A stretch of DNA of 64,000 nucleotides from Patescibacteria group bacterium (GTDB lineage: Bacteria; Omnitrophota; Gorgyraeia; Gygaellales; Profunditerraquicolaceae): NCBI GenBank assembly GCA_035506195.1, contig DATJPV010000036.1, forward strand, positions 16,100 through 80,099, in the 5' to 3' direction. Positions 1 to 64,000 of the stretch are shown in pieces. The translations under genes and the position numbers were made by a program. Each line of letters starts with the position of its first letter. Position 1 is the first letter of the stretch. The notes beneath the pieces were generated by a model. That model had not been told where the DNA came from, ran no database searches, and saw only the letters and a list, made by a program, of their open reading frames with translations.

Positions 1-150
1 ATTCAGGAAGTGCTTGGCATAGAGGAACAGATCATCATCAAGATCCATATCGTCAAGATCATCTCCATAGAAGAACGTGACCGTAAGAAGCGGGATTTGC
101 TCGAAAAGGAAGAACCCAAGATTCCGTTCGGCGGTTTTGGCAGGGCCTAA
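1..150 (+). CDS. 3' end of an upstream CDS (partial; product unknown)
   Basis: Open frame from the window edge to TAA at 148-150; acidic/Lys-rich tail ending ...KIPFGGFGRA*. No family recognised. Confidence 0.3.
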   Translation: MQEVLGIEEQIIIKIHIVKIISIEERDRKKRDLLEKEEPKIPFGGFGRA

Positions 151-168
151 AAAAGAGGAGGATATGTC

Positions 169-1200
169 ATGGCAAGGATTGGCGTACTTACCGGAGGCGG
201 CGATTGCCCCGGTCTAAACCCGGTGATACGGGCAGTGGTGCGCAAGGGCATCATCGAAGGATACGAATTCGTCGGCATCAAGAATGGCTGGAAGGGGCTT
301 GTAGAGAACGACACCATCCCTTTGACCATCGAGGCCGTTTCCGGGATATTGCCTAAAGGCGGCACCATATTGGGTACCAGCCGTACCAATCCGTACAAGA
401 AAGAGGGCTGCGTAGCGAAGGTCCAGGAAAATTATGCGAAGCTGGGGCTCGACGCGCTGATCGCGATAGGCGGGGAGGATACCTTAGGGGTTGCCTCCAA
501 GCTGACCAAGGACGGCATACCGAACATCGTCGGCGTACCCAAGACCATCGATAATGACCTGTCGTGCACCGATTATACCTTCGGCTTTGATACCGCCATC
601 AACATTGCCATGGAATGCCTTGACCGGCTCCATACCACCGCCGAAAGCCACCATCGCATCATCGTGGCCGAGCTGATGGGGCGCCATGCCGGCTGGATCG
701 CTATCGAAGCGGGTATCGCAGGCGGGGCGGACGTAATCCTGATCCCGGAGATACCGATCGACATGGATGAGGTATGCGTGACGCTCAAAAAGAGGAAACA
801 AAGAGGCAAGACGTTCAGTATCGTAGTGGTTGCGGAGGGCGCTCAATTCAAAGCCGGCACCATGGTTACCCAGGAGCAGAAACTCGATGACTTTGGGCAC
901 GTCAGGTTGGGGGGTATCGGCGAGCTCCTGGCCGAAGAGATAGAGAAACGCACAGGCTTCGAGACGCGCGTCAGCGTCCTGGGCCACATTCAGAGAGGCG
1001 GTTCGCCTACCGCATTCGACCGTATCCTGGGGACCCGTTTCGGCGTCAAGGCGGTTGAATTGGTCAAGGCCAAGCGGTTTTCCCGGATGGCTGCTTTGGC
1101 AGGCAACAAGATCATCGACGTTCCCCTGGAGGATGCGGTCAAGGCCTTGAAGACCGTAGATTCCGAATGGTGCAGCATTGCCAAAGTATTCTCGGAGTAA
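169..1200 (+). CDS. pfkA: 6-phosphofructokinase (ATP- or PPi-dependent)
   Basis: N-terminal GVLTGGGDCPGLN motif and overall PFK-A family signature. GGAGG ribosome-binding site 8 nt upstream. Confidence 0.9.
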   Translation: MARIGVLTGGGDCPGLNPVIRAVVRKGIIEGYEFVGIKNGWKGLVENDTIPLTIEAVSGILPKGGTILGTSRTNPYKKEGCVAKVQENYAKLGLDALIAIGGEDTLGVASKLTKDGIPNIVGVPKTIDNDLSCTDYTFGFDTAINIAMECLDRLHTTAESHHRIIVAELMGRHAGWIAIEAGIAGGADVILIPEIPIDMDEVCVTLKKRKQRGKTFSIVVVAEGAQFKAGTMVTQEQKLDDFGHVRLGGIGELLAEEIEKRTGFETRVSVLGHIQRGGSPTAFDRILGTRFGVKAVELVKAKRFSRMAALAGNKIIDVPLEDAVKALKTVDSEWCSIAKVFSE

Positions 1201-1206
1201 ACGACC

Positions 1207-1785
1207 ATGAGAGACAGAATAAAAGACATATTCCTGGAAAGCATTCGAGTCAAAGAGGAGCTATTGCGTACGGGCCTTGGCCAGATAGTCGAGATCGCGG
1301 AACTGGCGATCAACTGCCTGGAAAAGGGCGGCAAGATGATCGTATTCGGTAACGGCGGTTCGGCCAGCGACAGCCAGCACATCGCGGCAGAATTAGTGGG
1401 CCGCTTCAAAAAGGACAGGGCGGGGCTTCCGGCAATTTCCTTGACTACGAACACCTCGATCCTGACCGCCGTGGCCAACGACTACGGGTACGAAGCGGTT
1501 TTCGCCAAACAGGTGGAAGCCCTGGCGCATAAGAACGACATCGCCATCGGGATATCCACCAGCGGCAAGGCCAAGAACGTCGCTGCCGCCATCAAGCAGG
1601 CAAAAAAGATGGGATTAAAGACCGTCGCGCTTACCGGCGGAGATGGCGGAGAATTGGCAAAATTAGCCGACGTCAGCCTGATCGTGCCTTCCACGGTCAC
1701 CGCCAGGATTCAGGAAGCGCATATCACCGTGGGGCATATCATATGCGAACTCGTAGAAGAGGAACTCTTTCAGGAACAAAAATAA
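1207..1785 (+). CDS. gmhA: D-sedoheptulose-7-phosphate isomerase (SIS domain)
   Basis: FGNGGSASDSQH...ISTSGKAKNV SIS/GmhA signature. Confidence 0.9.
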   Translation: MRDRIKDIFLESIRVKEELLRTGLGQIVEIAELAINCLEKGGKMIVFGNGGSASDSQHIAAELVGRFKKDRAGLPAISLTTNTSILTAVANDYGYEAVFAKQVEALAHKNDIAIGISTSGKAKNVAAAIKQAKKMGLKTVALTGGDGGELAKLADVSLIVPSTVTARIQEAHITVGHIICELVEEELFQEQK

Positions 1786-2261
1786 AATCCCTCGCGCAAT
1801 TGTCCGGGGTCATCAGCCGCCTGCGGGCCCGGGGCAGGCGTATCGTGTTTACCAACGGCTGTTTTGATATCGTGCATCACGGCCATACCCGTTATCTGGA
1901 AGCGGCAAAGGCCTGCGGCGACGTATTGGTTGTCGGCGTCAATAGCGACGCCTCAGTCAGGCGCATCAAAGGGCCCCGGCGGCCCCTCGTCTGCCAGAAG
2001 GACCGGGCGGCAGTTATCGCGGCTTTGGCCAGCGTCGATTACGTGGTGATTTTTAATGAAGATACGCCGCTTAAAACGATTCAACGCCTTAAGCCAGACG
2101 TGCTGGCGAAGGGGTCGGATTGGAGCAAGGGCGCGATCGTCGGCTCGGATGTCGTCTGCGCATCCGGCGGCAGCGTAGTAAGGCTCCCCCTGTTAGAGGG
2201 CCGTTCGACCACTAACTTGATCAAAAAAATTGCTAAAACCTACGTGTGCAAGCGCCGTTAA
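1743..2261 (+). CDS. hldE: D-glycero-beta-D-manno-heptose 1-phosphate adenylyltransferase (RfaE/HldE domain II, cytidylyltransferase fold)
   Basis: RIVFTNGCFDIVHHGHTRYL nucleotidyltransferase motif. The ORF start overlaps gmhA, so the true start is probably an internal TTG/GTG near 1798. Confidence 0.8.
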   Translation: MRTRRRGTLSGTKIKSLAQLSGVISRLRARGRRIVFTNGCFDIVHHGHTRYLEAAKACGDVLVVGVNSDASVRRIKGPRRPLVCQKDRAAVIAALASVDYVVIFNEDTPLKTIQRLKPDVLAKGSDWSKGAIVGSDVVCASGGSVVRLPLLEGRSTTNLIKKIAKTYVCKRR

Positions 2262-2673
2262 CCGCATCATCGATGCCAACCTTAACCGCCTCAAGGAAGG
2301 GTTGCGCGTATGCGAAGAGGTGGTCCGTTTTGCGCTGGACGACCGCCGGTTTACGTCCGAACTTAAGCTGATACGGCACCGTATCGGCAACGCCGTCGAA
2401 CGCTTCATACCGAGGCTTGAACTGCTTGCCTATCGCGACAGCCTCAGGGATGTCGGCAGGGATGTCTACGGTCAGGAGTTGCACAGGGAAAGCCTGCGGG
2501 ACGTTTTCTTTGCCAACATGCAGCGCGTCAAGGAATCCGTGCGCGTGCTGGAGGAATTGAGCAAGCTCAAGGATCCCAAGGCCGCGGTGCTTTTGAAACG
2601 GGAACGTTACCGTATCTATCAAATCGAAAAAAGGCTCGCGAAAAAGATGCACCTGTGCGCACAAGACCGATGA
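2230..2673 (+). CDS. Hypothetical protein, possibly a ThiC-associated/thiamine-related small protein
   Basis: 147-aa ORF whose TGA overlaps the thiC ATG (ATGA coupling). The IIDANLNRLKEGLRV motif is only vaguely familiar from thiamine-gene contexts. Its start overlaps hldE. Confidence 0.4.
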   Translation: MLKPTCASAVNRIIDANLNRLKEGLRVCEEVVRFALDDRRFTSELKLIRHRIGNAVERFIPRLELLAYRDSLRDVGRDVYGQELHRESLRDVFFANMQRVKESVRVLEELSKLKDPKAAVLLKRERYRIYQIEKRLAKKMHLCAQDR

Positions 2674-3953
2674 CCCAGCTTATCTACGCCCAGAAAAAGA
2701 TCATTACCTCCCTCATGAAAAGGATCAGCCGCGCAGAAGGGATAGACGCCGAAGACCTCTGCCGGCGCCTTGCGCAGGGGCAGGTTGTCATTCCGCACAA
2801 TAACCGGCGCCGGATCCAGAACCCCTGCGCCGTCGGGTGTGGCTTGGCCACTAAGATAAATGCGAACATCGGCACTTCCACCGATCGCTCGTCACTGGTG
2901 GAGGAACTGAAAAAGCTTAAGGTAGCCGTCAAATACGGCGCGGACACCGTGATGGATTTAAGCGTAGGCCCGGATATCCCTTTGGTGCGCCGGCAGATAC
3001 TCAAATACTCTCCGGTGCCGGTGGGGACCGTACCCATCTATGAAACGGCAGTAGCCGTCAAAAAACAAAAAGGGGATGCCTTGCGCTTTGACGCCTCCGA
3101 TATCCTGGAGGTCTTACGGGCCCAGGCTGAAGACGGAGTCGATTTCTTTACCATCCACGCGGGGGTTACCCGCAAGAGCCTGGCGGCTATAAAACGCAAT
3201 AAACGGGTCATGGGCATTGTTTCAAGGGGAGGGGCGATCCTGGCGGCCTGGATAGAGCTTCACGGAAAAGAAAATCCGTTTTTTGAATATTTCGACCAAA
3301 TCCTGGATATCGCCCGGCGCCATGACGTAACCTTAAGTTTAGGGGACGGCCTGAGGCCCGGTTCGATATTGGATGCGACGGATAAGGCGCAGATCGCAGA
3401 GCTAAGGATCCTGGGCGAGCTGGCGCAGAAGGCCAGGAGAGAGGGCGTGCAGGTCATGATCGAAGGCCCCGGCCATGTGCCTCTGAGCGACATCAAGAAG
3501 AATATTCTGCTGCAAAAAAAGATATGCCATCAGGCGCCGTTCTATGTATTAGGGCCGCTGGTTACCGATGTCGCCGCCGGTTACGATCACATTACCTCGG
3601 CTATCGGAGGCGCCCTTGCCGCAAGCTACGGGGCTGATTTCCTTTGCTATGTGACTCCCGCGGAGCACCTGCGCCATCCGACTGTCGACGATGTCCGCGA
3701 AGGCGTGGTGGCTGCCAAGATCGCTGCCCACGCCGCCGACATAAGCAAGGGCATCAAATCCGCGCTCCTTTGGGACAGACGCATGTCGGACGCCCGAAAG
3801 GCGCGCGACTGGAAGAAACAGGTTGCGCTTGCGCTGGACCCTGACCGCGCGCGCCAGTACCGGATGTCTTCGCGCCCGCAACTGTCCGACGTCTGCACCA
3901 TGTGCGGGGATTACTGTTCGATCCGGATGACGGAGAAGTGCCTTGGGATGTAA
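2670..3953 (+). CDS. thiC: Phosphomethylpyrimidine synthase ThiC (short anaerobic form)
   Basis: ThiC core with C-terminal CTMCGDYCS Fe-S motif. Likely start is MTQL at 2670 inside the longer ORF 2655..3953. Confidence 0.9.
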   Translation: MTQLIYAQKKIITSLMKRISRAEGIDAEDLCRRLAQGQVVIPHNNRRRIQNPCAVGCGLATKINANIGTSTDRSSLVEELKKLKVAVKYGADTVMDLSVGPDIPLVRRQILKYSPVPVGTVPIYETAVAVKKQKGDALRFDASDILEVLRAQAEDGVDFFTIHAGVTRKSLAAIKRNKRVMGIVSRGGAILAAWIELHGKENPFFEYFDQILDIARRHDVTLSLGDGLRPGSILDATDKAQIAELRILGELAQKARREGVQVMIEGPGHVPLSDIKKNILLQKKICHQAPFYVLGPLVTDVAAGYDHITSAIGGALAASYGADFLCYVTPAEHLRHPTVDDVREGVVAAKIAAHAADISKGIKSALLWDRRMSDARKARDWKKQVALALDPDRARQYRMSSRPQLSDVCTMCGDYCSIRMTEKCLGM

Positions 3954-3966
3954 CGATGTAGGATAT

Positions 3967-4037
3967 GCGAGAGTAGTTCAGTGGCAGAACACCAGCTTCC
4001 CAAGCTGGATATGGGGGTTCGATTCCCCTCTCTCGCT
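3967..4037 (+). tRNA. tRNA-Gly (anticodon CCC)
   Basis: Cloverleaf by eye: acceptor GCGAGAG/CTCTCGC, anticodon stem CCAGC/GCTGG, loop TTCCCAA, T-loop TTCGATT, discriminator U. No encoded CCA. Confidence 0.85.
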
Positions 4038-4047
4038 TTGACTGCGT

Positions 4048-4734
4048 ATGATGCCAGATAAAAGACCAGCCTTGCCTGTAAAAACGTATGCGATATCCGG
4101 CATCATGTGCATTTTGATGGTATCCGGCTGCGCCAGTACTCCGATGGTAGTTTCACCCAAGCCGGAAGGGGTCTCCGGGGTGTATCACCGGGTGGAAAAA
4201 GGGCAGACCTTGTGGATGATCTCCCGGATCTACAATATGGACGTGGAAGAGCTGGCCAGGGTCAACCGCATATCGGATACGGCCAAGGTCGAAGCCGGCC
4301 AACAGGTTTTTATCCCCTTTGCCCAGAAGCCCTGTCCGGTCCCGGAGAAGAACCTCGGCGGCGGTTTCATCTGGCCGCTGAAAGGCAGGGTCGTCGGCGA
4401 ATTCAGCCAGACCTACGCCAATATGATCAACAAGGGCGTCAATATTCAGCCGTATTCGGGCAACACCGAGGTAGTCGCCAGCCGCAGCGGCCGGGTAGTG
4501 TTCTATGCCCCCGACTTCGACGTCTATGGTAAAACCGTTATCCTTGACCACGGCGACGGCTTCATGACGGTATATGCCCGCAATGCCGAAGTGTACGTCA
4601 AACCGGGCGACCGGGTCGAGAAGGGCAATGTCATTGCCCGGGCTGGTTCTGCCGGAAGGGACAAAGCCGTGTACCTGCATTTCGAAATACGCAAGGGGCG
4701 CCTGCCCCAGAACCCTAATTTTTATCTGCCATGA
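4048..4734 (+). CDS. LysM + M23 peptidase lipoprotein (NlpD-like)
   Basis: Lipobox MVSGC, a LysM motif (GQTLWMISRIYNMDVEELARVN) and an M23 core (ILDHGDGFMTVY...YLHFEIR). Confidence 0.85.
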   Translation: MMPDKRPALPVKTYAISGIMCILMVSGCASTPMVVSPKPEGVSGVYHRVEKGQTLWMISRIYNMDVEELARVNRISDTAKVEAGQQVFIPFAQKPCPVPEKNLGGGFIWPLKGRVVGEFSQTYANMINKGVNIQPYSGNTEVVASRSGRVVFYAPDFDVYGKTVILDHGDGFMTVYARNAEVYVKPGDRVEKGNVIARAGSAGRDKAVYLHFEIRKGRLPQNPNFYLP

Positions 4735-6320
4735 AAAGCACGTTTGTCGGTAGGAAAGATTACCTGGGGATCCTGGAGAAGCGCATCCGCGACCTCAAGG
4801 ATGGGTACCGCCAGAATATCGCGATCATCGGCGACGAGATGGTGGGCAAGACTTCCATTATTTTCCGGTTCCTCAACAAATTCTGCGACAACCGGATCAT
4901 TACACTCTATTTTGAAACTAGGCCGGAATCGACGGTTTCCTTTGCGCGCAGGTTCATCTCGGTGCTGCTGTATAATTTCTTGAGCCACAGCGCTATCCCC
5001 CTGCAAGAGGACCTGGGCTTTCTTATGCGCGTATCTTCCAAATATATCCCCGTCACGATTGAGAGAATCAACCTGATCCTGGAGGGGCTGGACAAGAGAA
5101 AGAAAAATAACCTGTTCGGCGACCTGCTTTCGTTGTGCGAAAGTATCTACCAGGAAACTTCGAAATCCTGCGTGGTCATTTTTGATGAGTTCCTGAATCT
5201 CGAAAGCCTTGATGCCAAACACCTGTATAAAGAATGGTCCCGGCTCCTGATCTCCCAGAAACACACCATGTATATCATTATCAGCTCGATGAAATACCGG
5301 ACCAAGAACGTCCTGGCCAAAGACCTCTCCCTGTTGTTCGGCAATTTTGAGGTGATCACGATCGAGCCGTTCGATATCCCCGCTTCGGGGGAATATCTGG
5401 AGCAGAGGCTTGCGGGGGTAACGCTTGAGCCTGGGCTGAAAAATTTTATCATGCATCTCACCGGCGGCTACCCCTTTTACCTGGAAGTGGTTTCCGGGGC
5501 GCTGCTGAAATCATATCAGAACAACCTCTCGGATATACTGGAAGACCTGCTGTTCGAATCCTCAGGGATATTGCACCAGCGTTTTTCGGTCTACCTTAAG
5601 CGTTTTCTGGATGGTCCGCTTGGCCAGGGCAACGGCGCCATCTTGTCGTTGATCGCCAGCGGCCAGAACAGGCTCAACGATATCGCGCATATCCTGCGCC
5701 GGAGCAAAAAGGAACTGAACTTGCATATCGGCCAGCTCATGGAGCTCGACGCCATATCGCGCAGCGGAGATTTCCTGAAGGTAAATGACCGCGTGTTTGC
5801 TTTTTGGCTAAGGTTCGTGCACCAGAACAAGATCAGCTCTCTGGCCTTCGATGCCAAGAGCCAGAAAGCCGCCTTTAAGGAGCAGATCGAAAAAATGATC
5901 CAGGAATTCATGGCGGCGGCGCAGAAGCCGTTGATCGACCGGATGGCGGAACTGTTCCGTTCGTTCTCCGACGATACGCTTCAGCTTGAGCGCAAGCGCC
6001 TGAGGCTGGCGCATTTCCGGGAGATTAAACCCATGGAGCTCAACCGCGCCGGCCTGCGGGAAGGCCTGATCGGCCGTTCCCACGACAGCCTTTGGATCGT
6101 CGCGTTCAAAAAGGACTCTCTTACCGAAGAGGATGTGGCGGAATTCGCGAAAGAGTGCAAGAAATACCGGCACAAGCTGCAAACAAAAGTTATCGTGACC
6201 CTCAGGGATATCGATGCCAACGCACGGCTGCGGGCCCTGGAGGAAAAGATCTGGACCTGGGATATCAACCGGCTCAATCAGATCTTTGATCTGTTCTCTA
6301 AGCCCCGGGTGATCGCATAG
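4731..6320 (+). CDS. AAA+ ATPase (Arch_ATPase/PF01637-like, wHTH) with extra ~160-aa C-terminal domain
   Basis: FVGRKDYL...IAIIGDEMVGKTSI Walker A and VVIFDEF Walker B, then a winged-helix-like region and an unrecognised C-terminal domain. First gene of a tightly coupled five-gene operon. Confidence 0.6.
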   Translation: MKSTFVGRKDYLGILEKRIRDLKDGYRQNIAIIGDEMVGKTSIIFRFLNKFCDNRIITLYFETRPESTVSFARRFISVLLYNFLSHSAIPLQEDLGFLMRVSSKYIPVTIERINLILEGLDKRKKNNLFGDLLSLCESIYQETSKSCVVIFDEFLNLESLDAKHLYKEWSRLLISQKHTMYIIISSMKYRTKNVLAKDLSLLFGNFEVITIEPFDIPASGEYLEQRLAGVTLEPGLKNFIMHLTGGYPFYLEVVSGALLKSYQNNLSDILEDLLFESSGILHQRFSVYLKRFLDGPLGQGNGAILSLIASGQNRLNDIAHILRRSKKELNLHIGQLMELDAISRSGDFLKVNDRVFAFWLRFVHQNKISSLAFDAKSQKAAFKEQIEKMIQEFMAAAQKPLIDRMAELFRSFSDDTLQLERKRLRLAHFREIKPMELNRAGLREGLIGRSHDSLWIVAFKKDSLTEEDVAEFAKECKKYRHKLQTKVIVTLRDIDANARLRALEEKIWTWDINRLNQIFDLFSKPRVIA

Positions 6321-6321
6321 C

Positions 6322-6813
6322 ATGGTTAAGATCGGAGTGATCTCTGATACCCATATTCCTTTTAGCGCAAGGCAGATACCCCAGAAGGTTATCGATGATT
6401 TCAAAACCGTCGATATGGTGATGGTCGCAGGCGACCTGGCTGAGATGAGCGTGCTCAAACAGTTAAAGAGCGCCTGCCCCCGCGTGCATGCGGTCTGGGG
6501 GAATATGGACGGGCCGGAGGTCAGGGCCCATCTGCCGGAGAAAGAGGTCATTACCGTCGGTAGCCACAAGATCGGCCTCATGCACGGCTACGGCCATCCG
6601 GACGGATTGCTTGCTGTCATGCGCGCTGCATTTAAGGACGACGGGGTTGACATGATCATTTTCGGCCATTCGCACAAGCCCTACAACGAAAAAAAAGACG
6701 GCATCCTGTATTTTAATCCCGGCAGCCCTACGGATACGGCATTCGCTCCGTACAATTCATACGGCATGGTCGAGATAAACGATGCCATTAACGCCAGGAT
6801 AGTGAAGCTCTGA
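6322..6813 (+). CDS. Metallophosphoesterase (YfcE/MJ0936-type phosphodiesterase)
   Basis: GVISDTHIP...GDL...GNMDG...GHSH calcineurin-like motifs. Confidence 0.8.
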   Translation: MVKIGVISDTHIPFSARQIPQKVIDDFKTVDMVMVAGDLAEMSVLKQLKSACPRVHAVWGNMDGPEVRAHLPEKEVITVGSHKIGLMHGYGHPDGLLAVMRAAFKDDGVDMIIFGHSHKPYNEKKDGILYFNPGSPTDTAFAPYNSYGMVEINDAINARIVKL

Positions 6814-7283
6814 TGGATAAACTGTGGGCCCCCTGGAGGGTCAATTACGTACAGGCGAAGAAAACGAAGGGGTGCGTTTTTTGCAAGGCTCAGCGCCGCA
6901 AAGACGCAAAGCCGGTTGTATTCAGGACCCTCTATTCAGTCTGCTTGCTTAATATTTTTCCGTATAACAACGGCCACCTGATGGTTGCCCCCCGGGCGCA
7001 TAAGCCGCAGCTGGCTGACTTAACCGACCCCGAGGCGCTGGACCTGTTACGCAGCCTGGACAGGGCGAAAAGATTATTGCAAAAAACCCTGAAGCCCGAC
7101 GGTTTTAACATCGGCATCAACGTCTCCCGCAGCGCCGGCGCCGGCATTACCGGCCACCTGCATATCCATATTGTCCCGCGCTGGCAGGGGGATACGAACT
7201 TCATGCCCGTCCTACATAACACAAAAGTGATCTCTCAGTCTTTGGAACAACTTTGCCGCATACTAAAACATGCTGACGCCTAG
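6813..7283 (+). CDS. HIT-family nucleotide hydrolase/transferase
   Basis: Histidine triad HLHIHIVPRW plus N-terminal CVFC. Its ATG overlaps the stop of the preceding gene. Confidence 0.75.
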   Translation: MDKLWAPWRVNYVQAKKTKGCVFCKAQRRKDAKPVVFRTLYSVCLLNIFPYNNGHLMVAPRAHKPQLADLTDPEALDLLRSLDRAKRLLQKTLKPDGFNIGINVSRSAGAGITGHLHIHIVPRWQGDTNFMPVLHNTKVISQSLEQLCRILKHADA

Positions 7284-8424
7284 CCGGATCCGGGAATACG
7301 AAGATACGTTTTTGGCCCCCTATGCCATGAAGAGCTGCCTTAGCCGCGGCCGGGTGCACAAGGAGCCGGAGCATGCGTATCGGTCAGCCTATCAGCGGGA
7401 CCGGGACCGGATTATCCATTCTGCGGCATTCCGCAGGCTGGTGCATAAAACCCAGGTTTTTGTGACCCATGAAGGGGATTATTACCGCACCAGGCTTACG
7501 CATACCCTGGAGGCCGCGCAGATCGCCCGGACTATCGCGACAGCCTTGAGCTTGAATGTCGACCTGACCGAGGCGACGACCCTGGCGCACGACCTGGGGC
7601 ATACGCCGTTCGGCCACTCCGGAGAGGAAGCCTTGAATGAACTTATGGCCGGCTTCGGCGGATTCAATCACAATCTCCACGGCCTGCGCGTGGTCGATAT
7701 ACTGGAAGAGCGCTACCCCAGTTTCCCGGGCCTGAATTTGACCTGGGAGGTCAGGGAAGGGATCGTCAAGCATTCTTCGGCATTTGATAAGACGGATATC
7801 CCGCCGGAGTTCAGCCCCGAAGAAATGCCGCCCCTGGAAACGCAGGTGGTGGATATTGCCGACGAGATCGCCTACGACAACCATGACCTTGATGACGGCT
7901 TGACCTCGGGCTTGCTGAAGGAGTCGGACCTGGAAAAGTTGCCGATATGGGAAAAGATCCGGGCGGGCCTTTCCAGCCAATATTCGTCCCTTGAGCCGAA
8001 GATCCGCAAGCACCTGCTTATCCGTTCGTTGATCAACATGCAGGTCACCGACCTGATCCAGGAGACGGAAAAGAATATTCATGCCCTTCGCCTGGGGTCG
8101 TGCGATGACGTAAAGAAACTGGACCGGAAGGTGATCTCGTTCAGCCAGGAAGTTTCGCAGCTGCGCAAGCCCATGCGCGAGCTTCTCGTGCGCAAGCTCT
8201 ACCACCATTATCGCGTAGTCAGGATGAGCAACAAGGCCAAACGGTTCGTAAAGGACTTGTTCACCGTATATGTGGAAAAACCAGAAGCCCTGCCGGACGA
8301 TATCCAGGCAAGGGTGCCGCGCGACGGCGTGCGGCTGGCGGTGTGCGATTACATCGCCTCAATGACCGATAGGTATGCCCTCGATGAATACAAAAAACTA
8401 TTTGAGCCCTACGAAAAGGTATAA
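7270..8424 (+). CDS. dgt: dGTP triphosphohydrolase-like HD-domain protein
   Basis: dGTPase N-terminal motif (RDRDRIIHSAAFRRLVHKTQVF...RTRLTHTLEAAQIAR) and an HD motif (HDLGHTPFGH). Confidence 0.85.
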   Translation: MLTPSRIREYEDTFLAPYAMKSCLSRGRVHKEPEHAYRSAYQRDRDRIIHSAAFRRLVHKTQVFVTHEGDYYRTRLTHTLEAAQIARTIATALSLNVDLTEATTLAHDLGHTPFGHSGEEALNELMAGFGGFNHNLHGLRVVDILEERYPSFPGLNLTWEVREGIVKHSSAFDKTDIPPEFSPEEMPPLETQVVDIADEIAYDNHDLDDGLTSGLLKESDLEKLPIWEKIRAGLSSQYSSLEPKIRKHLLIRSLINMQVTDLIQETEKNIHALRLGSCDDVKKLDRKVISFSQEVSQLRKPMRELLVRKLYHHYRVVRMSNKAKRFVKDLFTVYVEKPEALPDDIQARVPRDGVRLAVCDYIASMTDRYALDEYKKLFEPYEKV

Positions 8425-9448
8425 ACTGCTGATCTCGGCAGTCCACAGCGTCTACCGGCTGATCAGTTCGACCTTTGAATTGAAGGACCTGTTTCCGCGC
8501 CTGGCCAGGCTTCTCTGCCAGATATTCAATGCCTGCGGCTGCGAGATCGTGCTCTTTGATTCCACCAGCCGGTATTCCGTCTTCAGGTGCGAGGTAGGAG
8601 AGAGGAAGAAATATATCAGCGATAAAAAGAAAAGGATCATCGACCGCCTGGAAAAGAATATCGCCAAGCGCCCCGCGGTTGTGCGTAACGCCGAACTGCT
8701 GGCGGTGCCGTTGATCTGCGAAGATTCGGGGGGCGTGATCATCGTAAAACGCAAGAACGAACCCGCCCCGTTCGAAAGCTTCGACCAGGAAGTGTTGATG
8801 ACCCTGGCGGAACAGGTGATCGTGGCTATCCGGAACCTTCAGCTGGTCGGGGAACAGCAAAAGATCATCCTGGGAAGCATAAAATCGCTGGTTACTTTGC
8901 TGGACATGCGCGTTCCCCAGGAGTACGCGCATTCTCCGTATTTCCGCCGCCTGGTCATGTCGATCGCCCAACAGATGCACCTCGATCCGAAACAGATCGA
9001 AAGCCTTAAATACGCCAGTCTCTTGCATGACGCCGGCAAGATCGATATCCCGCCGGAGATATTGTCCAAAACCAGCAAGCTTACTCCGCGCGAATACAAG
9101 ATTGTCAAGCGGCACCCGGCCAGGGGCGCCCAGATCCTGCGTTCCTTCCAGATATTGAAACCCGTTATCCCTATTATCATGCACCACCATGAGAAATACG
9201 ACGGTACGGGCTATCCTTCGCGCCTGAAGAAGGGGCAGATCCCCGAAGGGGCGCGGGTCATGGCGGTTGCCGACGCCTTCGAGGCCATGGTGTACGGGCG
9301 GCCTTACCGGGAAAGGAAGGATATCCTTTCGGCGGTCAGGGAGATCAAGAAGAAAAGCGGCACGCAATTCGACCCCAGGGTCGTCGAGGCGTTCTTGCGC
9401 GTAGTCAAAAAGATCGATACAAAAAAGTACTTGCAACGCAATGAATGA
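8375..9448 (+). CDS. GAF-like + HD-GYP c-di-GMP phosphodiesterase
   Basis: HD-GYP motifs LLHDAGKIDIP and HHEKYDGTGYP, with an N-terminal GAF-like region. Confidence 0.8.
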   Translation: MPSMNTKNYLSPTKRYKLLISAVHSVYRLISSTFELKDLFPRLARLLCQIFNACGCEIVLFDSTSRYSVFRCEVGERKKYISDKKKRIIDRLEKNIAKRPAVVRNAELLAVPLICEDSGGVIIVKRKNEPAPFESFDQEVLMTLAEQVIVAIRNLQLVGEQQKIILGSIKSLVTLLDMRVPQEYAHSPYFRRLVMSIAQQMHLDPKQIESLKYASLLHDAGKIDIPPEILSKTSKLTPREYKIVKRHPARGAQILRSFQILKPVIPIIMHHHEKYDGTGYPSRLKKGQIPEGARVMAVADAFEAMVYGRPYRERKDILSAVREIKKKSGTQFDPRVVEAFLRVVKKIDTKKYLQRNE

Positions 9449-9459
9449 AAGTTATATAA

Positions 9460-10119
9460 TTGGCGGTATTCGTCATGGAAAAAGATAACTCGCAATTAGA
9501 ACTTTTTTCGCAGGTCAAAGGCGGCGGTTCTTTCAACAACTCGGCTCCCGCATCTTTCCTGAGTTATATCCGTGCCTACGAAAAAACGCTGCTGGTAATT
9601 ATCGGGTTCATCATTACCGGCGTTGTGGCGTTTTCTTTCGGCGTCGAAAAGGGCAGGAACTCGCAGACCGCGCCGACAGGCCAGTTGCTCGCGCTTCGGC
9701 CGGTGTCGCGTCAAACGCAGGCGCATCAGGTGGTGATGTCTCGGCAGGTACCGTACCAAGCGCCCGTGCCGCAAGTAGCGACACCTCGCCAAGTACCGTA
9801 CCAAACAACCGTACCGCAAGTAGCCACGGCTCAACCAGCCGCACCTCGACAAGTGCTGCATCAAGCGCCCGTGCCGCAAGTAGCCACGAGCCAGGCAGCC
9901 GTCGGCACGTACACTATCCAGCTGGGAAGCTTTCAGTCGAAAGAATACGCGCAGCTGGAGGCAAACGCGTTACGCAAAAGGGGGCTTTCGCCCATATTGT
10001 TATCCCAGGGTTCATATACCGTGCTATGTGTGGGAAAATTTGTCAGCAAGGACGCAGCCCAGTCTTTGCTCTCTGAACTTACAAAGCAATACAGAGGTTG
10101 CTATATCAGGAGGTTATAA
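9460..10119 (+). CDS. SPOR-domain protein (septal peptidoglycan binding) with Pro/Gln-rich tandem repeats
   Basis: An N-terminal TM helix, then repeats RQVPYQAPVPQVAT x3, then a C-terminal SPOR motif (YTIQLGSFQSKEYAQLEANALRKRG). Confidence 0.75.
   Translation: MAVFVMEKDNSQLELFSQVKGGGSFNNSAPASFLSYIRAYEKTLLVIIGFIITGVVAFSFGVEKGRNSQTAPTGQLLALRPVSRQTQAHQVVMSRQVPYQAPVPQVATPRQVPYQTTVPQVATAQPAAPRQVLHQAPVPQVATSQAAVGTYTIQLGSFQSKEYAQLEANALRKRGLSPILLSQGSYTVLCVGKFVSKDAAQSLLSELTKQYRGCYIRRL
9740..9900 (+). repeat. Imperfect ~45-60 bp coding tandem repeats inside the SPOR gene
   Basis: Three DNA copies of ...caagtaccgtaccaa...ccgtgccgcaagtagc... visible directly in the sequence. Confidence 0.7.
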
Positions 10120-10124
10120 ACGAT

Positions 10125-10412
10125 ATGTCTATTCACCCATCTTTAAACTCTTCAGATGCCGACAAGAAGCAGCGGTCAGTATTAAAACGGGCGGAACGCC
10201 TGCGTATGATGATGGATAAGAACCAATGGAAAGAAGGCGACGACGTATACGGCCTGCCGAAGATCAAGACGGTTAGAATCAAGATCAAGAAGGAAAAAGC
10301 AGCCGAAAAACCGGAAGCTGCCGCCGCCGAAGGCGCCGCTCCTGCCGCCGCAGCAGAAACAAAAGATCAGGCTGCCGCCAAGACCGCCGGAAAAGGACAG
10401 GAGAAAAAATAA
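10125..10412 (+). CDS. Small hypothetical protein with Lys/Glu/Ala-rich low-complexity tail
   Basis: GGAGG 9 nt upstream of the ATG at 10125. C-terminal AAAEGAAPAAAAETKDQAAAKTAGKGQEKK. No recognisable domain. Confidence 0.4.
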   Translation: MSIHPSLNSSDADKKQRSVLKRAERLRMMMDKNQWKEGDDVYGLPKIKTVRIKIKKEKAAEKPEAAAAEGAAPAAAAETKDQAAAKTAGKGQEKK

Positions 10413-10414
10413 TT

Positions 10415-11209
10415 TTGATGTCCTTATTGCCTCGAATATCTCTTGCAGTGCTGGCCGTATCCCTGGGGATATGCGCCCATTACGGGGCGCTGTCCGCCCA
10501 AGAAACCAAGTTTCAATACGAAGTCAACACGGACGGCATCAATATCCGTTGCGACTCTACCGTTACTTCTGCGGTAGTGTGTAACCTCAAAAGAGGGGAA
10601 ACACTCGATGTGGTTTCCGAGGCTTACGGCTGGTATAAGGTACGCCTGCCGGCCCATGCCCCGGCCTTTATCCACAAAAGCATGGTTACCCTTGCGGCGG
10701 ATAATCAGTCCGCGACGGTCGTTAAAGACAACGTCAATATCCGCCTGGGGCCGGTCGCATCCTCGGCCGTCCTGGGTAAGGTCCACAGAGACAAGACGGT
10801 GGTCATTACCGCAGATCAGGGCGACTGGTATGGTATACAACCTCCGTCCACTGCGTACGGTTGGGTCAATAAAAAATTCGTCAGCAAGACGATCAAATTC
10901 GCTGCGCCTCCTGCCGCATCTGCCGTGCCTTCCGTAGCTGCCGTGCCGCCGCAAGCTCAAGCCCCCTCTACCGCGCAACCGGAGACCCTTCAGCAGGAGG
11001 GGGTCATCAAGCCATACGGATTCTTTTTCAAAGGGCCGTTTACGCACAAGTTGCTGACCGCCGATAACCGCGTTTTCCTGCTGAAGGCAGACGCTAAGGT
11101 CCTTGATTCCCTGAATAACCGCAAAGTAAAACTCACGGGCGTTATTGTCCGTTCGGAAAAGCAAAAATATCCGGTTTTAGAGATCCGCGGAATAGAGGAG
11201 CTTCAGTGA
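10415..11209 (+). CDS. Secreted protein with two bacterial SH3 (SH3b)-like domains
   Basis: Signal peptide, then two repeats of the SH3b pattern (NIRCDSTVTSAVVCNLKRGETLDVV...GWYKV and NIRLGPVASSAVLGKVHRDKTVVI...DWYGI). Confidence 0.6.
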   Translation: MMSLLPRISLAVLAVSLGICAHYGALSAQETKFQYEVNTDGINIRCDSTVTSAVVCNLKRGETLDVVSEAYGWYKVRLPAHAPAFIHKSMVTLAADNQSATVVKDNVNIRLGPVASSAVLGKVHRDKTVVITADQGDWYGIQPPSTAYGWVNKKFVSKTIKFAAPPAASAVPSVAAVPPQAQAPSTAQPETLQQEGVIKPYGFFFKGPFTHKLLTADNRVFLLKADAKVLDSLNNRKVKLTGVIVRSEKQKYPVLEIRGIEELQ

Positions 11210-11829
11210 GCATTGACATAGTCAGCCTCCTCATATCGTTTGGGCTGTTGCTGGTGGCCATGAGCGTGCATGAATGCGCTCACGGATGGGTGGCGTACAA
11301 GTTAGGAGATACGACTGCCAAGAATTCAGGCAGGCTTACCCTGAACCCCCTGGCGCACATCGACCCTGTCGGGACGGTTATCCTGCCGCTTATACTTTTC
11401 ATCACCACCCGGGGCCAGTTCGTGTTTGGAGCGGCAAAACCCGTCCCCATTAACTACATGGCTTTAAAGAACCCCAAGCGGGATATCATCTGGATTGGCT
11501 TAAGCGGCCCTTTGGCCAACCTGCTTTTTGCATTGGTCTTAAGCCTGCTCTGGCGCCTGGTGCCGGTGTATCCGATCACGGATTTTATCTTCGGGTACCT
11601 GATCTCGATCAATGCCATTTTAGGGGTTTTTAACCTGGTCCCTATACCTCCCCTGGATGGTTCGCGGATAGTCATGGGCGTATTGCCCGGGAAGCTGGCG
11701 TATCGCTATGCCTCCGTCGAGCCGTACGGCTTCATGATCGTTATTGTCCTTATTGCCCTAGGCATGTTCAACATTATGGTTGAGCCCATGGTCAGGTTCA
11801 TATTAAGCTGGCTGGTGCCGGCCGCATAA
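11206..11829 (+). CDS. Site-2 protease family zinc metalloprotease (M50)
   Basis: HECAHGWVAYKLGD (HExxH) within a multi-TM protein; an LDG motif later in the sequence. Confidence 0.8.
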   Translation: MSIDIVSLLISFGLLLVAMSVHECAHGWVAYKLGDTTAKNSGRLTLNPLAHIDPVGTVILPLILFITTRGQFVFGAAKPVPINYMALKNPKRDIIWIGLSGPLANLLFALVLSLLWRLVPVYPITDFIFGYLISINAILGVFNLVPIPPLDGSRIVMGVLPGKLAYRYASVEPYGFMIVIVLIALGMFNIMVEPMVRFILSWLVPAA

Positions 11830-11845
11830 CAGTTTCTTTTACCGC

Positions 11846-12931
11846 ATGAAAATCGTAAAAGTCGATTTAAAAGACAGATCGTACCAGGTCCTTATCGGCA
11901 GCCATGTCCTTGATCGCGCAGGCGCGCATATCCGCCGTCTGGGAGCGGGCAAGGATGCCTACGTGATTACGAATGCCCTTGTCTATAAGGCATATGGACG
12001 CCTTCTGCATAAGGCTCTCGTTTGCGAGGGGCTATCAGCAAAGTTCAAGTGCATCCCGGATACCGAAAAAAGCAAATCCTTGAAACTGGCTACTGCCTTG
12101 CTTGAAGATATCGCCCGCTACGATAAGAAGCGCCAGTTGTGTATCGTTGCATTTGGCGGCGGAGTGGTCGGTGACGTGGCGGGTTTCGTAGCTTCGATTT
12201 ACAAGCGCGGGGTCCCTTATGTGCAGGCCCCCACGACGCTCCTGGCGCAGGTCGATTCCGCCATCGGCGGAAAAACCGCAGTCGACCTTGCCTGCGGCAA
12301 GAATCTGGTAGGCGCGTTCTATCAGCCTCGCCTCGTCATCTGCGATGTCGCGCTCCTGGAAAGCCTGCCGGCGGTGCAGCTGGCAAGCGGAATGGCGGAG
12401 GTAATCAAGTATGCGGCCATTAAAGACAAAGGGTTGTTCGGCTATTTGGAAAAGAACCTCAGCCGCATTCTGGACCGCGATCCCGGTGCCTTGGCGCACG
12501 TCGTAACCCGCTGCGCCCTGATCAAGGCGCGTATTGTTTCCGTAGACGAAAGGGAGGAGAAAGGGCTGCGTACGATCTTGAATTTCGGGCACACTATCGG
12601 CCATGCCATCGAGACGGCCGGAGGCTATGCAGGCCACAACCACGGCCAGGCAGTGGCGCTGGGGATGCTTGTCGCCTGCGCGATCAGCCGGCAGTTGCGC
12701 CTGCTTGACGGATCCGCAGCGCGCAGGGTCGAAAGCCTTATCCGCAAGGCTGGGCTACCCGTTGGTATAGGTAAGATCCCCCTGGCCGGCATCATCAACG
12801 CGCATTATCATGACAAAAAATTTACGGGAGCCCGCAACAGGTTCGTGCTACTGAAAGCTATCGGGGCTGCCGTGGTCCGCCGGGACATTCCTCTGGGATT
12901 GATACGTCAGGCAGTTAAAGGCAGGTTGTAA
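11846..12931 (+). CDS. aroB: 3-dehydroquinate synthase
   Basis: GGGVVGDVAGFVAS glycine-rich NAD motif and the overall DHQ synthase signature. Confidence 0.9.
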   Translation: MKIVKVDLKDRSYQVLIGSHVLDRAGAHIRRLGAGKDAYVITNALVYKAYGRLLHKALVCEGLSAKFKCIPDTEKSKSLKLATALLEDIARYDKKRQLCIVAFGGGVVGDVAGFVASIYKRGVPYVQAPTTLLAQVDSAIGGKTAVDLACGKNLVGAFYQPRLVICDVALLESLPAVQLASGMAEVIKYAAIKDKGLFGYLEKNLSRILDRDPGALAHVVTRCALIKARIVSVDEREEKGLRTILNFGHTIGHAIETAGGYAGHNHGQAVALGMLVACAISRQLRLLDGSAARRVESLIRKAGLPVGIGKIPLAGIINAHYHDKKFTGARNRFVLLKAIGAAVVRRDIPLGLIRQAVKGRL

Positions 12932-12934
12932 CGG

Positions 12935-13399
12935 CTATTTCTTGAGCGTAAGCTTGAGGGGTTTTCCTTCCACTTCTAATTCCACTCCATCTTTTACCAC
13001 CGCAGTTACCTTTGCATTCTCGATCGTGTCGCCTTCTTTTACTATTTGATTATTGATCAAGGCGTAACCGTCCTGGTCGGAAAAGAAGACCCCGTTAAGG
13101 ACCAGGTTTGGCCTGGCGGCAGATGGCGCAGTCGCAGGCGCGGCCACAACCGCGGCTGCGGGCGCGGCTACAGCCGCGGGGGCCCGGTTATGCGCCGCGG
13201 CGGCAATGGCCGCGGTCTTCGGCGGCTTCAACCTTGCCAGGGCCTTGACGGAGAGCGTCGAGATCAGGCCGGCCAGAAAGAATCCGCATAGCGCCACGGA
13301 CGCAAACAGCATGTAGAGCCATATTTTGCGCCCGGCAGTTACGTGAGGGGGCACAACTTTTTTTTCGACCTTTCGCAAGGCGTCGTATATAATGCTCAT
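12935..13399 (-). CDS. gspB: GspB-like general secretion pathway protein (ExeB analog)
   Basis: Characteristic GspB N-terminus MSIIYDALRK, a TM helix, an Ala-rich linker, and a small C-terminal beta domain. Overlaps the stop of the gspA-like gene. Confidence 0.6.
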   Translation of the reverse strand: MSIIYDALRKVEKKVVPPHVTAGRKIWLYMLFASVALCGFFLAGLISTLSVKALARLKPPKTAAIAAAAHNRAPAAVAAPAAAVVAAPATAPSAARPNLVLNGVFFSDQDGYALINNQIVKEGDTIENAKVTAVVKDGVELEVEGKPLKLTLKK

Positions 13400-14196
13400 T
13401 GCAGCTCCTGGAGGGATTTCTTGACCAGCGCCTGGTCGATGGTGTTGGTTTCCGCATTGAAGCCGGCCAAAAGCGCCCGGTCGCAGATAATATTGATCAT
13501 ACGGGGGATGCCGGCCGAAGAATCCGAGATTAGGGTGATCGCCTCATCGGTGAAATGCACCCTGCCGTTGGCTCCCGCGGTCTTGAGCCGGTGCATGATG
13601 TATTCCTGGATCTCTTCCCGCGCAAGCTGTGTCACGTGGTACTTTACCGCGATCCTCTGCCGCAGCTGCCGCAAGCTGGGCAGCTCCAGTTTCGCGTTGA
13701 GTTCCGGCTGGCCTACCAGTATGATCTGGATCAGTTTGTCTTTTTCCGTCTCCAGGTTCGACAGGAGGCGGACCTGTTCCAGTTGGGCGGCTTCCAGGTT
13801 CTGCGCCTCATCGATGATCAAGACGACGTTATTACCGAATGCCGAGCGCCGGATCAAAAAACGGTTCAATTCCCAGATAAAAGAGAACCTGCTTTTTTGT
13901 TTTGGCCGGATCCCGAAGTCCCGGACGATGGCCTCCAGTAATTCGATGTCGGAAAAGTTAGGGTTCAGGATAAAAGCGGTCCTGACGTCATCCTGCAGAT
14001 GCTTCAGGAAGAACCGGCAGAGCGTAGTCTTGCCCGTGCCGATCTCTCCGGTAATAACGATGATTCCTTTTCTTTCTTTGACCCCGTATACCAGGTGCGA
14101 AAGGGCTTCTTGGTGCCTGCGGCTGAGGAAAAAGAAGGAAGGGTCGGCGGTGATACTGAACGGTCTTTCTTTTAATCCGTAAAACTGGCAATACAT
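13396..14196 (-). CDS. gspA: GspA/ExeA-like AAA ATPase
   Basis: MYCQFYGLKERPFSIT start typical of ExeA, P-loop GEIGTGKTTL, DEAQ Walker B. The ORF extends to 14253, but a start at 14196 fits the family N-terminus and leaves room for the divergent promoter. Confidence 0.8.
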   Translation of the reverse strand: MYCQFYGLKERPFSITADPSFFFLSRRHQEALSHLVYGVKERKGIIVITGEIGTGKTTLCRFFLKHLQDDVRTAFILNPNFSDIELLEAIVRDFGIRPKQKSRFSFIWELNRFLIRRSAFGNNVVLIIDEAQNLEAAQLEQVRLLSNLETEKDKLIQIILVGQPELNAKLELPSLRQLRQRIAVKYHVTQLAREEIQEYIMHRLKTAGANGRVHFTDEAITLISDSSAGIPRMINIICDRALLAGFNAETNTIDQALVKKSLQELQ

Positions 14197-14237
14197 GGCA
14201 TTTTTATTATAGCAAAAAAGGTTATTTTGTAAAGTAT

Positions 14238-14266
14238 TTGACATCCAGGTCAATATATGTTATAGT
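14238..14266 (+). promoter_or_regulatory. Putative sigma70 promoter for the PilZ operon
   Basis: TTGACA (14238-14243), 17-nt spacer, TATAGT (14261-14266). Confidence 0.5.
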
Positions 14267-14283
14267 TTGCAAGCAAGAGGTAA

Positions 14284-14661
14284 ATGCCACGGTGCCTCAT
14301 GATCAAAGAGGCCGGAATGGTGTTTATAATGGACGAAAAGCGGCGCTTCCCGCGAGTCAGGCTGCAGTCGCCCCTGCGCTACCAGATCCTGGGCAGGCCT
14401 GAAGCCAGAAGTGCAGTCACTAGCAATATCAGCCTCGGTGGCGTTGGTTTCACGGACTCTAGCTTTATCCCCCCATTAAGCACCCTGCAATTAGAGATAG
14501 GTTTCTTATCCTGTATGGTGTCTGCCCGTGGCAGGGTAGCCTGGGCCGCACCCTTACCGCACTCCGACCGCTACCGGCTGGGGATCGAATTTACGGGATT
14601 GGCCGAAAAAGATAAAGAGTGCCTTGCGGATTACATCGGCTTACAGATGGCAGAGGCCTAA
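14284..14661 (+). CDS. PilZ-domain protein (c-di-GMP receptor)
   Basis: RRFPRVRL...LGGVGF PilZ motifs. Confidence 0.7.
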   Translation: MPRCLMIKEAGMVFIMDEKRRFPRVRLQSPLRYQILGRPEARSAVTSNISLGGVGFTDSSFIPPLSTLQLEIGFLSCMVSARGRVAWAAPLPHSDRYRLGIEFTGLAEKDKECLADYIGLQMAEA

Positions 14662-14683
14662 AGTTAAAGAAAGGAAAAGATAA

Positions 14684-14862
14684 TGGTACCGGAAGCAACT
14701 CAAGCACCAGCGCAGGCGCCGGCAGAAAAACAGACCAATTGCCCGGCCTGCAATAAGCCGCTCAAAAGGATCAAACGGTATTATCGCAACGGGAAATTCT
14801 ACTGCACCAAGAAGTGCTGGAAACAGGCGCTCAAGCCCAAAGCGGAAGAGGCCCAGAAATGA
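14684..14862 (+). CDS. Small zinc-ribbon protein (59 aa), YacG-like CPxC...CxxxC
   Basis: Not in the ORF track (under 60 aa). Has a ribosome-binding site, an NCPACNKP...FYCTKKCW motif, and a stop that overlaps the next PilZ start (ATGA at 14859-14862). Confidence 0.5.
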
Positions 14863-15215
14863 AAAAGCACCCCAAGATCGAACGCAGGCTGCACCCCCGC
14901 GTTGAAAAAACATTGCCGTTGAATATCGTCGCCAACGGCTATGACCTGGAAACTACCACCAAAAACGTCTCTTGCGTGGGCGCGTATTGCCATATCAATA
15001 AGTACATTCCCCCTTTTACCAAGATCGCAGTACGGCTTATCTTGCCTATCACCCGCGGCCTGACCCGCAAGACCTATGATGTTGAGTGCAGGGGCGTGGT
15101 GGTAAGGACCGAAGATCAGACCGACGGCGGTTTTAACGTCGCCATATTCTTTAACGGCATCAAGGACGCCCAGCGTCAAAGAATATCCCAGTATATACAT
15201 CAGTTCTTGCCGTAG
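14859..15215 (+). CDS. PilZ-domain protein
   Basis: ERRLHPRVEK...NVSCVGAY PilZ-like motifs. A start at 14859 is favoured over 14814 because of the ATGA coupling. Confidence 0.7.
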   Translation: MKKHPKIERRLHPRVEKTLPLNIVANGYDLETTTKNVSCVGAYCHINKYIPPFTKIAVRLILPITRGLTRKTYDVECRGVVVRTEDQTDGGFNVAIFFNGIKDAQRQRISQYIHQFLP

Positions 15216-15229
15216 TCTTCCGCGCCTAG

Positions 15230-15763
15230 ATGGGAAAAATAGTACAGCGCCTACCGGTTAAACTCTTTACAGGCTTGATCTTCCAGGACAGCGCAATCTT
15301 CGAACAGGCCAAGGCTGTTTTAGCCAGGCATTTTGGCAGGATCGACCTTCAAAGCAGTATACTCCCCTTTATACACACCGACTATTACGAAAAAGAATTC
15401 GGTACCGGCCTTAAGAGGGCGTTTGTAAGTTTCGCCCGCCTTATCCCCGCCGAGGAGCTTAGCCGCATCAAGGTTAAAACCAACCAGATCGAACGCAAGT
15501 TCTGCCGCGCCGAGTCGCGCCGCATCAATATCGACCCCGGCTACCTGGACCTGGGCAAGCTTGTCCTTGCTTCTACCAAAGATCACGGGCACCGCATATA
15601 TCTTGGCCGCGGCATCTATGCGGAGGTAACCCTTTTTTTTCAGGATAAGACATTTCAGCCCTGGCCATGGACGTATCCGGACTATAAGACCGCCGGCTAC
15701 ATCGCCGTCTTAAACCAGATGCGCGCCTGCTATGCCGGTCAGATCAAAACGCGGAGCCGCTGA
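15230..15763 (+). CDS. Hypothetical protein (possibly DUF4416-like)
   Basis: Conserved-looking 177-aa ORF with no catalytic motif recognised. Confidence 0.45.
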   Translation: MGKIVQRLPVKLFTGLIFQDSAIFEQAKAVLARHFGRIDLQSSILPFIHTDYYEKEFGTGLKRAFVSFARLIPAEELSRIKVKTNQIERKFCRAESRRINIDPGYLDLGKLVLASTKDHGHRIYLGRGIYAEVTLFFQDKTFQPWPWTYPDYKTAGYIAVLNQMRACYAGQIKTRSR

Positions 15764-15769
15764 CCCCTT

Positions 15770-16738
15770 ATGTATCCTTCTTATCTGGATGCCCATCGGG
15801 ACGGGAGCTTAGCTAAAGTTGCCGAAGAGGCGCACAGGATACTGAAATCGTGCGCGCTTTGCCCCCGGCGCTGCGGGGTAAACCGCCTCAACAACGAGGT
15901 TGGTTTCTGCAAGACCGGCTCCAAGGCCAGGGTGTATAACTGTATCAGCCACCATGGCGAAGAGCCTCCCATATCGGGCACGCGCGGGTCAGGCGCTATA
16001 TTTTTTTCCGGCTGCACCATGGGCTGCGTGTACTGTCAGAATTACGAGTTCAGCCAGTTCGAGCGGGGAACAGAGATGACGGACCAAGAGCTTGCGGACA
16101 GCATGATCTGCCTGCAGGAAGCCGGCTGCCATAATATCAATTTGGTCACTCCTACGCACCTGCTCCCGCAGATCCTTGCGGCACTCTGCCTTGCTATACC
16201 CAAGGGGCTCAATATCCCCCTAGTATATAATACCTCCGGGTATGAATTGCCGGCAATGGTCAAGATGCTGGCAGGCATAGTGGATGTGTATCTGCCTGAT
16301 ATGCGCTACGCCGACGCCGAAAGCGCGGCCCGCTATTCCGCCTGCGACGATTATCCGGCTTATAACCAGGAGGCGGTACGCCAGATGCATCTACAGGTAG
16401 GAATCCCGGTGTTTGACGAGCCCGGGATCATCCGCCGAGGCCTGATTATTCGGCACCTTGTCTTGCCCAACGCCATCTCCGGGACCGAGAAGATTGCGCA
16501 GTTCATTTCCCGGGAGCTTTCCAGCGACACATACATCAGCTTAATGAGCCAGTATTTTCCCTGTTATAAGGCGCATGAGTTTACACAGATCTGCCGGCGC
16601 CTGAGCAGCCGGGAATACCGGCAGGCCAGAGATATCCTGGAAAAGTATGATTTACATAACGGCTGGTTTCAGGACGGCAGGGGGCTTCTTAGGTTCGTCG
16701 GGACCAGGATCAAACCCGCATGCAAGGATAAGCCATGA
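15770..16738 (+). CDS. Radical SAM protein, PflX-type (pyruvate formate-lyase activase homolog, COG1313-like)
   Basis: Radical SAM CxxxCxxC (GCTMGCVYCQN) plus an extra N-terminal Cys cluster (CPRRCGVN...C). Confidence 0.75.
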   Translation: MYPSYLDAHRDGSLAKVAEEAHRILKSCALCPRRCGVNRLNNEVGFCKTGSKARVYNCISHHGEEPPISGTRGSGAIFFSGCTMGCVYCQNYEFSQFERGTEMTDQELADSMICLQEAGCHNINLVTPTHLLPQILAALCLAIPKGLNIPLVYNTSGYELPAMVKMLAGIVDVYLPDMRYADAESAARYSACDDYPAYNQEAVRQMHLQVGIPVFDEPGIIRRGLIIRHLVLPNAISGTEKIAQFISRELSSDTYISLMSQYFPCYKAHEFTQICRRLSSREYRQARDILEKYDLHNGWFQDGRGLLRFVGTRIKPACKDKP

Positions 16739-18282
16739 CGGTGCACACGCTCCCCGAGATGCTGCGGCATAGCGCCGCGAAACATCCGAAACGGATCGCG
16801 GTCGTTTTCGGGCAAAAGCGGATCAGCTATCGACAGCTCGATGAGGCGACCGAAGCGCTTGCGCGGGGCCTCGTACATGAAGGCATACGCCCGCAGGATA
16901 AAGTCGCGCTCTTCCTGGATAATTGCCCGGAATTCGTTATCGGCTATTTTGCGGTCCTTAAAGCAGCTGCGGTGGTCGTTCCGATCAATTACATGTTCAA
17001 AATAGAAGAGAGCAGGTTTATCCTTGAAGACAGCCAGGCTTCCTGCCTGATTACGGCGCGACCTTATGTCGAGATGGCCGAAGAATTGCTGGTGCGGGTG
17101 CCTACCCTGAATAAAGTTATTACGACGACTGCCGTCCGGCACGATATCCCTGATTTCGAGCGGATCAGGCAGGAAGGCTCGGCTGCGGTGCGCTGGCCGT
17201 CGGTACATCCGCAGGAATTGGCGGTGATCCTGTATACCTCCGGCACTACGGGCCATCCTAAAGGGGCGATGCTGTCACACTACAACCTTATCTCCAACGC
17301 CCGCGACGCTTCCACGGCTATCCGCGTAAACCACCGGGATACCTTTATTTGTTTTCTGCCGTTGTTCCATTCTTTCGCTGCGACCGTCTGCATGAACCTG
17401 CCCTTTTTCATCGGCGCGCGCACGGTGGTGATGAAATCGGTCAGGCCCTTTAAGCGCCTCATCCGCAGCGTGCGCAGGAACAAGGTCACCATTTTTGTCG
17501 GTATCCCTTCGGTGTACACTATCCTGAAGGATACCAAGCTTCCCGGCTTCTTGCGGACCCCCCTGATCAAGCTGTTCAATCCGGTGCGGGTCTGCGTTTC
17601 CGGAGCTGCGGCCCTGCCTTCGGAGACGTTCCGCGGTTTCGAAAAAAAATTCCGTGTTCCTCTTATCGAAGGCTACGGCTTGACCGAGGCATCTCCCGTG
17701 GTCACGATCAACCCGGTACGCGGCCCCCGAAAACCCGGATCGATAGGCTTGAGCCTTTCCCGGTCCATCGAGGCGAAGGTAGTGGATGAGAAAGGCGGGG
17801 CATTGGGTCCGGAAGACATCGGAGAGCTCATCGTGCGCGGGCCTAACGTTATGAAAGGCTACTATCGCCATAGCGAGGCGACCGCAGAGACCGTCAAGGA
17901 GGGTTGGCTGTATACGGGGGATATGGCCAAGTTCGACCGGGACGGGTTCTTTTACATCGTGGGCAGGAAGAAAGAAATGATCAACGTGCGGGGCTTAAAT
18001 GTCTATCCGCGCGAAATAGAAGAAGTACTGTATCAGAATCAGAAGATAAAGGAGGCGGCGGTTATCGGCCTGCCGGACCCGCATAAAGGAGAGGTCCCCA
18101 AAGGGTTTGTGGTCCTTAAAGCCGAAGAAGCTGCATCCGAACAGGAGATCATCCATTATCTGCGCGAGCGGCTTGCCCCCTACAAGATACCCAGATATAT
18201 AGAATTCAGAAGTTCCCTTCCGAAAAACGCCGCCGGCAAGATCCTTAAGCGCCTACTCCTGGAAGAAGAGGCGCGGCGATGA
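16735..18282 (+). CDS. Long-chain fatty acid--CoA ligase (AMP-binding)
   Basis: AMP-binding motif ILYTSGTTGHPKGAMLSH and a C-terminal PKNAAGKILKR lysine motif. Confidence 0.85.
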   Translation: MTVHTLPEMLRHSAAKHPKRIAVVFGQKRISYRQLDEATEALARGLVHEGIRPQDKVALFLDNCPEFVIGYFAVLKAAAVVVPINYMFKIEESRFILEDSQASCLITARPYVEMAEELLVRVPTLNKVITTTAVRHDIPDFERIRQEGSAAVRWPSVHPQELAVILYTSGTTGHPKGAMLSHYNLISNARDASTAIRVNHRDTFICFLPLFHSFAATVCMNLPFFIGARTVVMKSVRPFKRLIRSVRRNKVTIFVGIPSVYTILKDTKLPGFLRTPLIKLFNPVRVCVSGAAALPSETFRGFEKKFRVPLIEGYGLTEASPVVTINPVRGPRKPGSIGLSLSRSIEAKVVDEKGGALGPEDIGELIVRGPNVMKGYYRHSEATAETVKEGWLYTGDMAKFDRDGFFYIVGRKKEMINVRGLNVYPREIEEVLYQNQKIKEAAVIGLPDPHKGEVPKGFVVLKAEEAASEQEIIHYLRERLAPYKIPRYIEFRSSLPKNAAGKILKRLLLEEEARR

Positions 18283-18758
18283 AGAAATTCCTGATAAAGG
18301 TGCGGCAAGAGTTCCTTAGTCTCTTTACGCTCAATGATTCGCCGCACCGGATAGCCTTGGGCGCCGGCATAGGCGTATTCCTGGGCATCCTTCCGGGGAC
18401 AGGGCCTCTGGCGGCATTGTGTGTGGCGCTCTTTGTGCCGGTGAACCGCGCCGCCTTGCTGGCAGGGGTATTTCTTACGAATACCTGGCTGACCGTGGCC
18501 ACTTTTTTCTTGTCAATCAAGGTAGGTTCGGCTATAATGAGCCTCAATTGGCAGGATGTCGCCAACAACTGGGTCGTATTCCTGCGGGATTTTCGGCTGG
18601 CGGACCTGCTTAAGATCTCCTGCCTGAAGATAGTTCTTCCGTTGGCGTTGGGTTTTTTGCTGGTAGGTTTAACGGCGGGATTTTTGGTGTACGTGCTGAT
18701 CTTGGCGGCTTTTTGGATGCGCAGTATGAGGCCGCGGGAAAAAAGGGAGCGTGCCTAA
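18279..18758 (+). CDS. DUF2062-like membrane protein
   Basis: Small polytopic membrane protein, coupled to the acyl-CoA ligase by overlapping stop/start. Confidence 0.55.
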   Translation: MKKFLIKVRQEFLSLFTLNDSPHRIALGAGIGVFLGILPGTGPLAALCVALFVPVNRAALLAGVFLTNTWLTVATFFLSIKVGSAIMSLNWQDVANNWVVFLRDFRLADLLKISCLKIVLPLALGFLLVGLTAGFLVYVLILAAFWMRSMRPREKRERA

Positions 18759-19187
18759 ATGGGTGACAGGTTTCGATCGCGCAACAAACCCCGGCGAGCC
18801 CTTACGTTGATAGAACTTATTATTGTTACTTCGATCATCGCGGTACTGGCTGCGCTGGTCGTCCCCGGGCTGCTGCGTACCCGCATGGTCAGCAACGAAG
18901 CCGTGGCCAAGGCGACGCTGCGCACGATCTCCAACGCCATTGAGATGTACATCGCCGCCAAAGGTACTTCTCCTACCGCAGAGGACCAGTTGTTGTCACC
19001 GGCTGCCAACCCTCCCTTCTTATCCCAGGCCTATGACGGCCAGACCGTCCGCGGATATGCGTATCAATACAATTTCGATAACGGCTATACCGTTACGGCG
19101 ACCCCGCAGGCCTGCAAGCGAACCGGCAGCAAAACATTTACCGTGACGAATAATCAGATAAGCGAGGCTGCGTGCGTAGAAGAGTAG
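18759..19187 (+). CDS. Prepilin-type N-terminal domain protein (type IV pilin/pseudopilin-like)
   Basis: LTLIELIIVTSIIAVLAALVVPGLL N-terminal helix, then an ...EAVAKATLRTISNAIEMY pilin-like segment. Position -1 is Ala, not the canonical Gly. Confidence 0.6.
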   Translation: MGDRFRSRNKPRRALTLIELIIVTSIIAVLAALVVPGLLRTRMVSNEAVAKATLRTISNAIEMYIAAKGTSPTAEDQLLSPAANPPFLSQAYDGQTVRGYAYQYNFDNGYTVTATPQACKRTGSKTFTVTNNQISEAACVEE

Positions 19188-19237
19188 GCGGATCCTGTAA
19201 CTAAGATAAGGCAAGAGGCGAATGCCTCTTTTTTATT

Positions 19238-19960
19238 ATGCGGCTTTACGGTAAAAGATCGGTCAGCGAACGGTTAAAGGCAGACCCCGCAAGCATCAAA
19301 AGGCTCTATATTGAAGAGGGGCTCCAGCGCCCCGAGATCGTATCCTTAGGGCGCAAGGCAGGCATTGCGGTCGAATGCCTGCGTTCCGGTCGCTTCGCGC
19401 AGTTGGCCCAAGGCAACCAGACGCAAGGAGTGATTGCCGAGGTCACCAAGTTTGTCTACCGTGATTTTGACGAGTTGATCAGCCAAGATCCCGCATCGGT
19501 GCTCATTTTTCTTGACCGCATCAATGACCCGCATAACCTGGGGGTTATTTTGAGGAGTTGCGCCTGCTTCGGGAATTTTTCCGTGGTTTTGCCGGGGCAT
19601 GAATCGGCGCAGGTAAACGAAACGGTCCTCAAGGTTGCCTGCGGCGCGGAAAACTATGTGCCGGTCTCCCTGATCACTAATCTTTCCGTCGCCATCCAGA
19701 AGGCGCAAAAGCAGGGGTACTGGATCGCCTCGACCGTGGTGGAAGGCGGGGATAACCCCCGGCAGGCGCGGCTTAACTTTCCGCTGGGCCTGGTATTTGG
19801 TTCGGAGGGGCAGGGGGTGCGGCCGGGCCTGTTGAAGCACATCGATTACCGGCTGACGCTGCCGATGACGGGCGCGGGGCTGTCTTTCAACGTGGCGATC
19901 GCAGTAAGTATTTTTTGTTACGAGATTTCCAGCCAAAGGCAGGCAGATGAAAAAAAATAA
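19238..19960 (+). CDS. rlmB: SpoU/TrmH-family 23S rRNA 2'-O-methyltransferase
   Basis: SPOUT motifs LDRINDPHNLGVILRSCACFG and LVFGSEGQGV. Confidence 0.8.
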   Translation: MRLYGKRSVSERLKADPASIKRLYIEEGLQRPEIVSLGRKAGIAVECLRSGRFAQLAQGNQTQGVIAEVTKFVYRDFDELISQDPASVLIFLDRINDPHNLGVILRSCACFGNFSVVLPGHESAQVNETVLKVACGAENYVPVSLITNLSVAIQKAQKQGYWIASTVVEGGDNPRQARLNFPLGLVFGSEGQGVRPGLLKHIDYRLTLPMTGAGLSFNVAIAVSIFCYEISSQRQADEKK

Positions 19961-20537
19961 ACAAACCGCCGGCAAGATCATCGATTTCTTGGCAGAGGCC
20001 GGCCAGCTCAAGCGCGTCAAACGCAGCGGCTGGTGGGTGGTAGGGATCAAGGACCCCGAAAGCGTAGCCGACCACTGTTTCCGTTGCGCGGTGATCGGTT
20101 ACATCCTGGCGAAAATGGAAAAGGCCGACGCCTGTAAGGTGCTCCTGATGGCCCTTTTCAACGATATCCACGAAGCCCGCATCAACGATCTGCATAAACT
20201 GGGGCATCGCTATATCGACTTCAAGCAGGCGGAGAAGCGCGTCTACAAAGAACAGGTGGAGCTTCTTCCGGCGCCGGTTCGCAAAGAGTTTTCCGGCGTG
20301 CGCGATGAATACGACCGCCAGGCCTCCCGGGAGGCAAAGATCGCCCGCGACGCAGACATCCTGGAATGCATCCTGCAGGCCAAAGAGTATTGCGAATTCG
20401 GCTATCCTCAGGCAAAGACTTTTATGGCGCCGGGCCGGACGTTCCTCTATAGTCCCAGCGCCAAACTCCTGTACCGGCAGCTTCGCAACTGGGATAGCCG
20501 GAAGTGGTGGCTGCATTTGACGAAGTTCGAAAGGTAA
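19947..20537 (+). CDS. HD-domain hydrolase (YfbR-like 5'-deoxynucleotidase family)
   Basis: KRSGWWVVGIKDPESVADHCFRCAVIG HD motif. Confidence 0.7.
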   Translation: MKKNKQTAGKIIDFLAEAGQLKRVKRSGWWVVGIKDPESVADHCFRCAVIGYILAKMEKADACKVLLMALFNDIHEARINDLHKLGHRYIDFKQAEKRVYKEQVELLPAPVRKEFSGVRDEYDRQASREAKIARDADILECILQAKEYCEFGYPQAKTFMAPGRTFLYSPSAKLLYRQLRNWDSRKWWLHLTKFER

Positions 20538-20543
20538 GCTATA

Positions 20544-21719
20544 ATGGGCCTGATGCGGATCGATTACAAAAAGGAATTAGAGACCGCGGCAAAGAGGATG
20601 ATCCTGGTGCATGACCCGGATGTCCTCATCAAGATGATCGTCAGGACCATCGTGCATAAGGTGCAGGTGACCCATGCCAGCATATTGCTGCACCGTCCGG
20701 ACGACGGCTCTTACCGTCTTACGGTTTCCCGCGGGTCCCTGGGGCTGAAGATCCCGATCGGGCTGGTGCGCGTCGAAAAAGAAAATCCCCTTATTTATTT
20801 TTTCAAACAGCGCAATGAACAGCTGCTTTTTAATGACCGCGTGATCATGTACGACCAGCTCCGCTCGCTCACCCGCCGGAAAAACACCGAACCGAAGCTG
20901 AAGGAACTGTTAGGGCAGGTGCTGCATCAGATGGAATTGTTCGATTCGGTCGTCTGCGTGCCTAGTATGTTCAGGGATGAGCTGTTCGGCATCCTGCTAT
21001 TGGGCCAAAAGAGCAACGGCAGGCTATTCTGCCGCGAGGAGCTTGACTTTTTCATTGCCCTTGCGTCGCATGTGACCATGGCCATACGCAACGCCCAGTT
21101 ATTCAAGGAGCTGGAGCGGCAGCTCGATAAGAAACACCAGCTTTTCATTCGCACCACCATCGCCTTTGCTGCGGCGATCGAGGCCAAGGATCATTATACC
21201 CACGGCCATACGACCAGGGTTACGAACCTGAGCCTGGAGCTTGCCAGAAGATTGAAGCGGCAGGACCGCCGGCTCTTTAACGATAAATTCTTGGAGGGCT
21301 TGCACGTGGCCAGCCTCTTGCACGATATCGGCAAGATCGGGATCTCCGAAGCCATCCTGAACAAGGAAGGGGTCCTTAGCGACGAGGAAAGGGCCCGTAT
21401 CAGAGAGCATCCTCTTATTGGGGTAGCTATCCTTAAGCCGATCAATGAGCTGGAGGACTCCATATTGGGCATTAAATATCACCATGAGAGGCATGACGGC
21501 TCCGGGTACCCCGAGGGCCTTAAGGGCGACGACATCCCGCTCATGGCTTCGATCATATCCGTCGCAGACTCCTTTGATGCCATGACCAGCACCAGGCCAT
21601 ACCGCCCCTGCCTTTACAAGGACCACGCCGTGGAAGAGATACGGCGTTTAAGCGGCCAGCAATTCAATCCTCTTGTCGCCGGCGCCCTGGTAGAACTCCA
21701 CCAGGAAGGCAGGCTTTAG
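20544..21719 (+). CDS. GAF + HD-GYP phosphodiesterase
   Basis: N-terminal GAF, then HGHTTRV...LLHDIGKIGI...HHERHDGSGYP. Confidence 0.8.
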   Translation: MGLMRIDYKKELETAAKRMILVHDPDVLIKMIVRTIVHKVQVTHASILLHRPDDGSYRLTVSRGSLGLKIPIGLVRVEKENPLIYFFKQRNEQLLFNDRVIMYDQLRSLTRRKNTEPKLKELLGQVLHQMELFDSVVCVPSMFRDELFGILLLGQKSNGRLFCREELDFFIALASHVTMAIRNAQLFKELERQLDKKHQLFIRTTIAFAAAIEAKDHYTHGHTTRVTNLSLELARRLKRQDRRLFNDKFLEGLHVASLLHDIGKIGISEAILNKEGVLSDEERARIREHPLIGVAILKPINELEDSILGIKYHHERHDGSGYPEGLKGDDIPLMASIISVADSFDAMTSTRPYRPCLYKDHAVEEIRRLSGQQFNPLVAGALVELHQEGRL

Positions 21720-21726
21720 CTCGCCC

Positions 21727-22854
21727 ATGTCCACCAGACGCATAATCCTGATGTACATATCCGAAGTCTCCGGCCATCACAGCGCGACCCTGGCGCTTGA
21801 GAATGCAATAAAGGCCCTGTGCCCCTCCGCGGAGATCCTGAATATCAACGCGTTCAACTATACCAATCCCATCTCCGAAAAGATCGTCAATCGTATATAT
21901 ATGGGTATTATCAAAAGGACCCCGCAGATATGGGATTACCTGTATGACAATCCGGCAGTGGCAAAACGTATCGCCAAGATTAAGGCCACGATCCATAAGT
22001 TCAATTCCGCGAAATTCAAAAAGCTTTTTGACAGGTTCCATCCCGATGTGGTAGCCTGCGCGCAGGCTTTTCCCTGCGGGATGGTGGCGGATTTTAAAAA
22101 ACTCTACCAGGCCGATATCCCCCTGGTGGCGGTGCTTACCGATTACATCCCCCATTCGTACTGGCTGTACGATACCATCGACTATTACGCGGTCCCCGCC
22201 GAGGAGATCTCCCGGAGCCTGGTTTTAAAAGGCGTGCCTCCGGAAAAAATAAAACCTTTAGGAATACCTTTTGACCACAAATTCAACGAGCCGGTTTCGC
22301 AGGAGAAGGTCTTACGTAAGCTCGGTCTTGCCCCCGATGTGCCGGCGGTCTTGATCATGGGGGGCGGGCAGGGCTTGGGGCCGATCAAAACGGTTATCCG
22401 CCGTCTCGAGTATGCAGAAGCCCAGTTCCAGCAGATCATCGTGACCGGTTCTAATAAAAAACTCTACCGTTCTCTCAAGCGGCGGATCAGGCACCACCGG
22501 AAAAAAACCCTGTTGTTCGGATACGTGCATAATGTCCATGAATTGATGTCTGTTTCCAGCCTTATCATTACCAAGCCGGGAGGGATCACTACCGCTGAGG
22601 CCATGTCCAAGGCGCTCCCTATGGTTATCATCAATCCCATACCCGGCCAGGAAGCCAGCAATACGGCTTTTTTAACTGCCCGGGGGGCAGCGGTCAAGAT
22701 CGACAACGCCAAAGATATCCATCTGGTAGTCGATGATCTATTGTTGCATCCGGAGAAACTGCAGAGCATGCGTCAAGCTGCCGGCTCGATCGGGAAACCG
22801 ACCGCCAGCCTTGATATCGCTCGGTTATTACTGGGGCTGTGTAAGAAAACATAA
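21727..22854 (+). CDS. MGDG-synthase-like / GT28-family glycosyltransferase (processive diacylglycerol glycosyltransferase)
   Basis: MGDG-synthase N-terminal pattern (ILMYISEVSGHHSATLALENA) and a GT28 C-terminal region (ITKPGGITTAEA). Confidence 0.7.
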   Translation: MSTRRIILMYISEVSGHHSATLALENAIKALCPSAEILNINAFNYTNPISEKIVNRIYMGIIKRTPQIWDYLYDNPAVAKRIAKIKATIHKFNSAKFKKLFDRFHPDVVACAQAFPCGMVADFKKLYQADIPLVAVLTDYIPHSYWLYDTIDYYAVPAEEISRSLVLKGVPPEKIKPLGIPFDHKFNEPVSQEKVLRKLGLAPDVPAVLIMGGGQGLGPIKTVIRRLEYAEAQFQQIIVTGSNKKLYRSLKRRIRHHRKKTLLFGYVHNVHELMSVSSLIITKPGGITTAEAMSKALPMVIINPIPGQEASNTAFLTARGAAVKIDNAKDIHLVVDDLLLHPEKLQSMRQAAGSIGKPTASLDIARLLLGLCKKT

Positions 22855-23711
22855 TGTGGGGGTACCTGCTTTATAGAGTCGGACAATTCCTGGCGTTAGC
22901 GCTGCCGCGGCATGTGGCATACGGGGTGGCGGTATTCTTTTCCGATGTGCGGTATTTGTTTGCGGACAAAGACCGCCGGGCGGTAAGGGAGAACCTGAGC
23001 GCGATCTTTCCCGACAAGACGCCTCGTCAGATCCGCCAGATCCGCAGGCGCATGTTCAGGAATTTCGCCAAGTACCTGGTTGATTTCTTCCGTCATTCCA
23101 AGATCGACCGGGAGTATGTGTTGCGGTGCGTCAAGATCGAGAACCTGCGGTATTTCGATGAGGCCCTTGCCGGCGGTAAAGGCGTGGTGGTGCTCACCGC
23201 GCACCTGGGCAACTGGGAACTGGGAGGGGTAGTGATGGGCCTGTTGGGGTATCCGACCTGGGTGGTGGCCTTGCCGCATAAATCAAAAAAGGTCAACGAT
23301 TTCTTCAACGCGCAGCGGGAAGTCTTCGGCACCAAGGTCATTCCGCTAGGCCGGGCGGTCAGGGCCTGCCTTAATTTACTGAAAGAGAATAACATGATTG
23401 CCCTGGTGGGGGACAGGGATTTTACCGAGAGGGGGGCGGTGGTGGATTTTTTCGGCAAACCCACCATATTCCCCGAGGGGCCGGCAGCACTTTCCTTAAA
23501 GACCGGCGCCCCCATCGTTGCGGGTTTTATGGTGCGTAATCCCGACGATACGTTTACCCTGCGCCTGGAGGCACCGATGGCCTATGCAGGCTCGGGAAAC
23601 CTCAAGCAGGATATCCCGGACTTGCTCAATTGCTATAAGGCGACCATCGAACGTTACATCCGGGAATACCCCGACCAGTGGTTTATGTTCAGGAGGTTCT
23701 GGGTTTCATGA
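22854..23711 (+). CDS. Lipid A biosynthesis acyltransferase family (LpxL/HtrB-like LPLAT)
   Basis: LTAHLGNWELGG motif typical of lauroyl/myristoyl acyltransferases. Confidence 0.75.
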   Translation: MWGYLLYRVGQFLALALPRHVAYGVAVFFSDVRYLFADKDRRAVRENLSAIFPDKTPRQIRQIRRRMFRNFAKYLVDFFRHSKIDREYVLRCVKIENLRYFDEALAGGKGVVVLTAHLGNWELGGVVMGLLGYPTWVVALPHKSKKVNDFFNAQREVFGTKVIPLGRAVRACLNLLKENNMIALVGDRDFTERGAVVDFFGKPTIFPEGPAALSLKTGAPIVAGFMVRNPDDTFTLRLEAPMAYAGSGNLKQDIPDLLNCYKATIERYIREYPDQWFMFRRFWVS

Positions 23712-24379
23712 AGACCTGTGTAGTCGTGCCGACGTACAATGAATCCGGGGCAATCGGCTCTGTGCTGGCGCAGATCAAAAAACAGGGATTGGACGTGGTC
23801 GTGGTCGATGACGGCTCGCAGGATAACACCGTCGCCATCGCCGAGCGCTGCGGTGCGGTTGTGCTGCGCAGCGACCGCAACGAAGGCAAGGGTGCATCTT
23901 TAGTCAAGGGGTTCCGTTACTGCCTGTCCAAGGATTTCGATGCGGTGATCACCATGGACGGCGACGGCCAGCATGTGCCGCAAGACATAGCGCAGTTCTT
24001 GCGTCAGGCCCGCGTTTCCGGGGCAGGTATCTTTATCGGCACCCGCATGTCGAAGACCAAGCATATGCCGCCCCTGCGTTTTTTGACCAACCGGTTCATG
24101 TCCTGGTTCATCTCGCAGGTTACCGGGCAGTACATACCGGATACCCAGTGCGGATTCCGGCTTATCCGGCGCCAGGTATTGGAGAAGTTCGTTCTGAAAA
24201 GCCGCAAATACGAAATAGAATCCGAGATGCTCATTCAAGCCGCGCGCTTGGGCGCCCAGATCGAATCCGTCCCCATAGAGACCGTCTACTCCGGGCAAAA
24301 AAGCCAGATCAACCCGTGTATCGACACCTGGAGATTTATCCGTTTTATTTTCCGGGAGCTATGGAATACGCAGCCCTGA
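23708..24379 (+). CDS. GT2-family glycosyltransferase (dolichyl-phosphate mannosyltransferase-like)
   Basis: VVVPTYNESG...VVVDDGSQDNT GT2 motifs. ATG overlaps the preceding stop (ATGA). Confidence 0.8.
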   Translation: MKTCVVVPTYNESGAIGSVLAQIKKQGLDVVVVDDGSQDNTVAIAERCGAVVLRSDRNEGKGASLVKGFRYCLSKDFDAVITMDGDGQHVPQDIAQFLRQARVSGAGIFIGTRMSKTKHMPPLRFLTNRFMSWFISQVTGQYIPDTQCGFRLIRRQVLEKFVLKSRKYEIESEMLIQAARLGAQIESVPIETVYSGQKSQINPCIDTWRFIRFIFRELWNTQP

Positions 24380-25008
24380 GAAAACGCATGGTCCGGGAGC
24401 AATTGCTCGCCCGGGGCATACAGGATGAGCGGGTAGAAGAGGCATTTCTGAAAGTCCCGCGGCACCTGTTTGTGCCTGAGAACAGCCGAAAAGATGCGTA
24501 TGCGGATTTTCCCGTTCCGATCGGAGAAGCTCAGACGATATCGCAGCCCTATATGGTAGCCTTGATGACCCAGCTCCTGGAGCTAAAAGGGCATGAGCGG
24601 GTTTTAGAGATCGGCACGGGTTCAGGGTATCAGGCGGCAATACTGGCAGAATTAGTAAAGCAGGTGTATAGTATCGAGCGGATCGCCGGTTTGGCGCAAA
24701 AGGCGGAGCTTCTTCTGCGCGAACTGGGCTATCGGAATATCAGCGTGGCGGCCGGCGACGGAACGCTGGGGATGCCGGAAGAGGCCCCGTTTGATGCCGT
24801 CATCATTACGGCAGCTGCCCCTCAGATCCCCGCGCCGCTGGTTGCGCAACTCAAAGATTCCGGCAGGCTGGTTGCGCCGCTGGGCCAGGAGCAGGCGAGC
24901 CAAGTATTGACCCTGTGCCGTAAGCAGGGAACGCGCCTGGAATCAAGAAGCATCTGCGGTTGCGTGTTCGTTCCCTTGCGCGGCGCATACGGGTGGAAAG
25001 ACGCCTAA
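24361..25008 (+). CDS. pcm: Protein-L-isoaspartate O-methyltransferase
   Basis: ISQPYMVALMTQLLEL and VLEIGTGSGYQAAILA SAM motif. Start taken at MEYAALRKRM inside the longer ORF. Confidence 0.85.
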   Translation: MEYAALRKRMVREQLLARGIQDERVEEAFLKVPRHLFVPENSRKDAYADFPVPIGEAQTISQPYMVALMTQLLELKGHERVLEIGTGSGYQAAILAELVKQVYSIERIAGLAQKAELLLRELGYRNISVAAGDGTLGMPEEAPFDAVIITAAAPQIPAPLVAQLKDSGRLVAPLGQEQASQVLTLCRKQGTRLESRSICGCVFVPLRGAYGWKDA

Positions 25009-25010
25009 AG

Positions 25011-25514
25011 ATGATACACGTCTATACGGGTAACGGAAAAGGCAAGACCACCGCAGCCCTGGGCCTTGCATTGAGGGCCGCAGGGGCAGGGCTAAAGGTT
25101 TTTATCGCCCAGTTTGCGAAAGGCAGGTCCTGCAGCGAGCTGACCGCCCTCAAGAAGATCGGCAATATCAGCTGCGTCCAGTTTGGCGCCGCCTCTTTCA
25201 TCCGGAAGGCGCCGACGCGCCGGGATAGAGAGCTGGCCGCCAAAGGGTTTGCCTGCGTCGTTGGCCTTGTCCGCAGGCGGCAGTATGACGTCGTGATCCT
25301 GGATGAGCTTAATGTTGTAGTCCGTCTGGGCCTGATCGATCCCGGCCAGCTTGCGTGTTTCTTGCGCAGCGCACCGTCGGCCGTAGAGATCGTCTTGACG
25401 GGCCGCGGGGCCCATCCGCAGGTCTTAAAGGCCGCCGACCTGATCAGCGAAATAAAAGAGGTCAGGCATTATTATCACCGGAACGTAAAAGCCCGTAAAG
25501 GGATCGAATTTTAA
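25011..25514 (+). CDS. cobO: Cob(I)yrinic acid a,c-diamide / corrinoid adenosyltransferase (CobO/BtuR type)
   Basis: MIHVYTGNGKGKTTAALGLALRAAGAG P-loop typical of BtuR/CobO. Confidence 0.8.
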   Translation: MIHVYTGNGKGKTTAALGLALRAAGAGLKVFIAQFAKGRSCSELTALKKIGNISCVQFGAASFIRKAPTRRDRELAAKGFACVVGLVRRRQYDVVILDELNVVVRLGLIDPGQLACFLRSAPSAVEIVLTGRGAHPQVLKAADLISEIKEVRHYYHRNVKARKGIEF

Positions 25515-25521
25515 GGACCGC

Positions 25522-26202
25522 ATGTTTTCCGACCGCATATTCAGGATCACTTTTTGCGTTTCTCTGGCTATCCACGCCTTTATCCTTATCAAGAACCCCA
25601 ACCTGATCTCTTTCATGTCCCACCGCAGGCCGCCAACGGTTGAAGTCAATTATCTCAAACAGGTCCCCCAGGAAAAACTGCAGGTCAGGCAGGAACAGGA
25701 CACCAGGCAGCAGCTTGCCAAGCTGCAGTCGCGGATGGGCCTTAATAAGATTCCTCCTCCGCCGTTTGCCGGCAGGGACGATCTCTTGCAGATCGACCGG
25801 GGAATGAGGCTGGATGAAGCTTCGCTTCCCAAGCCCGCATTGATCCGGCCGGACAGTGCCGCAGTGAAGAAAAAGATAACCCTGCCGCCCCTTGATGCGG
25901 ATAAGATCAGCAATCCTTCATACATCAGCTACTATCAGATCGTACGCGAGAAGATCAGGCGCTGCGCCTACCAGAATTATCTTTCCTCCGAGACCGGGGA
26001 GGTGTACCTGTCGTTCATCGTAGGCAGCGATGGCAGCCTCAGGGAGGTCCAATTAGTGGATAGTAAGTCGTCCCCGATTGAATTCCTGCGCCAGATCGCC
26101 CAAAGAAGCATCCATGAGGCAGCCCCTTTTCCGGCTTTCCCCCGGGAATTGGACTATCCGCAACTGTCCTTTAACGTCGTTATCTCCTTTGAAATAGAGT
26201 AG
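25522..26202 (+). CDS. TonB-like energy transducer (N-terminal TM anchor, Pro-rich spacer, TonB_C-like domain)
   Basis: TM helix, Pro-rich linker, and a C-terminal EVYLSFIVGSDGSLREVQLV...PFPAFP pattern. Confidence 0.6.
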   Translation: MFSDRIFRITFCVSLAIHAFILIKNPNLISFMSHRRPPTVEVNYLKQVPQEKLQVRQEQDTRQQLAKLQSRMGLNKIPPPPFAGRDDLLQIDRGMRLDEASLPKPALIRPDSAAVKKKITLPPLDADKISNPSYISYYQIVREKIRRCAYQNYLSSETGEVYLSFIVGSDGSLREVQLVDSKSSPIEFLRQIAQRSIHEAAPFPAFPRELDYPQLSFNVVISFEIE

Positions 26203-26224
26203 TTAAAAAAAGAAAGCGCTTTCC

Positions 26225-26253
26225 TTGACAGAACCCCGTGTGTGTGCTATACT
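26225..26253 (+). promoter_or_regulatory. Putative sigma70 promoter with extended -10 for cvpA
   Basis: TTGACA (26225-26230), 17 nt, TGcTATACT (-10 at 26248-26253). A 12-bp palindrome GAAAGCGCTTTC lies just upstream. Confidence 0.5.
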
Positions 26254-26290
26254 TTACTAAACTTTCCCCCTAAAATAAGGAGTAAGACCT

Positions 26291-26872
26291 ATGACATTAA
26301 ACGTCCTGAAGGAGTTTAATTGGGTGGATATTTTTGTCATAATCCTTTTATTAAGAATATGTTATGTATCCTTGAAGAACGGCTTTCTTCTTGAGTTCTT
26401 CAAGTTGTTGGGAACGGTAGCGGCAATTTATTGCGCGATGCATTATTACACCCGGGTCTCCGGTTCCATCGGGGCCCTCATGAAGCTGGGCAAGAACGGA
26501 CAGCTGGCCATCTTTGATTTTCTTTCGTTCATCGTTTTGGCGCTGTTAGGTTACGCGGTATTCTGGGTTATCCGGGAATTGATCGCGCGGCTCTTCAAGG
26601 CCGAGGCGGTACCGACCCTTGCGAAATGGGGCGGGCTCGTAGTGGGGGTGGCCAGGGCATTCCTCTTTTTGAGCTTTGTTTTATTTGCCCTGTACCTTTC
26701 TCCCGTAGACTATATGCACGACAGTATCCCCGCTTCTTACAGCGGTAAAAAGATCATCCAGGTAGCGCCTAATCTGTACGTAGGTTTATGGGAGTCGGTC
26801 TTTTCCAAATTCATGACCGGCGAAAAAATGAACGAGACGGTACGCCAGGTGCAGGGTAAGGCCAGCTTATGA
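26291..26872 (+). CDS. cvpA: CvpA-family membrane protein
   Basis: Four-TM CvpA-like topology and N-terminal pattern. Confidence 0.7.
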   Translation: MTLNVLKEFNWVDIFVIILLLRICYVSLKNGFLLEFFKLLGTVAAIYCAMHYYTRVSGSIGALMKLGKNGQLAIFDFLSFIVLALLGYAVFWVIRELIARLFKAEAVPTLAKWGGLVVGVARAFLFLSFVLFALYLSPVDYMHDSIPASYSGKKIIQVAPNLYVGLWESVFSKFMTGEKMNETVRQVQGKASL

Positions 26873-27738
26873 GACTGTCCCGTTTGTATGACAAAGTCGT
26901 GCGTTTCGGAAAAGACCGCGATCCGCGCAAGGGCAGCCGCATAAAGTCGTTTGAAGATACGGCCATCCTTTACGGCAGCCCCAACGCGCAGATAAAGAAG
27001 GTCCTGGTAGGCATCGATATCGAAATAGGAGAGCTCCTGCTTGCCGACCGGATCCGCCAGAAAACGGGGCTGGACCTGGTGCTTGCCCACCATCCCGAGG
27101 GAAAGGCCGCGGCAGGGCTCTGGCGGGTCATGCAGTTGCAGGTCGACCTTTTGATTAAATTGGGTCTGGGGCGCACGGTTGCCCAGGAACTCTTGGATGA
27201 GCGCAAACGGGAGATAGAGCGCAGGCTCCTGCCGCAAAACCATATGCGCTCTCCCGACGCAGCCAGGCTCCTGGATATGCCGTTTATGTGCGTGCATACC
27301 CCGGCGGATAACCATGTCGCTTCTTTCCTGCAATTACTGCTGGATAAGAAGAAGCCTCGGCGCGTAGAGGATATCATTGCGATCCTCATGGATCTGCCCG
27401 AGTATAAGACCGCAGCGGCTCAATTATCCGGGCCGCGGGTGGTCGTCGGTTCTCCCGCAAGGCCGGCAGGCAGGATATTCGTCGATATGACCGGGGGTAC
27501 CGAAGGGCCAAAGGAAGTATTCGATAAGATATACAAGACAGGCGTACGGACCCTGGTGTGCATGCACTTAAGCGAAGAGCATTTTAAAAAAGTCAAGGAT
27601 GCCGATTTGAACGTGGTGATCGCCGGCCACATTTCTTCGGACACCCTGGGTTTGAACCTCCTGTTGGACAGGATCGAGAAAGAAGAGAAATTCCAGATTT
27701 TTGAGTGTTCGGGTTTTCGGCGGTTCAGAAGAGGATAG
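26869..27738 (+). CDS. Nif3-family dinuclear metal-centre protein (GTP cyclohydrolase 1 type 2 homolog)
   Basis: LVLAHHPEG motif and paired Nif3 halves. Confidence 0.8.
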   Translation: MRLSRLYDKVVRFGKDRDPRKGSRIKSFEDTAILYGSPNAQIKKVLVGIDIEIGELLLADRIRQKTGLDLVLAHHPEGKAAAGLWRVMQLQVDLLIKLGLGRTVAQELLDERKREIERRLLPQNHMRSPDAARLLDMPFMCVHTPADNHVASFLQLLLDKKKPRRVEDIIAILMDLPEYKTAAAQLSGPRVVVGSPARPAGRIFVDMTGGTEGPKEVFDKIYKTGVRTLVCMHLSEEHFKKVKDADLNVVIAGHISSDTLGLNLLLDRIEKEEKFQIFECSGFRRFRRG

Positions 27739-27741
27739 CAG

Positions 27742-29511
27742 ATGCCGGGACGCATTTCCGAATCCATTTTGGAAGAAATATTAAGCCGGGTGGATATCGT
27801 AGAGCTTATTTCAGGGTATATCCCTCTTAAACGGGCAGGCAGGAATTTTAAGGCCCTCTGTCCCTTTCACCAGGAAAAGACTTCTTCGTTCATGGTTTCT
27901 CCCGACCGGCAGATCTACCACTGCTTCGGCTGCGGGGAATCCGGAAACGCCTTTAAATTCCTTATGCGTTATGAACGCCTGGAGTTCCTCGAAGCAGTAG
28001 AGGTCTTATCGAAAAAGGCCGGGGTGGCGCTGCCTGAGCCTTCCGTCAGGGACGAAAAAGCAGCGGGCCTGGTGACGCAGTTGTACAAGATAAACGAACA
28101 GGCCGTCTCCTTCTTTGCGAATGCCCTTAATTCTTCGGAGGGTTTTGCCGCCAGGGACTATTTGGCCAAGCGCGGCATAAGCCAGGATTCGGTCAAGTTG
28201 TTTAAGCTTGGTTACGCCCCGGAGCGCTGGGATGGCCTGATTACGCATCTGCGGGCCAAAAACAACAACTTGGGCCTATTGGAAAAAGCGGGCCTGGTTT
28301 TGCCCAAAAACGGCGGAGGCTACTATGACCGTTTCCGCGGCCGCATCATCTTCCCTATTTTTGATATCAAGGGCCGGCCGCTTGGTTTCGGCGGCAGGGT
28401 ATTATCCGAGGCCAAGACAGAGAACCTGGCAAAATACGTGAATTCTCCGGAAACGCCCATTTACACCAAGGGAAGGAATCTCTTCGGACTGCACCTGTCG
28501 AAGGAAGCGATACGGCAAAAAGATTACGCGGTGATCGTCGAGGGGTATCTCGATTTCCTCATGCCGTATCAATCCGGCCTGCAGAACATCGTTGCCTCCC
28601 TGGGCACGGCCCTGACCTCGGAGCAGGTCAGGCTCTTAAAGCGTTTTACGCAGAACGTGGTCATGGTGTATGACCCGGATACCGCCGGCCAGATGGCGAC
28701 GCTGCGCACGCTCGACATTTTTATCGAAGAGGGCATGAACGTGAAGATCTGCTCTCTTCCCGAAGGCCAGGACCCGGACCTGTTCGTGCGCAAGGCCGGG
28801 ATAGAAGCGCTGGAGGTCAGGATCGCCAACGCCGAGGGGCTTTTTGATTACAAGCTGCGCTGCCTCCAGGGGCGCCACGGCACAAAAGGCGCGGAAGGAA
28901 AGGCCGATATCTGCGGCGAGATGCTTGCGACCATCAATAAATTTCAGAACGCGGTTTTAAAATCGGAATATCTCAGGAAGCTCTCGGAAGAGATGCGCGT
29001 GGAGCACGAAGTATTGTTGCAGGAATTGAAAAAAGTCAAACCGGACCGGCCGTATGCGCAGCCTTCGGCGGCCACGGCAAAAAAAGCCGACCAAATGAAT
29101 CCGACCGAAAAGCTGTTAATCAAATTGATGCTGGAGGAATCGGACCTGATCGGCCGCCTGAGGGGGGCGATAGAGCCGGCCGACTTCCAGACGGAAAGCG
29201 CCTCGAGGATCGTCTCGATCATGTTCGATATGATCGAACAGGGCAAGGCGGTCGAGCCGAACGCGCTGGTCAATTACCTGGAAGACGAGAGCATCCTGCA
29301 GTGCGTCTGCGAATCGGCATTTTTACCCGAAGTTTCCACGGAGAAAAAGGAAGAGATCGTGCATGACTGCGTGCAGCGGCTCAAAAAAGACAAGGCCCGG
29401 CTCATGCGGCAACGCCTGCATGAACAGATCACGCATGCGCAGCGATCGGGGGATGAGGAGAGGCTTCATAGGCTTATGCAGGAGTTTCATCAGTTAATCA
29501 AAACGAGGTGA
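27742..29511 (+). CDS. dnaG: DNA primase
   Basis: Zinc ribbon [11 protein letters not shown]...[10 protein letters not shown], a TOPRIM domain, and a C-terminal helicase-interaction region. Confidence 0.9.
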
Positions 29512-31049
29512 AAGGGCAGATGAAAAAGAAAGAGTACACGCGCAAAGACGTCGAAAAAATTATTACCCTCGGCAGGCAAAAAGGCTACTTGACGTACGAC
29601 GAAGTCAACGACATGCTGCCGGAGGACGTGTCTTCCTCGGAAGATATCGATAAGATATTCGAATTGATAGGCGACGAAGACATACAGCTGGTCGAGCATG
29701 AGTCGGAAAGAGAGCCCGAGAAGCCCGACCGCGTCGTCCGGGAAGACGTCTTGCCGGAACAGCCAAAATCGGAAGAGCGCTTTCTGCCGCTCGATGACCC
29801 CGTGAAGATGTACCTGAAACAGATGGGGTCGATCTCGCTCCTTTCCCGCGAGAACGAAATTGAGCTGGCCAAGAAGATCGAAGAGGCGGAGGACAAATTC
29901 AAACGCGCAGCGCTGGTAACGAAATTCTCCCGCAATGCGATATTATCGGAAGTCGACTGTATCCTTGAGGGGACCGTCAACCTTGACGATGTGGTCAAAG
30001 AAGAGATCAAGACCAACAAGAGCCCCATCCTCAAAAGGATCAAGCGTATCGCCGACCGCCTCAGGCAGACCCGCAGCGAACAAAAAAGCCTTGAGTTCTT
30101 GCTGCAATTCAATTTTACCACGTCCGTCATCGAAGGCGTAGTCCAGAAACAGGCCGGCCTCCTGAGAGAATACGATTACCTGGTCCGCAAAGGCCGGGGC
30201 AACCGGCAGCGCAAACAGGCTATCCTACGGCTGCTGGGCGAATCATACGGCACGATCAAGGAGCAGACCAAGCTCATTAAATCCACGCACCTGAAGTTCA
30301 ACCGTACGAAGAAACGGCTTGTGGAGGCGAACCTGCGCCTGGTCGTCAGCATTGCCAAAAAATACACCAATCGGGGGCTTTCTTTCCTGGACCTGATCCA
30401 GGAAGGCAATATCGGCCTCATGCGCGCGGTAGAGAAGTTCGAATATAAGAGAGGGTACAAATTCTCCACCTACGCCACCTGGTGGATACGCCAGGCGATC
30501 ACCCGTTCCATTGCCGATCAGGCGCGGACCATCCGGATACCCGTGCATATGACCGAAACGATTAACAAGATCATCCGTTTTTCCCGCATCTTTGTCCAGG
30601 AGAACGGCCGGGAACCCGTTCCCGAAGAGATCGCCCAAAAGATGCGCCTTCCCCAGGATAAAGTGAAGGCAATATTGAAAATTGCGCAGGAACCCATTTC
30701 CCTGCAGACGCCCATCGGCGACGAAGGGGATACGCATTTCGGCGATTTCATCCAGGACAAAAAAGCGGTTTCTCCGGCCAATGCGACGGTCCGCGCCATG
30801 TTGAAGGACGAGATGAATTCTGCCTTGAGCACGCTCACCGAACGCGAAAAGAAGATCCTGGTGTTGCGGTTCGGCATTCATGACGGCTGCCAACGCACCC
30901 TGGAAGAAGTCGGCAATGTATTCAAAGTGACCAGGGAGCGGGTACGCCAGATCGAAGCAAAGGCGCTCAAAAAACTCAGGCATCCTACGCGTTCCCGGAG
31001 GCTGCGCACCTTTCTGGATATGACCATCGCGCATCAGCGGGAATATTAA
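29508..31049 (+). CDS. rpoD: RNA polymerase sigma factor RpoD (sigma70)
   Basis: [24 protein letters not shown] region 2.4 / 3 / 4.2 signatures. Confidence 0.95.
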
Positions 31050-31063
31050 ACGCTCCTGCCTAC

Positions 31064-31813
31064 ATGAATAAGTCCTGCCGGCTCTTTTCGGCCGTGCTTT
31101 TAACCGCCCTTATCTGCCTGCCTTTTGCGCCCCCTGCTTTTGGCCTGGGCGCAGATTCGATCATCGATACCATCCAGCGGTCTTTTTCCTGTTTTGTCAT
31201 GATCACCTCTGAGAACTTCGCACTCTATCAATCACAGGAGCAGCTCGTAGGAGATGCCCGGACAAAGAGCATTGTGTCGGTAAGGCCGCTGCATATCGCA
31301 AAGTATGCCCGGCAGGGGGCGGGGGTCCTCCTTGATGCAAAAGGCATCATTGTCACAAACGCGCATACGGTCGAAAACGCAGGCAAGGTCAAGGTTACGC
31401 TGCGCAACAAAACCGAGCTGCCCGCAGAGGTGGTCATGGTCATTCCGGAAGACGACCTGGCTTTTATCAAGGTCACCACTTCCCTGCCTTTAAGAGGCAT
31501 GGCGCTTGCCGAGCAGTCTAGCATTCAATTGGGCGCGACAGTCTATAACGTGGGCGCTTCCGAGATCTTGCGGGGGTCTATTACCGAGGGGAAAATTACC
31601 GGTATCGGCAGCAAGGAAAAAGATACGGTCGATCTGTTCAAGATTAATTTCGATGTGTATCGCGGCGACAGCGGAGGCCCGGTCATCAGCGGCGACGGAA
31701 AGATCGTAGGATTGATCGTGGCCGGTTCCACCACGGGGGGCCGTTTGAGTATCGCGATCCCCGCCAACAAGATAAAGAAGCGCTACCAGCAATACCTGGA
31801 AGCCAATCCTTAA
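31064..31813 (+). CDS. Secreted trypsin-like (S1/HtrA-like, no PDZ) serine protease
   Basis: Signal peptide, TNAHTV His motif and GDSGGPV Ser motif. Confidence 0.7.
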   Translation: MNKSCRLFSAVLLTALICLPFAPPAFGLGADSIIDTIQRSFSCFVMITSENFALYQSQEQLVGDARTKSIVSVRPLHIAKYARQGAGVLLDAKGIIVTNAHTVENAGKVKVTLRNKTELPAEVVMVIPEDDLAFIKVTTSLPLRGMALAEQSSIQLGATVYNVGASEILRGSITEGKITGIGSKEKDTVDLFKINFDVYRGDSGGPVISGDGKIVGLIVAGSTTGGRLSIAIPANKIKKRYQQYLEANP

Positions 31814-31847
31814 GGCTCGCGCGGCCCGCCAGCCAAAATATTTCCCC

Positions 31848-31876
31848 TTGCCAAAAACCGTAAAAACAAGTAAAAT
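31848..31876 (+). promoter_or_regulatory. Putative sigma70 promoter for the tRNA pair
   Basis: TTGCCA (31848-31853), 17 nt, TAAAAT (31871-31876), about 27 nt before the tRNA 5' end. Confidence 0.45.
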
Positions 31877-31902
31877 AAAGTTCTAACTTTTGCTGTAAAT
31901 GA

Positions 31903-31975
31903 GGGCCCATAGCTCAGTGGTTAGAGCAGGTGACTCATAATCACTTGGTCCGGGGTTCGAATCCCTGTGGGCCCA
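31903..31975 (+). tRNA. tRNA with CAU anticodon; by similarity to E. coli ileX most likely tRNA-Ile2 (lysidine), otherwise elongator tRNA-Met
   Basis: Acceptor GGGCCCA/TGGGCCC. D-arm and anticodon arm (GGTGA CTCATAA TCACT) differ from remembered ileX (GGCGA CTCATAA TCGCT) at one compensated base pair in the anticodon stem. Confidence 0.8.
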
Positions 31976-32006
31976 GGATCGTGTATATACGGGTGAAACG
32001 TTTTTG

Positions 32007-32083
32007 GGGCGCATGGCTCAGCTGGTTAGAGCGCCACACTCACATTGTGGAGATCGAGGGTCCGAATCCTTCTGCGCCCACCA
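32007..32083 (+). tRNA. tRNA-Val (anticodon CAC), CCA encoded
   Basis: Acceptor GGGCGCA/TGCGCCC, anticodon stem CCACA/TGTGG with loop CTCACAT, T-loop TCCGAAT, 3' ACCA. Confidence 0.8.
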
Positions 32084-32094
32084 TTTAATTATCC

Positions 32095-32826
32095 ATGGAC
32101 AGTATTGACTTAAAAACACAGATCGCTAACCTCAGCAAGCTTCAGGATATCGATACCGCTATTTATTCTTTGACCCACGAGAAGAACAATAAGCCTGAAG
32201 AGATCAAGGCGCTGGATGCTGCGTTTGAGGCCAAAAAGCAGCATATGGCGGAGCTGGAGAAGGCCGGGCTTGACCTGCACAAGCAGAAGAAAGACAAAGA
32301 GTTGGAGCTGGCTTCGAAGGAAGAGGCGGCAAAGAAGTTGCAGACCCAGCTGTATTCTTTGAAGACCAACAAAGAATACCACGCCATGATGCAGCAGATC
32401 GAAGACTCCAAGGCCGATGCCTCCGTGATCGAAGATAAGATCCTGGAGGTCTTGGACAAAAGCGATAAGCTCAAAGGCGAGATCGAGGCCGAGAAGCAGC
32501 GCCTCAAGGAAGAAGAGAAGCTTTTTGCGGAACAGAAAAAGAAGGTTCAGGACAGGGTCAAGGAAATAGACGACCGCCTGGCGCAATTGGGGGCGCAGCG
32601 CCAGCAAGCCGTGGAGGGGGTTGACCCCAAGATCCTGTCCCAGTACGACCGGATCCTGGCTAACCGGGACGGCCTGGCAATCGTCAAGGTAACGAATAAT
32701 TCCTGCGGAGGCTGTAACATGTATGTGCCTCCCCAGGTCATCAACCTCATCAAGATGTATGACCGCCTCATTACCTGTGAGGTGTGCAACCGGATCCTGG
32801 CGATAGATGACTCCGAAGAAGTGTGA
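32095..32826 (+). CDS. COG1579-type coiled-coil zinc-ribbon protein
   Basis: Long coiled coil followed by a C-terminal CGGCNM...CEVCNRIL zinc ribbon. Its usual genomic partner, RNase H, is the next gene. Confidence 0.7.
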   Translation: MDSIDLKTQIANLSKLQDIDTAIYSLTHEKNNKPEEIKALDAAFEAKKQHMAELEKAGLDLHKQKKDKELELASKEEAAKKLQTQLYSLKTNKEYHAMMQQIEDSKADASVIEDKILEVLDKSDKLKGEIEAEKQRLKEEEKLFAEQKKKVQDRVKEIDDRLAQLGAQRQQAVEGVDPKILSQYDRILANRDGLAIVKVTNNSCGGCNMYVPPQVINLIKMYDRLITCEVCNRILAIDDSEEV

Positions 32827-33214
32827 AATCTATATCGACGGCGCCTCCAAGGGGAACCCCGGCCCGGCCGGAGTAGGCGCGATCCTGACCCAGGGCGGTT
32901 GTGTCCTGAAAAACATATCCGAGCACATCGGGCATACCACGAATAACGTCGCGGAATACACCGCGTTGATATATGCGCTGCAGGAGGCGTTGATCCTGAA
33001 AGTCGAAAGTTTGGACATACGCACGGACAGCGAGCTTCTTTACCGGCAGATAAAAAAGGAATACAAAGTAAGGAATCCCAATATCGCAGGCTTATACCGC
33101 CAGGCGGTGCATCTGATGTCGGCCTTCAAAGAGGTCGCCATACGCCATATTCCCCGGGAAGAAAACAAGGGCGCGGATAAATTAGCGACCATGGGGGCGG
33201 CTAAGAAGCCTTAG
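32807..33214 (+). CDS. rnhA: Ribonuclease HI
   Basis: CEIYIDGASKGNPGPAGVGA...TNNVAEYTALI RNase H motifs. Confidence 0.85.
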   Translation: MTPKKCEIYIDGASKGNPGPAGVGAILTQGGCVLKNISEHIGHTTNNVAEYTALIYALQEALILKVESLDIRTDSELLYRQIKKEYKVRNPNIAGLYRQAVHLMSAFKEVAIRHIPREENKGADKLATMGAAKKP

Positions 33215-33237
33215 CCGGCGGATAGGATCTTTGACAA

Positions 33238-33602
33238 CCGGAGGGAGCGGAACGTGGCTACTCCCAGATTATACGGGAGAGGAAAGTCCGGGCTCCGCAG
33301 GGCAACGTAGTGGGTAACGCCCACATGGCCAACATAGGCCAATGATTAGAGCTACAGAGACGGATTACCCCGTTCACGATTTGCCTTTAGTTTGCGAAGC
33401 AAAGTAAAGGCAGTGGGGTATGTGAAACGAGCAATCTCTACGTGGAGCAAGGCCGAATAGGAGACCAGGGGTTGCCCATCCCGTTATGAGTCTCGGGTAG
33501 GCTGCTTAATCCCGGCGGTAACGCCGGGCTTTAGAGGAATGGCCACTTTAGGAAGCGGTATTCGCATCCCACACAGAACCCGGCTTATTCTGTTCCGTCC
33601 GG
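33238..33602 (+). ncRNA. rnpB: RNase P RNA (bacterial type A)
   Basis: Universally conserved GAGGAAAGTCCGGGCTCC (P4) plus ...GGGTAGGCTGCTT... and 3' ACAGAACCCGGCTTAT elements. P1 pairing CCGGAGGGAGCGGAAC / GTTCCGTCCGG. Ends are approximate. Confidence 0.85.
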
Positions 33603-33640
33603 TTGTCATAAAATGATAGCATTTCTGATGTTCAACTCTT

Positions 33641-33696
33641 GACCGCAAAACACTGGCAAAATTTCCAGCATAGCTGAAAATTTTGCCGTTGCGGTC
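33641..33696 (+). repeat. Long imperfect inverted repeat/hairpin downstream of rnpB and upstream of yebC
   Basis: GACCGCAAAACACTGGCAAAATTT ... AAAATTTTGCCGTTGCGGTC with an inner CAGC-ATA-GCTG palindrome. AT-rich, not followed by a T-run. Confidence 0.5.
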
Positions 33697-33742
33697 AGGA
33701 TTTCGCTAGACAAAAGCATAAGGTGCTCAAGGAGGGTAAAAA

Positions 33743-34498
33743 ATGTCAGGTCATTCGAAATGGAAGACGAACAAAGGCAAGAAAATGGCGGCGGATGCCG
33801 CAAAGGGCGCGACCTACACCAAGCTGATCAAGGAACTCGTTGTGGTTGCCCGCGAAGGGGGCGGTAATCCCGAAACCAATTACAAGTTGCGCGCGATCAT
33901 GGCCAAGGCCAAAGAGGCGAATATGCCTTCGGAAAACGTCAAGACCGCGATAAAACGCGGGACCGGCGAGCTGCCCGGCGTCATTTACGAGTCGGTCACC
34001 TATGAGGGCTACGGCCCGGGAGGCGTCGCATTGTTGATCGAGACGCTCACCGATAATAAAAACCGCGCCAGCGCAGAGATACGCAATATCATGTCTAAGA
34101 AAGGCGCCAATATGGCCGGCGCGGGTTCGGTCAGCTGGATGTTCGCCCGTAAAGGGTATATCGTGGTTGAAAAAACCCAGGCCAAGGAAGACGATATCAT
34201 GGGCATAGTCATCGACGCAGGGGCCGAAGATATGAAGTCGGAAGGCAAAAATTACGAGATCTTTACCGCTCCCCAGAACCTGGAGAACGTCAAAAACGCC
34301 CTGCAGGCCAAGGGTATCCAGTGGATTGAGGCGGAAGTTACCATGGTCCCTTCTTCGACGATCAAGGTGACCGGAGAGATCGCCAAGCAGTTGATTTCTC
34401 TGATCGAGACGCTCGAAGAGCATGATGATGTGCAGTCGGTAAGCGATAATTCCGAGATACCCGATGAGGTTATGGAGCAGTTATCCTCTGAATCATAG
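33743..34498 (+). CDS. yebC: YebC/PmpR-family transcriptional regulator
   Basis: MSGHSKWKTNKGKK N-terminus diagnostic of YebC. Confidence 0.9.
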   Translation: MSGHSKWKTNKGKKMAADAAKGATYTKLIKELVVVAREGGGNPETNYKLRAIMAKAKEANMPSENVKTAIKRGTGELPGVIYESVTYEGYGPGGVALLIETLTDNKNRASAEIRNIMSKKGANMAGAGSVSWMFARKGYIVVEKTQAKEDDIMGIVIDAGAEDMKSEGKNYEIFTAPQNLENVKNALQAKGIQWIEAEVTMVPSSTIKVTGEIAKQLISLIETLEEHDDVQSVSDNSEIPDEVMEQLSSES

Positions 34499-34501
34499 CG
34501 C

Positions 34502-34984
34502 ATGCGTATCGTAGGCATCGACCCTGCCTTGACTGTTACCGGTTACGGCGTTATCAATATTGAGCGCGACAAGATCGCGCTGATAGAAGCAGGCATCATT
34601 AAGACATCCCCCCGCCAGATGCTTGTGGAACGGCTCGGCAGCATCTATACCGCGGTACAGAAGTTGATTGCGGATACGCATCCGGACGTGCTGGTGGTTG
34701 AGAAGATTTACGCGCATTACCGGCATCCCACGACGGCGTACGTGTTAGGGCATGCCCGCGGGGTCATCTGCCTTGCCTGTGCGCTGCAGAAGGTCCCGTT
34801 GATCGAATACGCGGCAACGCGGGTCAAGAAAGCGATCGTCGGCAAGGGCCTGGCCTCGAAACAGCAGGTGCAGCGGGTGGTGGCCGGTATCCTTGGATTG
34901 TCGAGCCTCCCAAAATATGCGGACGTCACCGATGCCTTGGCATTAGCCATTGCGCATAGCTATATCTTACGGGCAAAAATATGA
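34502..34984 (+). CDS. ruvC: Holliday junction resolvase RuvC
   Basis: MRIVGIDPALTVTGYGV RuvC N-terminus. Confidence 0.9.
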   Translation: MRIVGIDPALTVTGYGVINIERDKIALIEAGIIKTSPRQMLVERLGSIYTAVQKLIADTHPDVLVVEKIYAHYRHPTTAYVLGHARGVICLACALQKVPLIEYAATRVKKAIVGKGLASKQQVQRVVAGILGLSSLPKYADVTDALALAIAHSYILRAKI

Positions 34985-35607
34985 TCGCCAAAATATGCGG
35001 CAAGATCACCGAAAAAGGCAACCACCACATCCTGCTTGATGTGGGGGGCATTTCGTATCAAGTATTGATCCCTCCCGCAGTCATGCAGCGCCTGGATGAG
35101 AGCGTTGCTGCCGACGGCCTGGTGCAGTTGATCACGTATCACTACCATCACCTGGAGCCTTCCCGCAGCACCCCGGTGCTCATCGGTTTCTTGAATGAAA
35201 TCGAAAAAGAATTCTTCGAGGTTTTTATCACCGTCTCCGGCATCGGCCCGCGCGCGGCGCTCAGGGCCCTCGATAAGCCCATTTCCGAGATTGCGCGGGC
35301 GATCGACGAAGCAGACATCGAATTCTTAAAGTCCCTTCCCGGCATAGGCCAGCAGAGGGCGCGGGAGATTGTGGCAAAGCTCCAGAACAAGGTCGGCAAA
35401 TTCGGTCTGATCAAGGATGATTCGCTGCGCGCCCGCCAGGCGCAGCATAAGGATATCGCAGAAGAAGCGGTCGCAGTCTTGATGCAGCTTGAATATAAAA
35501 GGCCCGAAGCAACGTCAATGATCAAGAAGGCGTTGGAACGTTGCGGCCAGGCCCTCACTACCGAAGAGCTTCTCAACGAAGTCTACCGTCAAAGGCGGGC
35601 ACGATAA
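34981..35607 (+). CDS. ruvA: Holliday junction branch-migration protein RuvA
   Basis: MIAKICGKI...LLDVGGISYQV OB-fold N-terminus and HhH motifs (LPGIGQQRAREIV). Confidence 0.9.
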   Translation: MIAKICGKITEKGNHHILLDVGGISYQVLIPPAVMQRLDESVAADGLVQLITYHYHHLEPSRSTPVLIGFLNEIEKEFFEVFITVSGIGPRAALRALDKPISEIARAIDEADIEFLKSLPGIGQQRAREIVAKLQNKVGKFGLIKDDSLRARQAQHKDIAEEAVAVLMQLEYKRPEATSMIKKALERCGQALTTEELLNEVYRQRRAR

Positions 35608-36237
35608 ATGGCAGAGGATACGGTAAAAGCAATTATCGAAGCGCTGATATTTACCAGCGAACGCCCCATCTCCATCGACCAGATCAAAAATATCCTGGAT
35701 AGCCTGGAGCCAAGCGAGATACGGGCGTTGATCGAGCAGATGAAGGCCGAGTATGAGCAGTCCAACCGCGGCATGCGCATCGTCGAAGTAGCCGGCGGTT
35801 TTCAGATGACCACTCCTGCGATGCTGGCGCCTTTTTTGCGCAAGCTGTATAAACAGCGCCGGGTAGAAAGGCTGTCCAAACCCGCCCTGGAGACATTAGC
35901 CATCATCGCATATAAGCAGCCGGTGAGCAAAATGGAGATCGAGACGCTGCGTAACGTCAATGTCGACGGCGTCATGGAGAGCCTTTTGGAAAAGAGCCTT
36001 ATCCGCATCACCGGCAGGAAAAAAGCCCCGGGCAGGCCTTTTGTGTTCGGCACTACCCGCCAATTTCTGGAATATTTCGGGCTCAAATCCCTTGAAGAAC
36101 TGCCGAAGCTCGAAGATTTTTCCAAACTATCGCCGAAGGCCGAGACAGAGGAAGAAGCCGCCCCGGCCGCGCAGGGAAGCGCGCAGGCAGAGCCGGCAGT
36201 AAAGGAGAGCGCAGATGAAGTTGAACCAATTGCGTAA
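35608..36237 (+). CDS. scpB: Segregation and condensation protein B
   Basis: IEALIFTSERPISIDQI wHTH and C-terminal RITGRKKAPGRPFVFGTT motif. Confidence 0.85.
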   Translation: MAEDTVKAIIEALIFTSERPISIDQIKNILDSLEPSEIRALIEQMKAEYEQSNRGMRIVEVAGGFQMTTPAMLAPFLRKLYKQRRVERLSKPALETLAIIAYKQPVSKMEIETLRNVNVDGVMESLLEKSLIRITGRKKAPGRPFVFGTTRQFLEYFGLKSLEELPKLEDFSKLSPKAETEEEAAPAAQGSAQAEPAVKESADEVEPIA

Positions 36238-37276
36238 ACAGATCGATACGCTGGATGATAAGATCGTTGGGCTGCTGAACAGGCGCGCGGGTTTTTCTCT
36301 GGCGGTCGCCCGGGTCAAGCGCAGATCCGGCAAGAGCGCCTATTCTCCGGACAGAGAGACCCAAGTGTTGCGCAGGGTCGCGCGCACCAATAAGGGCCCC
36401 TTGACGCCGCAGGCCGTCCAGGCGGTCTACCGCGAGATCATGTCTTCAAGTCTGGCCCTCGGCGCATCCCTTAAGATCGCCTATCTTGGGCCGGAGGCGA
36501 CCTTCACCCAGTTGTCGGCGCTCAAGAAATTCGGCTCTCAGGTCAGCTATATGCCCTGTAACAGCATCAGCGACGTGTTCCTGCAGGTGGAAAAAGGGAA
36601 TGCCGATTACGGCGTCATCCCCATCGAGAATTCGATCGAGGGGGCGGTTACGCACACCCTGGATATGCTGGTTGATTCCGACTTGAAGATTTGTTCGCAG
36701 ATCATGCTGGATGTCGCGCACAACCTTTTGGCCCGCTGTCCGAAGGGCCGCATTCGGCGGATATATTCCAACCCTCAGGTGTTCGGGCAGTGCCGGATCT
36801 GGCTGCAGGAGAACTTGCCCCTGGCGGAGAAGATCGAGGTCTCAAGCACGACCCGCGCCGCGCAGATCGCCGCAAAAGAAAAGTACAGCGCCGCCATCGC
36901 TTCGCAGCTGGCCGCCAAGGTATACGGCCTGAAGGTCATTGCAGCCGATATCGAAGATTCTCCTTATAATATCACGCGGTTTTTGGTTATCGGCAAAACC
37001 GACGTGCCGGCAACCGGCAAAGACCGGACCTCGATCGTGTTTTCCATCAAAGACAAGGTAGGCGCCCTGCACGACATGCTCGCACCCTTCGAGAAATACC
37101 GGATTAATCTGACCAAGATCGAATCGCGGCCCTCAAAGAGAAAGGCCTGGGATTATTATTTCTTTGTGGACTTAGAAGGGCACCGTGATGAACCCAGGGT
37201 AAAGAAGGCATTTCAGGAACTGGAAAGCAAATGTAAATTTTTGAAAGTGTTAGGCTCCTATCCCATAGGGGAATAG
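36215..37276 (+). CDS. pheA: Bifunctional chorismate mutase / prephenate dehydratase (ACT domain)
   Basis: Chorismate mutase N-terminus (LRKQIDTLDDKIVGLLNRRA), a prephenate dehydratase core, and a C-terminal ACT domain. Confidence 0.85.
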   Translation: MKLNQLRKQIDTLDDKIVGLLNRRAGFSLAVARVKRRSGKSAYSPDRETQVLRRVARTNKGPLTPQAVQAVYREIMSSSLALGASLKIAYLGPEATFTQLSALKKFGSQVSYMPCNSISDVFLQVEKGNADYGVIPIENSIEGAVTHTLDMLVDSDLKICSQIMLDVAHNLLARCPKGRIRRIYSNPQVFGQCRIWLQENLPLAEKIEVSSTTRAAQIAAKEKYSAAIASQLAAKVYGLKVIAADIEDSPYNITRFLVIGKTDVPATGKDRTSIVFSIKDKVGALHDMLAPFEKYRINLTKIESRPSKRKAWDYYFFVDLEGHRDEPRVKKAFQELESKCKFLKVLGSYPIGE

Positions 37277-37294
37277 CGGCCGCAAGGAGAACGC

Positions 37295-38374
37295 ATGGAC
37301 CTCGTCAGGAAAGATATTTCCTCGGTTACCGCGTATGTCGCCGGCAAGCCGATCGAAGAGACCAAACGCCAGCTCGGCCTTAAGGAAGTGATAAAGCTGG
37401 CTTCCAACGAAAACCCGCTGGGGGCCTCCTCCCGGGCGCTGGCGGCGATGAAGAAAAGCCTGTCTTCCATCCATCGGTACCCCGACAGCAACGGTTTCTA
37501 CTTGAAAAAGCGGCTCGCCAGGCACCTGGCCGTCGAGCCGGGCAATATCGTGCTCGGTAACGGTTCCGATGAACTTATCGACATCATTATCAAGACGTTC
37601 GTGGAGAATGATGAACGCATCCTTACTGCGGATGTGACGTTCCTGGAATACGAAATTATCGCCAAGGTCAACGGCCGCAGCGTGGATACGGTGCCCTTGA
37701 AATATTTCGCTTATGACCTGGAGGCAATGAAGAAAAAGATCGACAAAAAAACAAAACTGGTCTTCATCGCCAACCCCAATAATCCTACCGGCACCTACGT
37801 CACCAGGTATGCCTTGGAAGATTTCCTGGCGGATATCCCGCCGCAGGTGGTCGTCGTGCTGGATGAGGCATATGAGACATTCATTGACGTCGATGATTTT
37901 CCCGCCAGCATGTCCTACGTGCATAATAAGAACGTCATCCTGATGAAGACGTTCTCCAAGGCATACGGCCTGGCAGGCCTGCGTATCGGCTATGCGGTCG
38001 CCCGGACCGATTTTACGGGGTACATGGAAAGGGTCAGGCAGCCCTTTAACACCAACCTCCTGGCGCAGGCGGCTGCCCTGGCTGCCCTGGATGACCGGGC
38101 TTTCCTTAAAAAGACCCGCGCGGTGGTGCTGGAGGGCAAGAATTACCTGTATGCCGCCCTGAAGAAATCCGGCATACCCTTCGTGCCGTCCGTGGCCAAC
38201 TTCCTGCTTATCGATACCGGTAAGGACGGCTTAACCGTCTTTAAGGATATGCTCAAGTACGGCGTCATTGTCAGGGACATGAAGCAATACGGCCTGAAGA
38301 ATTTTATCCGGGTCACTATCGGCACCAAAAGAGAGAACGAACGGTTTGTGAAGGTCCTTAAAAAGGTGTTGTAA
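37295..38374 (+). CDS. hisC: Histidinol-phosphate / aromatic aminotransferase (class II PLP)
   Basis: LASNENPLG and KTFSKAYGLAGLRIGY PLP-lysine motif. Confidence 0.85.
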   Translation: MDLVRKDISSVTAYVAGKPIEETKRQLGLKEVIKLASNENPLGASSRALAAMKKSLSSIHRYPDSNGFYLKKRLARHLAVEPGNIVLGNGSDELIDIIIKTFVENDERILTADVTFLEYEIIAKVNGRSVDTVPLKYFAYDLEAMKKKIDKKTKLVFIANPNNPTGTYVTRYALEDFLADIPPQVVVVLDEAYETFIDVDDFPASMSYVHNKNVILMKTFSKAYGLAGLRIGYAVARTDFTGYMERVRQPFNTNLLAQAAALAALDDRAFLKKTRAVVLEGKNYLYAALKKSGIPFVPSVANFLLIDTGKDGLTVFKDMLKYGVIVRDMKQYGLKNFIRVTIGTKRENERFVKVLKKVL

Positions 38375-38389
38375 GGAGGTAGGCCAAAC

Positions 38390-39406
38390 ATGATCATCGT
38401 ATTAAGGGGAGACGCCACGGATGCGCAGGTAAAACATATTCTCGACCGGGCCGATAAGCTGGGGCTTAAACCGCATATTTCTAAAGGGACAGAACGTACG
38501 ATCATCGGGCTCATCGGGCCGGAAGATGCCCTCCGGGCCATTCCTTTGGAGGTTTTTCCGGGGGTTGAGCGGGTCATCCCGGTCCTGGCTCCTTACAAAC
38601 TGGTTTCCCGGGAATTCCGCCCCGAACCTTCGGTGATCGACGTGGGCAAGGGCGTCAAGATCGGCGGCAAGAAAGTAGTGGTTATGGCCGGGCCCTGCAC
38701 GATCGAAAACTACGATACCTTATACGAGATCGCCGTCGAAGTCAAAAAGGCGGGCGCCACGGTTTTACGCGGAGGGGCATTCAAACCCCGCACTTCCCCC
38801 TATAGTTTTCAGGGGTTGGGCGAAGAGGGGTTGAAATATTTGAGCCAGGCCTCCAAGGAGCTCGGCCTGGCAACGGTCAGCGAGGTCATGGATACCCGCG
38901 ATGTCGGCCTGCTTGAACGCTACGTGGATATCTTCCAGATCGGCGCGCGCAATATGCAGAATTTTAACCTGTTGAAAGAAGTGGGCATGACGAAAAAACC
39001 GGTGCTCTTGAAAAGGGGGATGTCCTCGACCGTCAAAGAACTGCTCATGTCTGCGGAATATATCCTTTCCGGCGGGAATTTCAATGTCATCCTCTGCGAA
39101 CGCGGTATCCGTACGTTCGAAGATTCGACCCGCAATACCATGGATATAAGCGCGGTCCCGGTCGTCAAGCAGCTTTCGCACCTGCCCATCATCATCGATC
39201 CCAGCCATGCCGCGGGGGCTTGGGGCCTGGTCCCGGCGCTTGCCAAAGCCGGGGTGGCTGCCGGAGCCGACGGGCTGATCATCGAAGTGCACAGCCATCC
39301 CGAGGAGGCGGTTTCGGACGGGGCCCAGTCGCTCATACCGCCGAACTTTTCCGCGTTAATGAAAGACATGCGCGCATTGGCCGGCTGCATCGGGAGAGAG
39401 ATGTGA
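38390..39406 (+). CDS. 3-deoxy-7-phosphoheptulonate (DAHP) synthase, Thermotoga/AroF-type with N-terminal regulatory domain
   Basis: KDO8PS/DAHPS-family TIM barrel (GPCTIEN...LKRGMSST...IIDPSHA) preceded by a ~70-aa ferredoxin-like domain. Confidence 0.8.
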
Positions 39407-40236
39407 TGAAATTATTTAACACCGTCGCGATCGTTGGCACCGGTTTGATCGGAGGCTCTATCGGTCTTGACCTGAAGGCAAAAAAGCTGGCGGCTCGGGT
39501 CATCGGCGTCAGCCGCCACCGCCGCACGATCGCCCTGGCGCGGCAAAGCGGGGCCATCGATTCGGGGTCGCAGGATATCCGCGCCGTCAAAGGCGCGGAC
39601 CTGGTCATTTTGGCTACACCGGTAGAGACGATCATGGAATTGGCGCCCAGGATCAGCCGCCTGATCGGGCCGGACTGTATCGTTACCGATGTCGGCAGCA
39701 CCAAGGCCGAGATCGTCGCGCGCCTGGAAAAGGTCTTTGTGCGCTTTGTAGGCAGCCATCCCCTCGCAGGTTCCGAGCGCAGGGGTATTCAGCATGCCTC
39801 TGCCGGCCTGTTGCGCAATTCCCTGTGCCTGGTCACTCCTACGAAACATACCGATCCGCAGGCCTTGGCGAAGGTCAAGCGGCTCTGGTTAAAGCTGGGT
39901 GCTAAGGTTATTACCATGACCCCCCGGATGCATGATGAGGCTTTGGCGTTTGTCAGCCATCTGCCCCACGCGGCAGCGTATTCCCTGATAAATACGGTTC
40001 CGCCTGAATATCTCAGGTTTTGCGCAGGCGGCTTAAAAGATACTACGCGCATCGCCTCTTCGGATCCTGCGATCTGGGTCGATATCTTTTTGAGCAACCG
40101 CGTAAACATCCTGCGTGCGATCGACAGGCTGCAGGGCAAGCTATCCGGTATGAGGTCCGCACTTTCGCGTAAGAAACGCAGCGCCCTCGTTTCGATCCTG
40201 CATTCGGGTCAGAAAAAAAGAGCATCTTTGAAATGA
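39406..40236 (+). CDS. tyrA: Prephenate dehydrogenase
   Basis: VAIVGTGLIGGSIGLDL Rossmann motif. ATG overlaps the aroF TGA (ATGTGATG). The ORF track extends 5' to 39220 in the same frame, but 39406 is the likely start. Confidence 0.85.
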   Translation: MKLFNTVAIVGTGLIGGSIGLDLKAKKLAARVIGVSRHRRTIALARQSGAIDSGSQDIRAVKGADLVILATPVETIMELAPRISRLIGPDCIVTDVGSTKAEIVARLEKVFVRFVGSHPLAGSERRGIQHASAGLLRNSLCLVTPTKHTDPQALAKVKRLWLKLGAKVITMTPRMHDEALAFVSHLPHAAAYSLINTVPPEYLRFCAGGLKDTTRIASSDPAIWVDIFLSNRVNILRAIDRLQGKLSGMRSALSRKKRSALVSILHSGQKKRASLK

Positions 40237-40892
40237 TCATCGCTATTGACGGTCCAGCCGGCGCAGGTAAAAGCACTGTCGCCAAATTGTTAGCCGGCAG
40301 GCTGGGGTTTTTGTATATCGATACCGGCGCCATGTACCGGGCATTGACCCTCAAGGCGCTGGATGAAGGGGTCGATGCCGGAGATGAGGCGGCGCTTGAG
40401 GCGTTGGCCGGGCGCACTACTATCGCCTTGGAGAATACTTCCGGCGGCGCGCTGCAGGTCCTCTTGGACGGCCGGGATGTAAGCGTTCAAATAAGAGAGC
40501 CCCGGATAACCAAATATGTTTCGCAGGTCGCCAAGGTCAAGGGGGTTAGAGAAGTTATGGTCGGCCTGCAGCGCAGCCTTGGCCGGAGGCATTCAAGCGT
40601 CATGGACGGCCGGGATATCGGCACGGTCGTCTTTCCCGCGGCAGAGAAGAAATTCTATCTTGACGCATCCGTGGAAGAGAGGGTAAACCGGCGCTATAAA
40701 GAATTGCAGCCGCTTAACAGGGGGCTCGCCAGGGAAGAGGTCGCCAGGGACCTGACGTGCCGCGATACCATCGATTCGACGCGCGAATGCGGCCCGCTCA
40801 AAAAGGCGGATGATGCCGTCTACGTCGATACTACGCGCATGACCATAACCGAGGTCGTTGATACCTTGTATACGCTGTCCACTCATGGATAA
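40233..40892 (+). CDS. cmk: Cytidylate kinase
   Basis: MIIAIDGPAGAGKSTVAK P-loop. Confidence 0.9.
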   Translation: MIIAIDGPAGAGKSTVAKLLAGRLGFLYIDTGAMYRALTLKALDEGVDAGDEAALEALAGRTTIALENTSGGALQVLLDGRDVSVQIREPRITKYVSQVAKVKGVREVMVGLQRSLGRRHSSVMDGRDIGTVVFPAAEKKFYLDASVEERVNRRYKELQPLNRGLAREEVARDLTCRDTIDSTRECGPLKKADDAVYVDTTRMTITEVVDTLYTLSTHG

Positions 40893-42684
40893 ATCGCTCA
40901 TACGCAATTTCAGCATCATCGCACACATAGACCACGGAAAATCCACGCTTGCCGACCGGATCCTGGAGATAACCGGCGCGGTTGACAAGCGGCATGCCCG
41001 TCAGCAGTTGCTTGACGACATGGACCTGGAGAGGGAAAGAGGCATTACCATCAAGGCCTCCATGGTCCGCCTGGCGTACCGCTCGCGGAAAACCGGCAAG
41101 GAGTACATCTTCAACCTGATCGATACTCCCGGCCACGTTGATTTTGCATACGAGGTTTCCAAATCCCTGGCTGCCTGCGAAGGCGCGATACTGGTGGTCG
41201 ATGTCGGCCAGGGCATCGAAGCGCAAACCATGGCCAATTACTACCTGGCCCGGGATAACAAATTACAGATCATTCCGGTCATCAATAAGATCGACCTGGC
41301 GCTGGCGGATGTGCCGCGGGTGCAACGCCAGATTATCAGCGTCCTGGGTTTTGAAGAAAAAGAGATCATCCTGGCTTCGGCCAAGGAAGGAACCGGCGTC
41401 GAAGATATCCTTGAGCGCGTGGTTGAAGTAGTGCCGCCTCCGGAGGGCGGGGAGGACAATCCCCTGAAGGCCCTGGTGTTTGACTGCCGTTTTGACACTT
41501 TCAAGGGCGTGGTGGTTTTTGTCAGGATCGTCGACGGCAGGCTTGACGCGCACGCCCAGATAAAGCTTATCAATTCCGGCAAGGCCTACAAGATCGAAGA
41601 GCTGGGGGTTTTTAAGGACCTGAAATATTCCGAAGTCGATTCGCTTACCTGCGGAGAGGTCGCATATTTGACCGCAAATATCCGCGATCCGAGGGAGATC
41701 ATCATCGGGGATACCCTGACCGATGTCAAGAAGCCCTGCGAAGAGGCGCTTCCCGGCTACCGGACCCTCAAGCCTTTGGTTTTTTGCGGCATCTATCCGA
41801 TCAACCCGGCGGACTTCCCGAATTTGCGCGACGCCATGGATAAGCTGAAACTATCCGACGCCTCGTTTGTCTTTGAGCCGGAGAATTCCCAGTCCTTTGG
41901 GTCGGGTTTCCGCTGCGGTTTCCTCGGCCTGTTGCATATGGAAATAGTCCAGGAGCGCCTGAAAAGGGAGTATGACTTAAACCTCATCCTGACCGTGCCC
42001 AATGTGGTCTATCAGGTCATCACCAAAGACGGAGAGAAGCTGGAGGTCGATACCCCCGCCAAGCTTCCGGATCCGACAACGATCCAGGAGGCCCGCGAAC
42101 CCTACGTATCGCTGCTGATGATCGTTCCGGTGGACACGATCGATGCGGTGTGCGAATTGACCAAGTCGCGCCGGGGCACCTTTCAAGCCAGCGATTATCT
42201 CGGCGAAGACCGCGTAAAGCTTATCTTCGATATCCCGCTTTCCGAGATCATCGTCGATTTTTACGACCGCATGAAATCCGTGACCCGCGGCTACGGATCG
42301 CTTGATTACGAATTCAAGGCTTATCTTGCGACCCGTCTCGTGAAGCTCGATATCCTTTTGAACAGCGTCGCCTGCGATGCGTTCTCTTCGTTGATCTTCA
42401 AGGATAAGGCGCCCTACCGCGCCAGGCTCTTGGTAGATAAACTTAAGGAATTGATCCCGCGGCAACTGTATGAGATCAGCATACAGGCAGCCGTTTCCAA
42501 TCAGATCCTCGCTTCAGAAAAGATACGTCCGATGGGCAAGCATACGACCAGTAAATGCTCAGGCGGCGATATTACGCGTAAACGCAAGTTATGGGAAACT
42601 CAAAAACAGGGGAAAAAACGCCTCAAGCAGTTCGGAAAAGTGGAGATCCCCCAGGAGGCCTTTTTGGAGGTTTTAAAACTATGA
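40885..42684 (+). CDS. lepA: Elongation factor 4
   Basis: IRNFSIIAHIDHGKSTLADR G-domain and LepA C-terminal domain. Start taken at MDKSLIRNF. Confidence 0.95.
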   Translation: MDKSLIRNFSIIAHIDHGKSTLADRILEITGAVDKRHARQQLLDDMDLERERGITIKASMVRLAYRSRKTGKEYIFNLIDTPGHVDFAYEVSKSLAACEGAILVVDVGQGIEAQTMANYYLARDNKLQIIPVINKIDLALADVPRVQRQIISVLGFEEKEIILASAKEGTGVEDILERVVEVVPPPEGGEDNPLKALVFDCRFDTFKGVVVFVRIVDGRLDAHAQIKLINSGKAYKIEELGVFKDLKYSEVDSLTCGEVAYLTANIRDPREIIIGDTLTDVKKPCEEALPGYRTLKPLVFCGIYPINPADFPNLRDAMDKLKLSDASFVFEPENSQSFGSGFRCGFLGLLHMEIVQERLKREYDLNLILTVPNVVYQVITKDGEKLEVDTPAKLPDPTTIQEAREPYVSLLMIVPVDTIDAVCELTKSRRGTFQASDYLGEDRVKLIFDIPLSEIIVDFYDRMKSVTRGYGSLDYEFKAYLATRLVKLDILLNSVACDAFSSLIFKDKAPYRARLLVDKLKELIPRQLYEISIQAAVSNQILASEKIRPMGKHTTSKCSGGDITRKRKLWETQKQGKKRLKQFGKVEIPQEAFLEVLKL

Positions 42685-43268
42685 AAGCTCAATTTGACGG
42701 CAAAAAGAAATCAGCGCTGCGGGAGTGGGTCGAGTCGATCGTCATTGCGTTTATGCTGGCAATGGTCATCCGCGCTTTTGTGGTGCAGGCGTTCAAGATC
42801 CCGACCGGCTCCATGCGCACGACCCTCATCGAAGGGGACATTATCCTGGTGAACAAATTCATTTATGGCGCCAAGGTCCCCTTTACGAACTGGAACCTGC
42901 CGGCGCTGCGCGACCCGAAAAGGGGCGATATCGTCGTCTTCATATATCCGGAAAACCCCAAGAAAGATTTTATCAAACGGCTTGTTGCCGTGGAGGGGGA
43001 GGCCGTAGAGATCAAGAACGGCACCATCTATATTAATGCCAAACCCCTGGATGAGCCGCTTTTTAGCAAACGCTATTATTATAATCGCGGCGGTTTTGCC
43101 AAGGAGGGCCAGAAGCTGGTGGTCCCCAAGGACAGCTTTTTCGTGCTGGGGGATAACTCCATCTCTTCGCAGGACAGCCGCTATTGGGGGTTTGTGCCGC
43201 GTAAAAACATTCTCGGCAAGGCCATGCTGATATACTGGCCGCCGCAGCGTATACGGCTTCTGCAATGA
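42681..43268 (+). CDS. lepB: Signal peptidase I
   Basis: PTGSMRTTL catalytic Ser box; ...DNSISSQDSRYWGFV box E. Start at MKAQF overlaps the lepA stop. Confidence 0.85.
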   Translation: MKAQFDGKKKSALREWVESIVIAFMLAMVIRAFVVQAFKIPTGSMRTTLIEGDIILVNKFIYGAKVPFTNWNLPALRDPKRGDIVVFIYPENPKKDFIKRLVAVEGEAVEIKNGTIYINAKPLDEPLFSKRYYYNRGGFAKEGQKLVVPKDSFFVLGDNSISSQDSRYWGFVPRKNILGKAMLIYWPPQRIRLLQ

Positions 43269-43828
43269 ACTTCGCCAATAAAATATCGACGTTCCGCATC
43301 TTGACCGTTCCTTTCTTCATTGCCAGCCTCGTGTATTATTCCCCCGAGCGCAGTTACCTTCGCTTCGTCGCCCTGGCGATATTTTTGCTCGGCGTGCTTT
43401 CGGATGCGATCGACGGTTATATCGCCCGCAAGGCCAAACAGTTTTCCAAGGCGGGCCTGGTCCTGGACCCCTTGGGAGACAAGCTCCTGTTGATGAGCGC
43501 GTTCATCTGCCTTTTTTTGACGGACCACCTGGCTATCCGCTTTCCTCTTTGGGTGGTCCTGGTGGTCATCAGCAGGGACGTGATCATCCTTTTGGGGGCG
43601 GTGGTACTATATATAGTGAAACAGAATATCGATATTCAACCGACCAGGTGGGGTAAATATACTACGACCTTTCAGATGAGCGCGGTGCTGGCGGTTCTCC
43701 TGCAGCTGGCTTTTGCGTATATTTTCTGGTGGCTGGCGGTAGCCTTTACCGTTATTTCAGGCATGGATTACGTCAGGAAGGGGTTCAAGCTTTTATATGC
43801 CGTGGATAATTCTCGGTCTGTGCATTAG
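43265..43828 (+). CDS. pgsA: CDP-diacylglycerol--glycerol-3-phosphate 3-phosphatidyltransferase
   Basis: CDP-alcohol phosphatidyltransferase motif DAIDGYIARK...G..LD..GD. Confidence 0.8.
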   Translation: MNFANKISTFRILTVPFFIASLVYYSPERSYLRFVALAIFLLGVLSDAIDGYIARKAKQFSKAGLVLDPLGDKLLLMSAFICLFLTDHLAIRFPLWVVLVVISRDVIILLGAVVLYIVKQNIDIQPTRWGKYTTTFQMSAVLAVLLQLAFAYIFWWLAVAFTVISGMDYVRKGFKLLYAVDNSRSVH

Positions 43829-44420
43829 CTATCTTATCGGTTCCATCCCGACCGCCTATATTTTTGTCCGGCTCCTCAAGGGGCAGGATATCCGCACGAT
43901 AGGCTCAGGCAATGTCGGGGCGACCAATGCCTTGCGCGTCCTGGGAAAGCCCCTGGGGGTGACGATCCTCATCCTGGACATCCTTAAGGGTTTTGCTGCG
44001 GTGGCCCTGGTGGGCGATTGGGTAGCTGCTCATGGCGCTGCCCTGTCCCCGGAGCCCCTGCGCATCCTTTTGGGTTTAGCCTGCGTCAGCGGCCACAACT
44101 GGACCGTATTCCTGCGTTTTAAGGGCGGCAAGGGCATCGCGACCAGCTTTGGCAGCCTCCTGGGCCTGGCATGCAAGATCCCCGGCCTTTGGCTGGTGTT
44201 GGGGCTGGTGGTACTGGTGTGGCTGGCAGCCTTTTTGGCCAGCAGGATAGTATCCCTGTCTTCGGTCCTGGCCGGCATAAGCCTGCCGGTTTTTGCGGCT
44301 CTCTTGCGGCAGTCGCAGGTCTTGACCGCCGCAAGCCTCGTTTTGGCGCTGTTTATCGTAGTCCGCCACCGCTCGAACCTGAAAAGAATTTTTCAAAAGC
44401 AAGAGCGCCCGCTTTTCTAG
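43797..44420 (+). CDS. plsY: Glycerol-3-phosphate acyltransferase PlsY
   Basis: GSGNVGATNALRVLGK signature. Confidence 0.85.
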   Translation: MPWIILGLCISYLIGSIPTAYIFVRLLKGQDIRTIGSGNVGATNALRVLGKPLGVTILILDILKGFAAVALVGDWVAAHGAALSPEPLRILLGLACVSGHNWTVFLRFKGGKGIATSFGSLLGLACKIPGLWLVLGLVVLVWLAAFLASRIVSLSSVLAGISLPVFAALLRQSQVLTAASLVLALFIVVRHRSNLKRIFQKQERPLF

Positions 44421-44515
44421 ATCTTCCCCAAAAAGCTGTTTTCTCGTCGATAAAAAATCGACCGCGGCCCCCGAGCATCGTGTGGAAAACGCTTTCTTCA
44501 AACGCCGTAAATGGG

Positions 44516-44545
44516 TTGAAAGCAGATAATAACGCATGTTATACT
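44516..44545 (+). promoter_or_regulatory. Putative sigma70 promoter (extended -10) for the third PilZ gene
   Basis: TTGAAA (44516-44521), 18 nt, TGtTATACT (-10 at 44540-44545). Confidence 0.4.
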
Positions 44546-44615
44546 TACGTTGGAATTTCATTTTTTTTGCCCTCTTTTTAAAAAGATTGCAAAAGATCTG
44601 AGATAGGGAGAAGGC

Positions 44616-44933
44616 ATGCTAGAGGACCGCAGGTGTTTTTTCCGTTTCCCCGCAACCGTGCCGTTGCGCTACCAGGATAACGACGGCGGTGTGCAGGGAT
44701 GGGGAGAAACGCACGATATCAGCGCCAAGGGGATCGGTTTTTTCACCGATCGAGAGATGCCGCCTGACACAAGCCTTGATATATGCCTGCAGGTCCCCGA
44801 TAGGGAAGATGGAATCTGCGTAAAAGGCAGTATCGTATGGTCGCGCCTGGTTGCTCCGCAGCGCTACCGGGTCGGCGTAAGCCTGGAAAAAGTGGATTTC
44901 ATCAGCATGTCGCACGTGTTGCGTTTGGCCTAA
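44616..44933 (+). CDS. PilZ-domain protein
   Basis: RRCFFRFPATVPLRYQ...DISAKGIGF PilZ motifs. Confidence 0.7.
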   Translation: MLEDRRCFFRFPATVPLRYQDNDGGVQGWGETHDISAKGIGFFTDREMPPDTSLDICLQVPDREDGICVKGSIVWSRLVAPQRYRVGVSLEKVDFISMSHVLRLA

Positions 44934-45079
44934 TTTTTCTCGAAAAAGCAACGCCTGTAAGTTCCCTGCCAGCCAGGAAGCTAAGGAAGGGATAGCCGGG
45001 TTGCCGAAGGACAGAGGAGGACTTTTAACTTATCGGGCAACCCGGCTTTTTATAAGCTCAGAGTGCAAAGGGGATCATT

Positions 45080-45412
45080 ATGCGAGATTTGGTATTCAAA
45101 AACCTGACTTCCAGCGACCACAAACGCAGGATCGTTGCCAGTTCCGAGGTAGCGGACCGGCAAGGCGTGCGCAGCACTATCCACAGGCATTTTGTGTGCA
45201 TGGTCAAAGAAGTCAAGGATGCCAACATCCCCAAGCCGAACCCGTATTTATATGTGCTCAAACAACGCAATACTAAAGAACAAACGGAAAAGTTTTTTTG
45301 CCGGATAAAAGGAAGCCTTTATGCGGTCAACAAAGGCAAGCTCTTCCTGATTATTTTTACCCACTCCTTAAAGATCTGCCTCAAGCCCGTTCCTCAGGAT
45401 TTAATGGCGTAA
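45080..45412 (+). CDS. Hypothetical small protein in AT-rich spacer (may be non-coding)
   Basis: 110-aa ORF in a low-GC region with a weak ribosome-binding site and no recognisable domain. Confidence 0.25.
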   Translation: MRDLVFKNLTSSDHKRRIVASSEVADRQGVRSTIHRHFVCMVKEVKDANIPKPNPYLYVLKQRNTKEQTEKFFCRIKGSLYAVNKGKLFLIIFTHSLKICLKPVPQDLMA

Positions 45413-45558
45413 AGCCGCCTTTCGGGGGCTCCTCCAAAGAAAGCGTTTTCAGGTTGACAAAAAGCCAAATATCTGTTATACTTCCTTCAGACTTTTAAAA
45501 AGTATATATTACCGGGTGCCCTGATTAGGAGGAAATCAGGACACATACAGAAAATGTA

Positions 45559-45602
45559 TCCCGGATTGACAAAAAAAGGGTCGATCCGGGATTTTGTTTT
45601 TT
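45559..45602 (+). terminator. Rho-independent terminator
   Basis: 12-bp stem TCCCGGATTGAC / GTCGATCCGGGA with a 9-nt loop, followed by TTTTGTTTTTT. Confidence 0.7.
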
Positions 45603-45615
45603 GTATTTAAAGTCT

Positions 45616-45644
45616 TGACAAATAGAAATTTATATACTAAAATA
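45616..45644 (+). promoter_or_regulatory. Near-consensus sigma70 promoter for the surface-structure locus
   Basis: TTGACA (45616-45621), 17 nt, TAAAAT (45639-45644). About 60 nt upstream of the ATG at 45707, which is preceded by AAGGAG. Confidence 0.6.
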
Positions 45645-45706
45645 CTACCGAAACTAGGGAAAGGGTGAGTTGGTAAAACAGGTAATCAGGCGAAAGGAGT
45701 AAGAAG

Positions 45707-46306
45707 ATGGGGAAGTTGAAACTGGCGCTGTGCGCGGCGATGGCATTTGTGCTTGTGACCGGCGGCATGGCGTTTGCAGGGGAAAAGGTGTTGTTTGGAT
45801 TTGAGAAGGATATGGGCGGTTGGGAAATCCCCGACTGGGCAATGGAAAAGGAAGACTACGTAGGCACTAAGATCGAGCTATCGACCGCAGTTTTCAAAGA
45901 GGGAAAGTCTTGCCTTAAGCTCGACACCAAGTTCCCCGGAGGGAAATGGACTGCGGCTTATGTTGAGATCCAGCAATACTTCGATTGGACCGCTTACAGC
46001 GCGGTTGCGGTTGATGTCTATTTGCCGGAAACAGCACCGGTCGGCCTGAAATCAAAAATGATTTTGACCGTCGGCGAATCCTGGGCATGGGTCGAAATGG
46101 CACGCAGCACCGCTTTGGAGCCGGGAAAATGGACGACCATCACCGCTAATATCATGCCGGCTAGCACCGATTTTCGCGCTACGGTTGATGACGCCTTCAG
46201 GAAGGATATCCGCAAGGTCGGCGTCAGGATCGAATCCAATATGAAGCCCGTATATGAAGGGCCGGTGTATATTGACAATTTCAGATTGATTGAAGTAACC
46301 AAATAA
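45707..46306 (+). CDS. Secreted hypothetical protein, beta-sandwich/CBM-like
   Basis: Signal peptide MGKLKLALCAAMAFVLVTGGMAFAG. Aromatic-rich beta pattern (WEIPDW, WTAAYVEIQQYFDW). No catalytic motif. Confidence 0.5.
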   Translation: MGKLKLALCAAMAFVLVTGGMAFAGEKVLFGFEKDMGGWEIPDWAMEKEDYVGTKIELSTAVFKEGKSCLKLDTKFPGGKWTAAYVEIQQYFDWTAYSAVAVDVYLPETAPVGLKSKMILTVGESWAWVEMARSTALEPGKWTTITANIMPASTDFRATVDDAFRKDIRKVGVRIESNMKPVYEGPVYIDNFRLIEVTK

Positions 46307-46317
46307 CGAAGAGGGAG

Positions 46318-46902
46318 GTGAAACACATGATCAAATATGTAAAGATAATGATGTTGATTGGCTTAGGGCTAACGCTTGCGTATGCGCAAGCTTTCGCAGG
46401 GACCTCAACTGCTACAGCTACTGTTACGGCAACCGTGCCTTCAGTAACCACGGTTTCTCTTGCCCGTGATACCGGTTCAGCTACGCGCGGTTCAGCTAGC
46501 ACGATTATCTTCGATAAGCTGGATAGCCAGGACACGCCCGGTGGTGATGCGGGGTTGATGTACGCACCGTATCGTACTACCGAAAACGGCAAGAACTGGC
46601 ATTTCGCCAAGGTTGCGGCTAATGGCTCAACGTTGACATTAGCGCTTACCGTAAGCGGGACCGTAGGAGGCCAGCCGCTGTCGAACCTTTTGAAGGTTTA
46701 TTGCGGCGGTTTCTACCTGACAGGTTCTACGACCTTTATTAGCGGAACCAATTCAGCGGACTGGGAATTTGCCAGCGGTTGGCAGAGGACCTTGACTCAG
46801 GCGTTCATCGGGACAGTGCCGTTTAACTACCAGTTGAACGTTTCTGCCGTTGGTGCCGGTTCTTACTCCGGGTCGGTAACGTTTACCTTGACGACAACGT
46901 AG
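46318..46902 (+). CDS. Secreted fimbrial-subunit-like protein (spore-coat-U / DUF4402-like), putative major subunit
   Basis: Signal peptide ending AFAG. Mature N-terminus has an alternating TSTATATVTATVPSVTTVSL donor-strand-like segment. C-terminal GSYSGSVTFTLTTT strand. Followed by a stem-loop. Confidence 0.5.
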   Translation: MKHMIKYVKIMMLIGLGLTLAYAQAFAGTSTATATVTATVPSVTTVSLARDTGSATRGSASTIIFDKLDSQDTPGGDAGLMYAPYRTTENGKNWHFAKVAANGSTLTLALTVSGTVGGQPLSNLLKVYCGGFYLTGSTTFISGTNSADWEFASGWQRTLTQAFIGTVPFNYQLNVSAVGAGSYSGSVTFTLTTT

Positions 46903-46929
46903 TTATTCCTGCGTTGATTGTATGCATTT

Positions 46930-46966
46930 AATAGCTTGGGGCGGGTTTATCCTGCCCCAAGCTATT
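46930..46966 (+). terminator. Perfect 13-bp-stem hairpin between subunit genes 1 and 2 (no T-tract; attenuator/RNA-stability element)
   Basis: AATAGCTTGGGGC-(11 nt)-GCCCCAAGCTATT, ending 1 nt before the ATG at 46967. Confidence 0.5.
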
Positions 46967-47527
46967 ATGGCATATAAAGAAGGGTCGCTATTGAAGAAAC
47001 TAACATATTTTGCAGGTGCGCTGCTGGTATGTTTCTTGTTATACGCCCAGGCAGAGGCATTGGATTACAAAACTGACGATATCTCCGCCTCGGTGGAAGT
47101 ACTGCCTACCTTTGGTATCTCTCTCGATAATCTCAACCTTTATTTCGGCCTTATTCAGCCAGGCTCCACAAAAATATTAGGCGAGGGCACATTTTTCAAC
47201 CAGATCCACTGCCGTTCTAACTCCGGCCGGCCATGGTTCCTGAAGGCGCAGGTTGTTTCCCTGTCCCTGATGGAAAAACCGTATAAGGTGCCCGCCGGAA
47301 ATCTTAAATGGAAGGTTACGCAATGCACCGGTTCTGCGCAGCCGGCAGGCGGCTACGATTTTCAGTCGCTTACCGAAGAGCCGCTCCTTATGTATGCAAG
47401 TCAGGGAGATGACGACTTTGGCAAAGACGTAGTGCTATCTATGCAATATAGCCTGCAGTCGCCGTCCGATGCGCCGGCAGGCACGTATTCCGGCCAGATC
47501 GTTTTCACCATGGCAGAAAGCCCTTAA
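46967..47527 (+). CDS. Secreted fimbrial-subunit-like paralog 2
   Basis: Start moved to MAYKEG because the upstream part of ORF 46922 is the hairpin. Signal peptide ...YAQAEA. Alternating SASVEVLPTFGISL N-terminal segment. C-terminal AGTYSGQIVFTMAE. Paralogous to subunits 1 and 3 (shared CRS.NG...W.LK block). Confidence 0.5.
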   Translation: MAYKEGSLLKKLTYFAGALLVCFLLYAQAEALDYKTDDISASVEVLPTFGISLDNLNLYFGLIQPGSTKILGEGTFFNQIHCRSNSGRPWFLKAQVVSLSLMEKPYKVPAGNLKWKVTQCTGSAQPAGGYDFQSLTEEPLLMYASQGDDDFGKDVVLSMQYSLQSPSDAPAGTYSGQIVFTMAESP

Positions 47528-47530
47528 AGA

Positions 47531-48013
47531 ATGCTCAAAAAAATCATTATCTGCGCGTATATGTTGGCTTTGCCGGCGTTGGGGTATGCATCGCTGGAAC
47601 TGACTACCGACCACCGTTCGCTTTTCTTCGGGGCGATGCGCCTGGGGGAAGAAAAGGAGCTTGCGGATTTCGGCGGTTATCATAATGAAATTACCTGTCG
47701 TTCCACCAACGGGGCCATCTGGTACCTGAAGGTCAATCTCTTGCAGCCTTTAAGCTCGGGGGCCGACACGATCCCCGCGGAAAATCTTTCCTGGCAACTG
47801 ACTTGGACTAACGGTAACGGCACCAAGCCCGGCGGGGCGTATACCTATAAAAGCTTCAGCCTCATGCCTGACCTGGTTTACATAAGCGGGCCGGGTGAGT
47901 CGGCCGGCAACGGCATTACCTTGCAGTTCAAGTATTCCTTGAAGATCCCCGAAATTCAGCACAGCGGAGTATATAATGCGACTATCCGCTTTACCCTAAC
48001 GGAGATGTTTTGA
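47531..48013 (+). CDS. Secreted fimbrial-subunit-like paralog 3
   Basis: Signal peptide ...ALGYA; ITCRSTNGAIWYLKV block shared with paralog 2; C-terminal SGVYNATIRFTLTE. Confidence 0.5.
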   Translation: MLKKIIICAYMLALPALGYASLELTTDHRSLFFGAMRLGEEKELADFGGYHNEITCRSTNGAIWYLKVNLLQPLSSGADTIPAENLSWQLTWTNGNGTKPGGAYTYKSFSLMPDLVYISGPGESAGNGITLQFKYSLKIPEIQHSGVYNATIRFTLTEMF

Positions 48014-48786
48014 TGACAAAATATTGCCGTGCCCTGACGTGTATCCTATTGTGGTGTGCTGCGCTTATTGCGGAAGCTTACGCGTTCAGCATCGAGCCGG
48101 GCCGGATCGAACTGGCTATCCCCGCGGGCCGGCAGAGAGGCAAGACCGTTACGATAGACAATCGGGATTCGGATGAGTCCCTGCACTTGAAGATATACGC
48201 TACCGACGTGATCTTCCTGCCCGATGGTACGAATGACTTTCCGCAGGCCGGCGCTACTGCCTGGTCTTGCGTAAAATGGGTGCGGGTAACCCCCGATGAG
48301 ATCGATGTCCCCGCAAAAAAGACACAGACCGTACGCGTCAACGTCACGGTCCCGCAAGGGGCCCAGGGCGGCTATTACGGGATGCTTTTCTTTGAATCCG
48401 GCATGCCCAGCCCCGCTAAGGGGCTCAATATCAACTTCCGCGTGGGCGGCCTTGTCGATGTGTCCGTCCCGGGCACCGAACAGTTCAGCGCCAAGGTCGC
48501 GCATATCAGCCTGTCTAGCCCCAAGAAGATCGAGGTCGGGATCTTTAATGAAGGCAATGTGTTGGTCAGGCCCAAGGGCAAAGTGAAGATCATGGATGCC
48601 CGCGGCAAAAGAATAAAACAAATTGATTTTAACCCCGCGGGATGGGGAGTGCTGCCTCGCAGCCTGCGCAAACTATACGTGGACCTGGACAAGCCTTTGA
48701 CGAGCGGGCAGTATACTATCCGGGTCGAGATCAACTACGGAACGAAGTACTTGTTGGTAGGAGAATCTCCGGTGCAGGTGCAATGA
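48010..48786 (+). CDS. Periplasmic PapD-like chaperone candidate (pattern-based)
   Basis: Signal peptide. The N-terminal FSIEPGRIELAIPAGRQRGKTVTIDNRDSDESLHLKIY matches the PapD-family A1/B1 strand pattern. Two beta-rich halves. TGA overlaps the next ATG. Confidence 0.4.
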   Translation: MMTKYCRALTCILLWCAALIAEAYAFSIEPGRIELAIPAGRQRGKTVTIDNRDSDESLHLKIYATDVIFLPDGTNDFPQAGATAWSCVKWVRVTPDEIDVPAKKTQTVRVNVTVPQGAQGGYYGMLFFESGMPSPAKGLNINFRVGGLVDVSVPGTEQFSAKVAHISLSSPKKIEVGIFNEGNVLVRPKGKVKIMDARGKRIKQIDFNPAGWGVLPRSLRKLYVDLDKPLTSGQYTIRVEINYGTKYLLVGESPVQVQ

Positions 48787-51700
48787 TGGGCGGCCAATGG
48801 CCTAAAATAAAAAAAGTAGCGGCATTGGCAGTGGCGGCGGTTTTTCTTGTCAGCCACTGCGGGTTCGCCGGCGTTGTACCCGGCGCAATGGCCGCTGACT
48901 ATTTGTTCGAGGTCGGTAAGCATTTTTATGACCAGGGCCGTTATGCGGATGCGCTGCATGAGTTCCACAAGGCCCTCATGCTTAACCCCGTCCATAAAGA
49001 GGTGCTGCGGTATATCGGCCTGATCACCGGCGCTGCGCAAGAAGTCTACATGGAAAAAGGCGTGGCGGTAGGCGCCGAGGCTCCTGGCGCGCCCAGGCCC
49101 AAAAGAGCAGTCTCTCCGGTAGGAACCCCTTTGATAACGATGCCCGGGCAGGCGCCTGCCGTGGCGCCTGCCGTGCTGCCAAAGCCGCAAAAGTCCCGGG
49201 AACAGTCTCTGGCCGAAGCCTTGAACGCCCAAGAGGCCGCAGTGCACCCAGGGCCGCAGGTTCCGGCTAAACCCGTGGCGCCTGTTGTTGTTCCCCGCGC
49301 TGCCGTTACTCCCGCACCTGCTGTCCCCGCAGCAAAAGAAGAGGCCGCGGAAACAGAAGGCCCCCGCTTGAACCTGTCCGCCATACAGCCTGCAGCCGTC
49401 AAGAAAGCCGGCGAGATCAGCCTTTTCATCAACGGCCAGGAAGTTTCCCTTGAGGAAGCCGTCCTCTTTAAAGACGGCCAGATCCTGGTGCCCCTGAAAG
49501 CAATAGCCCCTAAGTTATACTATAACCTTTTAGACCTCCAGGGCGGAAAATTTTCGCTCATCAACCCGGAAGGCAAAGCCCGCGATATCGCCGCCGTGCT
49601 TCAAGACGGCAAGCCGATGCTCGATGAAGGGCAGATCCGGGAGTATTTTTCTGCCCGTACCCGTTATGACGCCCAAGCCAAGGCCTTTTACATCGATACC
49701 CAGGCAAGCCAGGGCCTGAAATTGTATGTCCTGGAAAGGCCGCCGGAAGAAATACAGAAAGAAGCCCAGCAGCAAAAAGTCATTGCGCAGGCAACCGCCG
49801 TTCCGGAAAAACCCTCTGTTATCCCCGATGCAGCCCGGCCTTCGCTGGATGTCAGAGGCAACCTCAATTACACGTATTTCAAATATCATGTACTTCCGGT
49901 ATATCACGACCTTTCCTCCAGCCTTTACGGCCGGCTTTACGATTACAACCTGGCTTACCGCTCGGAATATAAAGATATAAACGGGCCGGTAAAGAACGAT
50001 TATACGACCATGTCTTTGTCTAAGCCGGGCATATACTACGGATTTTTCGACCAGTCGGCAGACCTGTATCCGCTGCGCCTGCAGTCAAGCGAGTTTACCG
50101 GCATCAAGGTGGTCCGCTCCCGGAATGAACTGACCAATACGACCCTCTGGGGCGGCCAGACCGAGAATACCATTGCCGGCACAAGCGGTTCGGTCAAGTA
50201 CCTCGGCAAGCTCTTTGGGGCAAGCCAGGATTTTTCGCCTATATACTGGTTGCACCTGAAGGGCGGGATGCTCTACACGGATAATACCGCAGACCAGCCT
50301 TCCCAGGTCGGCACCACTTCATACCCTCGCCAGAATTTCGTTACGTATTCCAACATAGCGCTGCAGCTGCCGCAGAGCACTACGCTTACCCTTTCCGGAG
50401 CCCACTGTTATTATTATCCCGATTATGCCCCCGATAGCGTGGCGATCCAGGATTGGGATTGGCGCATCGGCACGAATACGAATAAGCCGCGCTATAGCCT
50501 CGGTTTTGCGTATGAGAGGGTCGGCGAAAATTACGTCTCTATCGGGGACTCCGGCATTTACCAGGATTACCAGGGATGGGACCTTTACGGCGGCTGGAGG
50601 CCCACTGACCACTGGTCCATATTCACCAACGCCTCGCAGTACCATGATAACGTCTCGGATGACCCCCAGTCGGTTACTACCTATGCATCCAATTACGGCC
50701 TGTCTTCCGCTTACCGCATTACCGGGGACCAGACCGTTAACCTTATGTACAACCATTTTGTTTCGAATCCCGAAGGTCCGGCAGCCGGCCCCAGCGGCGT
50801 CAGCAACGTCTACCGGATAGACTATTTCCTGCCGCTTTTTTATCAGGTCCGCGGCTCGCTGAACTATGCGCTTACTCACTCCGATTCCGGCGGCTCCTTC
50901 GATTACGACGCCCCCAGCATAGGCGGGACCTTGTTCAGGTCGTTTGGCCAGGGCTCCAGCTGGTACCTGAGCCAGCAGGCAACCAATACCCTTTACCGGA
51001 ACCGGCCGGATAGCCACGACTACACCACGACCTTTAACCTGTATTATGCCATCAATCCGCTTTTGGCCGCGTATTTCAACGCCTCCTATGTCAGGAATGA
51101 CACCGATGGGGCGCACTCCACGAATCAGCTCTCCGGTGCTTTAGGGACCAGGTATAGCCTGTTCCCGGATACCACGTTAAGCTTCGAGTACAGCATCAAT
51201 TCGTATGACTTGCGCACGGAAAGAGACCGCTGGCCGAAAAGCTGGTCCATGCTTTTCTACGTAGCGCAAGGGTTCCAGATCAAGACCTCCCCGAATTTCG
51301 GTACGCTTGAAGGCCGGGTTTTCCAGGACCTCAACGATAACGGCAGGTGGGATTCCGGCGAACCCGGGGTGGAGGGAGCGCTTGTATACCTGGACGACAG
51401 GAGAGAGGCGACTACCGATGCGCGCGGGTATTTCAAGATCAACTATATGAATCCGATCCCGCAAAAAGTGTACCTGGACCTGGCGACGGTACCGCCGGAA
51501 TGGATGACCGCCCAGACGGAACAGTGGGTCCAGGTCAAGCCCAGGCGGGCATCGACGGTCGTCTTTGCCTTGCGCAAGGCCGCCGGCATCAAAGGGCGCG
51601 TCTTTGTCGACCAGAACGGCGACGGCATCTTCCAGGAAACGGAAGAGCCGCTGGAAAGCGTGGTCTTAAAACTCTCCCCGGGCGATCATATCACCCAGAC

Positions 51701-51881
51701 CAACGCCGACGGAGAGTTCAAGTTCGAATCCCTGGCGCCGGGGCACTATGCCCTGTCGATCTCCCCGGACGGGATCCCGACGGGTTATGAACTTACCTCC
51801 AAATCGGAAATAAAAATGGACCTGGCCGCAGGGGCACAGGTCCATGATACCAACTTTGCTCTCAAGCTTTCTACCCGCTAA
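48783..51881 (+). CDS. Large outer-membrane protein: TPR-like N-term, Pro/Ala linker, Cu-amine-oxidase-N1-like domain, beta-barrel-like region, two C-terminal CnaB/SdrD-B-like beta-sandwich domains (usher-like domain order)
   Basis: Signal peptide MMGGQWPKIKKVAALAVAAVFLVSHCGFAG. A TPR-like segment (GRYADALHEFHKALMLNP), ISLFINGQEVSLEEAVLFKDGQILVPLKAIAP, about 530 aa rich in alternating Y/S/T/N/G, then two copies of GRVF.D.N.NG..D..E.G. The ORF track also starts in-frame at 48642. Confidence 0.5.
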   Translation: MMGGQWPKIKKVAALAVAAVFLVSHCGFAGVVPGAMAADYLFEVGKHFYDQGRYADALHEFHKALMLNPVHKEVLRYIGLITGAAQEVYMEKGVAVGAEAPGAPRPKRAVSPVGTPLITMPGQAPAVAPAVLPKPQKSREQSLAEALNAQEAAVHPGPQVPAKPVAPVVVPRAAVTPAPAVPAAKEEAAETEGPRLNLSAIQPAAVKKAGEISLFINGQEVSLEEAVLFKDGQILVPLKAIAPKLYYNLLDLQGGKFSLINPEGKARDIAAVLQDGKPMLDEGQIREYFSARTRYDAQAKAFYIDTQASQGLKLYVLERPPEEIQKEAQQQKVIAQATAVPEKPSVIPDAARPSLDVRGNLNYTYFKYHVLPVYHDLSSSLYGRLYDYNLAYRSEYKDINGPVKNDYTTMSLSKPGIYYGFFDQSADLYPLRLQSSEFTGIKVVRSRNELTNTTLWGGQTENTIAGTSGSVKYLGKLFGASQDFSPIYWLHLKGGMLYTDNTADQPSQVGTTSYPRQNFVTYSNIALQLPQSTTLTLSGAHCYYYPDYAPDSVAIQDWDWRIGTNTNKPRYSLGFAYERVGENYVSIGDSGIYQDYQGWDLYGGWRPTDHWSIFTNASQYHDNVSDDPQSVTTYASNYGLSSAYRITGDQTVNLMYNHFVSNPEGPAAGPSGVSNVYRIDYFLPLFYQVRGSLNYALTHSDSGGSFDYDAPSIGGTLFRSFGQGSSWYLSQQATNTLYRNRPDSHDYTTTFNLYYAINPLLAAYFNASYVRNDTDGAHSTNQLSGALGTRYSLFPDTTLSFEYSINSYDLRTERDRWPKSWSMLFYVAQGFQIKTSPNFGTLEGRVFQDLNDNGRWDSGEPGVEGALVYLDDRREATTDARGYFKINYMNPIPQKVYLDLATVPPEWMTAQTEQWVQVKPRRASTVVFALRKAAGIKGRVFVDQNGDGIFQETEEPLESVVLKLSPGDHITQTNADGEFKFESLAPGHYALSISPDGIPTGYELTSKSEIKMDLAAGAQVHDTNFALKLSTR

Positions 51882-51884
51882 CCT

Positions 51885-52106
51885 CTAGTTCTTCGCATAC
51901 GCGACCTGCGTATCCTCCTGTTGGTTCTGTTGCTCGGTTTTTTCCTCCTGCACAATCTGGGTTTGCGTTGCCGTCTCCCGCGCAGGGATGATGATGATGA
52001 CGGTGGCAGTAGCGCTTGCCTGTCCGGCATACACACAGTGGACCGGGATGCACAAAGATGCGAGCGTTGCGAATACGAGTATAAAGACTGTCAGTGTCTT
52101 TTTCAT
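51885..52106 (-). CDS. Small secreted peptide (73 aa) with donor-strand-like ATATVIIII motif and Gln/Glu/Thr-rich tail
   Basis: Strong ribosome-binding site AAGGAGG. Signal peptide ending VYAG. Mature N-terminus QASATATVIIIIPA resembles subunit 1 (TSTATATVTATV). Convergent with the outer-membrane-protein gene. Confidence 0.55.
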   Translation of the reverse strand: MKKTLTVFILVFATLASLCIPVHCVYAGQASATATVIIIIPARETATQTQIVQEEKTEQQNQQEDTQVAYAKN

Positions 52107-52207
52107 CTGTTGCCTCCTTTGAAAGTTTACGCCTTCAGGCCGTAAACTTTCAGGCGCTGGCGAAAGTCGGACGCCCGCCGGGTGTGGGCGTCCGGCTTAC
52201 AACCAGT

Positions 52208-52471
52208 TCACCTTCCGTGGCCGGTGGTGGTACGTTGTCCCAAAACCTCCAGGACCCGACTTTCAAAATCCCTTTCAGACTTTATATTTTCTCCGGTGAT
52301 CCCCAGGTCTTTGACGAAATCGATCACCCAGGCGATCAATTTTGCCCGGGAGACCTTCAGGCCGGTAGAAAAGAGGGCGTCTTTTCCCATCTTGTCCAGG
52401 AAATCCACTTCTTCCCGGTTCAGGAAGGTCACAACGCGCTGATTTTTTTCTTCGGCAAGCACTGCGTCCAT
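52208..52471 (-). CDS. Small cytoplasmic protein, possible ribbon-helix-helix (CopG/Arc-like) regulator
   Basis: GGAG ribosome-binding site. The QRVVTFLNREEVDFLDKMGKD segment fits an RHH beta-strand plus helix. Preferred over the overlapping + ORF 52094..52534. Confidence 0.45.
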   Translation of the reverse strand: MDAVLAEEKNQRVVTFLNREEVDFLDKMGKDALFSTGLKVSRAKLIAWVIDFVKDLGITGENIKSERDFESRVLEVLGQRTTTGHGR

Positions 52472-52726
52472 TTGAATCTCCTATATAATGAAAACGGCCC
52501 CGTTACATTTCTGGGGCCGCATAAAAAACCCTAAAGAGGTCTTTAGGGTTTTTCTCCTCTTTGGCAGCTCAGCCTCCCGCTTGCGCGGGACTGTAGCTTT
52601 GCGCCCCAGCATTACTGCTAGTTAGCCTTTATCAGTAGGTCTTCCTAATTGTCAATTCAAGTATAGCACATTGTGGTAAGATTTCAAGGTTGCCAAAAGA
52701 TTTTTTTTACATTTTACAAATTGCGC

Positions 52727-52781
52727 AAAAAACCCAGACCGTTTCTGGTTTTTTTAAAAACCAGAAACGGTCTGGGTTTTT
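52727..52781. repeat. Perfect 55-bp palindrome = two back-to-back hairpin+T-tract units (bidirectional terminator-like)
   Basis: AAAAAACCCAGACCGTTTCTGGTTTTTTT | AAAAACCAGAAACGGTCTGGGTTTTT; each half contains a CCAGA-CCGTT-TCTGG hairpin. Confidence 0.7.
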
Positions 52782-52785
52782 GGGG

Positions 52786-52814
52786 TTGACTTTTTGCGGA
52801 AAGGGTGTTATGAT
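52786..52814 (+). promoter_or_regulatory. Putative sigma70 promoter (extended -10) for gatCAB
   Basis: TTGACT (52786-52791), 17 nt, TGtTATGAT (-10 at 52809-52814). AAGGAG ribosome-binding site before the gatC ATG. Confidence 0.55.
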
Positions 52815-52845
52815 TAGCTTAACTTATTGGCAGTAAAGGAGTAAA

Positions 52846-53133
52846 ATGGCGATCACCAAACAGAGCATCGAGTATGTTGCGCACCTTTCGCGTATCGATT
52901 TGAGCCCCGAAGAGCTGGAAAAGTTTTCCGGGCAGCTGGCGCAGATCGTCGCTTTTATCGACAAGTTAAAACAACTGGACGTGGAACACGTAAGCCCCAC
53001 GAGTCATATCCTGCCTATACAGAACGTGTTGAGACAGGATGTTCCCGGTCAATCCCTGCCCGTCGCGCAGGTCCTTGCGGACGCACCGAAACAGCAAGAT
53101 AACCTATTCGCCGTCCCCAAGATCATCGACTAA
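52846..53133 (+). CDS. gatC: Glutamyl/aspartyl-tRNA amidotransferase subunit C
   Basis: [34 protein letters not shown] GatC signature. Confidence 0.9.
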
Positions 53134-53134
53134 T

Positions 53135-54583
53135 ATGGAGTTTCACACACTCACCGCACACGAACTTCTGCCACTTATTAAAGACGGTAAAGCCGAACCG
53201 CTTCAGGTGCTGCGATCCCTGGAAAAACGGATCCGAGGCGTAGATCCCCGCGTAAAGGCTTACGTGCGCTTCCATGAATCCCTGGAACATACCGAAGCCA
53301 AGGCCGGGGAGGGTGTGTTGGCCGGCATCCCGGTTACGGTCAAAGATATCATTTGCACGCGCGATTTCAATACCGAATGTTGTTCGCGCATACTGGAAGG
53401 ATTTAGACCGCCGTACGATGCGACGGTAATCAGAAAATTAAAAGAAGCCGGGGCGATCATCCTGGGTACCAAGGTCAACATGGATGAGTTTGCGTTCGGC
53501 TCTTCGACCGAGAACTCCCGTTTCGGCCCGACGCATAACCCTTGGGACCTGGCGCGCGTGCCCGGCGGCTCCTCCGGCGGCTCCAGCGCTGCGGTTGCCG
53601 CGGATGAGGCGATCATTTCCCTGGGGACGGATACCGGCGGCTCGATCCGCCAGCCTGCTTCTTTCTGCGGGGTGGTCGGCCTGAAGCCCACCTATGGCCG
53701 GGTTTCCCGTTACGGCCTGATCGCCTTTGCCTCCAGCCTTGACCAGATCGGCCCGATCACCAAAGATGTCCGGGATTGCGCCTTGCTTATGAATACGATC
53801 TCCGGATACGACCCTCATGATTCTACCTCCGTTGACGAGCCGGTCCCGGATTATACCGCCGCGCTTACCGGAGACATCAAGGGTTTGAAGATCGGCATTC
53901 CCGACGAATATTTCGTCGAGGGCATGGACCCCGAGGTCAAGGCGATCGTAGGGGAGGCGATCCAGCAGCTTAAAAAATTAGGGGCAACGCATACGCCGGT
54001 ATCCCTGCCGCATACCGAATACGCGGTCCCGGTGTACTACATTATCGCTACCGCCGAAGCCAGCTCCAATCTGGCCAGGTTCGACGGCGTCCAGTACGGC
54101 TGGCGCGCAGAGGCGGTTAAGGCCCGGGGCCAGAACCTCATTGAAATGTATTCACAAACCAGAGGCCAGGCTTTCGGGGATGAGGTAAAGCGCAGGATCA
54201 TCCTGGGGACTTTCGCGCTTTCCCATGGCTATTACGATGCGTATTACCTGCGCGCCCTCAAAGTGCGCACCTTGATCAAAAACGATTTTGACGCGGTATT
54301 CAAGCAATTTGATTGTATTGTGACGCCGACCTCTCCCACGCCGGCATTCCGGATCGGAGAGAAGGCCGCAGACCCTCTGCAGATGTACCTGTCGGATATC
54401 TACACCATTTCGGTCAACCTTGCCGGGATACCGGCGATATCCGTGCCCTGCGGGTTTACCCGCAACGGGCTTCCGGTAGGGCTGCAGATCCTGGCCAAGC
54501 CCTTTGCCGAAGAGACGCTTTTGCGGGTGGCTCATGCCTACGAGCAGAGCACGGCCTGGCACACAATGAAACCGAAATTATAA
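53135..54583 (+). CDS. gatA: Glutamyl/aspartyl-tRNA amidotransferase subunit A
   Basis: Amidase signature [13 protein letters not shown] and GatA N-terminus [12 protein letters not shown]. Start at 53135 within the longer ORF. Confidence 0.9.
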
Positions 54584-54587
54584 TACC

Positions 54588-56015
54588 ATGGCATACGAAA
54601 CGGTTATCGGGCTGGAAGTCCACGTACACTTAAAGACCAAAACCAAGGCCTTCTGCGGCTGTTCGACGGAATTCGGCAATCCCCCCAATACGCAGGTCTG
54701 CCCCGTCTGCCTGGGGTTTCCGGGTTCGCTGCCGGTACTCAATACCGCCGCGCTTGACCATGCGATCAAGGTGGGCATTGCCTTGAACTGCACGGTGCAG
54801 GAGTATACGAAGTTCGACCGCAAGCATTACTACTATCCCGACCTGCCCAAAAACTACCAGATATCCCAATATGACCTGCCGGTATCCAAGGATGGGTTCC
54901 TGGATGTCGGCACAAGGCGCATCCGCATCAAGCGCGCCCATCTGGAGGAAGACGCAGGCAAGCTGATGCATGCTTCCCAGATAAGCCTGGTTGATTTCAA
55001 CCGCAGCGGCGTCCCCCTGCTTGAGATCGTCAGCGAACCGGACATCCGCTCTCCCCAGGAGGCGTATGAATACCTGGCGGCGTTAAAGAGTATCCTTGAA
55101 TACCTGGAGGTCTCGGACTGCGATATGGAGAAAGGGTCTTTGCGCTGCGACGCCAATGTTTCAATAAGGCCGCAAGGCAGCCGGGAACTGGGGACCAAGA
55201 CGGAGCTGAAGAACATGAATTCGTTTAAAGCCGTCAAAGACGCGCTCGCCTTCGAGATAACCCGGCAGACAGAGCTCGTCGAGCAGGGCGGCCAAGTCGT
55301 TCAGGACACCCGGTTATGGGACCCCAGAGAATCCAAGACCGTTTCCATGCGCACTAAAGAAGAAGCCAAAGATTACCGTTATTTTCCGGAACCGGACCTG
55401 CCGCCGTTTATCATCAGCAAGGAAAAGGTCGAAGCGGTCTGCAAGACCATATCCGAGTTGCCGAAAGAAAAATTGCAGCGTTTTGTGCGGGAGTACGGGC
55501 TGCTTGAGTCTGATGCCAGGATCCTCGTTGCCAATAAAAAAGACGCCGATTACGCCGAAGGCCTGATGCGGGCCTGGCCGGATAAAAATAAAAAGCCGGT
55601 CGTCAACTGGCTCATCGGCCCGCTTGCGGCAGCTGCCTCCGACCATAACACGAGCATCTCGGGGCTGAACATCCCCGGAGGCAACAGCGAGCTTATTAAG
55701 CTGGTGGCGTTCGTAGAGGAAGGTAAGGTCTCCAACCTTACGGCAAAAGAGGTTTTCAGCGACTCGCTTGCAAGCGGTACCCCTGCCTCCGGCATCATCC
55801 AGCAAAAAAACCTGTTTCAGGTGTCCGATACCGGGACTCTTGATACCTATGTCCAGGAAGCGATACGCGATAACGCGCCATCCGTCCTTGCGTACCGCTC
55901 CGGAAAGGCCAATGCGCTTATGTTCCTCGTAGGCCAGGTTATGAAAAAGACAGGCGGCAAAGCCAATCCCAAAGTAGTCCAGGAGATACTCAAGCGGAGG
56001 TTAGATAATGCGTAA
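54588..56015 (+). CDS. gatB: Glutamyl/aspartyl-tRNA amidotransferase subunit B
   Basis: MAYETVIGLEVHVHLKTKTKAFCGC GatB N-terminus. Confidence 0.9.
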   Translation: MAYETVIGLEVHVHLKTKTKAFCGCSTEFGNPPNTQVCPVCLGFPGSLPVLNTAALDHAIKVGIALNCTVQEYTKFDRKHYYYPDLPKNYQISQYDLPVSKDGFLDVGTRRIRIKRAHLEEDAGKLMHASQISLVDFNRSGVPLLEIVSEPDIRSPQEAYEYLAALKSILEYLEVSDCDMEKGSLRCDANVSIRPQGSRELGTKTELKNMNSFKAVKDALAFEITRQTELVEQGGQVVQDTRLWDPRESKTVSMRTKEEAKDYRYFPEPDLPPFIISKEKVEAVCKTISELPKEKLQRFVREYGLLESDARILVANKKDADYAEGLMRAWPDKNKKPVVNWLIGPLAAAASDHNTSISGLNIPGGNSELIKLVAFVEEGKVSNLTAKEVFSDSLASGTPASGIIQQKNLFQVSDTGTLDTYVQEAIRDNAPSVLAYRSGKANALMFLVGQVMKKTGGKANPKVVQEILKRRLDNA

Positions 56016-57288
56016 AAAATTAATTATCCCGGTACTGTTGTGCGCGGCGGTATTATGCATCAGCGCCGTCGTGATGTCCGAGGCGGAAAAAAGCAAGACT
56101 AAAGACGACTGGTACCGCCAGGTGGAGCTGTTCTCCGACGTGCTGGCGCTCATCCGCCAGAATTACGTCACCGAAGTCAACCCCAAAGACCTCATTTACG
56201 GGGCGCTCCGGGGGATGCTTTCCAGCCTTGACGCGCACAGCCAGTTCATGGACCCGGAAACCTACAGCGAGCTCAAAGTTGATACGGAAGGCAAATTCGG
56301 AGGCCTGGGGATAGAGATCACCCTGAAGGACGGGCTCTTGACGGTGGTCACGCCCATCGAAGATACCCCGGCCTGGAAGGCAGGCCTGAAGGCGAATGAC
56401 CGCATCGTCAAGATCGATAACGAGCTTACCCGCGACCTGACGCTTACCGACGCGGTAAAAAAATTGCGGGGCAGGCCCGGGGCGGCGGTAGAGCTTACCA
56501 TCCTGCGGGAATCGGAGAACAAGATCCTGGAGTTCAAGGTGGTCCGGGATATCATCAGGATAAAAGACATAAAAGTTGCCAAGATCCTCGAAGACGGTAT
56601 CGGCTATGTCCGGCTGGTGGAATTCCGGGAGAACACATCCACGGATATGGAGGCAGTGTTAAAGAGGCTTAAGTCAGAGGGGATGCGGGCGCTGGTGCTG
56701 GACCTGCGCAATAACCCCGGGGGCCTCTTGGATGTGGCGGTCGGCGTAGCGGAACGGTTCATCCCCAAAGGAAAGATGATCGTCTATACGCAAGGGCGCC
56801 AGGGCTCTCAGGATTTTAAATTCATCAGCCGCGCCGCTAACCCCATCCTGGACCTGCCCATGGTGGTCCTGGTCAACGAAGGTTCTGCCTCCGGCAGCGA
56901 GATTGTCGCCGGCTGCCTGCAGGACCACAAGAGGGCGATTATCCTGGGGACCAAATCCTTCGGCAAGGGCTCTGTCCAGACGGTGATCCCTCTTTCGGAC
57001 GGCTCGGCGCTGCGGCTGACCACCAGCAAATATTTTACTCCCGCCGGAAGGCAGATCCACGGTAAAGGCGTCATGCCCGATATCGTGGTCGAGAATGCCC
57101 GCGTGGAACCGGTGGATATGACGGCGCTGAGGCCCGATAAGTCGAAAGAGGTTTTTGAGGAGCTTGAGAGCAAAGAACCGAAGAAGCCCGCCGCGCAAGG
57201 CGCAGATTACGATTATCACCTTGATAACCAGCTTATGCACGCCCTGGATGTGCTCAAGGCGGTCATTATCTATAAACCCGCTGCGTAA
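56008..57288 (+). CDS. ctpA: Carboxyl-terminal processing protease (S41, PDZ domain)
   Basis: PDZ (GLGIEI...DGLLTVVTPIEDTPAWKAGL), S41 catalytic region (LVNEGSASGSEIVAG...KSFGKGSVQ). Confidence 0.85.
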   Translation: MRKKLIIPVLLCAAVLCISAVVMSEAEKSKTKDDWYRQVELFSDVLALIRQNYVTEVNPKDLIYGALRGMLSSLDAHSQFMDPETYSELKVDTEGKFGGLGIEITLKDGLLTVVTPIEDTPAWKAGLKANDRIVKIDNELTRDLTLTDAVKKLRGRPGAAVELTILRESENKILEFKVVRDIIRIKDIKVAKILEDGIGYVRLVEFRENTSTDMEAVLKRLKSEGMRALVLDLRNNPGGLLDVAVGVAERFIPKGKMIVYTQGRQGSQDFKFISRAANPILDLPMVVLVNEGSASGSEIVAGCLQDHKRAIILGTKSFGKGSVQTVIPLSDGSALRLTTSKYFTPAGRQIHGKGVMPDIVVENARVEPVDMTALRPDKSKEVFEELESKEPKKPAAQGADYDYHLDNQLMHALDVLKAVIIYKPAA

Positions 57289-57301
57289 CGATTGAACCCA
57301 T

Positions 57302-58105
57302 ATGCATAAAGATTCCGCTTACCGGCTGTCCATTTTCTTTCTGTTGATACTGGTCGTCGTAGAAGGCTTTTTCCTTTTGCGGCTCCTGAAGCCTCCTGCG
57401 GCCAGGGCCGTCAAGCCAAAGCCCAGGCCTGCTGCTGCGGTTGCCAAAGGCAAGATCGCCATAGTCCTTGATGACTGGGGCTATAATCTCAATAATGAGG
57501 CGGTATTGGCGAGGATCAAGTATCCCTTGACGCTTTCGGTGCTGCCGAACCTGCCCTATTCGGTAGCCATCAGCGAGAAGGCGCGCCGCCTGGGCTTTGA
57601 AACCATCCTTCATTTGCCGATGGAGCCGCATGAGAAATACCGCCTGGAACACAATACGATCCTGACCACCATGGATGAAGCGGCTATTACCGGCATCATG
57701 GCGCAGGACCTGAGGGAATTCCCGGGCATCAAGGGCATTTCCAATCATCAGGGTTCCAAGGCTACCGAGGACCCCCGGACGATGAAGATCATCTTTGCGG
57801 AATTGAAGAACCGCGGGCTTTATTTCCTGGACAGCGTCGTATCCGCGCACTCGGTGTGCTCAGGCCTTGCCCGAAGCATGAAAATAGGCTTTGCCCGCAG
57901 GGATGTCTTTCTGGATAATAGCGACAACCCGGAGTATATCAAGGCTCAGCTTCAGAAATTGAAAGCCAAGGCCAGAAGCGCAGGCTACGCCATCGGCATC
58001 GGCCACGACCGCAAGAACACCCTGCAGGTTTTGGAAGAGATGATGCCTCTTTTTGCGCAAGAAGGCTACACATTCGTATTCGTATCGGAGCTTGCCTGGC
58101 AATGA
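57302..58105 (+). CDS. Divergent polysaccharide deacetylase family protein (YibQ-like)
   Basis: IAIVLDDWGYN...LPMEPHE...SNHQGSKAT pattern of PF04748. N-terminal TM helix. Confidence 0.7.
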   Translation: MHKDSAYRLSIFFLLILVVVEGFFLLRLLKPPAARAVKPKPRPAAAVAKGKIAIVLDDWGYNLNNEAVLARIKYPLTLSVLPNLPYSVAISEKARRLGFETILHLPMEPHEKYRLEHNTILTTMDEAAITGIMAQDLREFPGIKGISNHQGSKATEDPRTMKIIFAELKNRGLYFLDSVVSAHSVCSGLARSMKIGFARRDVFLDNSDNPEYIKAQLQKLKAKARSAGYAIGIGHDRKNTLQVLEEMMPLFAQEGYTFVFVSELAWQ

Positions 58106-59085
58106 TAGTCCTTGGCATCGAAACTTCCTGCGATGAGACTTCCGCGGCCCTGGTGAAAAACGGCCGGGATGTGCTTTCCAATGTGGTTAGTTCCAGCCTT
58201 GCGTTCCACAGCAAATACGGAGGGGTGGTCCCGGAGATCGCCTCGCGCATGCAGCTGGAGGCGATCGTCAAGGTAACAGATACGGCCTTGCGCCAGGCAG
58301 GCATCAAGCGCCAAAATATCGGCCTGGTCTGCGTGACCCACGCTCCGGGGCTCCTGGGTTCTTTGGTCGTGGGGCTTTCTTTTGCCAAGGCGCTGAGCGT
58401 AAGCCTCCGGGTGCCGGTGTTGGGCGTCAACCATCTCTGCAGCCACATCTATGCCAATTTTCTCGATGCCCGGCCGATACGCTTGCCGTTCGTTGCCCTC
58501 ATTATTTCCGGAGGGCATACGAGCCTGTTCTTTGTACGGGACTTCAACGCCATCCGCAGCATCGGCGCTACGCTTGACGATGCCTGCGGGGAGGCCTTTG
58601 ACAAAGTAGCAAAGATCCTCGGGCTGGGGTATCCCGGCGGGCCGCCTATCGAGCGGCTGGCCCTGCGCGGCGATCCGCACAAGTTCAGGTTTAAATGTTC
58701 CGAAACTCGCCGGCCCCTGGATTTCAGTTTCAGCGGGATAAAGACCGCGGTCCTGTATCAGGCCAAAGGCGCGAATGTGCGCGCTCCGGAAAAAGCAGAT
58801 ATTGCCGCTTCTTTTCAGGAGGCGGTGGTTGAGACGGTGGCCAGAAAAGCAATGGCTGCCTGCCGCAGGTACAAAGTCCCCCGGCTGGTAGTAGGAGGAG
58901 GGGTAGCGGCCAACAGCCGGCTGCGCCAAGTTTTCCGGCAGCAAGCCCCGGCAGCAGGCGTAGAGGTGTATTTCCCTCCCAAGCCGCTGTGTATGGATAA
59001 TGCGGCAATGGTTGCCGGGTTAGGTTATCGCCTGTATATGAAGGGCGCGCGTTCGGATTTAAGCCTCGGGGTAGAGCTGAACTAG
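58102..59085 (+). CDS. tsaD: tRNA N6-adenosine threonylcarbamoyltransferase
   Basis: MIVLGIETSCDETSAAL and Kae1/TsaD metal-binding motifs. Confidence 0.9.
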   Translation: MIVLGIETSCDETSAALVKNGRDVLSNVVSSSLAFHSKYGGVVPEIASRMQLEAIVKVTDTALRQAGIKRQNIGLVCVTHAPGLLGSLVVGLSFAKALSVSLRVPVLGVNHLCSHIYANFLDARPIRLPFVALIISGGHTSLFFVRDFNAIRSIGATLDDACGEAFDKVAKILGLGYPGGPPIERLALRGDPHKFRFKCSETRRPLDFSFSGIKTAVLYQAKGANVRAPEKADIAASFQEAVVETVARKAMAACRRYKVPRLVVGGGVAANSRLRQVFRQQAPAAGVEVYFPPKPLCMDNAAMVAGLGYRLYMKGARSDLSLGVELN

Positions 59086-59108
59086 GGTTTCGTAAAAGGA
59101 GGGACATA

Positions 59109-59549
59109 ATGCTCACGGATCTGCAGATCATCGCACGGCTTACTTTATCCCTGGTATTGAGCGGCCTCATCGGCTTGGAGCGCCAGGTCCATCGCCGCAC
59201 CGCGGGTATGCGTACGCATATCCTGGTATGCCTGGGTTCCTGCCTTATCATGTTGACATCGCTGTATGTTTTTGATATATATAAACAGATAGCGCACCTG
59301 GACCCGACGCGCATCGCTGCCGGCATTACTACCGGCATCGGCTTTTTAGGGGCGGGAGCGATCATCCGCCAGAGAGAGACCGTTGATTCGGTCGTGGGCC
59401 TGACTACCGCGGCCAGCCTCTGGGTGGTCGCGGGTATCGGCATGGCAATAGGGTGCGGGTTTTACATCGCCGGGATATATACGACTGTCCTGGCGCTGGT
59501 CGTGCTTTTCTTTTTCCGGACCTTCGAAGCTAAAATATCGGTGAAGTAG
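59109..59549 (+). CDS. mgtC: MgtC/SapB-family membrane protein
   Basis: LTLSLVLSGLIGLERQ...RTHILVCLGS MgtC N-terminal signature. Confidence 0.8.
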   Translation: MLTDLQIIARLTLSLVLSGLIGLERQVHRRTAGMRTHILVCLGSCLIMLTSLYVFDIYKQIAHLDPTRIAAGITTGIGFLGAGAIIRQRETVDSVVGLTTAASLWVVAGIGMAIGCGFYIAGIYTTVLALVVLFFFRTFEAKISVK

Positions 59550-59560
59550 GACAAAAGGAG

Positions 59561-60073
59561 GTGGTTGCCGTGGCTTTTAAAAAGAAGATTGAAGAAAAAA
59601 TCCTTGATGTGGATGCGTCCATGCAGGGGACCCTGTCGTTCAAGGATCCCGTGAACCTGAGGGTAAACGGCAAATTTGAGGGGAACCTGGAGACCCGCGG
59701 GAACCTGACGATCGGCCCGACCGCCACGGTCATTGCCGATATCATCGGCGACAACATCATCATCGGCGGCAGGATCAAAGGCAAGGTCGTCGCCAAGGAA
59801 AGGCTGACGCTTTTGCCCAGCGCGGTCGTCGAGGGGGAGATCTACCCCGTGAAATTGAATGTTGCCGAAGGGGCGATCTTCGAAGGCAAATGCACCATGC
59901 TCCATGATTTTATGAACGCCGAAGAGCTGGCGCGTTACCTGGAAGTCGATCTCAACGCCATCCTTGACTGGGCCAATAACGGCAAGGTCCCGGGCGCTAA
60001 GGAAGGCAACAACTGGAAGTTCGAGCGCAAGGCGATCGACTCCTGGGTTGCCGCCGGCAAGGTCGGCAAGTAA
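59561..60073 (+). CDS. Bactofilin-domain protein fused to C-terminal excisionase-type HTH (HTH_17)
   Basis: Bactofilin beta-helix repeats (GNLTIGPTATVIADIIGDNIIIGGRIKGKVVAKERLTLLPSAVVEGEIY) followed by EELARYLEVDLNAILDWANNGKVPGAKEGNNWKFERKAIDSWV. Confidence 0.65.
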   Translation: MVAVAFKKKIEEKILDVDASMQGTLSFKDPVNLRVNGKFEGNLETRGNLTIGPTATVIADIIGDNIIIGGRIKGKVVAKERLTLLPSAVVEGEIYPVKLNVAEGAIFEGKCTMLHDFMNAEELARYLEVDLNAILDWANNGKVPGAKEGNNWKFERKAIDSWVAAGKVGK

Positions 60074-60074
60074 A

Positions 60075-60386
60075 ATGACGGAAGAAAAACTTTTGACGAT
60101 CAGGGATGTTTCCATCGCCCTGGGGGTCTCTGAAAAAGAGGTCATGGACCTGGCAGAGGCAGGGCAGCTGCCCGCATACAAGATCGGCGGAATGTATCTG
60201 CGCTTTAAGGCGCACCAGATCGAGGAGTACAAACGCAAAATGCGCGCCGCCGCGTCTTATCAGCCCACGCAGGAAACGTATTCGCTGGGCGAGAGGATCC
60301 GCGATTTTTTCTATTTCAATGATTTTTACATCCTCTCGGCGCTGCTTATCATGATCATGCTCGTAGTCATATTGCGGGGATATTAA
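60075..60386 (+). CDS. Excisionase-type HTH (HTH_17) protein with C-terminal TM anchor
   Basis: LTIRDVSIALGVSEKEVMDLAEAGQLPAYKIGGMYLRFKAHQIEEY plus a C-terminal hydrophobic helix. Start at MTEEKLL within ORF 59964. Confidence 0.55.
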   Translation: MTEEKLLTIRDVSIALGVSEKEVMDLAEAGQLPAYKIGGMYLRFKAHQIEEYKRKMRAAASYQPTQETYSLGERIRDFFYFNDFYILSALLIMIMLVVILRGY

Positions 60387-60392
60387 GATATA

Positions 60393-61061
60393 ATGGCTTC
60401 TACTCGAGGGTTTTGCGACCTGGGTTTTGCAAAATTGGATGTCGACAGGCAAAAGCGGCGCGGTTTTTCGGAAGCGATCTACTGCCCCGGCAAGAGCCGG
60501 GAGCATCTCAAGAAAATCTCCCTTCGGCTGTTGGCTGCCAAGCAGGACCTGCTCCTGACGAAACTGGACCAGCCCACCTACGCGTACTTGAAACGCTCGA
60601 TCCGTTCCCTGCGCTACAATCCTCTGGCAAAGATCGGGTTTTGCGTCCGTACGCGCACGCACGCCCAAAAGGCGGATGTCATAGTCATCTCTGCCGGGAC
60701 TGCGGATGTGCCGGTAGCGGAGGAGGCGGCAGTGACCCTGGAGGTCATGGGCAGCCCGGTGGTCAGGCTTTACGATGTAGGGGTCGCCGGCGTGCACCGG
60801 CTGATGAGCAATCTTGATACCATACGCAAGGCCAAAGTAGTCATCGTCGTTGCCGGGATGGAAGGGGCCCTGGCAAGCCTGGTGAGCGGCCTGGTAAGCG
60901 CTCCGGTCATTGCCGTGCCTACCAGCTGCGGCTACGGAGCCAGTTTCGGCGGCTTGTCGGCACTTCTGACGATGCTCAATAGTTGTTCTCCGGGCGTAGC
61001 AACGGTTAATATCGATAACGGCTTCGGCGCGGGGTATTTCGCGCATTTGATCAATCAATAG
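60393..61061 (+). CDS. larB: LarB-like PurE/AIR-carboxylase-family protein (nickel-pincer cofactor biosynthesis carboxylase/hydrolase)
   Basis: PurE-fold motifs VIVISAGTADVPVAEEA...VIVVAGMEGALASLV with a LarB-type N-terminal extension. Confidence 0.7.
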   Translation: MASTRGFCDLGFAKLDVDRQKRRGFSEAIYCPGKSREHLKKISLRLLAAKQDLLLTKLDQPTYAYLKRSIRSLRYNPLAKIGFCVRTRTHAQKADVIVISAGTADVPVAEEAAVTLEVMGSPVVRLYDVGVAGVHRLMSNLDTIRKAKVVIVVAGMEGALASLVSGLVSAPVIAVPTSCGYGASFGGLSALLTMLNSCSPGVATVNIDNGFGAGYFAHLINQ

Positions 61062-61077
61062 GAGGTAGTACACGCAC

Positions 61078-62409
61078 ATGGCACTTTCCGGCTTAGATAT
61101 TTATAAACTTTTACCGAAGACCAACTGCAAGGAATGCGGGTTTGCGACCTGCCTTGCGTTTGCGATGCAGCTTGCCAAGAAGGCGGTCAGTATCGAGAAA
61201 TGCCCCTTCTTAAGCGAAGATGCCAAAAAAATGCTGGAGGCTTCGAGCCTGCCGCCCATCAAGCTGGTCACCATAGGACAGCCTGACAGGAAGCTTGAGG
61301 TCGGCAATGAAACGGTGCTCTTCCGCCACGAAGAGAAGTTCCATCATCCTGCCGGTATCGGCTTTATCCTTCAAGACAGCCTCAGCGACGAGCAATTGGC
61401 CAAAAAGGCCCAGGCGATCGACCGCCTGCAATTTGAACGCGTCGGCCAGAAGATAAGCGTTGACCTGGTGGCGCTTGCGCAGACCGGTTCGGCAGAGCGT
61501 TTCCTGAAGGCGGTGCAGCTGGTTTCGCGCACGACCACGCTTAGCATGGCCTTAGTCAGCAATGACCCCGCAGCTCTGCAGCCGGCATTGGAGTTCCTCA
61601 AGGGCAAAAAACCGCTGATATATCCGGACGCAGCCGGAGAGAACATTAGCCGGATAGGCGGCCTGGCGGCAAGCTTCAAGGTTCCCATGGTAGCGGTGGC
61701 GCCCGATCTGGACAAACTGTCGCAGCTGACCAGGGAATTGAACAGCCTCGGCGTCCAGGAACTCCTTCTGGATACGGGCAAAAAACCGCTGGCGGAAAAG
61801 ATATGGGACCTTACCCAGCTGCGCCGGCAGGCGCTTAAAAAATCAAACCGCAGCCTGGGGTATCCGGCGCTGGCCGTGGTGGATTGCGCCGATCCGTACG
61901 AAGAGGTCATGGAAGCAGCGACCTATATCTCAAAGTACGCCGGCATCGTGCTCTTGAAGGGCGATGCGCCGTGGCAGGCGCTGGCATTGTTGACCCTGCG
62001 CCAGAACATTTACACCGACCCCCAGAAACCCCTGCAGATCGAGCCGAAACTCTATCCCATCGGCAATGCCGGGGCTGCCTCACCGGTCCTGGTAACGACG
62101 AATTTTTCGCTTTCATACTATACGGTCCTAGGAGAGGTCGAGGCAAGCAGGGTGCCGTCTTACATCATGAGCGTCGATACCGAGGGCATGTCGGTGCTGA
62201 CGGCCTGGGCAGCAGAGAAGTTCACCCCGGAAAAGATCACCGCATCCCTGAAAAAATTCAACGTCGCCGATACCGTTTCTCACCGGAACCTGGTGATCCC
62301 CGGTTATGTCGCCGTCATGAGCGGCCAACTGGAGGAGGACTCCGGCTGGAAGGTGGTCGTCGGTCCGAAAGAGGCAGCCGGGATACCGTCGTTTTTGAAA
62401 AACCTGTAG
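61078..62409 (+). CDS. acsC: Corrinoid iron-sulfur protein large subunit (CODH/ACS gamma subunit)
   Basis: N-terminal 4Fe-4S motif LPKTNCKECGFATCLAFAMQLA...KCPFLSE followed by a TIM-barrel corrinoid-binding domain. Length 443 aa is typical. Confidence 0.75.
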   Translation: MALSGLDIYKLLPKTNCKECGFATCLAFAMQLAKKAVSIEKCPFLSEDAKKMLEASSLPPIKLVTIGQPDRKLEVGNETVLFRHEEKFHHPAGIGFILQDSLSDEQLAKKAQAIDRLQFERVGQKISVDLVALAQTGSAERFLKAVQLVSRTTTLSMALVSNDPAALQPALEFLKGKKPLIYPDAAGENISRIGGLAASFKVPMVAVAPDLDKLSQLTRELNSLGVQELLLDTGKKPLAEKIWDLTQLRRQALKKSNRSLGYPALAVVDCADPYEEVMEAATYISKYAGIVLLKGDAPWQALALLTLRQNIYTDPQKPLQIEPKLYPIGNAGAASPVLVTTNFSLSYYTVLGEVEASRVPSYIMSVDTEGMSVLTAWAAEKFTPEKITASLKKFNVADTVSHRNLVIPGYVAVMSGQLEEDSGWKVVVGPKEAAGIPSFLKNL

Positions 62410-62410
62410 A

Positions 62411-64000
62411 ATGGAAAAAATAAAAGTTACATTTTATCCCGACCGCACATCCGTAGAGGTAGCAAAAGGCGAGCCTATCCTTTCTGCGCTGTCTGCCGCC
62501 GGCATTCACATTCATTCTGCCTGCGGCGGTAATGGCGGCTGCGGGCGCTGTAAGGTAAAAGTAAAAAGCGGCAAGGTCTGCATGCGGCCTACCGGGCTGA
62601 TCAGCCCGGAAGAGCGCAGCAAAGGGATCTTCCTGGCCTGCCTGACCTCTGCCGAAAGCGACCTGGAGGTCGAAGTACCGCAGGAATCACGCCAGGAATA
62701 CGGCGTCTTGAGCCCTGAGGAGATCGATACCCGCCTGAAGGGCATCTATGCGGCGGCCGAAGACGTGGAGGCTGCCTCCGCCCAGGCCCCGGCGGCCGGC
62801 TTTACCTATGGGCCGCTGGCAACCAAGGTGTATATGGAGCTTTTGCCTCCTGACTTGAATGATAAGACCAGCGACCTGGAAAGGCTGGAACGCCAGATAC
62901 GTTTTGTCGTCAAGAACGCGGACAACATCGCGGTCTCCAACCCCAGCGCAAACCTGACCTTCATCCGCGAACTGGGCAAGCAGCTGCGCAGCGCCAACTG
63001 GAAGGTGACGGTTACCCTCGGCAAGCGCGCCAACGACGCCCTGGAGATGCTTTTGATCGAGCCGCAGGATACCACGGGCCTGAATTACGGCATCTGTTTT
63101 GATATCGGGACAACGACCCTGTCTGCGCAGTTGATCGACTTGAATAACGGCACGGTTCTGGGCACCCGGGGCACCTACAACAAACAAGCCACCTTCGGCA
63201 GCGACGTGATCAGCCGGATCGTATACGCGCATCAGGCAAACGGCCTGGAGAAGCTCCATCAGGCGGTCATCGAAGAATTGAACCGCATGGCGTATGAACT
63301 GATCCTGTCGGAGCATATCCCGACCAACAGCGTCAATTATTTTGTCTGCGCGGGCAATACGACCATGACCCAGCTTCTTTTGCGGGTCGACCCTACGTAT
63401 ATTCGCAAAGAGCCGTATGTGCCGACCGCCAATTTTTTTCCTGTCGTCAACGCCCACGACGAAGGCTTTAAGCTCAATCAGCATGCGCTCCTGGCCTGCG
63501 TCCCCGGGGTATCCAGTTATGTCGGCGGGGATGTGACTGCGGGCGTCTTATCCAGCGGCCTGGACACCCAGGAGCACTTGTGCATGCTTATCGATATCGG
63601 CACTAACGGCGAGATCGTGGTGGGGAACAAGGAATTTCTGATCTCTGCCGCTGCTTCGGCAGGGCCGGCGTTCGAAGGCTCCGGGGTAGCCTGCGGGATG
63701 CGGGCATCGCCGGGGGCGATACAGAAAGTCAAGATCAGCCCGCGTACTTTCGAGGTATCCTGCGAAGTGATCGGCAAGATCCTTCCGCAGGGCATCTGCG
63801 GCTCGGGGTATATCGACGCCATATCCGGCATGCTGCAGGCGGGCCTATTGGATAAGAACGGCAAGATAAGGGCGCGTTCCCATCCCCGTATCCGGCAGAC
63901 AGATTCCGGCAAAGAATTCGTGCTGGTGCACAAAGAAGACTGCGATACGGCTTACGATATTGTTATTACCGAAGCGGACATCGAGAACATAAAACGGGCA
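62411..64000 (+). CDS. RACo-like corrinoid activation/regeneration protein (2Fe-2S ferredoxin + ASKHA ATPase), 3'-truncated by window end
   Basis: Not in the ORF track (no stop before the window end). Plant-type ferredoxin motif HSACGGNGGCGRCKVKV, then a DUF4445/ASKHA-like domain (GICFDIGTTT...LIDIGTNGEIV). 530 in-frame codons. Confidence 0.7.
   Translation, partial: MEKIKVTFYPDRTSVEVAKGEPILSALSAAGIHIHSACGGNGGCGRCKVKVKSGKVCMRPTGLISPEERSKGIFLACLTSAESDLEVEVPQESRQEYGVLSPEEIDTRLKGIYAAAEDVEAASAQAPAAGFTYGPLATKVYMELLPPDLNDKTSDLERLERQIRFVVKNADNIAVSNPSANLTFIRELGKQLRSANWKVTVTLGKRANDALEMLLIEPQDTTGLNYGICFDIGTTTLSAQLIDLNNGTVLGTRGTYNKQATFGSDVISRIVYAHQANGLEKLHQAVIEELNRMAYELILSEHIPTNSVNYFVCAGNTTMTQLLLRVDPTYIRKEPYVPTANFFPVVNAHDEGFKLNQHALLACVPGVSSYVGGDVTAGVLSSGLDTQEHLCMLIDIGTNGEIVVGNKEFLISAAASAGPAFEGSGVACGMRASPGAIQKVKISPRTFEVSCEVIGKILPQGICGSGYIDAISGMLQAGLLDKNGKIRARSHPRIRQTDSGKEFVLVHKEDCDTAYDIVITEADIENIKRA

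Follow-up and report, generated by a model that had tools for sequence, protein, structure and literature searches.

In a window of 64,000 nucleotides taken from a metagenome-assembled genome labelled 'Patescibacteria group bacterium', the spacer between the first two subunit genes of a plausibly fimbria-like operon contains a highly stable, non-coding hairpin at 46929-46967 of the plus strand, which is found at the same position in close relatives, keeps its pairing through compensatory changes and is not followed by a U-tract. We see roughly even odds (a probability of about 0.5) that this hairpin is an intercistronic protective 3' stem-loop of the sense transcript, by which differential mRNA decay would raise the amount of the first subunit over the products of the downstream genes. 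The mechanism is an ordinary one known from textbooks and what is new is the operon that hosts it.

The Hairpin and Its Stability

The earlier note had described a perfect 13-bp stem-loop at 46930-46966 and had named its folding free energy and its conservation in homologous loci as possible checks. The sequence is exactly as described and reads AATAGCTTGGGGC-GGGTTTATCCT-GCCCCAAGCTATT on the plus strand, with 13 perfect pairs between the arms 46930-46942 and 46954-46966 and with GGGTTTATCCT as the 11-nt spacer between the arms. The helix is longer and comprises 17 bp, and two further helices are predicted around it:

46929-46967, plus strand: main hairpin with a 17-bp stem (46929-46945 paired with 46951-46967), one G-U pair and the 5-nt loop TTTAT
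46918-46925 paired with 46970-46977, plus strand: outer helix, which encloses the main hairpin
46895-46916, plus strand: small hairpin of 8 bp, which overlaps the TAG stop codon of subunit 1

The hairpin is confirmed as real and far beyond chance. The 45-nt hairpin segment has an MFE of -31.5 kcal/mol compared with -11.5 ± 2.8 kcal/mol in dinucleotide shuffles (z = -7.2), none of 200 shuffles matches this value, and among the 42,638 folds calculated for 45-nt windows on both strands of the 64-kb window the hairpin ranks second, the sole more stable fold being a perfect bidirectional terminator at 52728-52781. For the whole 106-nt region, which includes the small hairpin, the outer helix and the main hairpin, -50.1 kcal/mol are obtained (z = -7.9), and in the window the main stem stacks on the outer helix, which together give 25 bp. 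As several pairs are G-U on the plus strand, this strand folds better than the minus strand by 4.5 kcal/mol (-31.5 versus -27.0 kcal/mol), which suggests a sense RNA structure rather than a DNA palindrome. The arm sequence occurs once in the 64-kb window and once per related locus, always at the orthologous site. A degenerate pattern of the hairpin found no exact match in 185,579 representative genomes, and an Rfam scan of 44000-53000 gave no match overlapping 46890-46990 at E <= 1.

Operon Layout and Neighbouring Signals

The hairpin is situated in a cluster of six genes that looks like a single operon, and the genes would accordingly be transcribed together. The features of the cluster and of its immediate surroundings are the following:

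45558-45592, with a T-run to 45603: T-tract terminator-like hairpin upstream of the promoter-like site
45615-45643, plus strand: promoter-like site TTGACA-17-TAAAAT, a consensus match only, just downstream of the T-tract terminator-like hairpin
45707-46306, plus strand: CBM-like gene, the first of the operon, encoding a secreted 199-aa protein with a CBM / galactose-binding-like domain; 20-nt gap to subunit 1
46327-46902, plus strand: subunit 1, 191 aa, with signal peptide, N-terminal TATATVTATV and C-terminal motif GSYSGSVTFTLTTT; followed by the structured 88-nt spacer
46976-46984, plus strand: purine-rich Shine-Dalgarno sequence AAAGAAGGG of subunit 2, located 6 nt 5' of TTG 46991
46991-47527, plus strand: subunit 2, 178 aa from TTG (MKKLTYF...); 3-nt gap to subunit 3
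47531-48013, plus strand: subunit 3, 160 aa; 4-nt overlap with the gene of the 258-aa protein
48010-48786, plus strand: chaperone-like 258-aa protein with two Ig-like domains; 4-nt overlap with each neighbouring gene
48783-51881, plus strand: large 1032-aa protein, N-terminal TPR and C-terminal SdrD_B / CarboxypepD_reg; the last gene of the cluster

The promoter-like site at 45615-45643 is, judged from its match to the consensus, the probable start of the operon. The 88-nt hairpin spacer is the sole sizeable intergenic gap of the operon, and the genes that follow it are 3 nt apart or overlap by 4 nt. The first gene product matches the Pfam family PF21253 at 1.4e-7 and CBM27 at 7e-5, and a CBM-like gene upstream of subunit 1 is also present in the related locus L001. 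No promoter of their own was detected in the window for the chaperone-like gene and the gene at the usher position. Within 8 kb in the same window, terminator-like sites with T-runs are located at 45033-45052, 45558-45603, 52524-52553 and 52728-52781, and these sites carry runs of T5-T7. One of these four T-tract sites is the expression platform of a c-di-GMP riboswitch; this near-threshold c-di-GMP-I riboswitch adjoins the operon and drives two small conserved genes on the opposite strand. A PilZ gene is located upstream of the operon.

Start Codons and Non-coding Status of the Hairpin

The analysis corrects three start-codon calls. An open reading frame starting at ATG 46922 runs through the hairpin and is open in the window, and the earlier note had called this annotated start wrong. 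The relatives agree with this. In L001 and L017 an in-frame TGA immediately precedes the hairpin and no start codon follows before its 3' end, and in L020 the hairpin is out of frame relative to subunit 2 (offset 2), the encoded peptide being unrelated while the pairing is kept. Because of the TGA without a subsequent start codon in L001 and L017 and the different frame in L020, the hairpin is non-coding; the reading frame from 46922 was rejected on these grounds, and the possibility raised in the earlier note that the hairpin is translated within a longer conserved protein is contradicted by the same stops and frame.

The earlier note had placed the true start of subunit 2 at ATG 46967, a codon that begins with the outermost pair of the stem and extends two bases beyond it. 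This start was rejected as well, since it is not conserved; in L020 its counterpart is a GTG that does not share the frame of subunit 2. The start that is conserved lies at TTG 46991: in all relatives subunit 2 begins with M-(K/R/Q)-(K/N) at the position of this codon, and in L005 and L011 no start codon other than a TTG was found at the aligned N-terminus of subunit 2. TTG 46991 therefore appears to be the more likely start of subunit 2, and its Shine-Dalgarno sequence AAAGAAGGG is predicted to be unpaired in the MFE fold except for 46976-46977, which belong to the outer helix. Regarding subunit 1, the GTG at 46318 that the earlier note had taken as the start lies within the Shine-Dalgarno sequence GGAGGTG, and all 17 homologues of subunit 1 align from ATG 46327, which is most probably the start.

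Conservation and Covariation among Close Relatives

In a large protein collection 17 relatives of subunit 1 were found, and for part of them the DNA was recovered; a search of representative genomes with subunit 2 gave no relatives. In every locus reaching far enough, a spacer of 56-253 nt separates subunit 1 from subunit 2, after which subunit 3, the chaperone-like protein and the large protein follow in this order. The same hairpin is present at the same position in four orthologous metagenome loci (L001, L017, L019, and L020), in which subunit 1 has an identity of 88-67%, and its pairing is kept, so that the conservation looked for since the earlier note is indeed observed. A further locus, L018, ends inside the left arm and was not included in the comparison; the covariation set consists of five sequences, i.e., the window, L001, L017, L019, and L020.

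The arms of L001 and L017 are identical to those of the window, with a different loop between them. L019 has A-U, G-U, and G-C in place of the three pairs G-U, G-C, and G-C next to the loop. L020 has C-G in place of a U-A pair halfway along the 13-bp stem and A-U in place of an inner G-C pair, both of which are compensatory double changes. In total the main helix is 100% paired in the five loci with two compensatory and three one-sided pair-preserving changes, and the pairing of the three-helix structure falls to 33-47% if the 3' partner is slid by 1-3 columns. Only 5 of 32 stem columns are variable, all of them pair-preserving, compared with 28 of 51 other ungapped intergenic columns (Fisher p = 4.7e-4), and variability is found in four of the five loop columns (p = 0.008 versus the stem). 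The covariation score was reached by 21 of 500 shuffles, a figure that relates to five sequences in which both double changes stem from one lineage (L020). The additional helices are less uniform. The outer helix is 90% paired across the five loci, with broken pairs in several sequences and a weak or absent helix in L017, and together with the main helix it forms a near-continuous duplex of ~28-31 bp in L019 and L020. The small hairpin at 46895-46916 is 92.5% paired in the five loci and shows one double change, evidence that is weaker because its left arm is coding sequence.

These patterns of substitution support the view that the hairpin is a selected RNA-level element. Among the close relatives the stem sequence is more conserved than the structure alone requires, and a sequence-specific recognition of the stem is conceivable.

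The earlier note had stated that a U-tract is missing after the hairpin, which holds for the window and for its relatives. The bases directly 3' of the hairpin are ATGGCATATAAAGAAGGG / AUGGCAUAUAAAG in the window and contain no T-run, whereas the nearby terminator-like sites do have T-runs. After the hairpins of the four orthologous loci come (A/G)UGGCAUAU or AUGGCCUCU, and none of the five close loci shows a T-run, the next bases being (A/G)TGGCATAT.... A canonical intrinsic terminator was considered and rejected; the hairpin itself is present, but the U-rich tract of 7-9 nt is absent and a terminator scan did not report the site.

Recurrent Unrelated Hairpins in Distant Relatives

For the distant loci the best 50-nt fold after the stop codon of subunit 1 was determined and compared with 40 mononucleotide shuffles each. 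Five loci contain a hairpin of note:

L009: -34.5 kcal/mol, +19 after the subunit 1 stop, 0/40 shuffles as good
L013: -37.4 kcal/mol, +21 after the subunit 1 stop, 0/40 shuffles as good
L003: -21.6 kcal/mol, +22 after the subunit 1 stop, 2/40 shuffles as good
L010: -20.4 kcal/mol, +32 after the subunit 1 stop, 0/40 shuffles as good
L005: -16.2 kcal/mol, about +59 after the subunit 1 stop, 0/40 shuffles as good

These hairpins are unrelated in sequence to the hairpin of the window. A clear T-run was not found after the hairpins of L003, L009, L010, and L013, and partial T-runs follow those of L005 and L013. In L002, L004, L007/L008, and L015, which represent about 4 of roughly 11 lineages, no fold was better than the shuffles, and the hairpin is for this reason not obligatory for this type of operon. 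A hairpin linked to the 3' end of subunit 1 thus recurs among the relatives with no fixed sequence, and it is not universal. A conserved position combined with an unconstrained sequence fits a purely structural role.

Possible Fimbria-Like Character of the Encoded Proteins

The assignment of the cluster to the fimbrial operons, made in the earlier note, finds partial support in the predicted fold of one protein and in the gene layout, and none in protein families. In Pfam and NCBIfam no family was found for the three subunits, and there was no match to a pilin, chaperone (PapD) or usher family. The 258-aa protein gave only weak, sub-threshold Ig-like matches in Pfam and no match to the PapD family. 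For the 1032-aa protein only TPR, SdrD_B, and CarboxypepD_reg were found in Pfam, without an NCBIfam match and without a match to a Pfam usher. Sequence searches of the PDB returned noise or TPR matches only, the latter being all that was found for the 1032-aa protein. The AF2 model of the 258-aa protein (pLDDT 91.5), however, is similar in fold to the chaperones of chaperone-usher systems: the best Foldseek match is a Gram-positive (Enterococcus) WxLIP at 1e-13, followed by CfaA, CsuC, FimC, Caf1M, and FaeE at 1e-12 to 1e-8, and one homologue of the protein was named 'P pilus assembly chaperone PapD' by JGI. Subunit 1 is a predicted beta-sandwich whose best matches, which are weak, are donor-strand fibre subunits. 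Subunits 2 and 3 are paralogues with ~32% identity (tblastn), and subunit 1 has only the C-terminal motif G-x-Y-S-G-x-[VI]-x-F-T in common with them. The gene of the large protein is conserved in L001-L004, and by its position the 1032-aa protein is a candidate for an usher-like component. On the level of predicted fold and layout a fimbria-like operon is plausible without being established, and none of the proteins was recognised as an usher, which is a defining component of such operons. With its small unannotated protein family, a chaperone-like protein and no recognisable usher, the host operon is more unusual than the hairpin.

A Protective Stem-Loop as the Preferred Reading

Stable structures at the 3' end of an upstream gene are known to shape the expression of bacterial operons. 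The malE-malF element is a protective 3' structure, differential decay of operon transcripts is widespread, and for the papA mRNA, too, protection by a 3' structure has been described (PMC5927463). In the cip-cel operon of Clostridium cellulolyticum selective RNA processing and stabilisation occur, and stem-loops set the stoichiometry of the cellulosome subunits; 28 of 33 stem-loops at processed 3' ends lack a U-run, and the dG of the hairpins correlated with the ratio between the transcripts of the genes on either side (PMC4423207). In the CS6 fimbriae of ETEC the hairpin between cssB and cssC is needed for a normal protein output (PMC8923064). Structural features of a protective stem-loop are found in the present case: the hairpin follows the 3' end of the upstream gene within a spacer of the operon, and its structure is conserved among orthologous operons.

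We infer co-transcription of the genes, processing of the transcript, a block of exonucleases and the resulting stoichiometry, which may be linked as follows. Because of the missing U-tract, RNA polymerase would read through the hairpin. An endonucleolytic cut downstream of the hairpin or the 3'-to-5' exonucleolytic decay of the polycistronic RNA would then start the process, and exonucleases would be blocked by the GC-centred 17-bp hairpin together with the outer helix. The first base of the main hairpin is located 27 nt past the TAG stop codon of subunit 1, which presumably places it beyond the footprint of a terminating ribosome. The upstream subunit 1 segment would in this way outlive the segment encoding the minor subunits and the assembly proteins. 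In addition, the structured 88-nt gap would break translational coupling, and subunit 2 would be initiated from a weak TTG compared with the ATG and the strong GGAGGTG Shine-Dalgarno sequence of subunit 1. The combined outcome would be more subunit 1 than downstream products. Counting against this reading, two genes, the CBM-like gene and subunit 1, lie upstream of the hairpin and not subunit 1 alone, and subunit 1, which the earlier note had taken as the major subunit, is no more than a putative one.

Alternative Explanations

The first alternative is a partial transcription attenuator, in which the hairpin would pause or terminate some of the polymerases without a canonical U-tract, possibly with the help of NusA, NusG or Rho. 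The great strength of the hairpin, its GC-rich centre and its location directly 3' of a gene agree with such a role, as do the classical description of pap, which includes a terminator-type structure after the major pilin gene, and the partial T-runs after the L005 and L013 hairpins. However, a T-run is missing after the hairpin in each of the five close loci, although the same window has terminator-like sites composed of a hairpin plus a T-tract, and no separate promoter was detected for the downstream genes of the chaperone-like and the usher-position protein. In vitro, hairpins without a U-tract caused no termination by the polymerases of the tested species, as observed for the enzymes from E. 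coli and mycobacteria (PMC3993855). We regard an attenuator as unlikely.

Secondly, the long duplex may be a processing site of the RNase III type, at which cleavage would separate the subunit 1 mRNA from the downstream mRNA and the remaining half-structures would stabilise the product or products. The stacked helices, with 25 bp in the window and ~28-31 bp in L019 and L020, would suit such an enzyme, since a duplex of ~28-31 bp falls into the size range of RNase III substrates, and the outer helix is kept in the five loci at 90% pairing, but it is weak or absent in L017 and contains broken pairs in several sequences. A processing site of this type is improbable; it would be compatible with the protective-hairpin model and not exclusive of it.

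Equally improbable is that the hairpin tunes the translation of subunit 2 by uncoupling it from subunit 1 and by setting an initiation that is low or dependent on a standby site. The geometry is suggestive, since the structure ends 9-23 nt 5' of the Shine-Dalgarno sequence and the TTG start, the Shine-Dalgarno sequence (46976-46984) directly adjoins the 3' arm of the outer helix (46970-46977), the TTG start is conserved across the family, and the 88-nt gap is set against the tight coupling of all downstream genes. Nevertheless, the Shine-Dalgarno sequence and the start codon are predicted to be unpaired in both the MFE and the centroid structure, the first two bases 46976-46977 excepted, and in the distant loci the hairpins are 50-150 nt away from the start of subunit 2 and close to the stop codon of subunit 1. 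Because these distant hairpins stay near the stop of subunit 1, the conserved spatial relation is the one to the upstream gene.

A broader proposal, which we consider quite far-fetched, would make the hairpin a determinant of processing and stability in an undescribed c-di-GMP-associated pilus-like system of an uncultured lineage, with three beta-sandwich subunits, a PapD/WxLIP-like chaperone and a non-usher 1032-aa partner, the hairpin being also released as a stable regulatory RNA similar to FimR2. Even less probable is that the hairpin merely forms the body of a FimR2-like stable small RNA, which would be processed from the spacer and would have its targets elsewhere. In E. coli K-12 the 35-nt sRNA FimR2 is annotated in the corresponding spacer, between the major pilin gene fimA and fimI, RNase E produces FimR2 from the transcript of the fim operon (PMC9723502), and the conservation of the stem beyond the needs of pairing among close relatives would agree with a regulatory RNA. 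Against this, a perfectly paired 17-bp stem with a variable 5-nt loop contains no conserved single-stranded seed, the sequences of distant relatives are unrelated, Rfam gave no match, and shuffled sequences fold as well as the E. coli spacer (z = 0.3), which makes the two elements structurally unlike.

An element acting on the DNA level, such as an operator for a dimeric regulator or a REP/MITE-like palindrome, or a part of the coding sequence from 46922, is hardly tenable: a perfect 13-bp inverted repeat would suit a dimeric DNA-binding protein and the frame from 46922 is open in the window, but operator and mobile palindrome were rejected on the G-U asymmetry by which the plus-strand RNA folds better than the minus strand, on the single copy in the window and in each related locus with none in the 185,579 representative genomes, and on the concerted change of both half-sites in L020, and coding is opposed by the TGA upstream of the hairpin in L001/L017 and by the different frame of L020, where the pairing is conserved and the peptide is not.

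Comparison with Known Systems and Significance

Should the protective reading be true, the hairpin would mark subunit 1 as the product that is needed in excess, hence as the likely fibre-forming subunit, and would provide a useful handle on what a gene cluster without Pfam and NCBIfam annotation builds. It would also add a case, from outside the cultured model bacteria, of an operon whose stoichiometry is set by an intercistronic RNA structure. The compensatory changes are unusually clean, and distant relatives have unrelated hairpins at this site. As the mechanism is a textbook one, the wider significance is modest.

With an intrinsic terminator the element shares a GC-rich hairpin shortly after a stop codon; in contrast to a terminator it is not followed by a U-tract, and another gene on this strand begins 24 nt further downstream. 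The likeness to the malE-malF and cip-cel elements is closer. In these systems, too, a stable stem-loop without a U-tract follows the 3' end of the upstream gene within a spacer of the operon, the downstream genes run in the same direction, orthologous operons retain the structure, and the flanking genes encode parts of a multi-subunit assembly. In contrast, the malE-malF element is a REP repeat with many copies whereas the hairpin described here is single-copy, and the Clostridium cip-cel hairpins have an average of ~-19 kcal/mol compared with the far more stable -31.5 kcal/mol in the present case.

The fimbrial structures at papA, cssB-cssC, and fimA-fimI likewise follow directly after the gene of a structural subunit and precede the genes of minor subunits and assembly proteins, and the purpose proposed for them, an excess of the structural subunit, is the same. 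Compared with chaperone-usher operons, a pilin, chaperone or usher recognised by Pfam or NCBIfam is missing here and only the predicted fold of the chaperone-like protein matches. The spacer between fimA and fimI of E. coli was rejected as a structural analogue; it occupies the same position and contains only a weak hairpin (-16 kcal/mol, z = 0.3), which is not comparable. As there is no Rfam match, no repeat family and no sequence similarity to the E. coli examples, the element is not part of a sequence-defined family, and it is in function that it most resembles the intercistronic stabiliser hairpins and the structures located after the major-subunit genes of fimbrial operons.

Translation starts of subunits 1 and 2

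Three start calls fall within window positions 46318–46348 for subunit 1, namely GTG 46318, which opens the longest open reading frame, ATG 46327, which is backed by the alignment of homologues and by the Shine-Dalgarno spacing, and ATG 46348, which is implied by the protein-collection entry P0001, an NCBI protein of 184 aa. The TTG start of subunit 2 is conserved across the family (window 46991; position 1403 in L005 and 3712 in L011, two related metagenome loci), and in both of these loci no other start codon was found where the N-termini align, which suggests that translation initiation of subunit 2 is kept deliberately low.

The chaperone-like protein and its large partner

None of the five cluster proteins is covered by a Pfam or NCBIfam family. 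The genes for the chaperone-like protein and its partner occupy window positions 48010–51881. Judged by its predicted fold, the chaperone-like protein of 258 aa finds its top structural match in a Gram-positive WxL-interacting protein (9i1y, E = 1e-13), and the chaperones of Gram-negative chaperone-usher systems rank below it. The protein of 1032 aa carries TPR and SdrD_B/CarboxypepD_reg domains, and an usher domain is absent from it.

Regulatory and structured elements around the cluster

The following features were found on both sides of the cluster (window coordinates).

44939–45052, + strand: second, weak match to the riboswitch family RF03167 (19.7 bits, E = 0.6)
51885–52106, - strand: gene for a secreted peptide of 73 aa
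52120–52198, - strand: two intercistronic hairpins lacking long U-tracts, between the genes for 87 aa and 73 aa
52524–52636, - strand: c-di-GMP-I-GGC riboswitch (RF03167; 58.1 bits, E = 5.7e-12), just below the gathering score of 59
52728–52781: perfect inverted repeat of 26 nt that carries T-runs on both strands, the most stable structure of the window

The - strand riboswitch is followed on its 3' side by an expression platform composed of a hairpin and a T-tract (52553–52524), and downstream of it lie the 87-aa gene (52471–52208) and the secreted-peptide gene, a pair that also adjoins the cluster in the related loci L001 and L002. One of the intercistronic hairpins (52164–52198) reaches -29.4 kcal/mol on the + strand and is fourth when the 45-nt folds are ranked by stability. 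The source organism may habitually place structured spacers 3' of a first gene. The inverted repeat probably terminates transcription in both directions, separating the riboswitch-controlled genes from gatC. The weak + strand match continues into a 12-bp hairpin with a TTTTT run (44994–45052) and is flanked by a PilZ-domain gene (44616–44933) and by a conserved open reading frame of 110 aa (45080–45412) without family match.

In the 73-aa peptide, the signal peptide is followed by SATATVIIIIP, which is similar to TATATVTATVP, the N-terminal stretch of mature subunit 1; that the peptide acts as a donor-strand-like cap or anchor is pure speculation.

Taxonomic assignment

The source record is labeled "Patescibacteria group bacterium." Among the gene products of the window are ThiC, 3-dehydroquinate synthase, phosphofructokinase and proteins of the GAF/HD-GYP and PilZ types, and the window also contains c-di-GMP riboswitches. 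Since such a combination is unusual in the reduced genomes of the candidate phyla radiation, the label may be a loose one.

Comparison with the E. coli fim locus

In E. coli K-12, the spacer between fimA and fimI carries the annotated sRNA FimR2 (L021, the fim locus, 775–809; NC_000913 4543674–4543708). This spacer differs from the hairpin between subunits 1 and 2 in that its fold is no more stable than that of shuffled sequence (z = 0.3).

Follow-up and report, generated by a model that had tools for sequence, protein, structure and literature searches.

The outer-membrane protein (OMP) encoded at positions 48783 to 51881 of the window, i.e., the whole stretch of 64,000 nucleotides analyzed here, most likely acts like a fimbrial usher, in a gene cluster seen mainly in Omnitrophota. 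On balance, we favor the reading that it is a highly divergent usher-like pore for export and assembly, and the gene may mark a very divergent, undescribed fiber-assembly system. The features of the cluster and of its surroundings are the following:

45454-45482 and 45615-45643, plus strand: two sigma-70-like promoter matches, each 11/12 (consensus matches only), preceding the cluster
45707-46306, plus strand: secreted protein of 199 aa encoded by the first cluster gene, its domain resembling galactose-binding and CBM27 (mannan-binding type) domains (Pfam)
46318-46902, plus strand: 194-aa subunit-like secreted protein, group G1, with a signal peptide; paralogue of the next two genes
46922-47527, plus strand: 201-aa ORF, subunit-like paralogue, group G2 (sequence, hhalign)
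47531-48013, plus strand: 160-aa subunit-like paralogue, group G3 (hhalign of G2 against G3, 100%)
48010-48786, plus strand: 258-aa secreted protein, proposed periplasmic chaperone-like partner, coupled translationally to both neighboring genes
48783-51881, plus strand: OMP gene, secreted product of 1032 aa
51885-52106, minus strand: convergent 73-aa ORF with a signal peptide and one beta-strand motif (SATATVIIIIPAR), from the sequence
52208-52471, minus strand: ORF of 87 aa that separates the 73-aa ORF from the riboswitch, 45% identical to its equivalent in the related locus L010
52560-52637, minus strand: c-di-GMP-I riboswitch aptamer (Rfam RF01051, 64.2 bits; gathering score 35)

The mechanical ORF containing the OMP gene extends from 48642 to 51881. 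Start and stop codons overlap between genes of this cluster: the ATG at 48783 shares the sequence ATGA with the stop codon of the preceding gene, and it yields a Sec-type signal peptide (KKVAALAVAAVFLV...GAMA-AD) that is probably cleaved after GAMA. A 100%-identical database protein counts 1031 aa; its annotators therefore took the next Met as the start. The preliminary description of this DNA had proposed a 1032-aa outer-membrane protein combining TPR, Cu-amine-oxidase-N1-like, barrel-like and two CnaB/SdrD-B-like domains. Our analysis confirmed the ORF and supports such an architecture, with the following layout:

48783-48893, plus strand: aa 1-37, Sec signal peptide (read from the sequence; AF2 helix 6-23)
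48894-49028, plus strand: aa 38-82, short TPR-like helical module (Pfam, PDB, AF2, family alignment)
49035-49397, plus strand: aa 85-205, Pro/Ala-rich linker, predicted disordered (AF2, pLDDT <50)
49407-49700, plus strand: aa 209-306, Cu_amine_oxidN1-like alpha/beta domain, then a helix at 321-338 (Pfam, AF2, family alignment)
49845-51284, plus strand: aa 355-834, predicted 26-strand beta-barrel with no inserted domain (AF2, fold matches, conservation)
51300-51578, plus strand: aa 840-932, first C-terminal beta-sandwich, SdrD_B / CarboxypepD_reg type (Pfam, AF2; aligns with usher CTD1)
51582-51872, plus strand: aa 934-1030, second C-terminal beta-sandwich, SdrD_B type (Pfam, AF2; aligns with usher CTD2)

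The TPR-like module, found in 19 of 30 family members, comprises only about 1.5 repeats. TPR_2 matched aa 38-69 with 24.8 bits, slightly below the cut-off of 27, the region matched consensus-TPR chains in the PDB (E 4.6e-8), and AF2 placed four helices across aa 35-82 with pLDDT >90. The linker that follows is poorly conserved, being variable or missing in homologues. The match to Cu_amine_oxidN1 (PF07833) at aa 209-245 reached 20.7 bits, below its cut-off of 24.2; the same model matched 14 family members at E<=0.01 (best 2.9e-11), and both the columns of this domain and the helix at 321-338 are kept in 28 of the 30. SdrD_B (PF17210) was matched above its gathering score over two stretches of the OMP (62.3 bits, cut-off 29.7) and in 30/30 members, and both sandwiches were modeled with pLDDT between 85 and 92. 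The whole architecture is kept in a 41%-identical homologue and across the 30 family members, and is therefore not a chance combination.

The structure was predicted by AF2 with a 30-sequence alignment (mean pLDDT 81). As had been suspected, the central region is predicted to form a large transmembrane-type beta-barrel and not a soluble fold, which would have spoken against the earlier description, with 26 consecutive long strands (pLDDT mostly >90) followed by the two beta-sandwiches. No plug domain is inserted in the predicted barrel, in which the longest connection between strands counts 15 residues. The connections are asymmetric in the model (loops vs turns, 95 vs 31 residues). Since an even number of strands is predicted, with even-numbered connections that are short, the C-terminal sandwiches are most likely periplasmic in this model, and both termini of the protein would lie on that side. 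They had earlier been likened to adhesin stalks; their probable location and their alignment with CTD1 and CTD2 of ushers do not agree with a surface stalk.

Usher structures were the best full-length fold matches of the OMP model. Like the fimbrial ushers FimD and PapC, the OMP would combine an N-terminal module in the periplasm, a monomeric barrel of very large size and two C-terminal periplasmic sandwiches. In hhalign comparisons, the OMP family matched eight E. coli ushers with a probability of 85% (E 6e-6, score 60.1), and the alignment ran collinearly through the last ~8 strands and on through CTD1 and CTD2 of FimD. Controls scored 33.4 (reversed ushers) and 42.6 (five TonB-dependent transporters), and subsets of five ushers 39.6-53.6, so that the margins of ushers over controls in these profile alignments are modest. 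Usher (PF00577), PapC_N (PF13954) and PapC_C (PF13953) did not match the OMP in hmmscan at E<=1, were absent from the E<=0.01 matches of the 30 family members, and, together with PapD_N, gave no Pfam match at E<=1 among the proteins of the window. Fimbrial ushers have 24 strands and a beta-sandwich plug between strands 6 and 7, whereas 26 strands and no plug are predicted here; the usher NTD is replaced by the TPR and Cu_amine_oxidN1-like module, the C-terminal domains are of the SdrD_B / CarboxypepD_reg type, unlike those of ushers, and the organisms are Omnitrophota. The domain mix, at first not recognized from characterized ushers, nevertheless differs from theirs only in part: the order of N-terminal periplasmic module, barrel and two beta-sandwiches corresponds to the usher ground plan.

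The genetic context points in the same direction, as the subunit and chaperone-like genes precede the pore gene here just as in csu-type and fim-type chaperone-usher operons. Eight loci offered enough upstream sequence (the window, L001, L002, L003, L005, L010, L011 and L012), and all eight presented 2-5 paralogous small secreted proteins, then a protein of about 260 aa with weak matches to Ig-like families, then the OMP. This order from subunit-like to chaperone-like to OMP gene persists down to about 23-29% OMP identity, in line with the subunit genes first suspected upstream. The G1 protein carries an N-terminal T/A/V-alternating strand (TSTATATVTATVPS) and a C-terminal motif AGSYSGSVTFTLTTT, and is paralogous to the products of the following two genes (hhalign 99.4%). 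The true start of G2 is probably an internal ATG near 46967, because its signal peptide begins at KKLTYFAGALL. Signal peptides are common to the subunits, as is a strand conserved at the C-terminus, G-x-Y-x-x-x-[IV]-x-[FY]-T-[ML], and G3 lacks the N-terminal strand of about 15-20 aa present on G1 and G2. In chaperone-usher systems, in which donor-strand exchange completes the incomplete Ig fold of the subunits, a strand present on some subunits and absent from another is the pattern of fiber subunits as opposed to the distal subunit. G1 had no Pfam, NCBIfam or PDB match, the subunits showed no significant similarity in Pfam or PDB, and none to E. coli pilins (hhalign 3-6%).

Weak Pfam matches suggest that the 258-aa protein probably has two Ig-like domains, and we regard it as a putative chaperone. 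Orthologues with 56-63% identity stand directly upstream of the OMP in L001 and L002, and a counterpart was found upstream of it in 8/8 loci. The weak matches recur in the family and concern Ig-like families, including Cep192_D6 and OCRL-like ASH domains; WxLIP_PGBD matched 4/8 members and WxLIP_HBD one of the eight at 3e-5, all below curated cut-offs. In the PDB, the profile of the family best matched EfmWxLIP1 (E 0.005), followed by EcpB, a chaperone of fimbriae (E 0.06). With mature sequences, hhalign gave 62% against 11 E. coli fimbrial chaperones (reversed control 2.8%) and 33% against EcpB/EcpE, while a value of 80.7% against five chaperones was an artefact of signal-peptide alignment and fell to 5.6% once these were trimmed. 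PapD_N and PapD_C had no Pfam match at E<=1 among the window proteins or the eight chaperone-like members, and the three usher families were likewise absent from the matches of these eight; PapD_N was also absent from the E<=0.01 matches of the 30 OMP family members. In contrast to known chaperone-usher systems, the subunits and the chaperone-like protein thus have no detectable homology to pilins or PapD at normal thresholds. In a distant Bacillota locus, the gene after a 26%-identical relative of the chaperone-like gene encodes a secretin (PF00263, 6e-44), which suggests that the outer-membrane partner of the chaperone-like protein is an exporter.

We propose that the three paralogous small proteins, and perhaps also the CBM-like protein, would be exported by Sec and then held in the periplasm by the 258-aa protein. 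They would be handed to the periplasmic modules of the OMP, namely the Cu_amine_oxidN1-like domain and helix at its N-terminal side and the two beta-sandwiches at its C-terminal side, and would reach the cell surface through the 26-strand barrel, probably in the form of a fiber or a surface complex. The direction of transport, the polymerization of the subunits and a true homology with ushers rather than a convergent resemblance are points that we infer, as is the choice between a protein that assembles fibers and one that merely exports or imports something.

On the opposite strand, the c-di-GMP riboswitch is flanked by a promoter-like site upstream (52687-52660) and a terminator-like hairpin downstream (52553-52524). 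Conserved c-di-GMP riboswitches adjoin the OMP gene in most related loci, equivalents being kept in L002, L003 (in tandem), L007, L010 and L011. Also, a PilZ gene is found nearby. Control by c-di-GMP riboswitches is commoner for adhesion or surface structures, and the riboswitches together with the PilZ gene fit a regulated structure of this kind.

A glycan-uptake channel is the main rival to the usher-like reading. The OMP would then be a large pore that imports manno-oligosaccharides or other glycans independently of TonB, and the small secreted and CBM-like proteins would be surface or periplasmic glycan-binding accessories, as an analogue of Sus-like or porin-plus-binding-protein systems. 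The first gene of the cluster indeed encodes a Mann_GBD_bact/CBM27-like protein (Mann_GBD_bact 32.2 bits, cut-off 27; CBM27 23.5 bits, cut-off 20), homologues of which are encoded within the cluster or close to it in L012, L011 and L005. Related loci adjoin genes for GH26, GH94 (two copies), GH113, DUF5060/cellulase, CBM9, SBP_bac_1, ABC permeases and ROK proteins, a neighborhood equally compatible with uptake, but in the window and in L002 the flanking genes are housekeeping ones (lepA, lepB, plsY, gatCAB). The most conserved stretches of the barrel are two connections, 428-434 (LYPLRLQ) and 581-595 (GENYVSIGDSGIYQD), as in specific porins, and Porin_4, OMP_b-brl or SlpA_C were matched by a few family members and distant barrel relatives (Porin_4/OMP_b-brl weakly, in 2/30 members). 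However, what invariably accompanies the OMP is a set of subunit-like paralogues together with the chaperone-like protein, rather than hydrolases or transporters; a porin role would leave unexplained both the sandwiches aligned with CTD1/CTD2 and the ushers as best fold matches, and riboswitch control by c-di-GMP is less typical of uptake. We consider an uptake channel unlikely. A tether of the envelope or a structural porin, of the OmpM or SlpA kind, seems very improbable. In that reading, the TPR, Cu_amine_oxidN1-like and beta-sandwich domains would lie in the periplasm and attach the outer membrane to the cell wall, and the protein would take no part in the export of the neighboring products. 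Cu_amine_oxidN1 domains are frequent in envelope proteins, and SlpA_C was matched by 4/27 distant barrel relatives, but a Pfam search of the OMP found no SLH, OmpA-like or other recognized peptidoglycan-binding domain, and the strict operon linkage to secreted paralogues would be left unexplained. Also, the great rarity of the family does not suit a major structural protein: a set of 1.84 billion proteins contained 41 representatives at E<=1e-10, and most of the 10 members checked lie in single-sequence clusters. Every organism-named member comes from Candidatus Omnitrophica/Omnitrophota and is annotated "hypothetical".

The OMP could also export the co-encoded small proteins and the CBM protein without building a fiber, giving a non-polymeric cell-bound complex, a two-membrane counterpart of the Gram-positive WxL/WxLIP (Csc) systems in which the 258-aa protein would be a WxLIP-like stabilizer; we judge this quite unlikely. 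The weak links of the chaperone-like family to EfmWxLIP1, its best PDB match, and to WxLIP_PGBD and WxLIP_HBD argue for it. The C-terminus of the subunits (AG-Y...-[FY]TMTE-P) presumably resembles the second WxL motif, and both kinds of loci are associated with carbohydrate-utilization genes: Lactobacillus plantarum gene clusters, which we take to be Csc/WxL clusters, reportedly encode putative cell-surface protein complexes for carbohydrate utilization. WxL clusters combine several WxL paralogues with one two-Ig-domain WxLIP, a strand of which is predicted to insert into WxL (PMC10599100), and several small secreted paralogues likewise accompany one Ig-like-domain protein here, probably with two such domains. 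In contrast, the host of the OMP is inferred to be two-membraned and the cluster has a dedicated outer-membrane barrel. A WxL cluster is defined by two or more WxL-domain proteins together with a WxLIP that has PGBD, HBD and a transmembrane helix (PMC10599100), and we did not assign the OMP cluster to this class: every WxLIP match lies below curated cut-offs, the transmembrane helix that WxLIP has at its C-terminus is missing from the 258-aa protein, Pfam WxL matched none of 24 subunits, and no PDB WxL chain was matched by any subunit.

Other known outer-membrane systems were compared as well. The TPR-plus-barrel exporters BcsC, PgaA, PelB and AlgK/AlgE have 16-18-stranded barrels and long TPR arrays, whereas the OMP has its single short module, a predicted 26-strand barrel and two C-terminal sandwiches, and no polysaccharide synthase is encoded in the cluster. 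A TonB-dependent transporter, SusC included, was rejected, as no Plug/TonB_dep_Rec Pfam match was found, 26 strands are predicted vs 22, and hhalign gave 29%; the CarboxypepD_reg-like domains of the OMP are moreover C-terminal, unlike those of such transporters. A general or specific porin was also rejected, Porin_4 and OMP_b-brl being unmatched by the OMP, with 26 predicted strands vs 16-18.

Tentatively, and with more doubt than for the usher-like reading of the OMP itself, the cluster could represent an unrecognized Omnitrophota-centered pathway for a surface fiber or complex that binds mannan-type glycans. It would be a far-diverged relative of chaperone-usher systems with a plug-less 26-strand usher, its WxLIP-related periplasmic partner would be an evolutionary link from single-membrane WxL/Csc complexes to two-membrane chaperone-usher systems, and it would be switched by the c-di-GMP riboswitch, possibly via a secreted "donor-strand-only" mini-protein. 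A counterpart of the 73-aa ORF, with 71-108 aa, is located directly after the OMP gene in L001, L003, L005, L010, L011 and L012.

The OMP gene occupies window 48783..51881 (+), within an ORF of the six-frame list at 48642..51881 (+). Its ATG at 48783, in the context gcaATGATGG, shares bases with the TGA that ends the preceding gene (48010..48786). The 1032-aa product has a typical N-terminal Sec signal, KKVAALAVAAVFLVSHCGFAGVVPGAMA|AD. The identical (100%) database protein, P0001, counts 1031 aa; thus, its annotators chose the second Met. Pfam detected two SdrD_B domains (62.3 bits for a cut-off of 29.7); TPR_2 matched aa 38-69 close to its threshold, and Cu_amine_oxidN1 matched aa 209-245 below its own. 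The reading frame, start, signal and domains therefore confirm the preliminary description of a large outer-membrane protein of mixed composition, and the peptide that it quoted as Cu_amine_oxidN1-like is exactly the segment matched by Pfam. Among 30 homologues, 14 matched Cu_amine_oxidN1 (best 2.9e-11) and 11 matched TPR_2, and the corresponding alignment columns were filled in 28/30 and 19/30 members, respectively. Judged from these family sequences, both weak matches are real at the family level. No NCBIfam model exists for the OMP, PHROGs and NCBIfam gave no match for it or its neighbours, and its TPR was the sole part detected by sequence search of the PDB.

Searching 5.8 billion proteins by word index retrieved P0001, a 41%-identical homologue (P0002) and one fragment, and nothing else; with the 30-member alignment, the same search retrieved only unrelated SdrD_B proteins. 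The family was revealed by an exhaustive HMMER search, in which a barrel-only profile matched 77 of 1.84 billion cluster representatives at E<=1e-3, 41 at E<=1e-10 and 34 at E<=1e-30. The 30 full-length members share a barrel segment of ~500 aa, nearly all carry a C-terminal tail of ~195 aa, and their N-terminal regions range from ~170 to 730 aa. More distant matches carry Porin_4, OMP_b-brl, SlpA_C or Wzi domains, which places the OMP barrel within the general outer-membrane barrel world. Ten members were looked up, and an organism name was found for three, all 'hypothetical protein' of Candidatus Omnitrophica/Omnitrophota. A first search of genome contigs with the barrel profile found nothing; the genome scan matched two Omnitrophica MAGs, Candidatus Subteraquimicrobium and one Bacillota MAG. 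The MAG encoding P0001 is labelled 'Patescibacteria group bacterium' at NCBI. As the named relatives and syntenic contigs are all Omnitrophica/Omnitrophota, we argue on these sequence grounds that it is an Omnitrophota genome and that the Patescibacteria label is doubtful. Even on a cautious reading, the OMP represents a new family of large outer-membrane barrels lacking a Pfam or NCBIfam model.

AlphaFold2 (AF2) was uninformative with a 2-sequence alignment (pLDDT 31.7) and required the 30-sequence alignment, from which a model with a mean pLDDT of 81 and a pTM of 0.60 was obtained.

Predicted structure of the OMP (AF2)
aa 35-82: helices, pLDDT above 90
aa 85-205: disordered Pro/Ala-rich stretch
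aa 213-306: alpha/beta domain, pLDDT about 83
aa 321-338: helix
aa 355-834: 26 consecutive strands of 10-19 residues each, pLDDT mostly above 90
aa 840-932: beta-sandwich 1
aa 934-1030: beta-sandwich 2

Strand count and plug, two points singled out in the preliminary description, can thus be read from the model: it has 26 strands, and since no inter-strand connection exceeds 15 residues, no plug is inserted in the barrel. The odd-numbered connections total 95 residues and the even-numbered ones 31, the classical arrangement in which loops on the outside are long and turns on the periplasmic side short. From this asymmetry and the even strand count, we infer that both termini would be periplasmic, together with the C-terminal beta-sandwiches, which the preliminary description compared with adhesin stalk domains. 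Conservation within the barrel peaks in two odd-numbered connections (428-434 and 581-595). Alternation was weak in several strands, and the soluble C-terminal sandwiches scored above the barrel strands for amphipathicity, a measure that is only mildly informative and from which no proof of membrane insertion was taken.

In a Foldseek search of the PDB, places 1-12 were held by full-length FimD and PapC ushers (E 1.9e-20 to 1.8e-13). Usher pores alone followed at ~3-8e-9, TonB-dependent transporters from ~3e-8 and MtrB at 4e-8. For the predicted model, ushers are thus the best fold match, clearly for the whole architecture and narrowly for the barrel alone. Profiles were also compared by hhalign with the ushers of E. 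coli K-12 fimbrial operons and with TonB-dependent transporters, along with controls. The OMP family scored 60.1 against eight ushers (85% probability, E 6e-6), in an alignment collinear over the last ~8 strands, CTD1 and CTD2, versus 33.4 for the reversed usher alignment and 16-22 for column-shuffled alignments. Five TonB-dependent transporters scored 42.6 (29%), and random subsets of five ushers 39.6-53.6. These profile scores suggest remote homology between the OMP and ushers but fall short of establishing it. Similarity of the barrel alone was discarded as evidence, the reversed-usher control reaching 44.9 in the first test and the barrel-only region 1.4%.

The OMP gene closes a cluster of co-directional genes, upstream of which lie two promoter-like sites. 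Genes overlap at the last two junctions at least (47531-48013/48010-48786 and ATGA 48783-48786).

Genes upstream of the OMP gene in the co-directional cluster
45707-46306: secreted Mann_GBD_bact/CBM27-like protein
46318-46902 (+): secreted small protein without family match
46922-47527 (+): secreted small protein without family match
47531-48013 (+): secreted small protein without family match
48010-48786 (+): 258-aa secreted protein

By hhalign (99.4-100%), the small proteins are paralogues of one another, and a C-terminal G-x-Y...[FY]T[ML]TE strand is common to all three; an extra N-terminal alternating strand is present in the first two and missing from the third. The second (201-aa ORF, 46922-47527) opens with 15 codons that lie ahead of the signal peptide and are missing from orthologues; its translation probably begins at an internal ATG near 46967. 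The 258-aa protein gave recurrent weak matches to Ig-like families, among them Cep192_D6, OCRL-like ASH, NPCBM_assoc, WxLIP_PGBD and WxLIP_HBD. The best PDB matches of its profile were EfmWxLIP1 (E 0.005) and the fimbrial chaperone EcpB (E 0.06), and in its mature form it reached 62% by hhalign against 11 fimbrial chaperones, versus 2.8% for the reversed control. A first value of 80.7% was discarded, as signal peptides had been aligned (5.6% once trimmed). Shallow profiles of the OMP neighbours had no match in PDB sequence searches.

The order of small paralogues, chaperone-like gene and OMP gene was found in all eight loci with enough flanking sequence (the window and the related contigs L001, L002, L003, L005, L010, L011 and L012), and was kept down to about 23-29% OMP identity; a small HTH ORF interrupts it in L003. 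In the window and L002, the cluster lies between lepA-lepB-plsY-PilZ and gatCAB. A more distant locus, L009 (6444-14541, Bacillota MAG107), encodes a 628-aa protein containing two tandem chaperone-like modules (26% identity), preceded by 743-aa and 260-aa ORFs and followed by a secretin (PF00263, 6e-44), then by a 348-aa ORF that may encode an outer-membrane protein. This locus may specify a system of the same type built on a secretin, in a Bacillota lineage that possibly has two membranes.

A c-di-GMP-I riboswitch (RF01051, 64.2 bits, 52560-52637 (-)) is found on the strand opposite the OMP gene, just beyond its end, with a promoter-like site upstream (52660-52687 (-)) and a terminator-like hairpin downstream (52524-52553). 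It is followed by an 87-aa ORF (52208-52471 (-)) and a 73-aa ORF (51885-52106 (-)). Equivalent riboswitches closely follow the OMP gene in L002, L003 (a tandem pair), L007, L010 and L011, and L003 has a further one (4816-4891 (+)) directly upstream of its own first subunit gene. Upstream of the window operon, no c-di-GMP riboswitch was detected apart from a sub-threshold match of 19.7 bits (44939-45009). A stand-alone PilZ-domain protein (PF07238, E 1.2e-12) is encoded upstream of the cluster at 44616-44933 (+), and PilZ genes are also found near the cluster in L002 (5467-5838) and L003 (16857-17192); the PilZ gene is a second link of the cluster to c-di-GMP signalling. The conserved 87-aa ORF lacks a signal peptide, matches no Pfam family significantly (DUF4272 reached E 0.009), and is 45% identical to its L010 equivalent (10160-10411 (-)). 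The 73-aa ORF is the window's copy of a conserved convergent mini-gene of 71-108 aa, which encodes a signal peptide and, after it, one strand motif, (S/T)xAxVx(I/V)(I/V)(I/V)xPx(K/R).

Convergent mini-genes
window 51885-52106 (-)
L001 4332-4547 (-)
L003 11101-11376 (-)
L005 5663-5989 (-)
L010 9595-9876 (-)
L011 10870-11109 (-)
L012 7217-7474 (-)

This motif resembles the N-terminal strand of the first subunit, G1 (TATATVTATVPS). On a purely speculative note, the mini-gene product could be a free donor-strand-like peptide capping or modulating assembly under c-di-GMP control.

On balance, we lean towards an usher-like role for the OMP, as a pore through which the co-encoded subunits would be translocated and assembled. 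This reading draws on its architecture and best fold matches, on the weak collinear homology that extends over the two C-terminal domains, on the invariable linkage to genes for subunit-like and chaperone-like proteins, on the replacement by a secretin in the distant locus and on the c-di-GMP control. Architecture, fold matches and linkage thus favour the usher analog or export pore first proposed; against it, no usher Pfam model matched the OMP or the 30 family members, ushers have 24 strands versus the predicted 26, and their inserted plug is absent. For these reasons, we file the OMP as usher-like and not as a member of the usher family: it would work like an usher and may be distantly related to ushers.

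Mannan-/glucan-type utilisation genes (GH26, GH94 (two copies), GH113, DUF5060/cellulase, CBM9, Mann_GBD, SBP_bac_1, ABC permeases and ROK) adjoin the cluster in L003 (362-4091 and 12610-18451), L005 (8769-13666) and L011 (1-5116), and are absent around the window's copy. Among the rival readings, a glycan-uptake channel appears unlikely. The WxLIP-type matches of the 258-aa protein would suit a pore exporting a non-polymeric surface complex of the WxL/WxLIP kind, a reading that we hold for somewhat less probable still. Finally, a structural envelope tether seems very improbable, as it would leave the constant company of subunit-like genes unexplained.

Chaperone-usher assembly is regarded as a largely proteobacterial invention with one recognisable usher family. 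A divergent usher-type system would extend the pathway to a new phylum and to a new barrel design (26 strands, no inserted plug), and would hint at a possible way in which pili relate to WxL-type complexes. It would also provide a concrete c-di-GMP-controlled adhesion or glycan-capture apparatus in Omnitrophota, open to testing. A published account presents these bacteria as uncultivated and mostly ultra-small, with an essentially unknown surface biology (PMC10066038). No account of the system was found in the searchable literature on Omnitrophota pili, Omnitrophica chaperone-usher and 26-strand ushers.

Also, the window carries a bacterial RNase P class A RNA (33244-33600 (+), 176 bits) and three tRNA genes (3967-4037, 31903-31975 and 32007-32080 (+)).

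Follow-up and report, generated by a model that had tools for sequence, protein, structure and literature searches.

A secreted strand-only peptide encoded behind a predicted c-di-GMP-I riboswitch is probably a minimal cap or chain terminator of a pilus-like fibre in Omnitrophota

The window (the whole stretch of DNA analysed here, 64,000 nt) belongs to the Omnitrophota, a phylum whose bacteria are often ultra-small and for the most part uncultured, and carries a pilus-like gene cluster on the forward strand. Just upstream of the cluster lies a gene for a PilZ-domain protein of the c-di-GMP receptor family (44616..44933, +; Pfam PF07238, E = 1.2e-12), which is found at the same position in related loci. 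The first cluster gene (45707..46306, +) encodes a 199-aa secreted galactose-binding-like or CBM-like protein (Pfam Mann_GBD_bact, E = 1.4e-7) that is also present in loci L085 and L086. It is followed by genes for a 194-aa putative major subunit with the mature N-terminus GTSTATATVTATVPS (46318..46902, +), a 201-aa subunit with an N-terminal extension (..DDISASVEVLPT..; 46922..47527, +), a 160-aa tip-like subunit without one (47531..48013, +), a 258-aa PapD-like periplasmic chaperone (48010..48786, +), and an outer-membrane-type protein recognized with Pfam (48783..51881, +), whose start was inferred from an ATGA overlap with the chaperone stop codon. No match to the Pfam pilin or SCPU families was found among the cluster proteins. 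Past the outer-membrane-protein gene and convergent to it stands the gene for a 73-aa secreted peptide (51885..52106, −), the subject of this study.

Donor-strand exchange is the textbook mechanism of pilus polymerization, and the sequence-only reading of this DNA took the cluster to be such a system. Structure models lend that premise support. The AF2 model of the 194-aa subunit (pLDDT 92.4) has a core that begins at residue 44, and residues ~24 to 43, which include the strand discussed below, have no secondary structure in it and form a detached extension. The top Foldseek matches of this model, all of them weak (E ~1e-3), were the Csu pilus, the Pyrobaculum bundling pilus, PapA, CFA/I, FimG, Caf1, and PapE with a bound extension peptide. 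As modelled, the subunit is thus pilin-like with a free, unpaired N-terminal extension, and the chaperone is predicted to have a two-domain PapD-like fold. The 160-aa and 201-aa subunits are paralogues (33% identity, E = 3e-20), but the mature 160-aa protein begins with its first core strand, SLELTTDHRSLFFG, and the ~19-residue extension of the 201-aa subunit is missing, as it is from the 160-aa orthologues and from the ~465-aa proteins of typical loci. Like the first (tip) subunit of chaperone-usher systems, the 160-aa subunit therefore has no donor strand. Since the extension is missing from the tip-like subunit, is carried by the body subunits, and stands alone in the peptide, it is a separable module.

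The outer-membrane-type protein has an N-terminal TPR region, a central region without relatives, and two C-terminal Ig-like domains of the SdrD_B/CarboxypepD_reg type, with a weak additional Pfam match to Cu_amine_oxidN1. Pfam found no usher domain in it (PF00577, FimD/PapC family), and an 18-sequence profile of the protein run against PDB sequences matched only TPR and SdrD-like domains and no usher, so that homology does not bear out the earlier description of this gene as usher-like. Because the protein has no detectable usher relation, the polarity of assembly is assumed by analogy; we do not file the system in the chaperone-usher family, although it appears to work like one.

The peptide gene has an AAGGAGG Shine-Dalgarno sequence 6 nt 5′ of its ATG, making a strong ribosome-binding site, and its full translation is MKKTLTVFILVFATLASLCIPVHCVYAGQASATATVIIIIPARETATQTQIVQEEKTEQQNQQEDTQVAYAKN. 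The N-terminus shows the n/h/c layout of a Sec signal peptide (residues 1 to 27, 52026-52106, −) with a putative cleavage site between VYA and GQ, assigned by the −3/−1 rule and not by a predictor. A lipoprotein reading of the sequence LASLC was rejected, as its position −1 is Leu, which we take to go against the lipobox rule. The mature peptide of 46 aa (51888-52025, −) opens with the donor-strand-like segment GQASATATVIIIIPA (51981..52025, −); as a synthetic peptide, the donor-strand stretch would have the sequence GQASATATVIIIIPARETA. An exact look-up of the peptide in a contig index gave no match, and its homologues came from a protein search: three were found in metagenomes, with 64 to 73% identity and the same synteny. 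Against two of these homologues, dN/dS (Nei-Gojobori) was 0.09 to 0.18 in the mature part and 0.33 to 0.63 in the signal peptide, and the mature peptide is therefore what selection acts on. The ORF is a real gene under selection, and its identification as a secreted peptide in the sequence-only reading stands on the ribosome-binding site, the signal peptide, the homologues and these dN/dS values together.

Among diverged peptides, conservation covers the first 14 to 17 mature residues only (consensus x-Q-A-S/T-A-T/S-A-x-V/I-h-I-I/T-I-P-x-R), and the tails differ in length and sequence. The tail is acidic and rich in Gln, Glu and Thr, and was correctly described at the outset as having no fold-like pattern; across related loci it varies, the exception being a short hydrophobic-x-Tyr motif at the C-terminus. 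With the peptide, none of the Pfam or NCBIfam families reached its curated cut-off. As the sequence-only reading had it, the gene is encoded on the strand opposite to the outer-membrane-protein gene; the overlap with the 3′ end of that gene that it also described is absent here, the two stop codons being 3 nt apart (51885 and 51881). A terminator scan found no terminator between the two convergent genes.

Upstream of the peptide gene, and on the same strand, we found a complete leader and a second small gene. A sigma-70-like promoter (TTGAAA, a 16-nt spacer, TATACT and a TG extension; 52660..52687, −) was called as a pattern match only, with a score of 10/12 in a consensus scan. It is followed by an aptamer (52560..52637, −) that matches the c-di-GMP-I (GEMM-I) family (Rfam RF01051, clan CL00126) over model positions 1 to 87 of 87 with 64.2 bits (gathering score 35; E = 3e-10); the close relatives L001 and L002 have an aptamer of the same score, length and sequence. 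By covariance model, then, this element is a c-di-GMP-I riboswitch, with a predicted response to the ligand. The sequence-only reading made no mention of a riboswitch. The expression platform (52494..52553, −; terminator scan and RNAfold) has two terminator-like hairpins in tandem: T1 (52524-52553, −), with U6 behind it, and T2 (52494-52520, −), with U4. The two-hairpin architecture was seen in the 12 leaders that we folded, and a pattern search recovered the T1 stem, CCCUAAAG/CUUUAGGG, in 36 leaders across the phylum.

The first gene behind this leader encodes a small, highly conserved protein of 87 aa (52208..52471, −) with at least 466 homologues and 23 invariant columns in an alignment of 35 sequences. 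It had no Pfam or NCBIfam match above threshold, and a profile of 35 homologues against PDB sequences returned nothing below E = 0.2 and no ribbon-helix-helix protein. The earlier label "RHH-like" accordingly finds no backing in Pfam, NCBIfam or PDB profiles, and the beta-helix-helix pattern that can be seen by eye hints at a ribbon-helix-helix fold and no more. A structured intergenic region with two hairpins (52120..52205, −; RNAfold, −50.8 kcal/mol, z = −4.3 versus 200 shuffles) separates the 87-aa gene from the peptide gene. From the order of promoter, aptamer, hairpins, 87-aa gene, spacer and peptide gene, we conclude that the peptide is the second gene of a riboswitch-headed operon.

Next, we compared the donor-strand-like segment GQASATATVIIIIPA with 58,907 15-mers drawn from every six-frame ORF in the window. 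Self-matches aside, GTSTATATVTATVPS ranked first (BLOSUM62 score 37, next best 28); it consists of the first 15 residues past the predicted cleavage site of the 194-aa subunit. Anchored on the proline, the two are in register (SATATVIIIIP/TATATVTATVP), with the second half of the strand more hydrophobic in the peptide (VIIIIP) than in the subunit (VTATVP). That the mature N-terminus of the peptide resembles that of the major subunit had been noticed from the sequence, and both the 15-mer ranking and a profile agree with it; as a statement about sequence, the resemblance exceeds chance. The profile was a 14-column HMM (consensus ASSKTITVSATVPS) built from the mature subunit N-termini of other loci only. 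Of 44 small-protein N-termini scored with it, 22 ranked ahead of each of 912 unrelated proteins from the same loci, 17 exceeded the 99th percentile of composition-matched shuffles, and 41 had the match within residues 1 to 10.

The resemblance also tracks individual loci. Pro-anchored pairs of small protein and subunit are in register in L003 (SVTITVGCTIP/THTITVKATIP) and L008 (TSSVAVSFSIP/TTSVTVTATIP), and a further same-locus pair (SMSIQASCTIP/TQSIGVSVTIP) is in register as well. Same-locus pairs were more alike than permuted pairs (P = 0.004 overall; P = 0.046 and 0.07 inside two groups), and in all seven loci of the window type (described below) the peptide was closer to the extension of the first subunit than to that of the second. 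These comparisons indicate, at the level of sequence, that the N-terminal mimicry is general, holding in the window and across loci. A full-length subunit HMM gave no individually significant match to the mature small proteins (maximum 11 bits, with shuffles reaching 10), and the informative test of the subunit profile is that of the N-terminal block only. Two further comparisons were set aside. The idea that the peptide is a mini-subunit whose C-terminal strand copies the last strand of the subunits did not rise above shuffles, and an iterative HMM search that grouped subunits, ~465-aa proteins and small proteins was discounted because signal peptides and profile drift contribute to the grouping.

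We then looked at how the small protein is distributed across genomes. A scan of representative genomes with the 87-aa protein yielded 80 loci, nearly all labelled Omnitrophota. Where the 87-aa protein was at least 58% identical, the next gene almost always encoded a secreted protein of 73 to 120 aa, whose layout in Omnitrophota is a signal peptide, the stretch ..SVSIxVSCTIPAIPGVNAP.., an acidic Gln/Glu/Thr-rich spacer, and ..VKTIYSR. Convergent to it are genes for an outer-membrane-type protein of ~930 aa, a chaperone-like protein, one to three subunits of 200 to 250 aa, and a protein of ~465 aa. In ~55 related loci such a small secreted protein stands beside the outer-membrane-protein gene, and it is convergent in all but L004, where the chaperone and outer-membrane genes lie upstream on the same strand and the small protein is still adjacent. 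The small protein was present in all 48 related loci that have the outer-membrane protein and chaperone cluster (47 by HMM and the variant L026 by eye) and in none of the 25 loci in which a riboswitch-linked 87-aa gene occurs without the outer-membrane protein. It therefore travels with the assembly genes and not with the 87-aa gene. Inside Omnitrophota the block is syntenic with housekeeping genes, with lepB in the same synteny block, which makes adjacency weaker as evidence there.

The HMM of the Omnitrophota small-protein family gave no significant match to the window peptide (hmmsearch, −2.6 to 2.4 bits), and for that reason we do not claim homology of the two groups, only positional and architectural equivalence: the window peptide shares with the family its position after the 87-aa gene, its convergence to the outer-membrane-protein gene, and its architecture. 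Relatives of the window type were reached through the 194-aa subunit, which has 75 homologues; the contigs of seven of these were inspected. All seven share a five-gene cluster made up of three subunits (~190, ~180 and ~160 aa), a chaperone (~259 aa) and an outer-membrane protein (905 to 1,092 aa), and in all seven a convergent small secreted ORF lies directly past the outer-membrane gene. The mature N-termini of these ORFs are AQASASASILIIIPPRED.. (L085), GQATATAMVVIIIPDQK.. (L091), AQDTATANILIIIPPRED.. (L088), ETSSASAQVLIIIPERPD.. (L087), ASATRQAQVLIVIPERRD.. (L090), ASSSQTVQVLIYIPERR.. (L089) and QTANCSAQVVITIPERHG.. (L083). The small ORF overlaps the outer-membrane-protein gene by 4 nt in L087 and by 112 nt in L083. 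Absence or loss of conservation in related loci would have counted against the peptide as first proposed; on checking, a positional equivalent with the N-terminal motif was found in every related locus examined, including L083, L087, L089 and L090, which keep the adjacency of the small ORF in unrelated genomic contexts without the 87-aa gene.

Riboswitches recur at these loci, in front of different genes. The aptamer class lies upstream of the 87-aa homologue in 18 of 20 Omnitrophota loci (Rfam scan), and a regular expression for the core motif found it in 55 of 83 loci. Among the window-type contigs it is located 5′ of the 87-aa gene in L085 and L091, directly 5′ of the peptide gene in L087 and L089, and 5′ of the subunit operon in L083, L088 and L089. 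In these three subunit-operon leaders the 3′ strand of the aptamer is also the 5′ arm of the terminator, the classical ON design. Leaders of the 87-aa/peptide operon and of the peptide alone, unlike those of the ON type, have separate hairpins past the aptamer. Minimum-free-energy folds of the leader always form the terminators. A candidate anti-terminator would arise from pairing of the flank CCAAAGAGG, which overlaps the P1 3′ strand of the Rfam GGC-variant model, with CCUCUUU(A)GG, the loop and 3′ arm of the first hairpin. Such a pairing would fit an OFF switch; complementarity within leaders was not significantly greater than between leaders (P = 0.064). We lean slightly, on the leader sequences, towards opposite control of subunits and peptide, with the peptide made at low c-di-GMP. 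A search for an operator shared by the promoter regions of the pilus operon and the riboswitch operon found none that was convincing, the only 10-mers common to both being GGAAAGGGTG and the RBS-like AAAGGAGTAA. Like other c-di-GMP-I riboswitches associated with surface structures, these have an aptamer above the gathering score placed before surface-fibre genes; unlike in those cases, the controlled genes here encode the 87-aa protein and a strand-only peptide.

FimI is the subunit that ends the type 1 rod and anchors it, and growth stops at PapH and FimI alike since neither permits another exchange (PMC12122975, PMC10673952). On the best reading, the peptide would resemble them as the last, cell-proximal unit, which donates its N-terminal strand to the preceding subunit and accepts none. 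PapH and FimI, however, are full pilin-fold proteins that bind chaperone and usher, whereas the peptide has 46 mature residues and no pilin domain, is encoded on the strand opposite to the cluster (except in L004), and is under predicted riboswitch control. The peptide may thus work like a terminator, but without the pilin fold it is not a member of the PapH/FimI family. TapA of Bacillus subtilis donates its N-terminus to TasA by strand complementation, and the likeness would lie in an accessory secreted protein that offers its N-terminus as donor strand to the major fibre subunit (PMC10151520). TapA, which promotes filament formation, has a complete Ig-like domain of its own and functions with neither a PapD-like chaperone nor an outer membrane; the peptide, in contrast, belongs to a diderm, chaperone-containing system and has no folded domain, its low-complexity mature part of 46 residues being too small for the complete Ig-like fold that TapA combines with its strand.

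Free strands that complement a pilin groove are seen in PDB entries 1n12 (PapE with a PapK-type peptide) and 3bfq (FimG with the FimF donor-strand peptide), both of which were among the Foldseek matches of the 194-aa subunit model. In those two cases the strand is a laboratory reagent, whereas the window peptide would be a genetically encoded natural counterpart. Compared with the archaic (sigma) chaperone-usher pili Csu and CupE and with the TLP-1 fibrils, the system described here has no PF00577 usher and instead has a TPR-plus-barrel-like membrane protein with SdrD_B-type C-terminal domains; the literature searched describes no small strand-only protein in the Csu, CupE or TLP-1 systems.

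In chaperone-usher pili, the N-terminal extension of the incoming subunit displaces the chaperone strand from the groove of the previous, cell-proximal subunit. Against this background we propose that a chaperone-assisted donor-strand-exchange pilus has in this peptide a minimal "subunit" without a groove, which probably acts as a minimal cap or chain terminator of the fibre. Sec export and cleavage of the signal peptide would expose a 14-residue beta-strand that is a copy of the extension of the 194-aa subunit, and we infer that this strand would enter the acceptor groove of the major subunit. If polarity follows that of N-terminal-donor pili, the open, chaperone-capped groove would be that of the newest, cell-proximal subunit. 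Because the peptide has no groove of its own for the next strand, its incorporation would stop elongation, as with PapH or FimI but by means of a bare strand. The capped fibre might then be tethered through the acidic tail and C-terminal Tyr motif of the peptide, or be released. As the second gene of a c-di-GMP-I riboswitch operon, the peptide would couple capping to the level of c-di-GMP. We put the probability that the peptide caps the acceptor groove, with termination as the likeliest form, at about 0.5. A counterpoint is that classical presentation by the chaperone is not open to a peptide that has no groove.

The same strand mimicry can be read in other ways. The peptide could be an initiator or primer like TapA, whose strand makes a free subunit competent for polymerization or nucleates or anchors the first subunit; the mimicry data apply equally to this role, TapA is a documented accessory donor of an N-terminal strand that speeds filament formation (PMC10151520), and a limiting nucleator would suit control by a riboswitch. 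Termination rather than initiation is what we infer, as the locus already encodes a dedicated PapD-like chaperone and, in the 160-aa extension-less subunit, a natural first, tip subunit; in addition, a strand in the groove blocks the site of the next subunit in N-terminal-donor fibres, and the peptide leaders are designed unlike the ON-type leaders of the subunit operons. We consider a priming role decidedly unlikely. A periplasmic inhibitor, in turn, would bind the grooves of free or chaperone-bound subunits and turn them into dead-end capped monomers, so that assembly is off and the peptide is not part of the fibre. Such a role relies on that mimicry too, would profit from the more hydrophobic second half of the strand, which could out-compete subunit strands, and would agree with co-expression with a putative regulator from one riboswitch, but it leaves unexplained both the conserved acidic tail with its C-terminal Tyr motif and the tight end-to-end pairing with the outer-membrane-protein gene, and seems to us quite unlikely. 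Inhibition and termination are alike in that sequence alone cannot separate them.

Two other explanations were weighed. The shared N-terminus might be an export or recognition tag, which a dedicated signal peptidase, the chaperone or the outer-membrane protein would read. In that case the small acidic protein would be a separate secreted cargo, such as a matrix or adhesive peptide, that goes through the same machinery. The motif does follow the cleavage site immediately in both protein classes, an HMM of the small proteins that includes their signal peptides cross-matches the subunits (E ~1e-5), and lepB shares the synteny block. Set against this, the motif is an alternating beta-strand of 10 to 14 residues that ends in Pro and exceeds a signal-peptidase site in length, the tip-like subunits do without it although they share the machinery, and in the AF2 model the segment is detached in the way donor strands are (PMC11494351), all of which makes a tag unlikely. 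A role at the level of RNA, with riboswitch-controlled antisense transcription into the 3′ end of the outer-membrane-protein gene and an incidental peptide, would be in line with the convergent genes, their 3-nt gap in the window and overlaps elsewhere, and the missing terminator between them. This role is highly improbable, being contradicted by purifying selection on the mature peptide, by a protein-level motif that is kept in distant loci with diverged DNA, by the strong ribosome-binding site, and by L004, in which the gene is not convergent and the protein is still kept. Antisense effects may exist alongside a role of the protein.

The cap or chain terminator that we favour can be taken one step further, into a second-messenger-gated chain terminator and release factor, that is, a dispersal switch made from one beta-strand. 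A fall in c-di-GMP would de-repress the 87-aa regulator and the peptide through the riboswitch, the 87-aa regulator would shut off subunit synthesis, and the bare donor strand would cap the last subunit at the membrane channel; since the peptide lacks a groove and would be unable to bind the chaperone, the finished fibre would be detached from the cell. We regard this extension as doubtful. If it were true, the pilus class would be widespread in Omnitrophota and present in other genomic contexts as well, and its fibres could explain free donor-strand-exchange fibrils such as TLP-1 of pond water.

A full-text literature search found no paper that links Omnitrophota with chaperone-usher pili and none that describes this locus or its riboswitch, and in the literature searched we found no natural strand-only pilus component. 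To our knowledge, the known terminators and initiators of donor-strand exchange are all folded proteins. The peptide is best described as a new variation inside the known donor-strand-exchange mechanism, and the locus as an apparently undescribed class of pilus with a PapD-like chaperone and no usher. A natural, nearly bare donor-strand peptide would be the minimal possible regulator of pilus polymerization and a ready-made template for peptide inhibitors of pilus assembly. In the Omnitrophota, the locus is a conserved core assembly system in which a PapD-like chaperone and pilin-like subunits are combined with a TPR-type outer-membrane protein in place of an usher, and it would give c-di-GMP riboswitches a clear output, placed before the subunit operon, the peptide or the small conserved protein according to lineage.

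The operon in which the 87-aa gene (52208-52471, minus strand) is followed by the gene for the secreted peptide (51885-52106, minus strand) is headed by a c-di-GMP-I riboswitch aptamer (52560-52637, minus strand), a feature absent from the sequence-only reading. Aptamers of this class also precede the homologous 87-aa gene across the Omnitrophota, including genomes that lack the pilus cluster. Two strong, terminator-like hairpins lie 3' of the window's aptamer (52494-52553, minus strand). Across the leaders of the related loci L001 to L081, the stem of the first hairpin (CCCUAAAG/CUUUAGGG) is constant phylum-wide in sequence as well as in pairing; the second strong hairpin comes after it. The spacer that separates the peptide gene from the 87-aa gene also holds two strong hairpins (52120-52205, minus strand, z = -4.3), the second stopping immediately 5' of the peptide's ribosome-binding site, and these spacer hairpins may set the ratio of 87-aa protein to peptide. 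Between the promoter of the riboswitch operon and gatC sits a near-perfect 44-nt palindrome (52733-52776; 20-bp stem, T-runs flanking on both strands), which looks like a bidirectional terminator.

Among loci with the window-type cluster, the aptamer also occurs directly 5' of the subunit operon in L083 (9855-9945), L088 (9227-9345), and L089 (9784-9862). In these three subunit-operon leaders the 3' strand of the aptamer doubles as the 5' arm of the terminator, a design of the ON type. L089 carries an additional, second aptamer in front of its peptide gene. At the other end of the cluster, the peptide ORF runs into the 3' end of the outer-membrane-protein gene, with an overlap of 112 nt in L083 (peptide ORF at 15167-15526) and of 4 nt in L087 (15497-15784), and in the window no terminator was found between the two convergent genes; antisense transcripts that overlap at these genes are therefore likely.

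In the typical Omnitrophota small proteins (L003 to L054), which occupy the peptide's position, the Cys of the motif VSCTIP is almost invariant and has no partner Cys within the same protein. Ala takes its place in the subunits, and the window peptide lacks this Cys. In the typical small proteins the Cys could engage in a disulfide between molecules. Among the relatives that databases hold of the chaperone (48010-48786, plus strand), many are tandem-fused chaperones of 500 to 590 aa with two chaperone-like stretches each, and several Omnitrophota loci have two or three separate chaperone copies.

The source MAG is labeled "Patescibacteria group bacterium" at NCBI (the window as a whole; protein P0001). 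In contrast to this label, the locus encodes outer-membrane machinery; its syntenic relatives are all labeled Omnitrophota or are mislabeled Planctomycetales. RNase P RNA and three tRNAs (33244-33600, 3967-4037, and 31903-32080) are ordinary housekeeping RNAs.

Most Omnitrophota loci retain, in the stretch from plsY to the cluster, a conserved 110-aa protein (MRDLVFKNLTSSDHKRR.., 45080-45412, plus strand, in the window) for which no family match was found. Just 5' of the cluster lies a gene for a PilZ-domain protein (44616-44933, plus strand; Pfam E = 1.2e-12), which keeps the same position in several related loci and is a second c-di-GMP input to the pilus locus.
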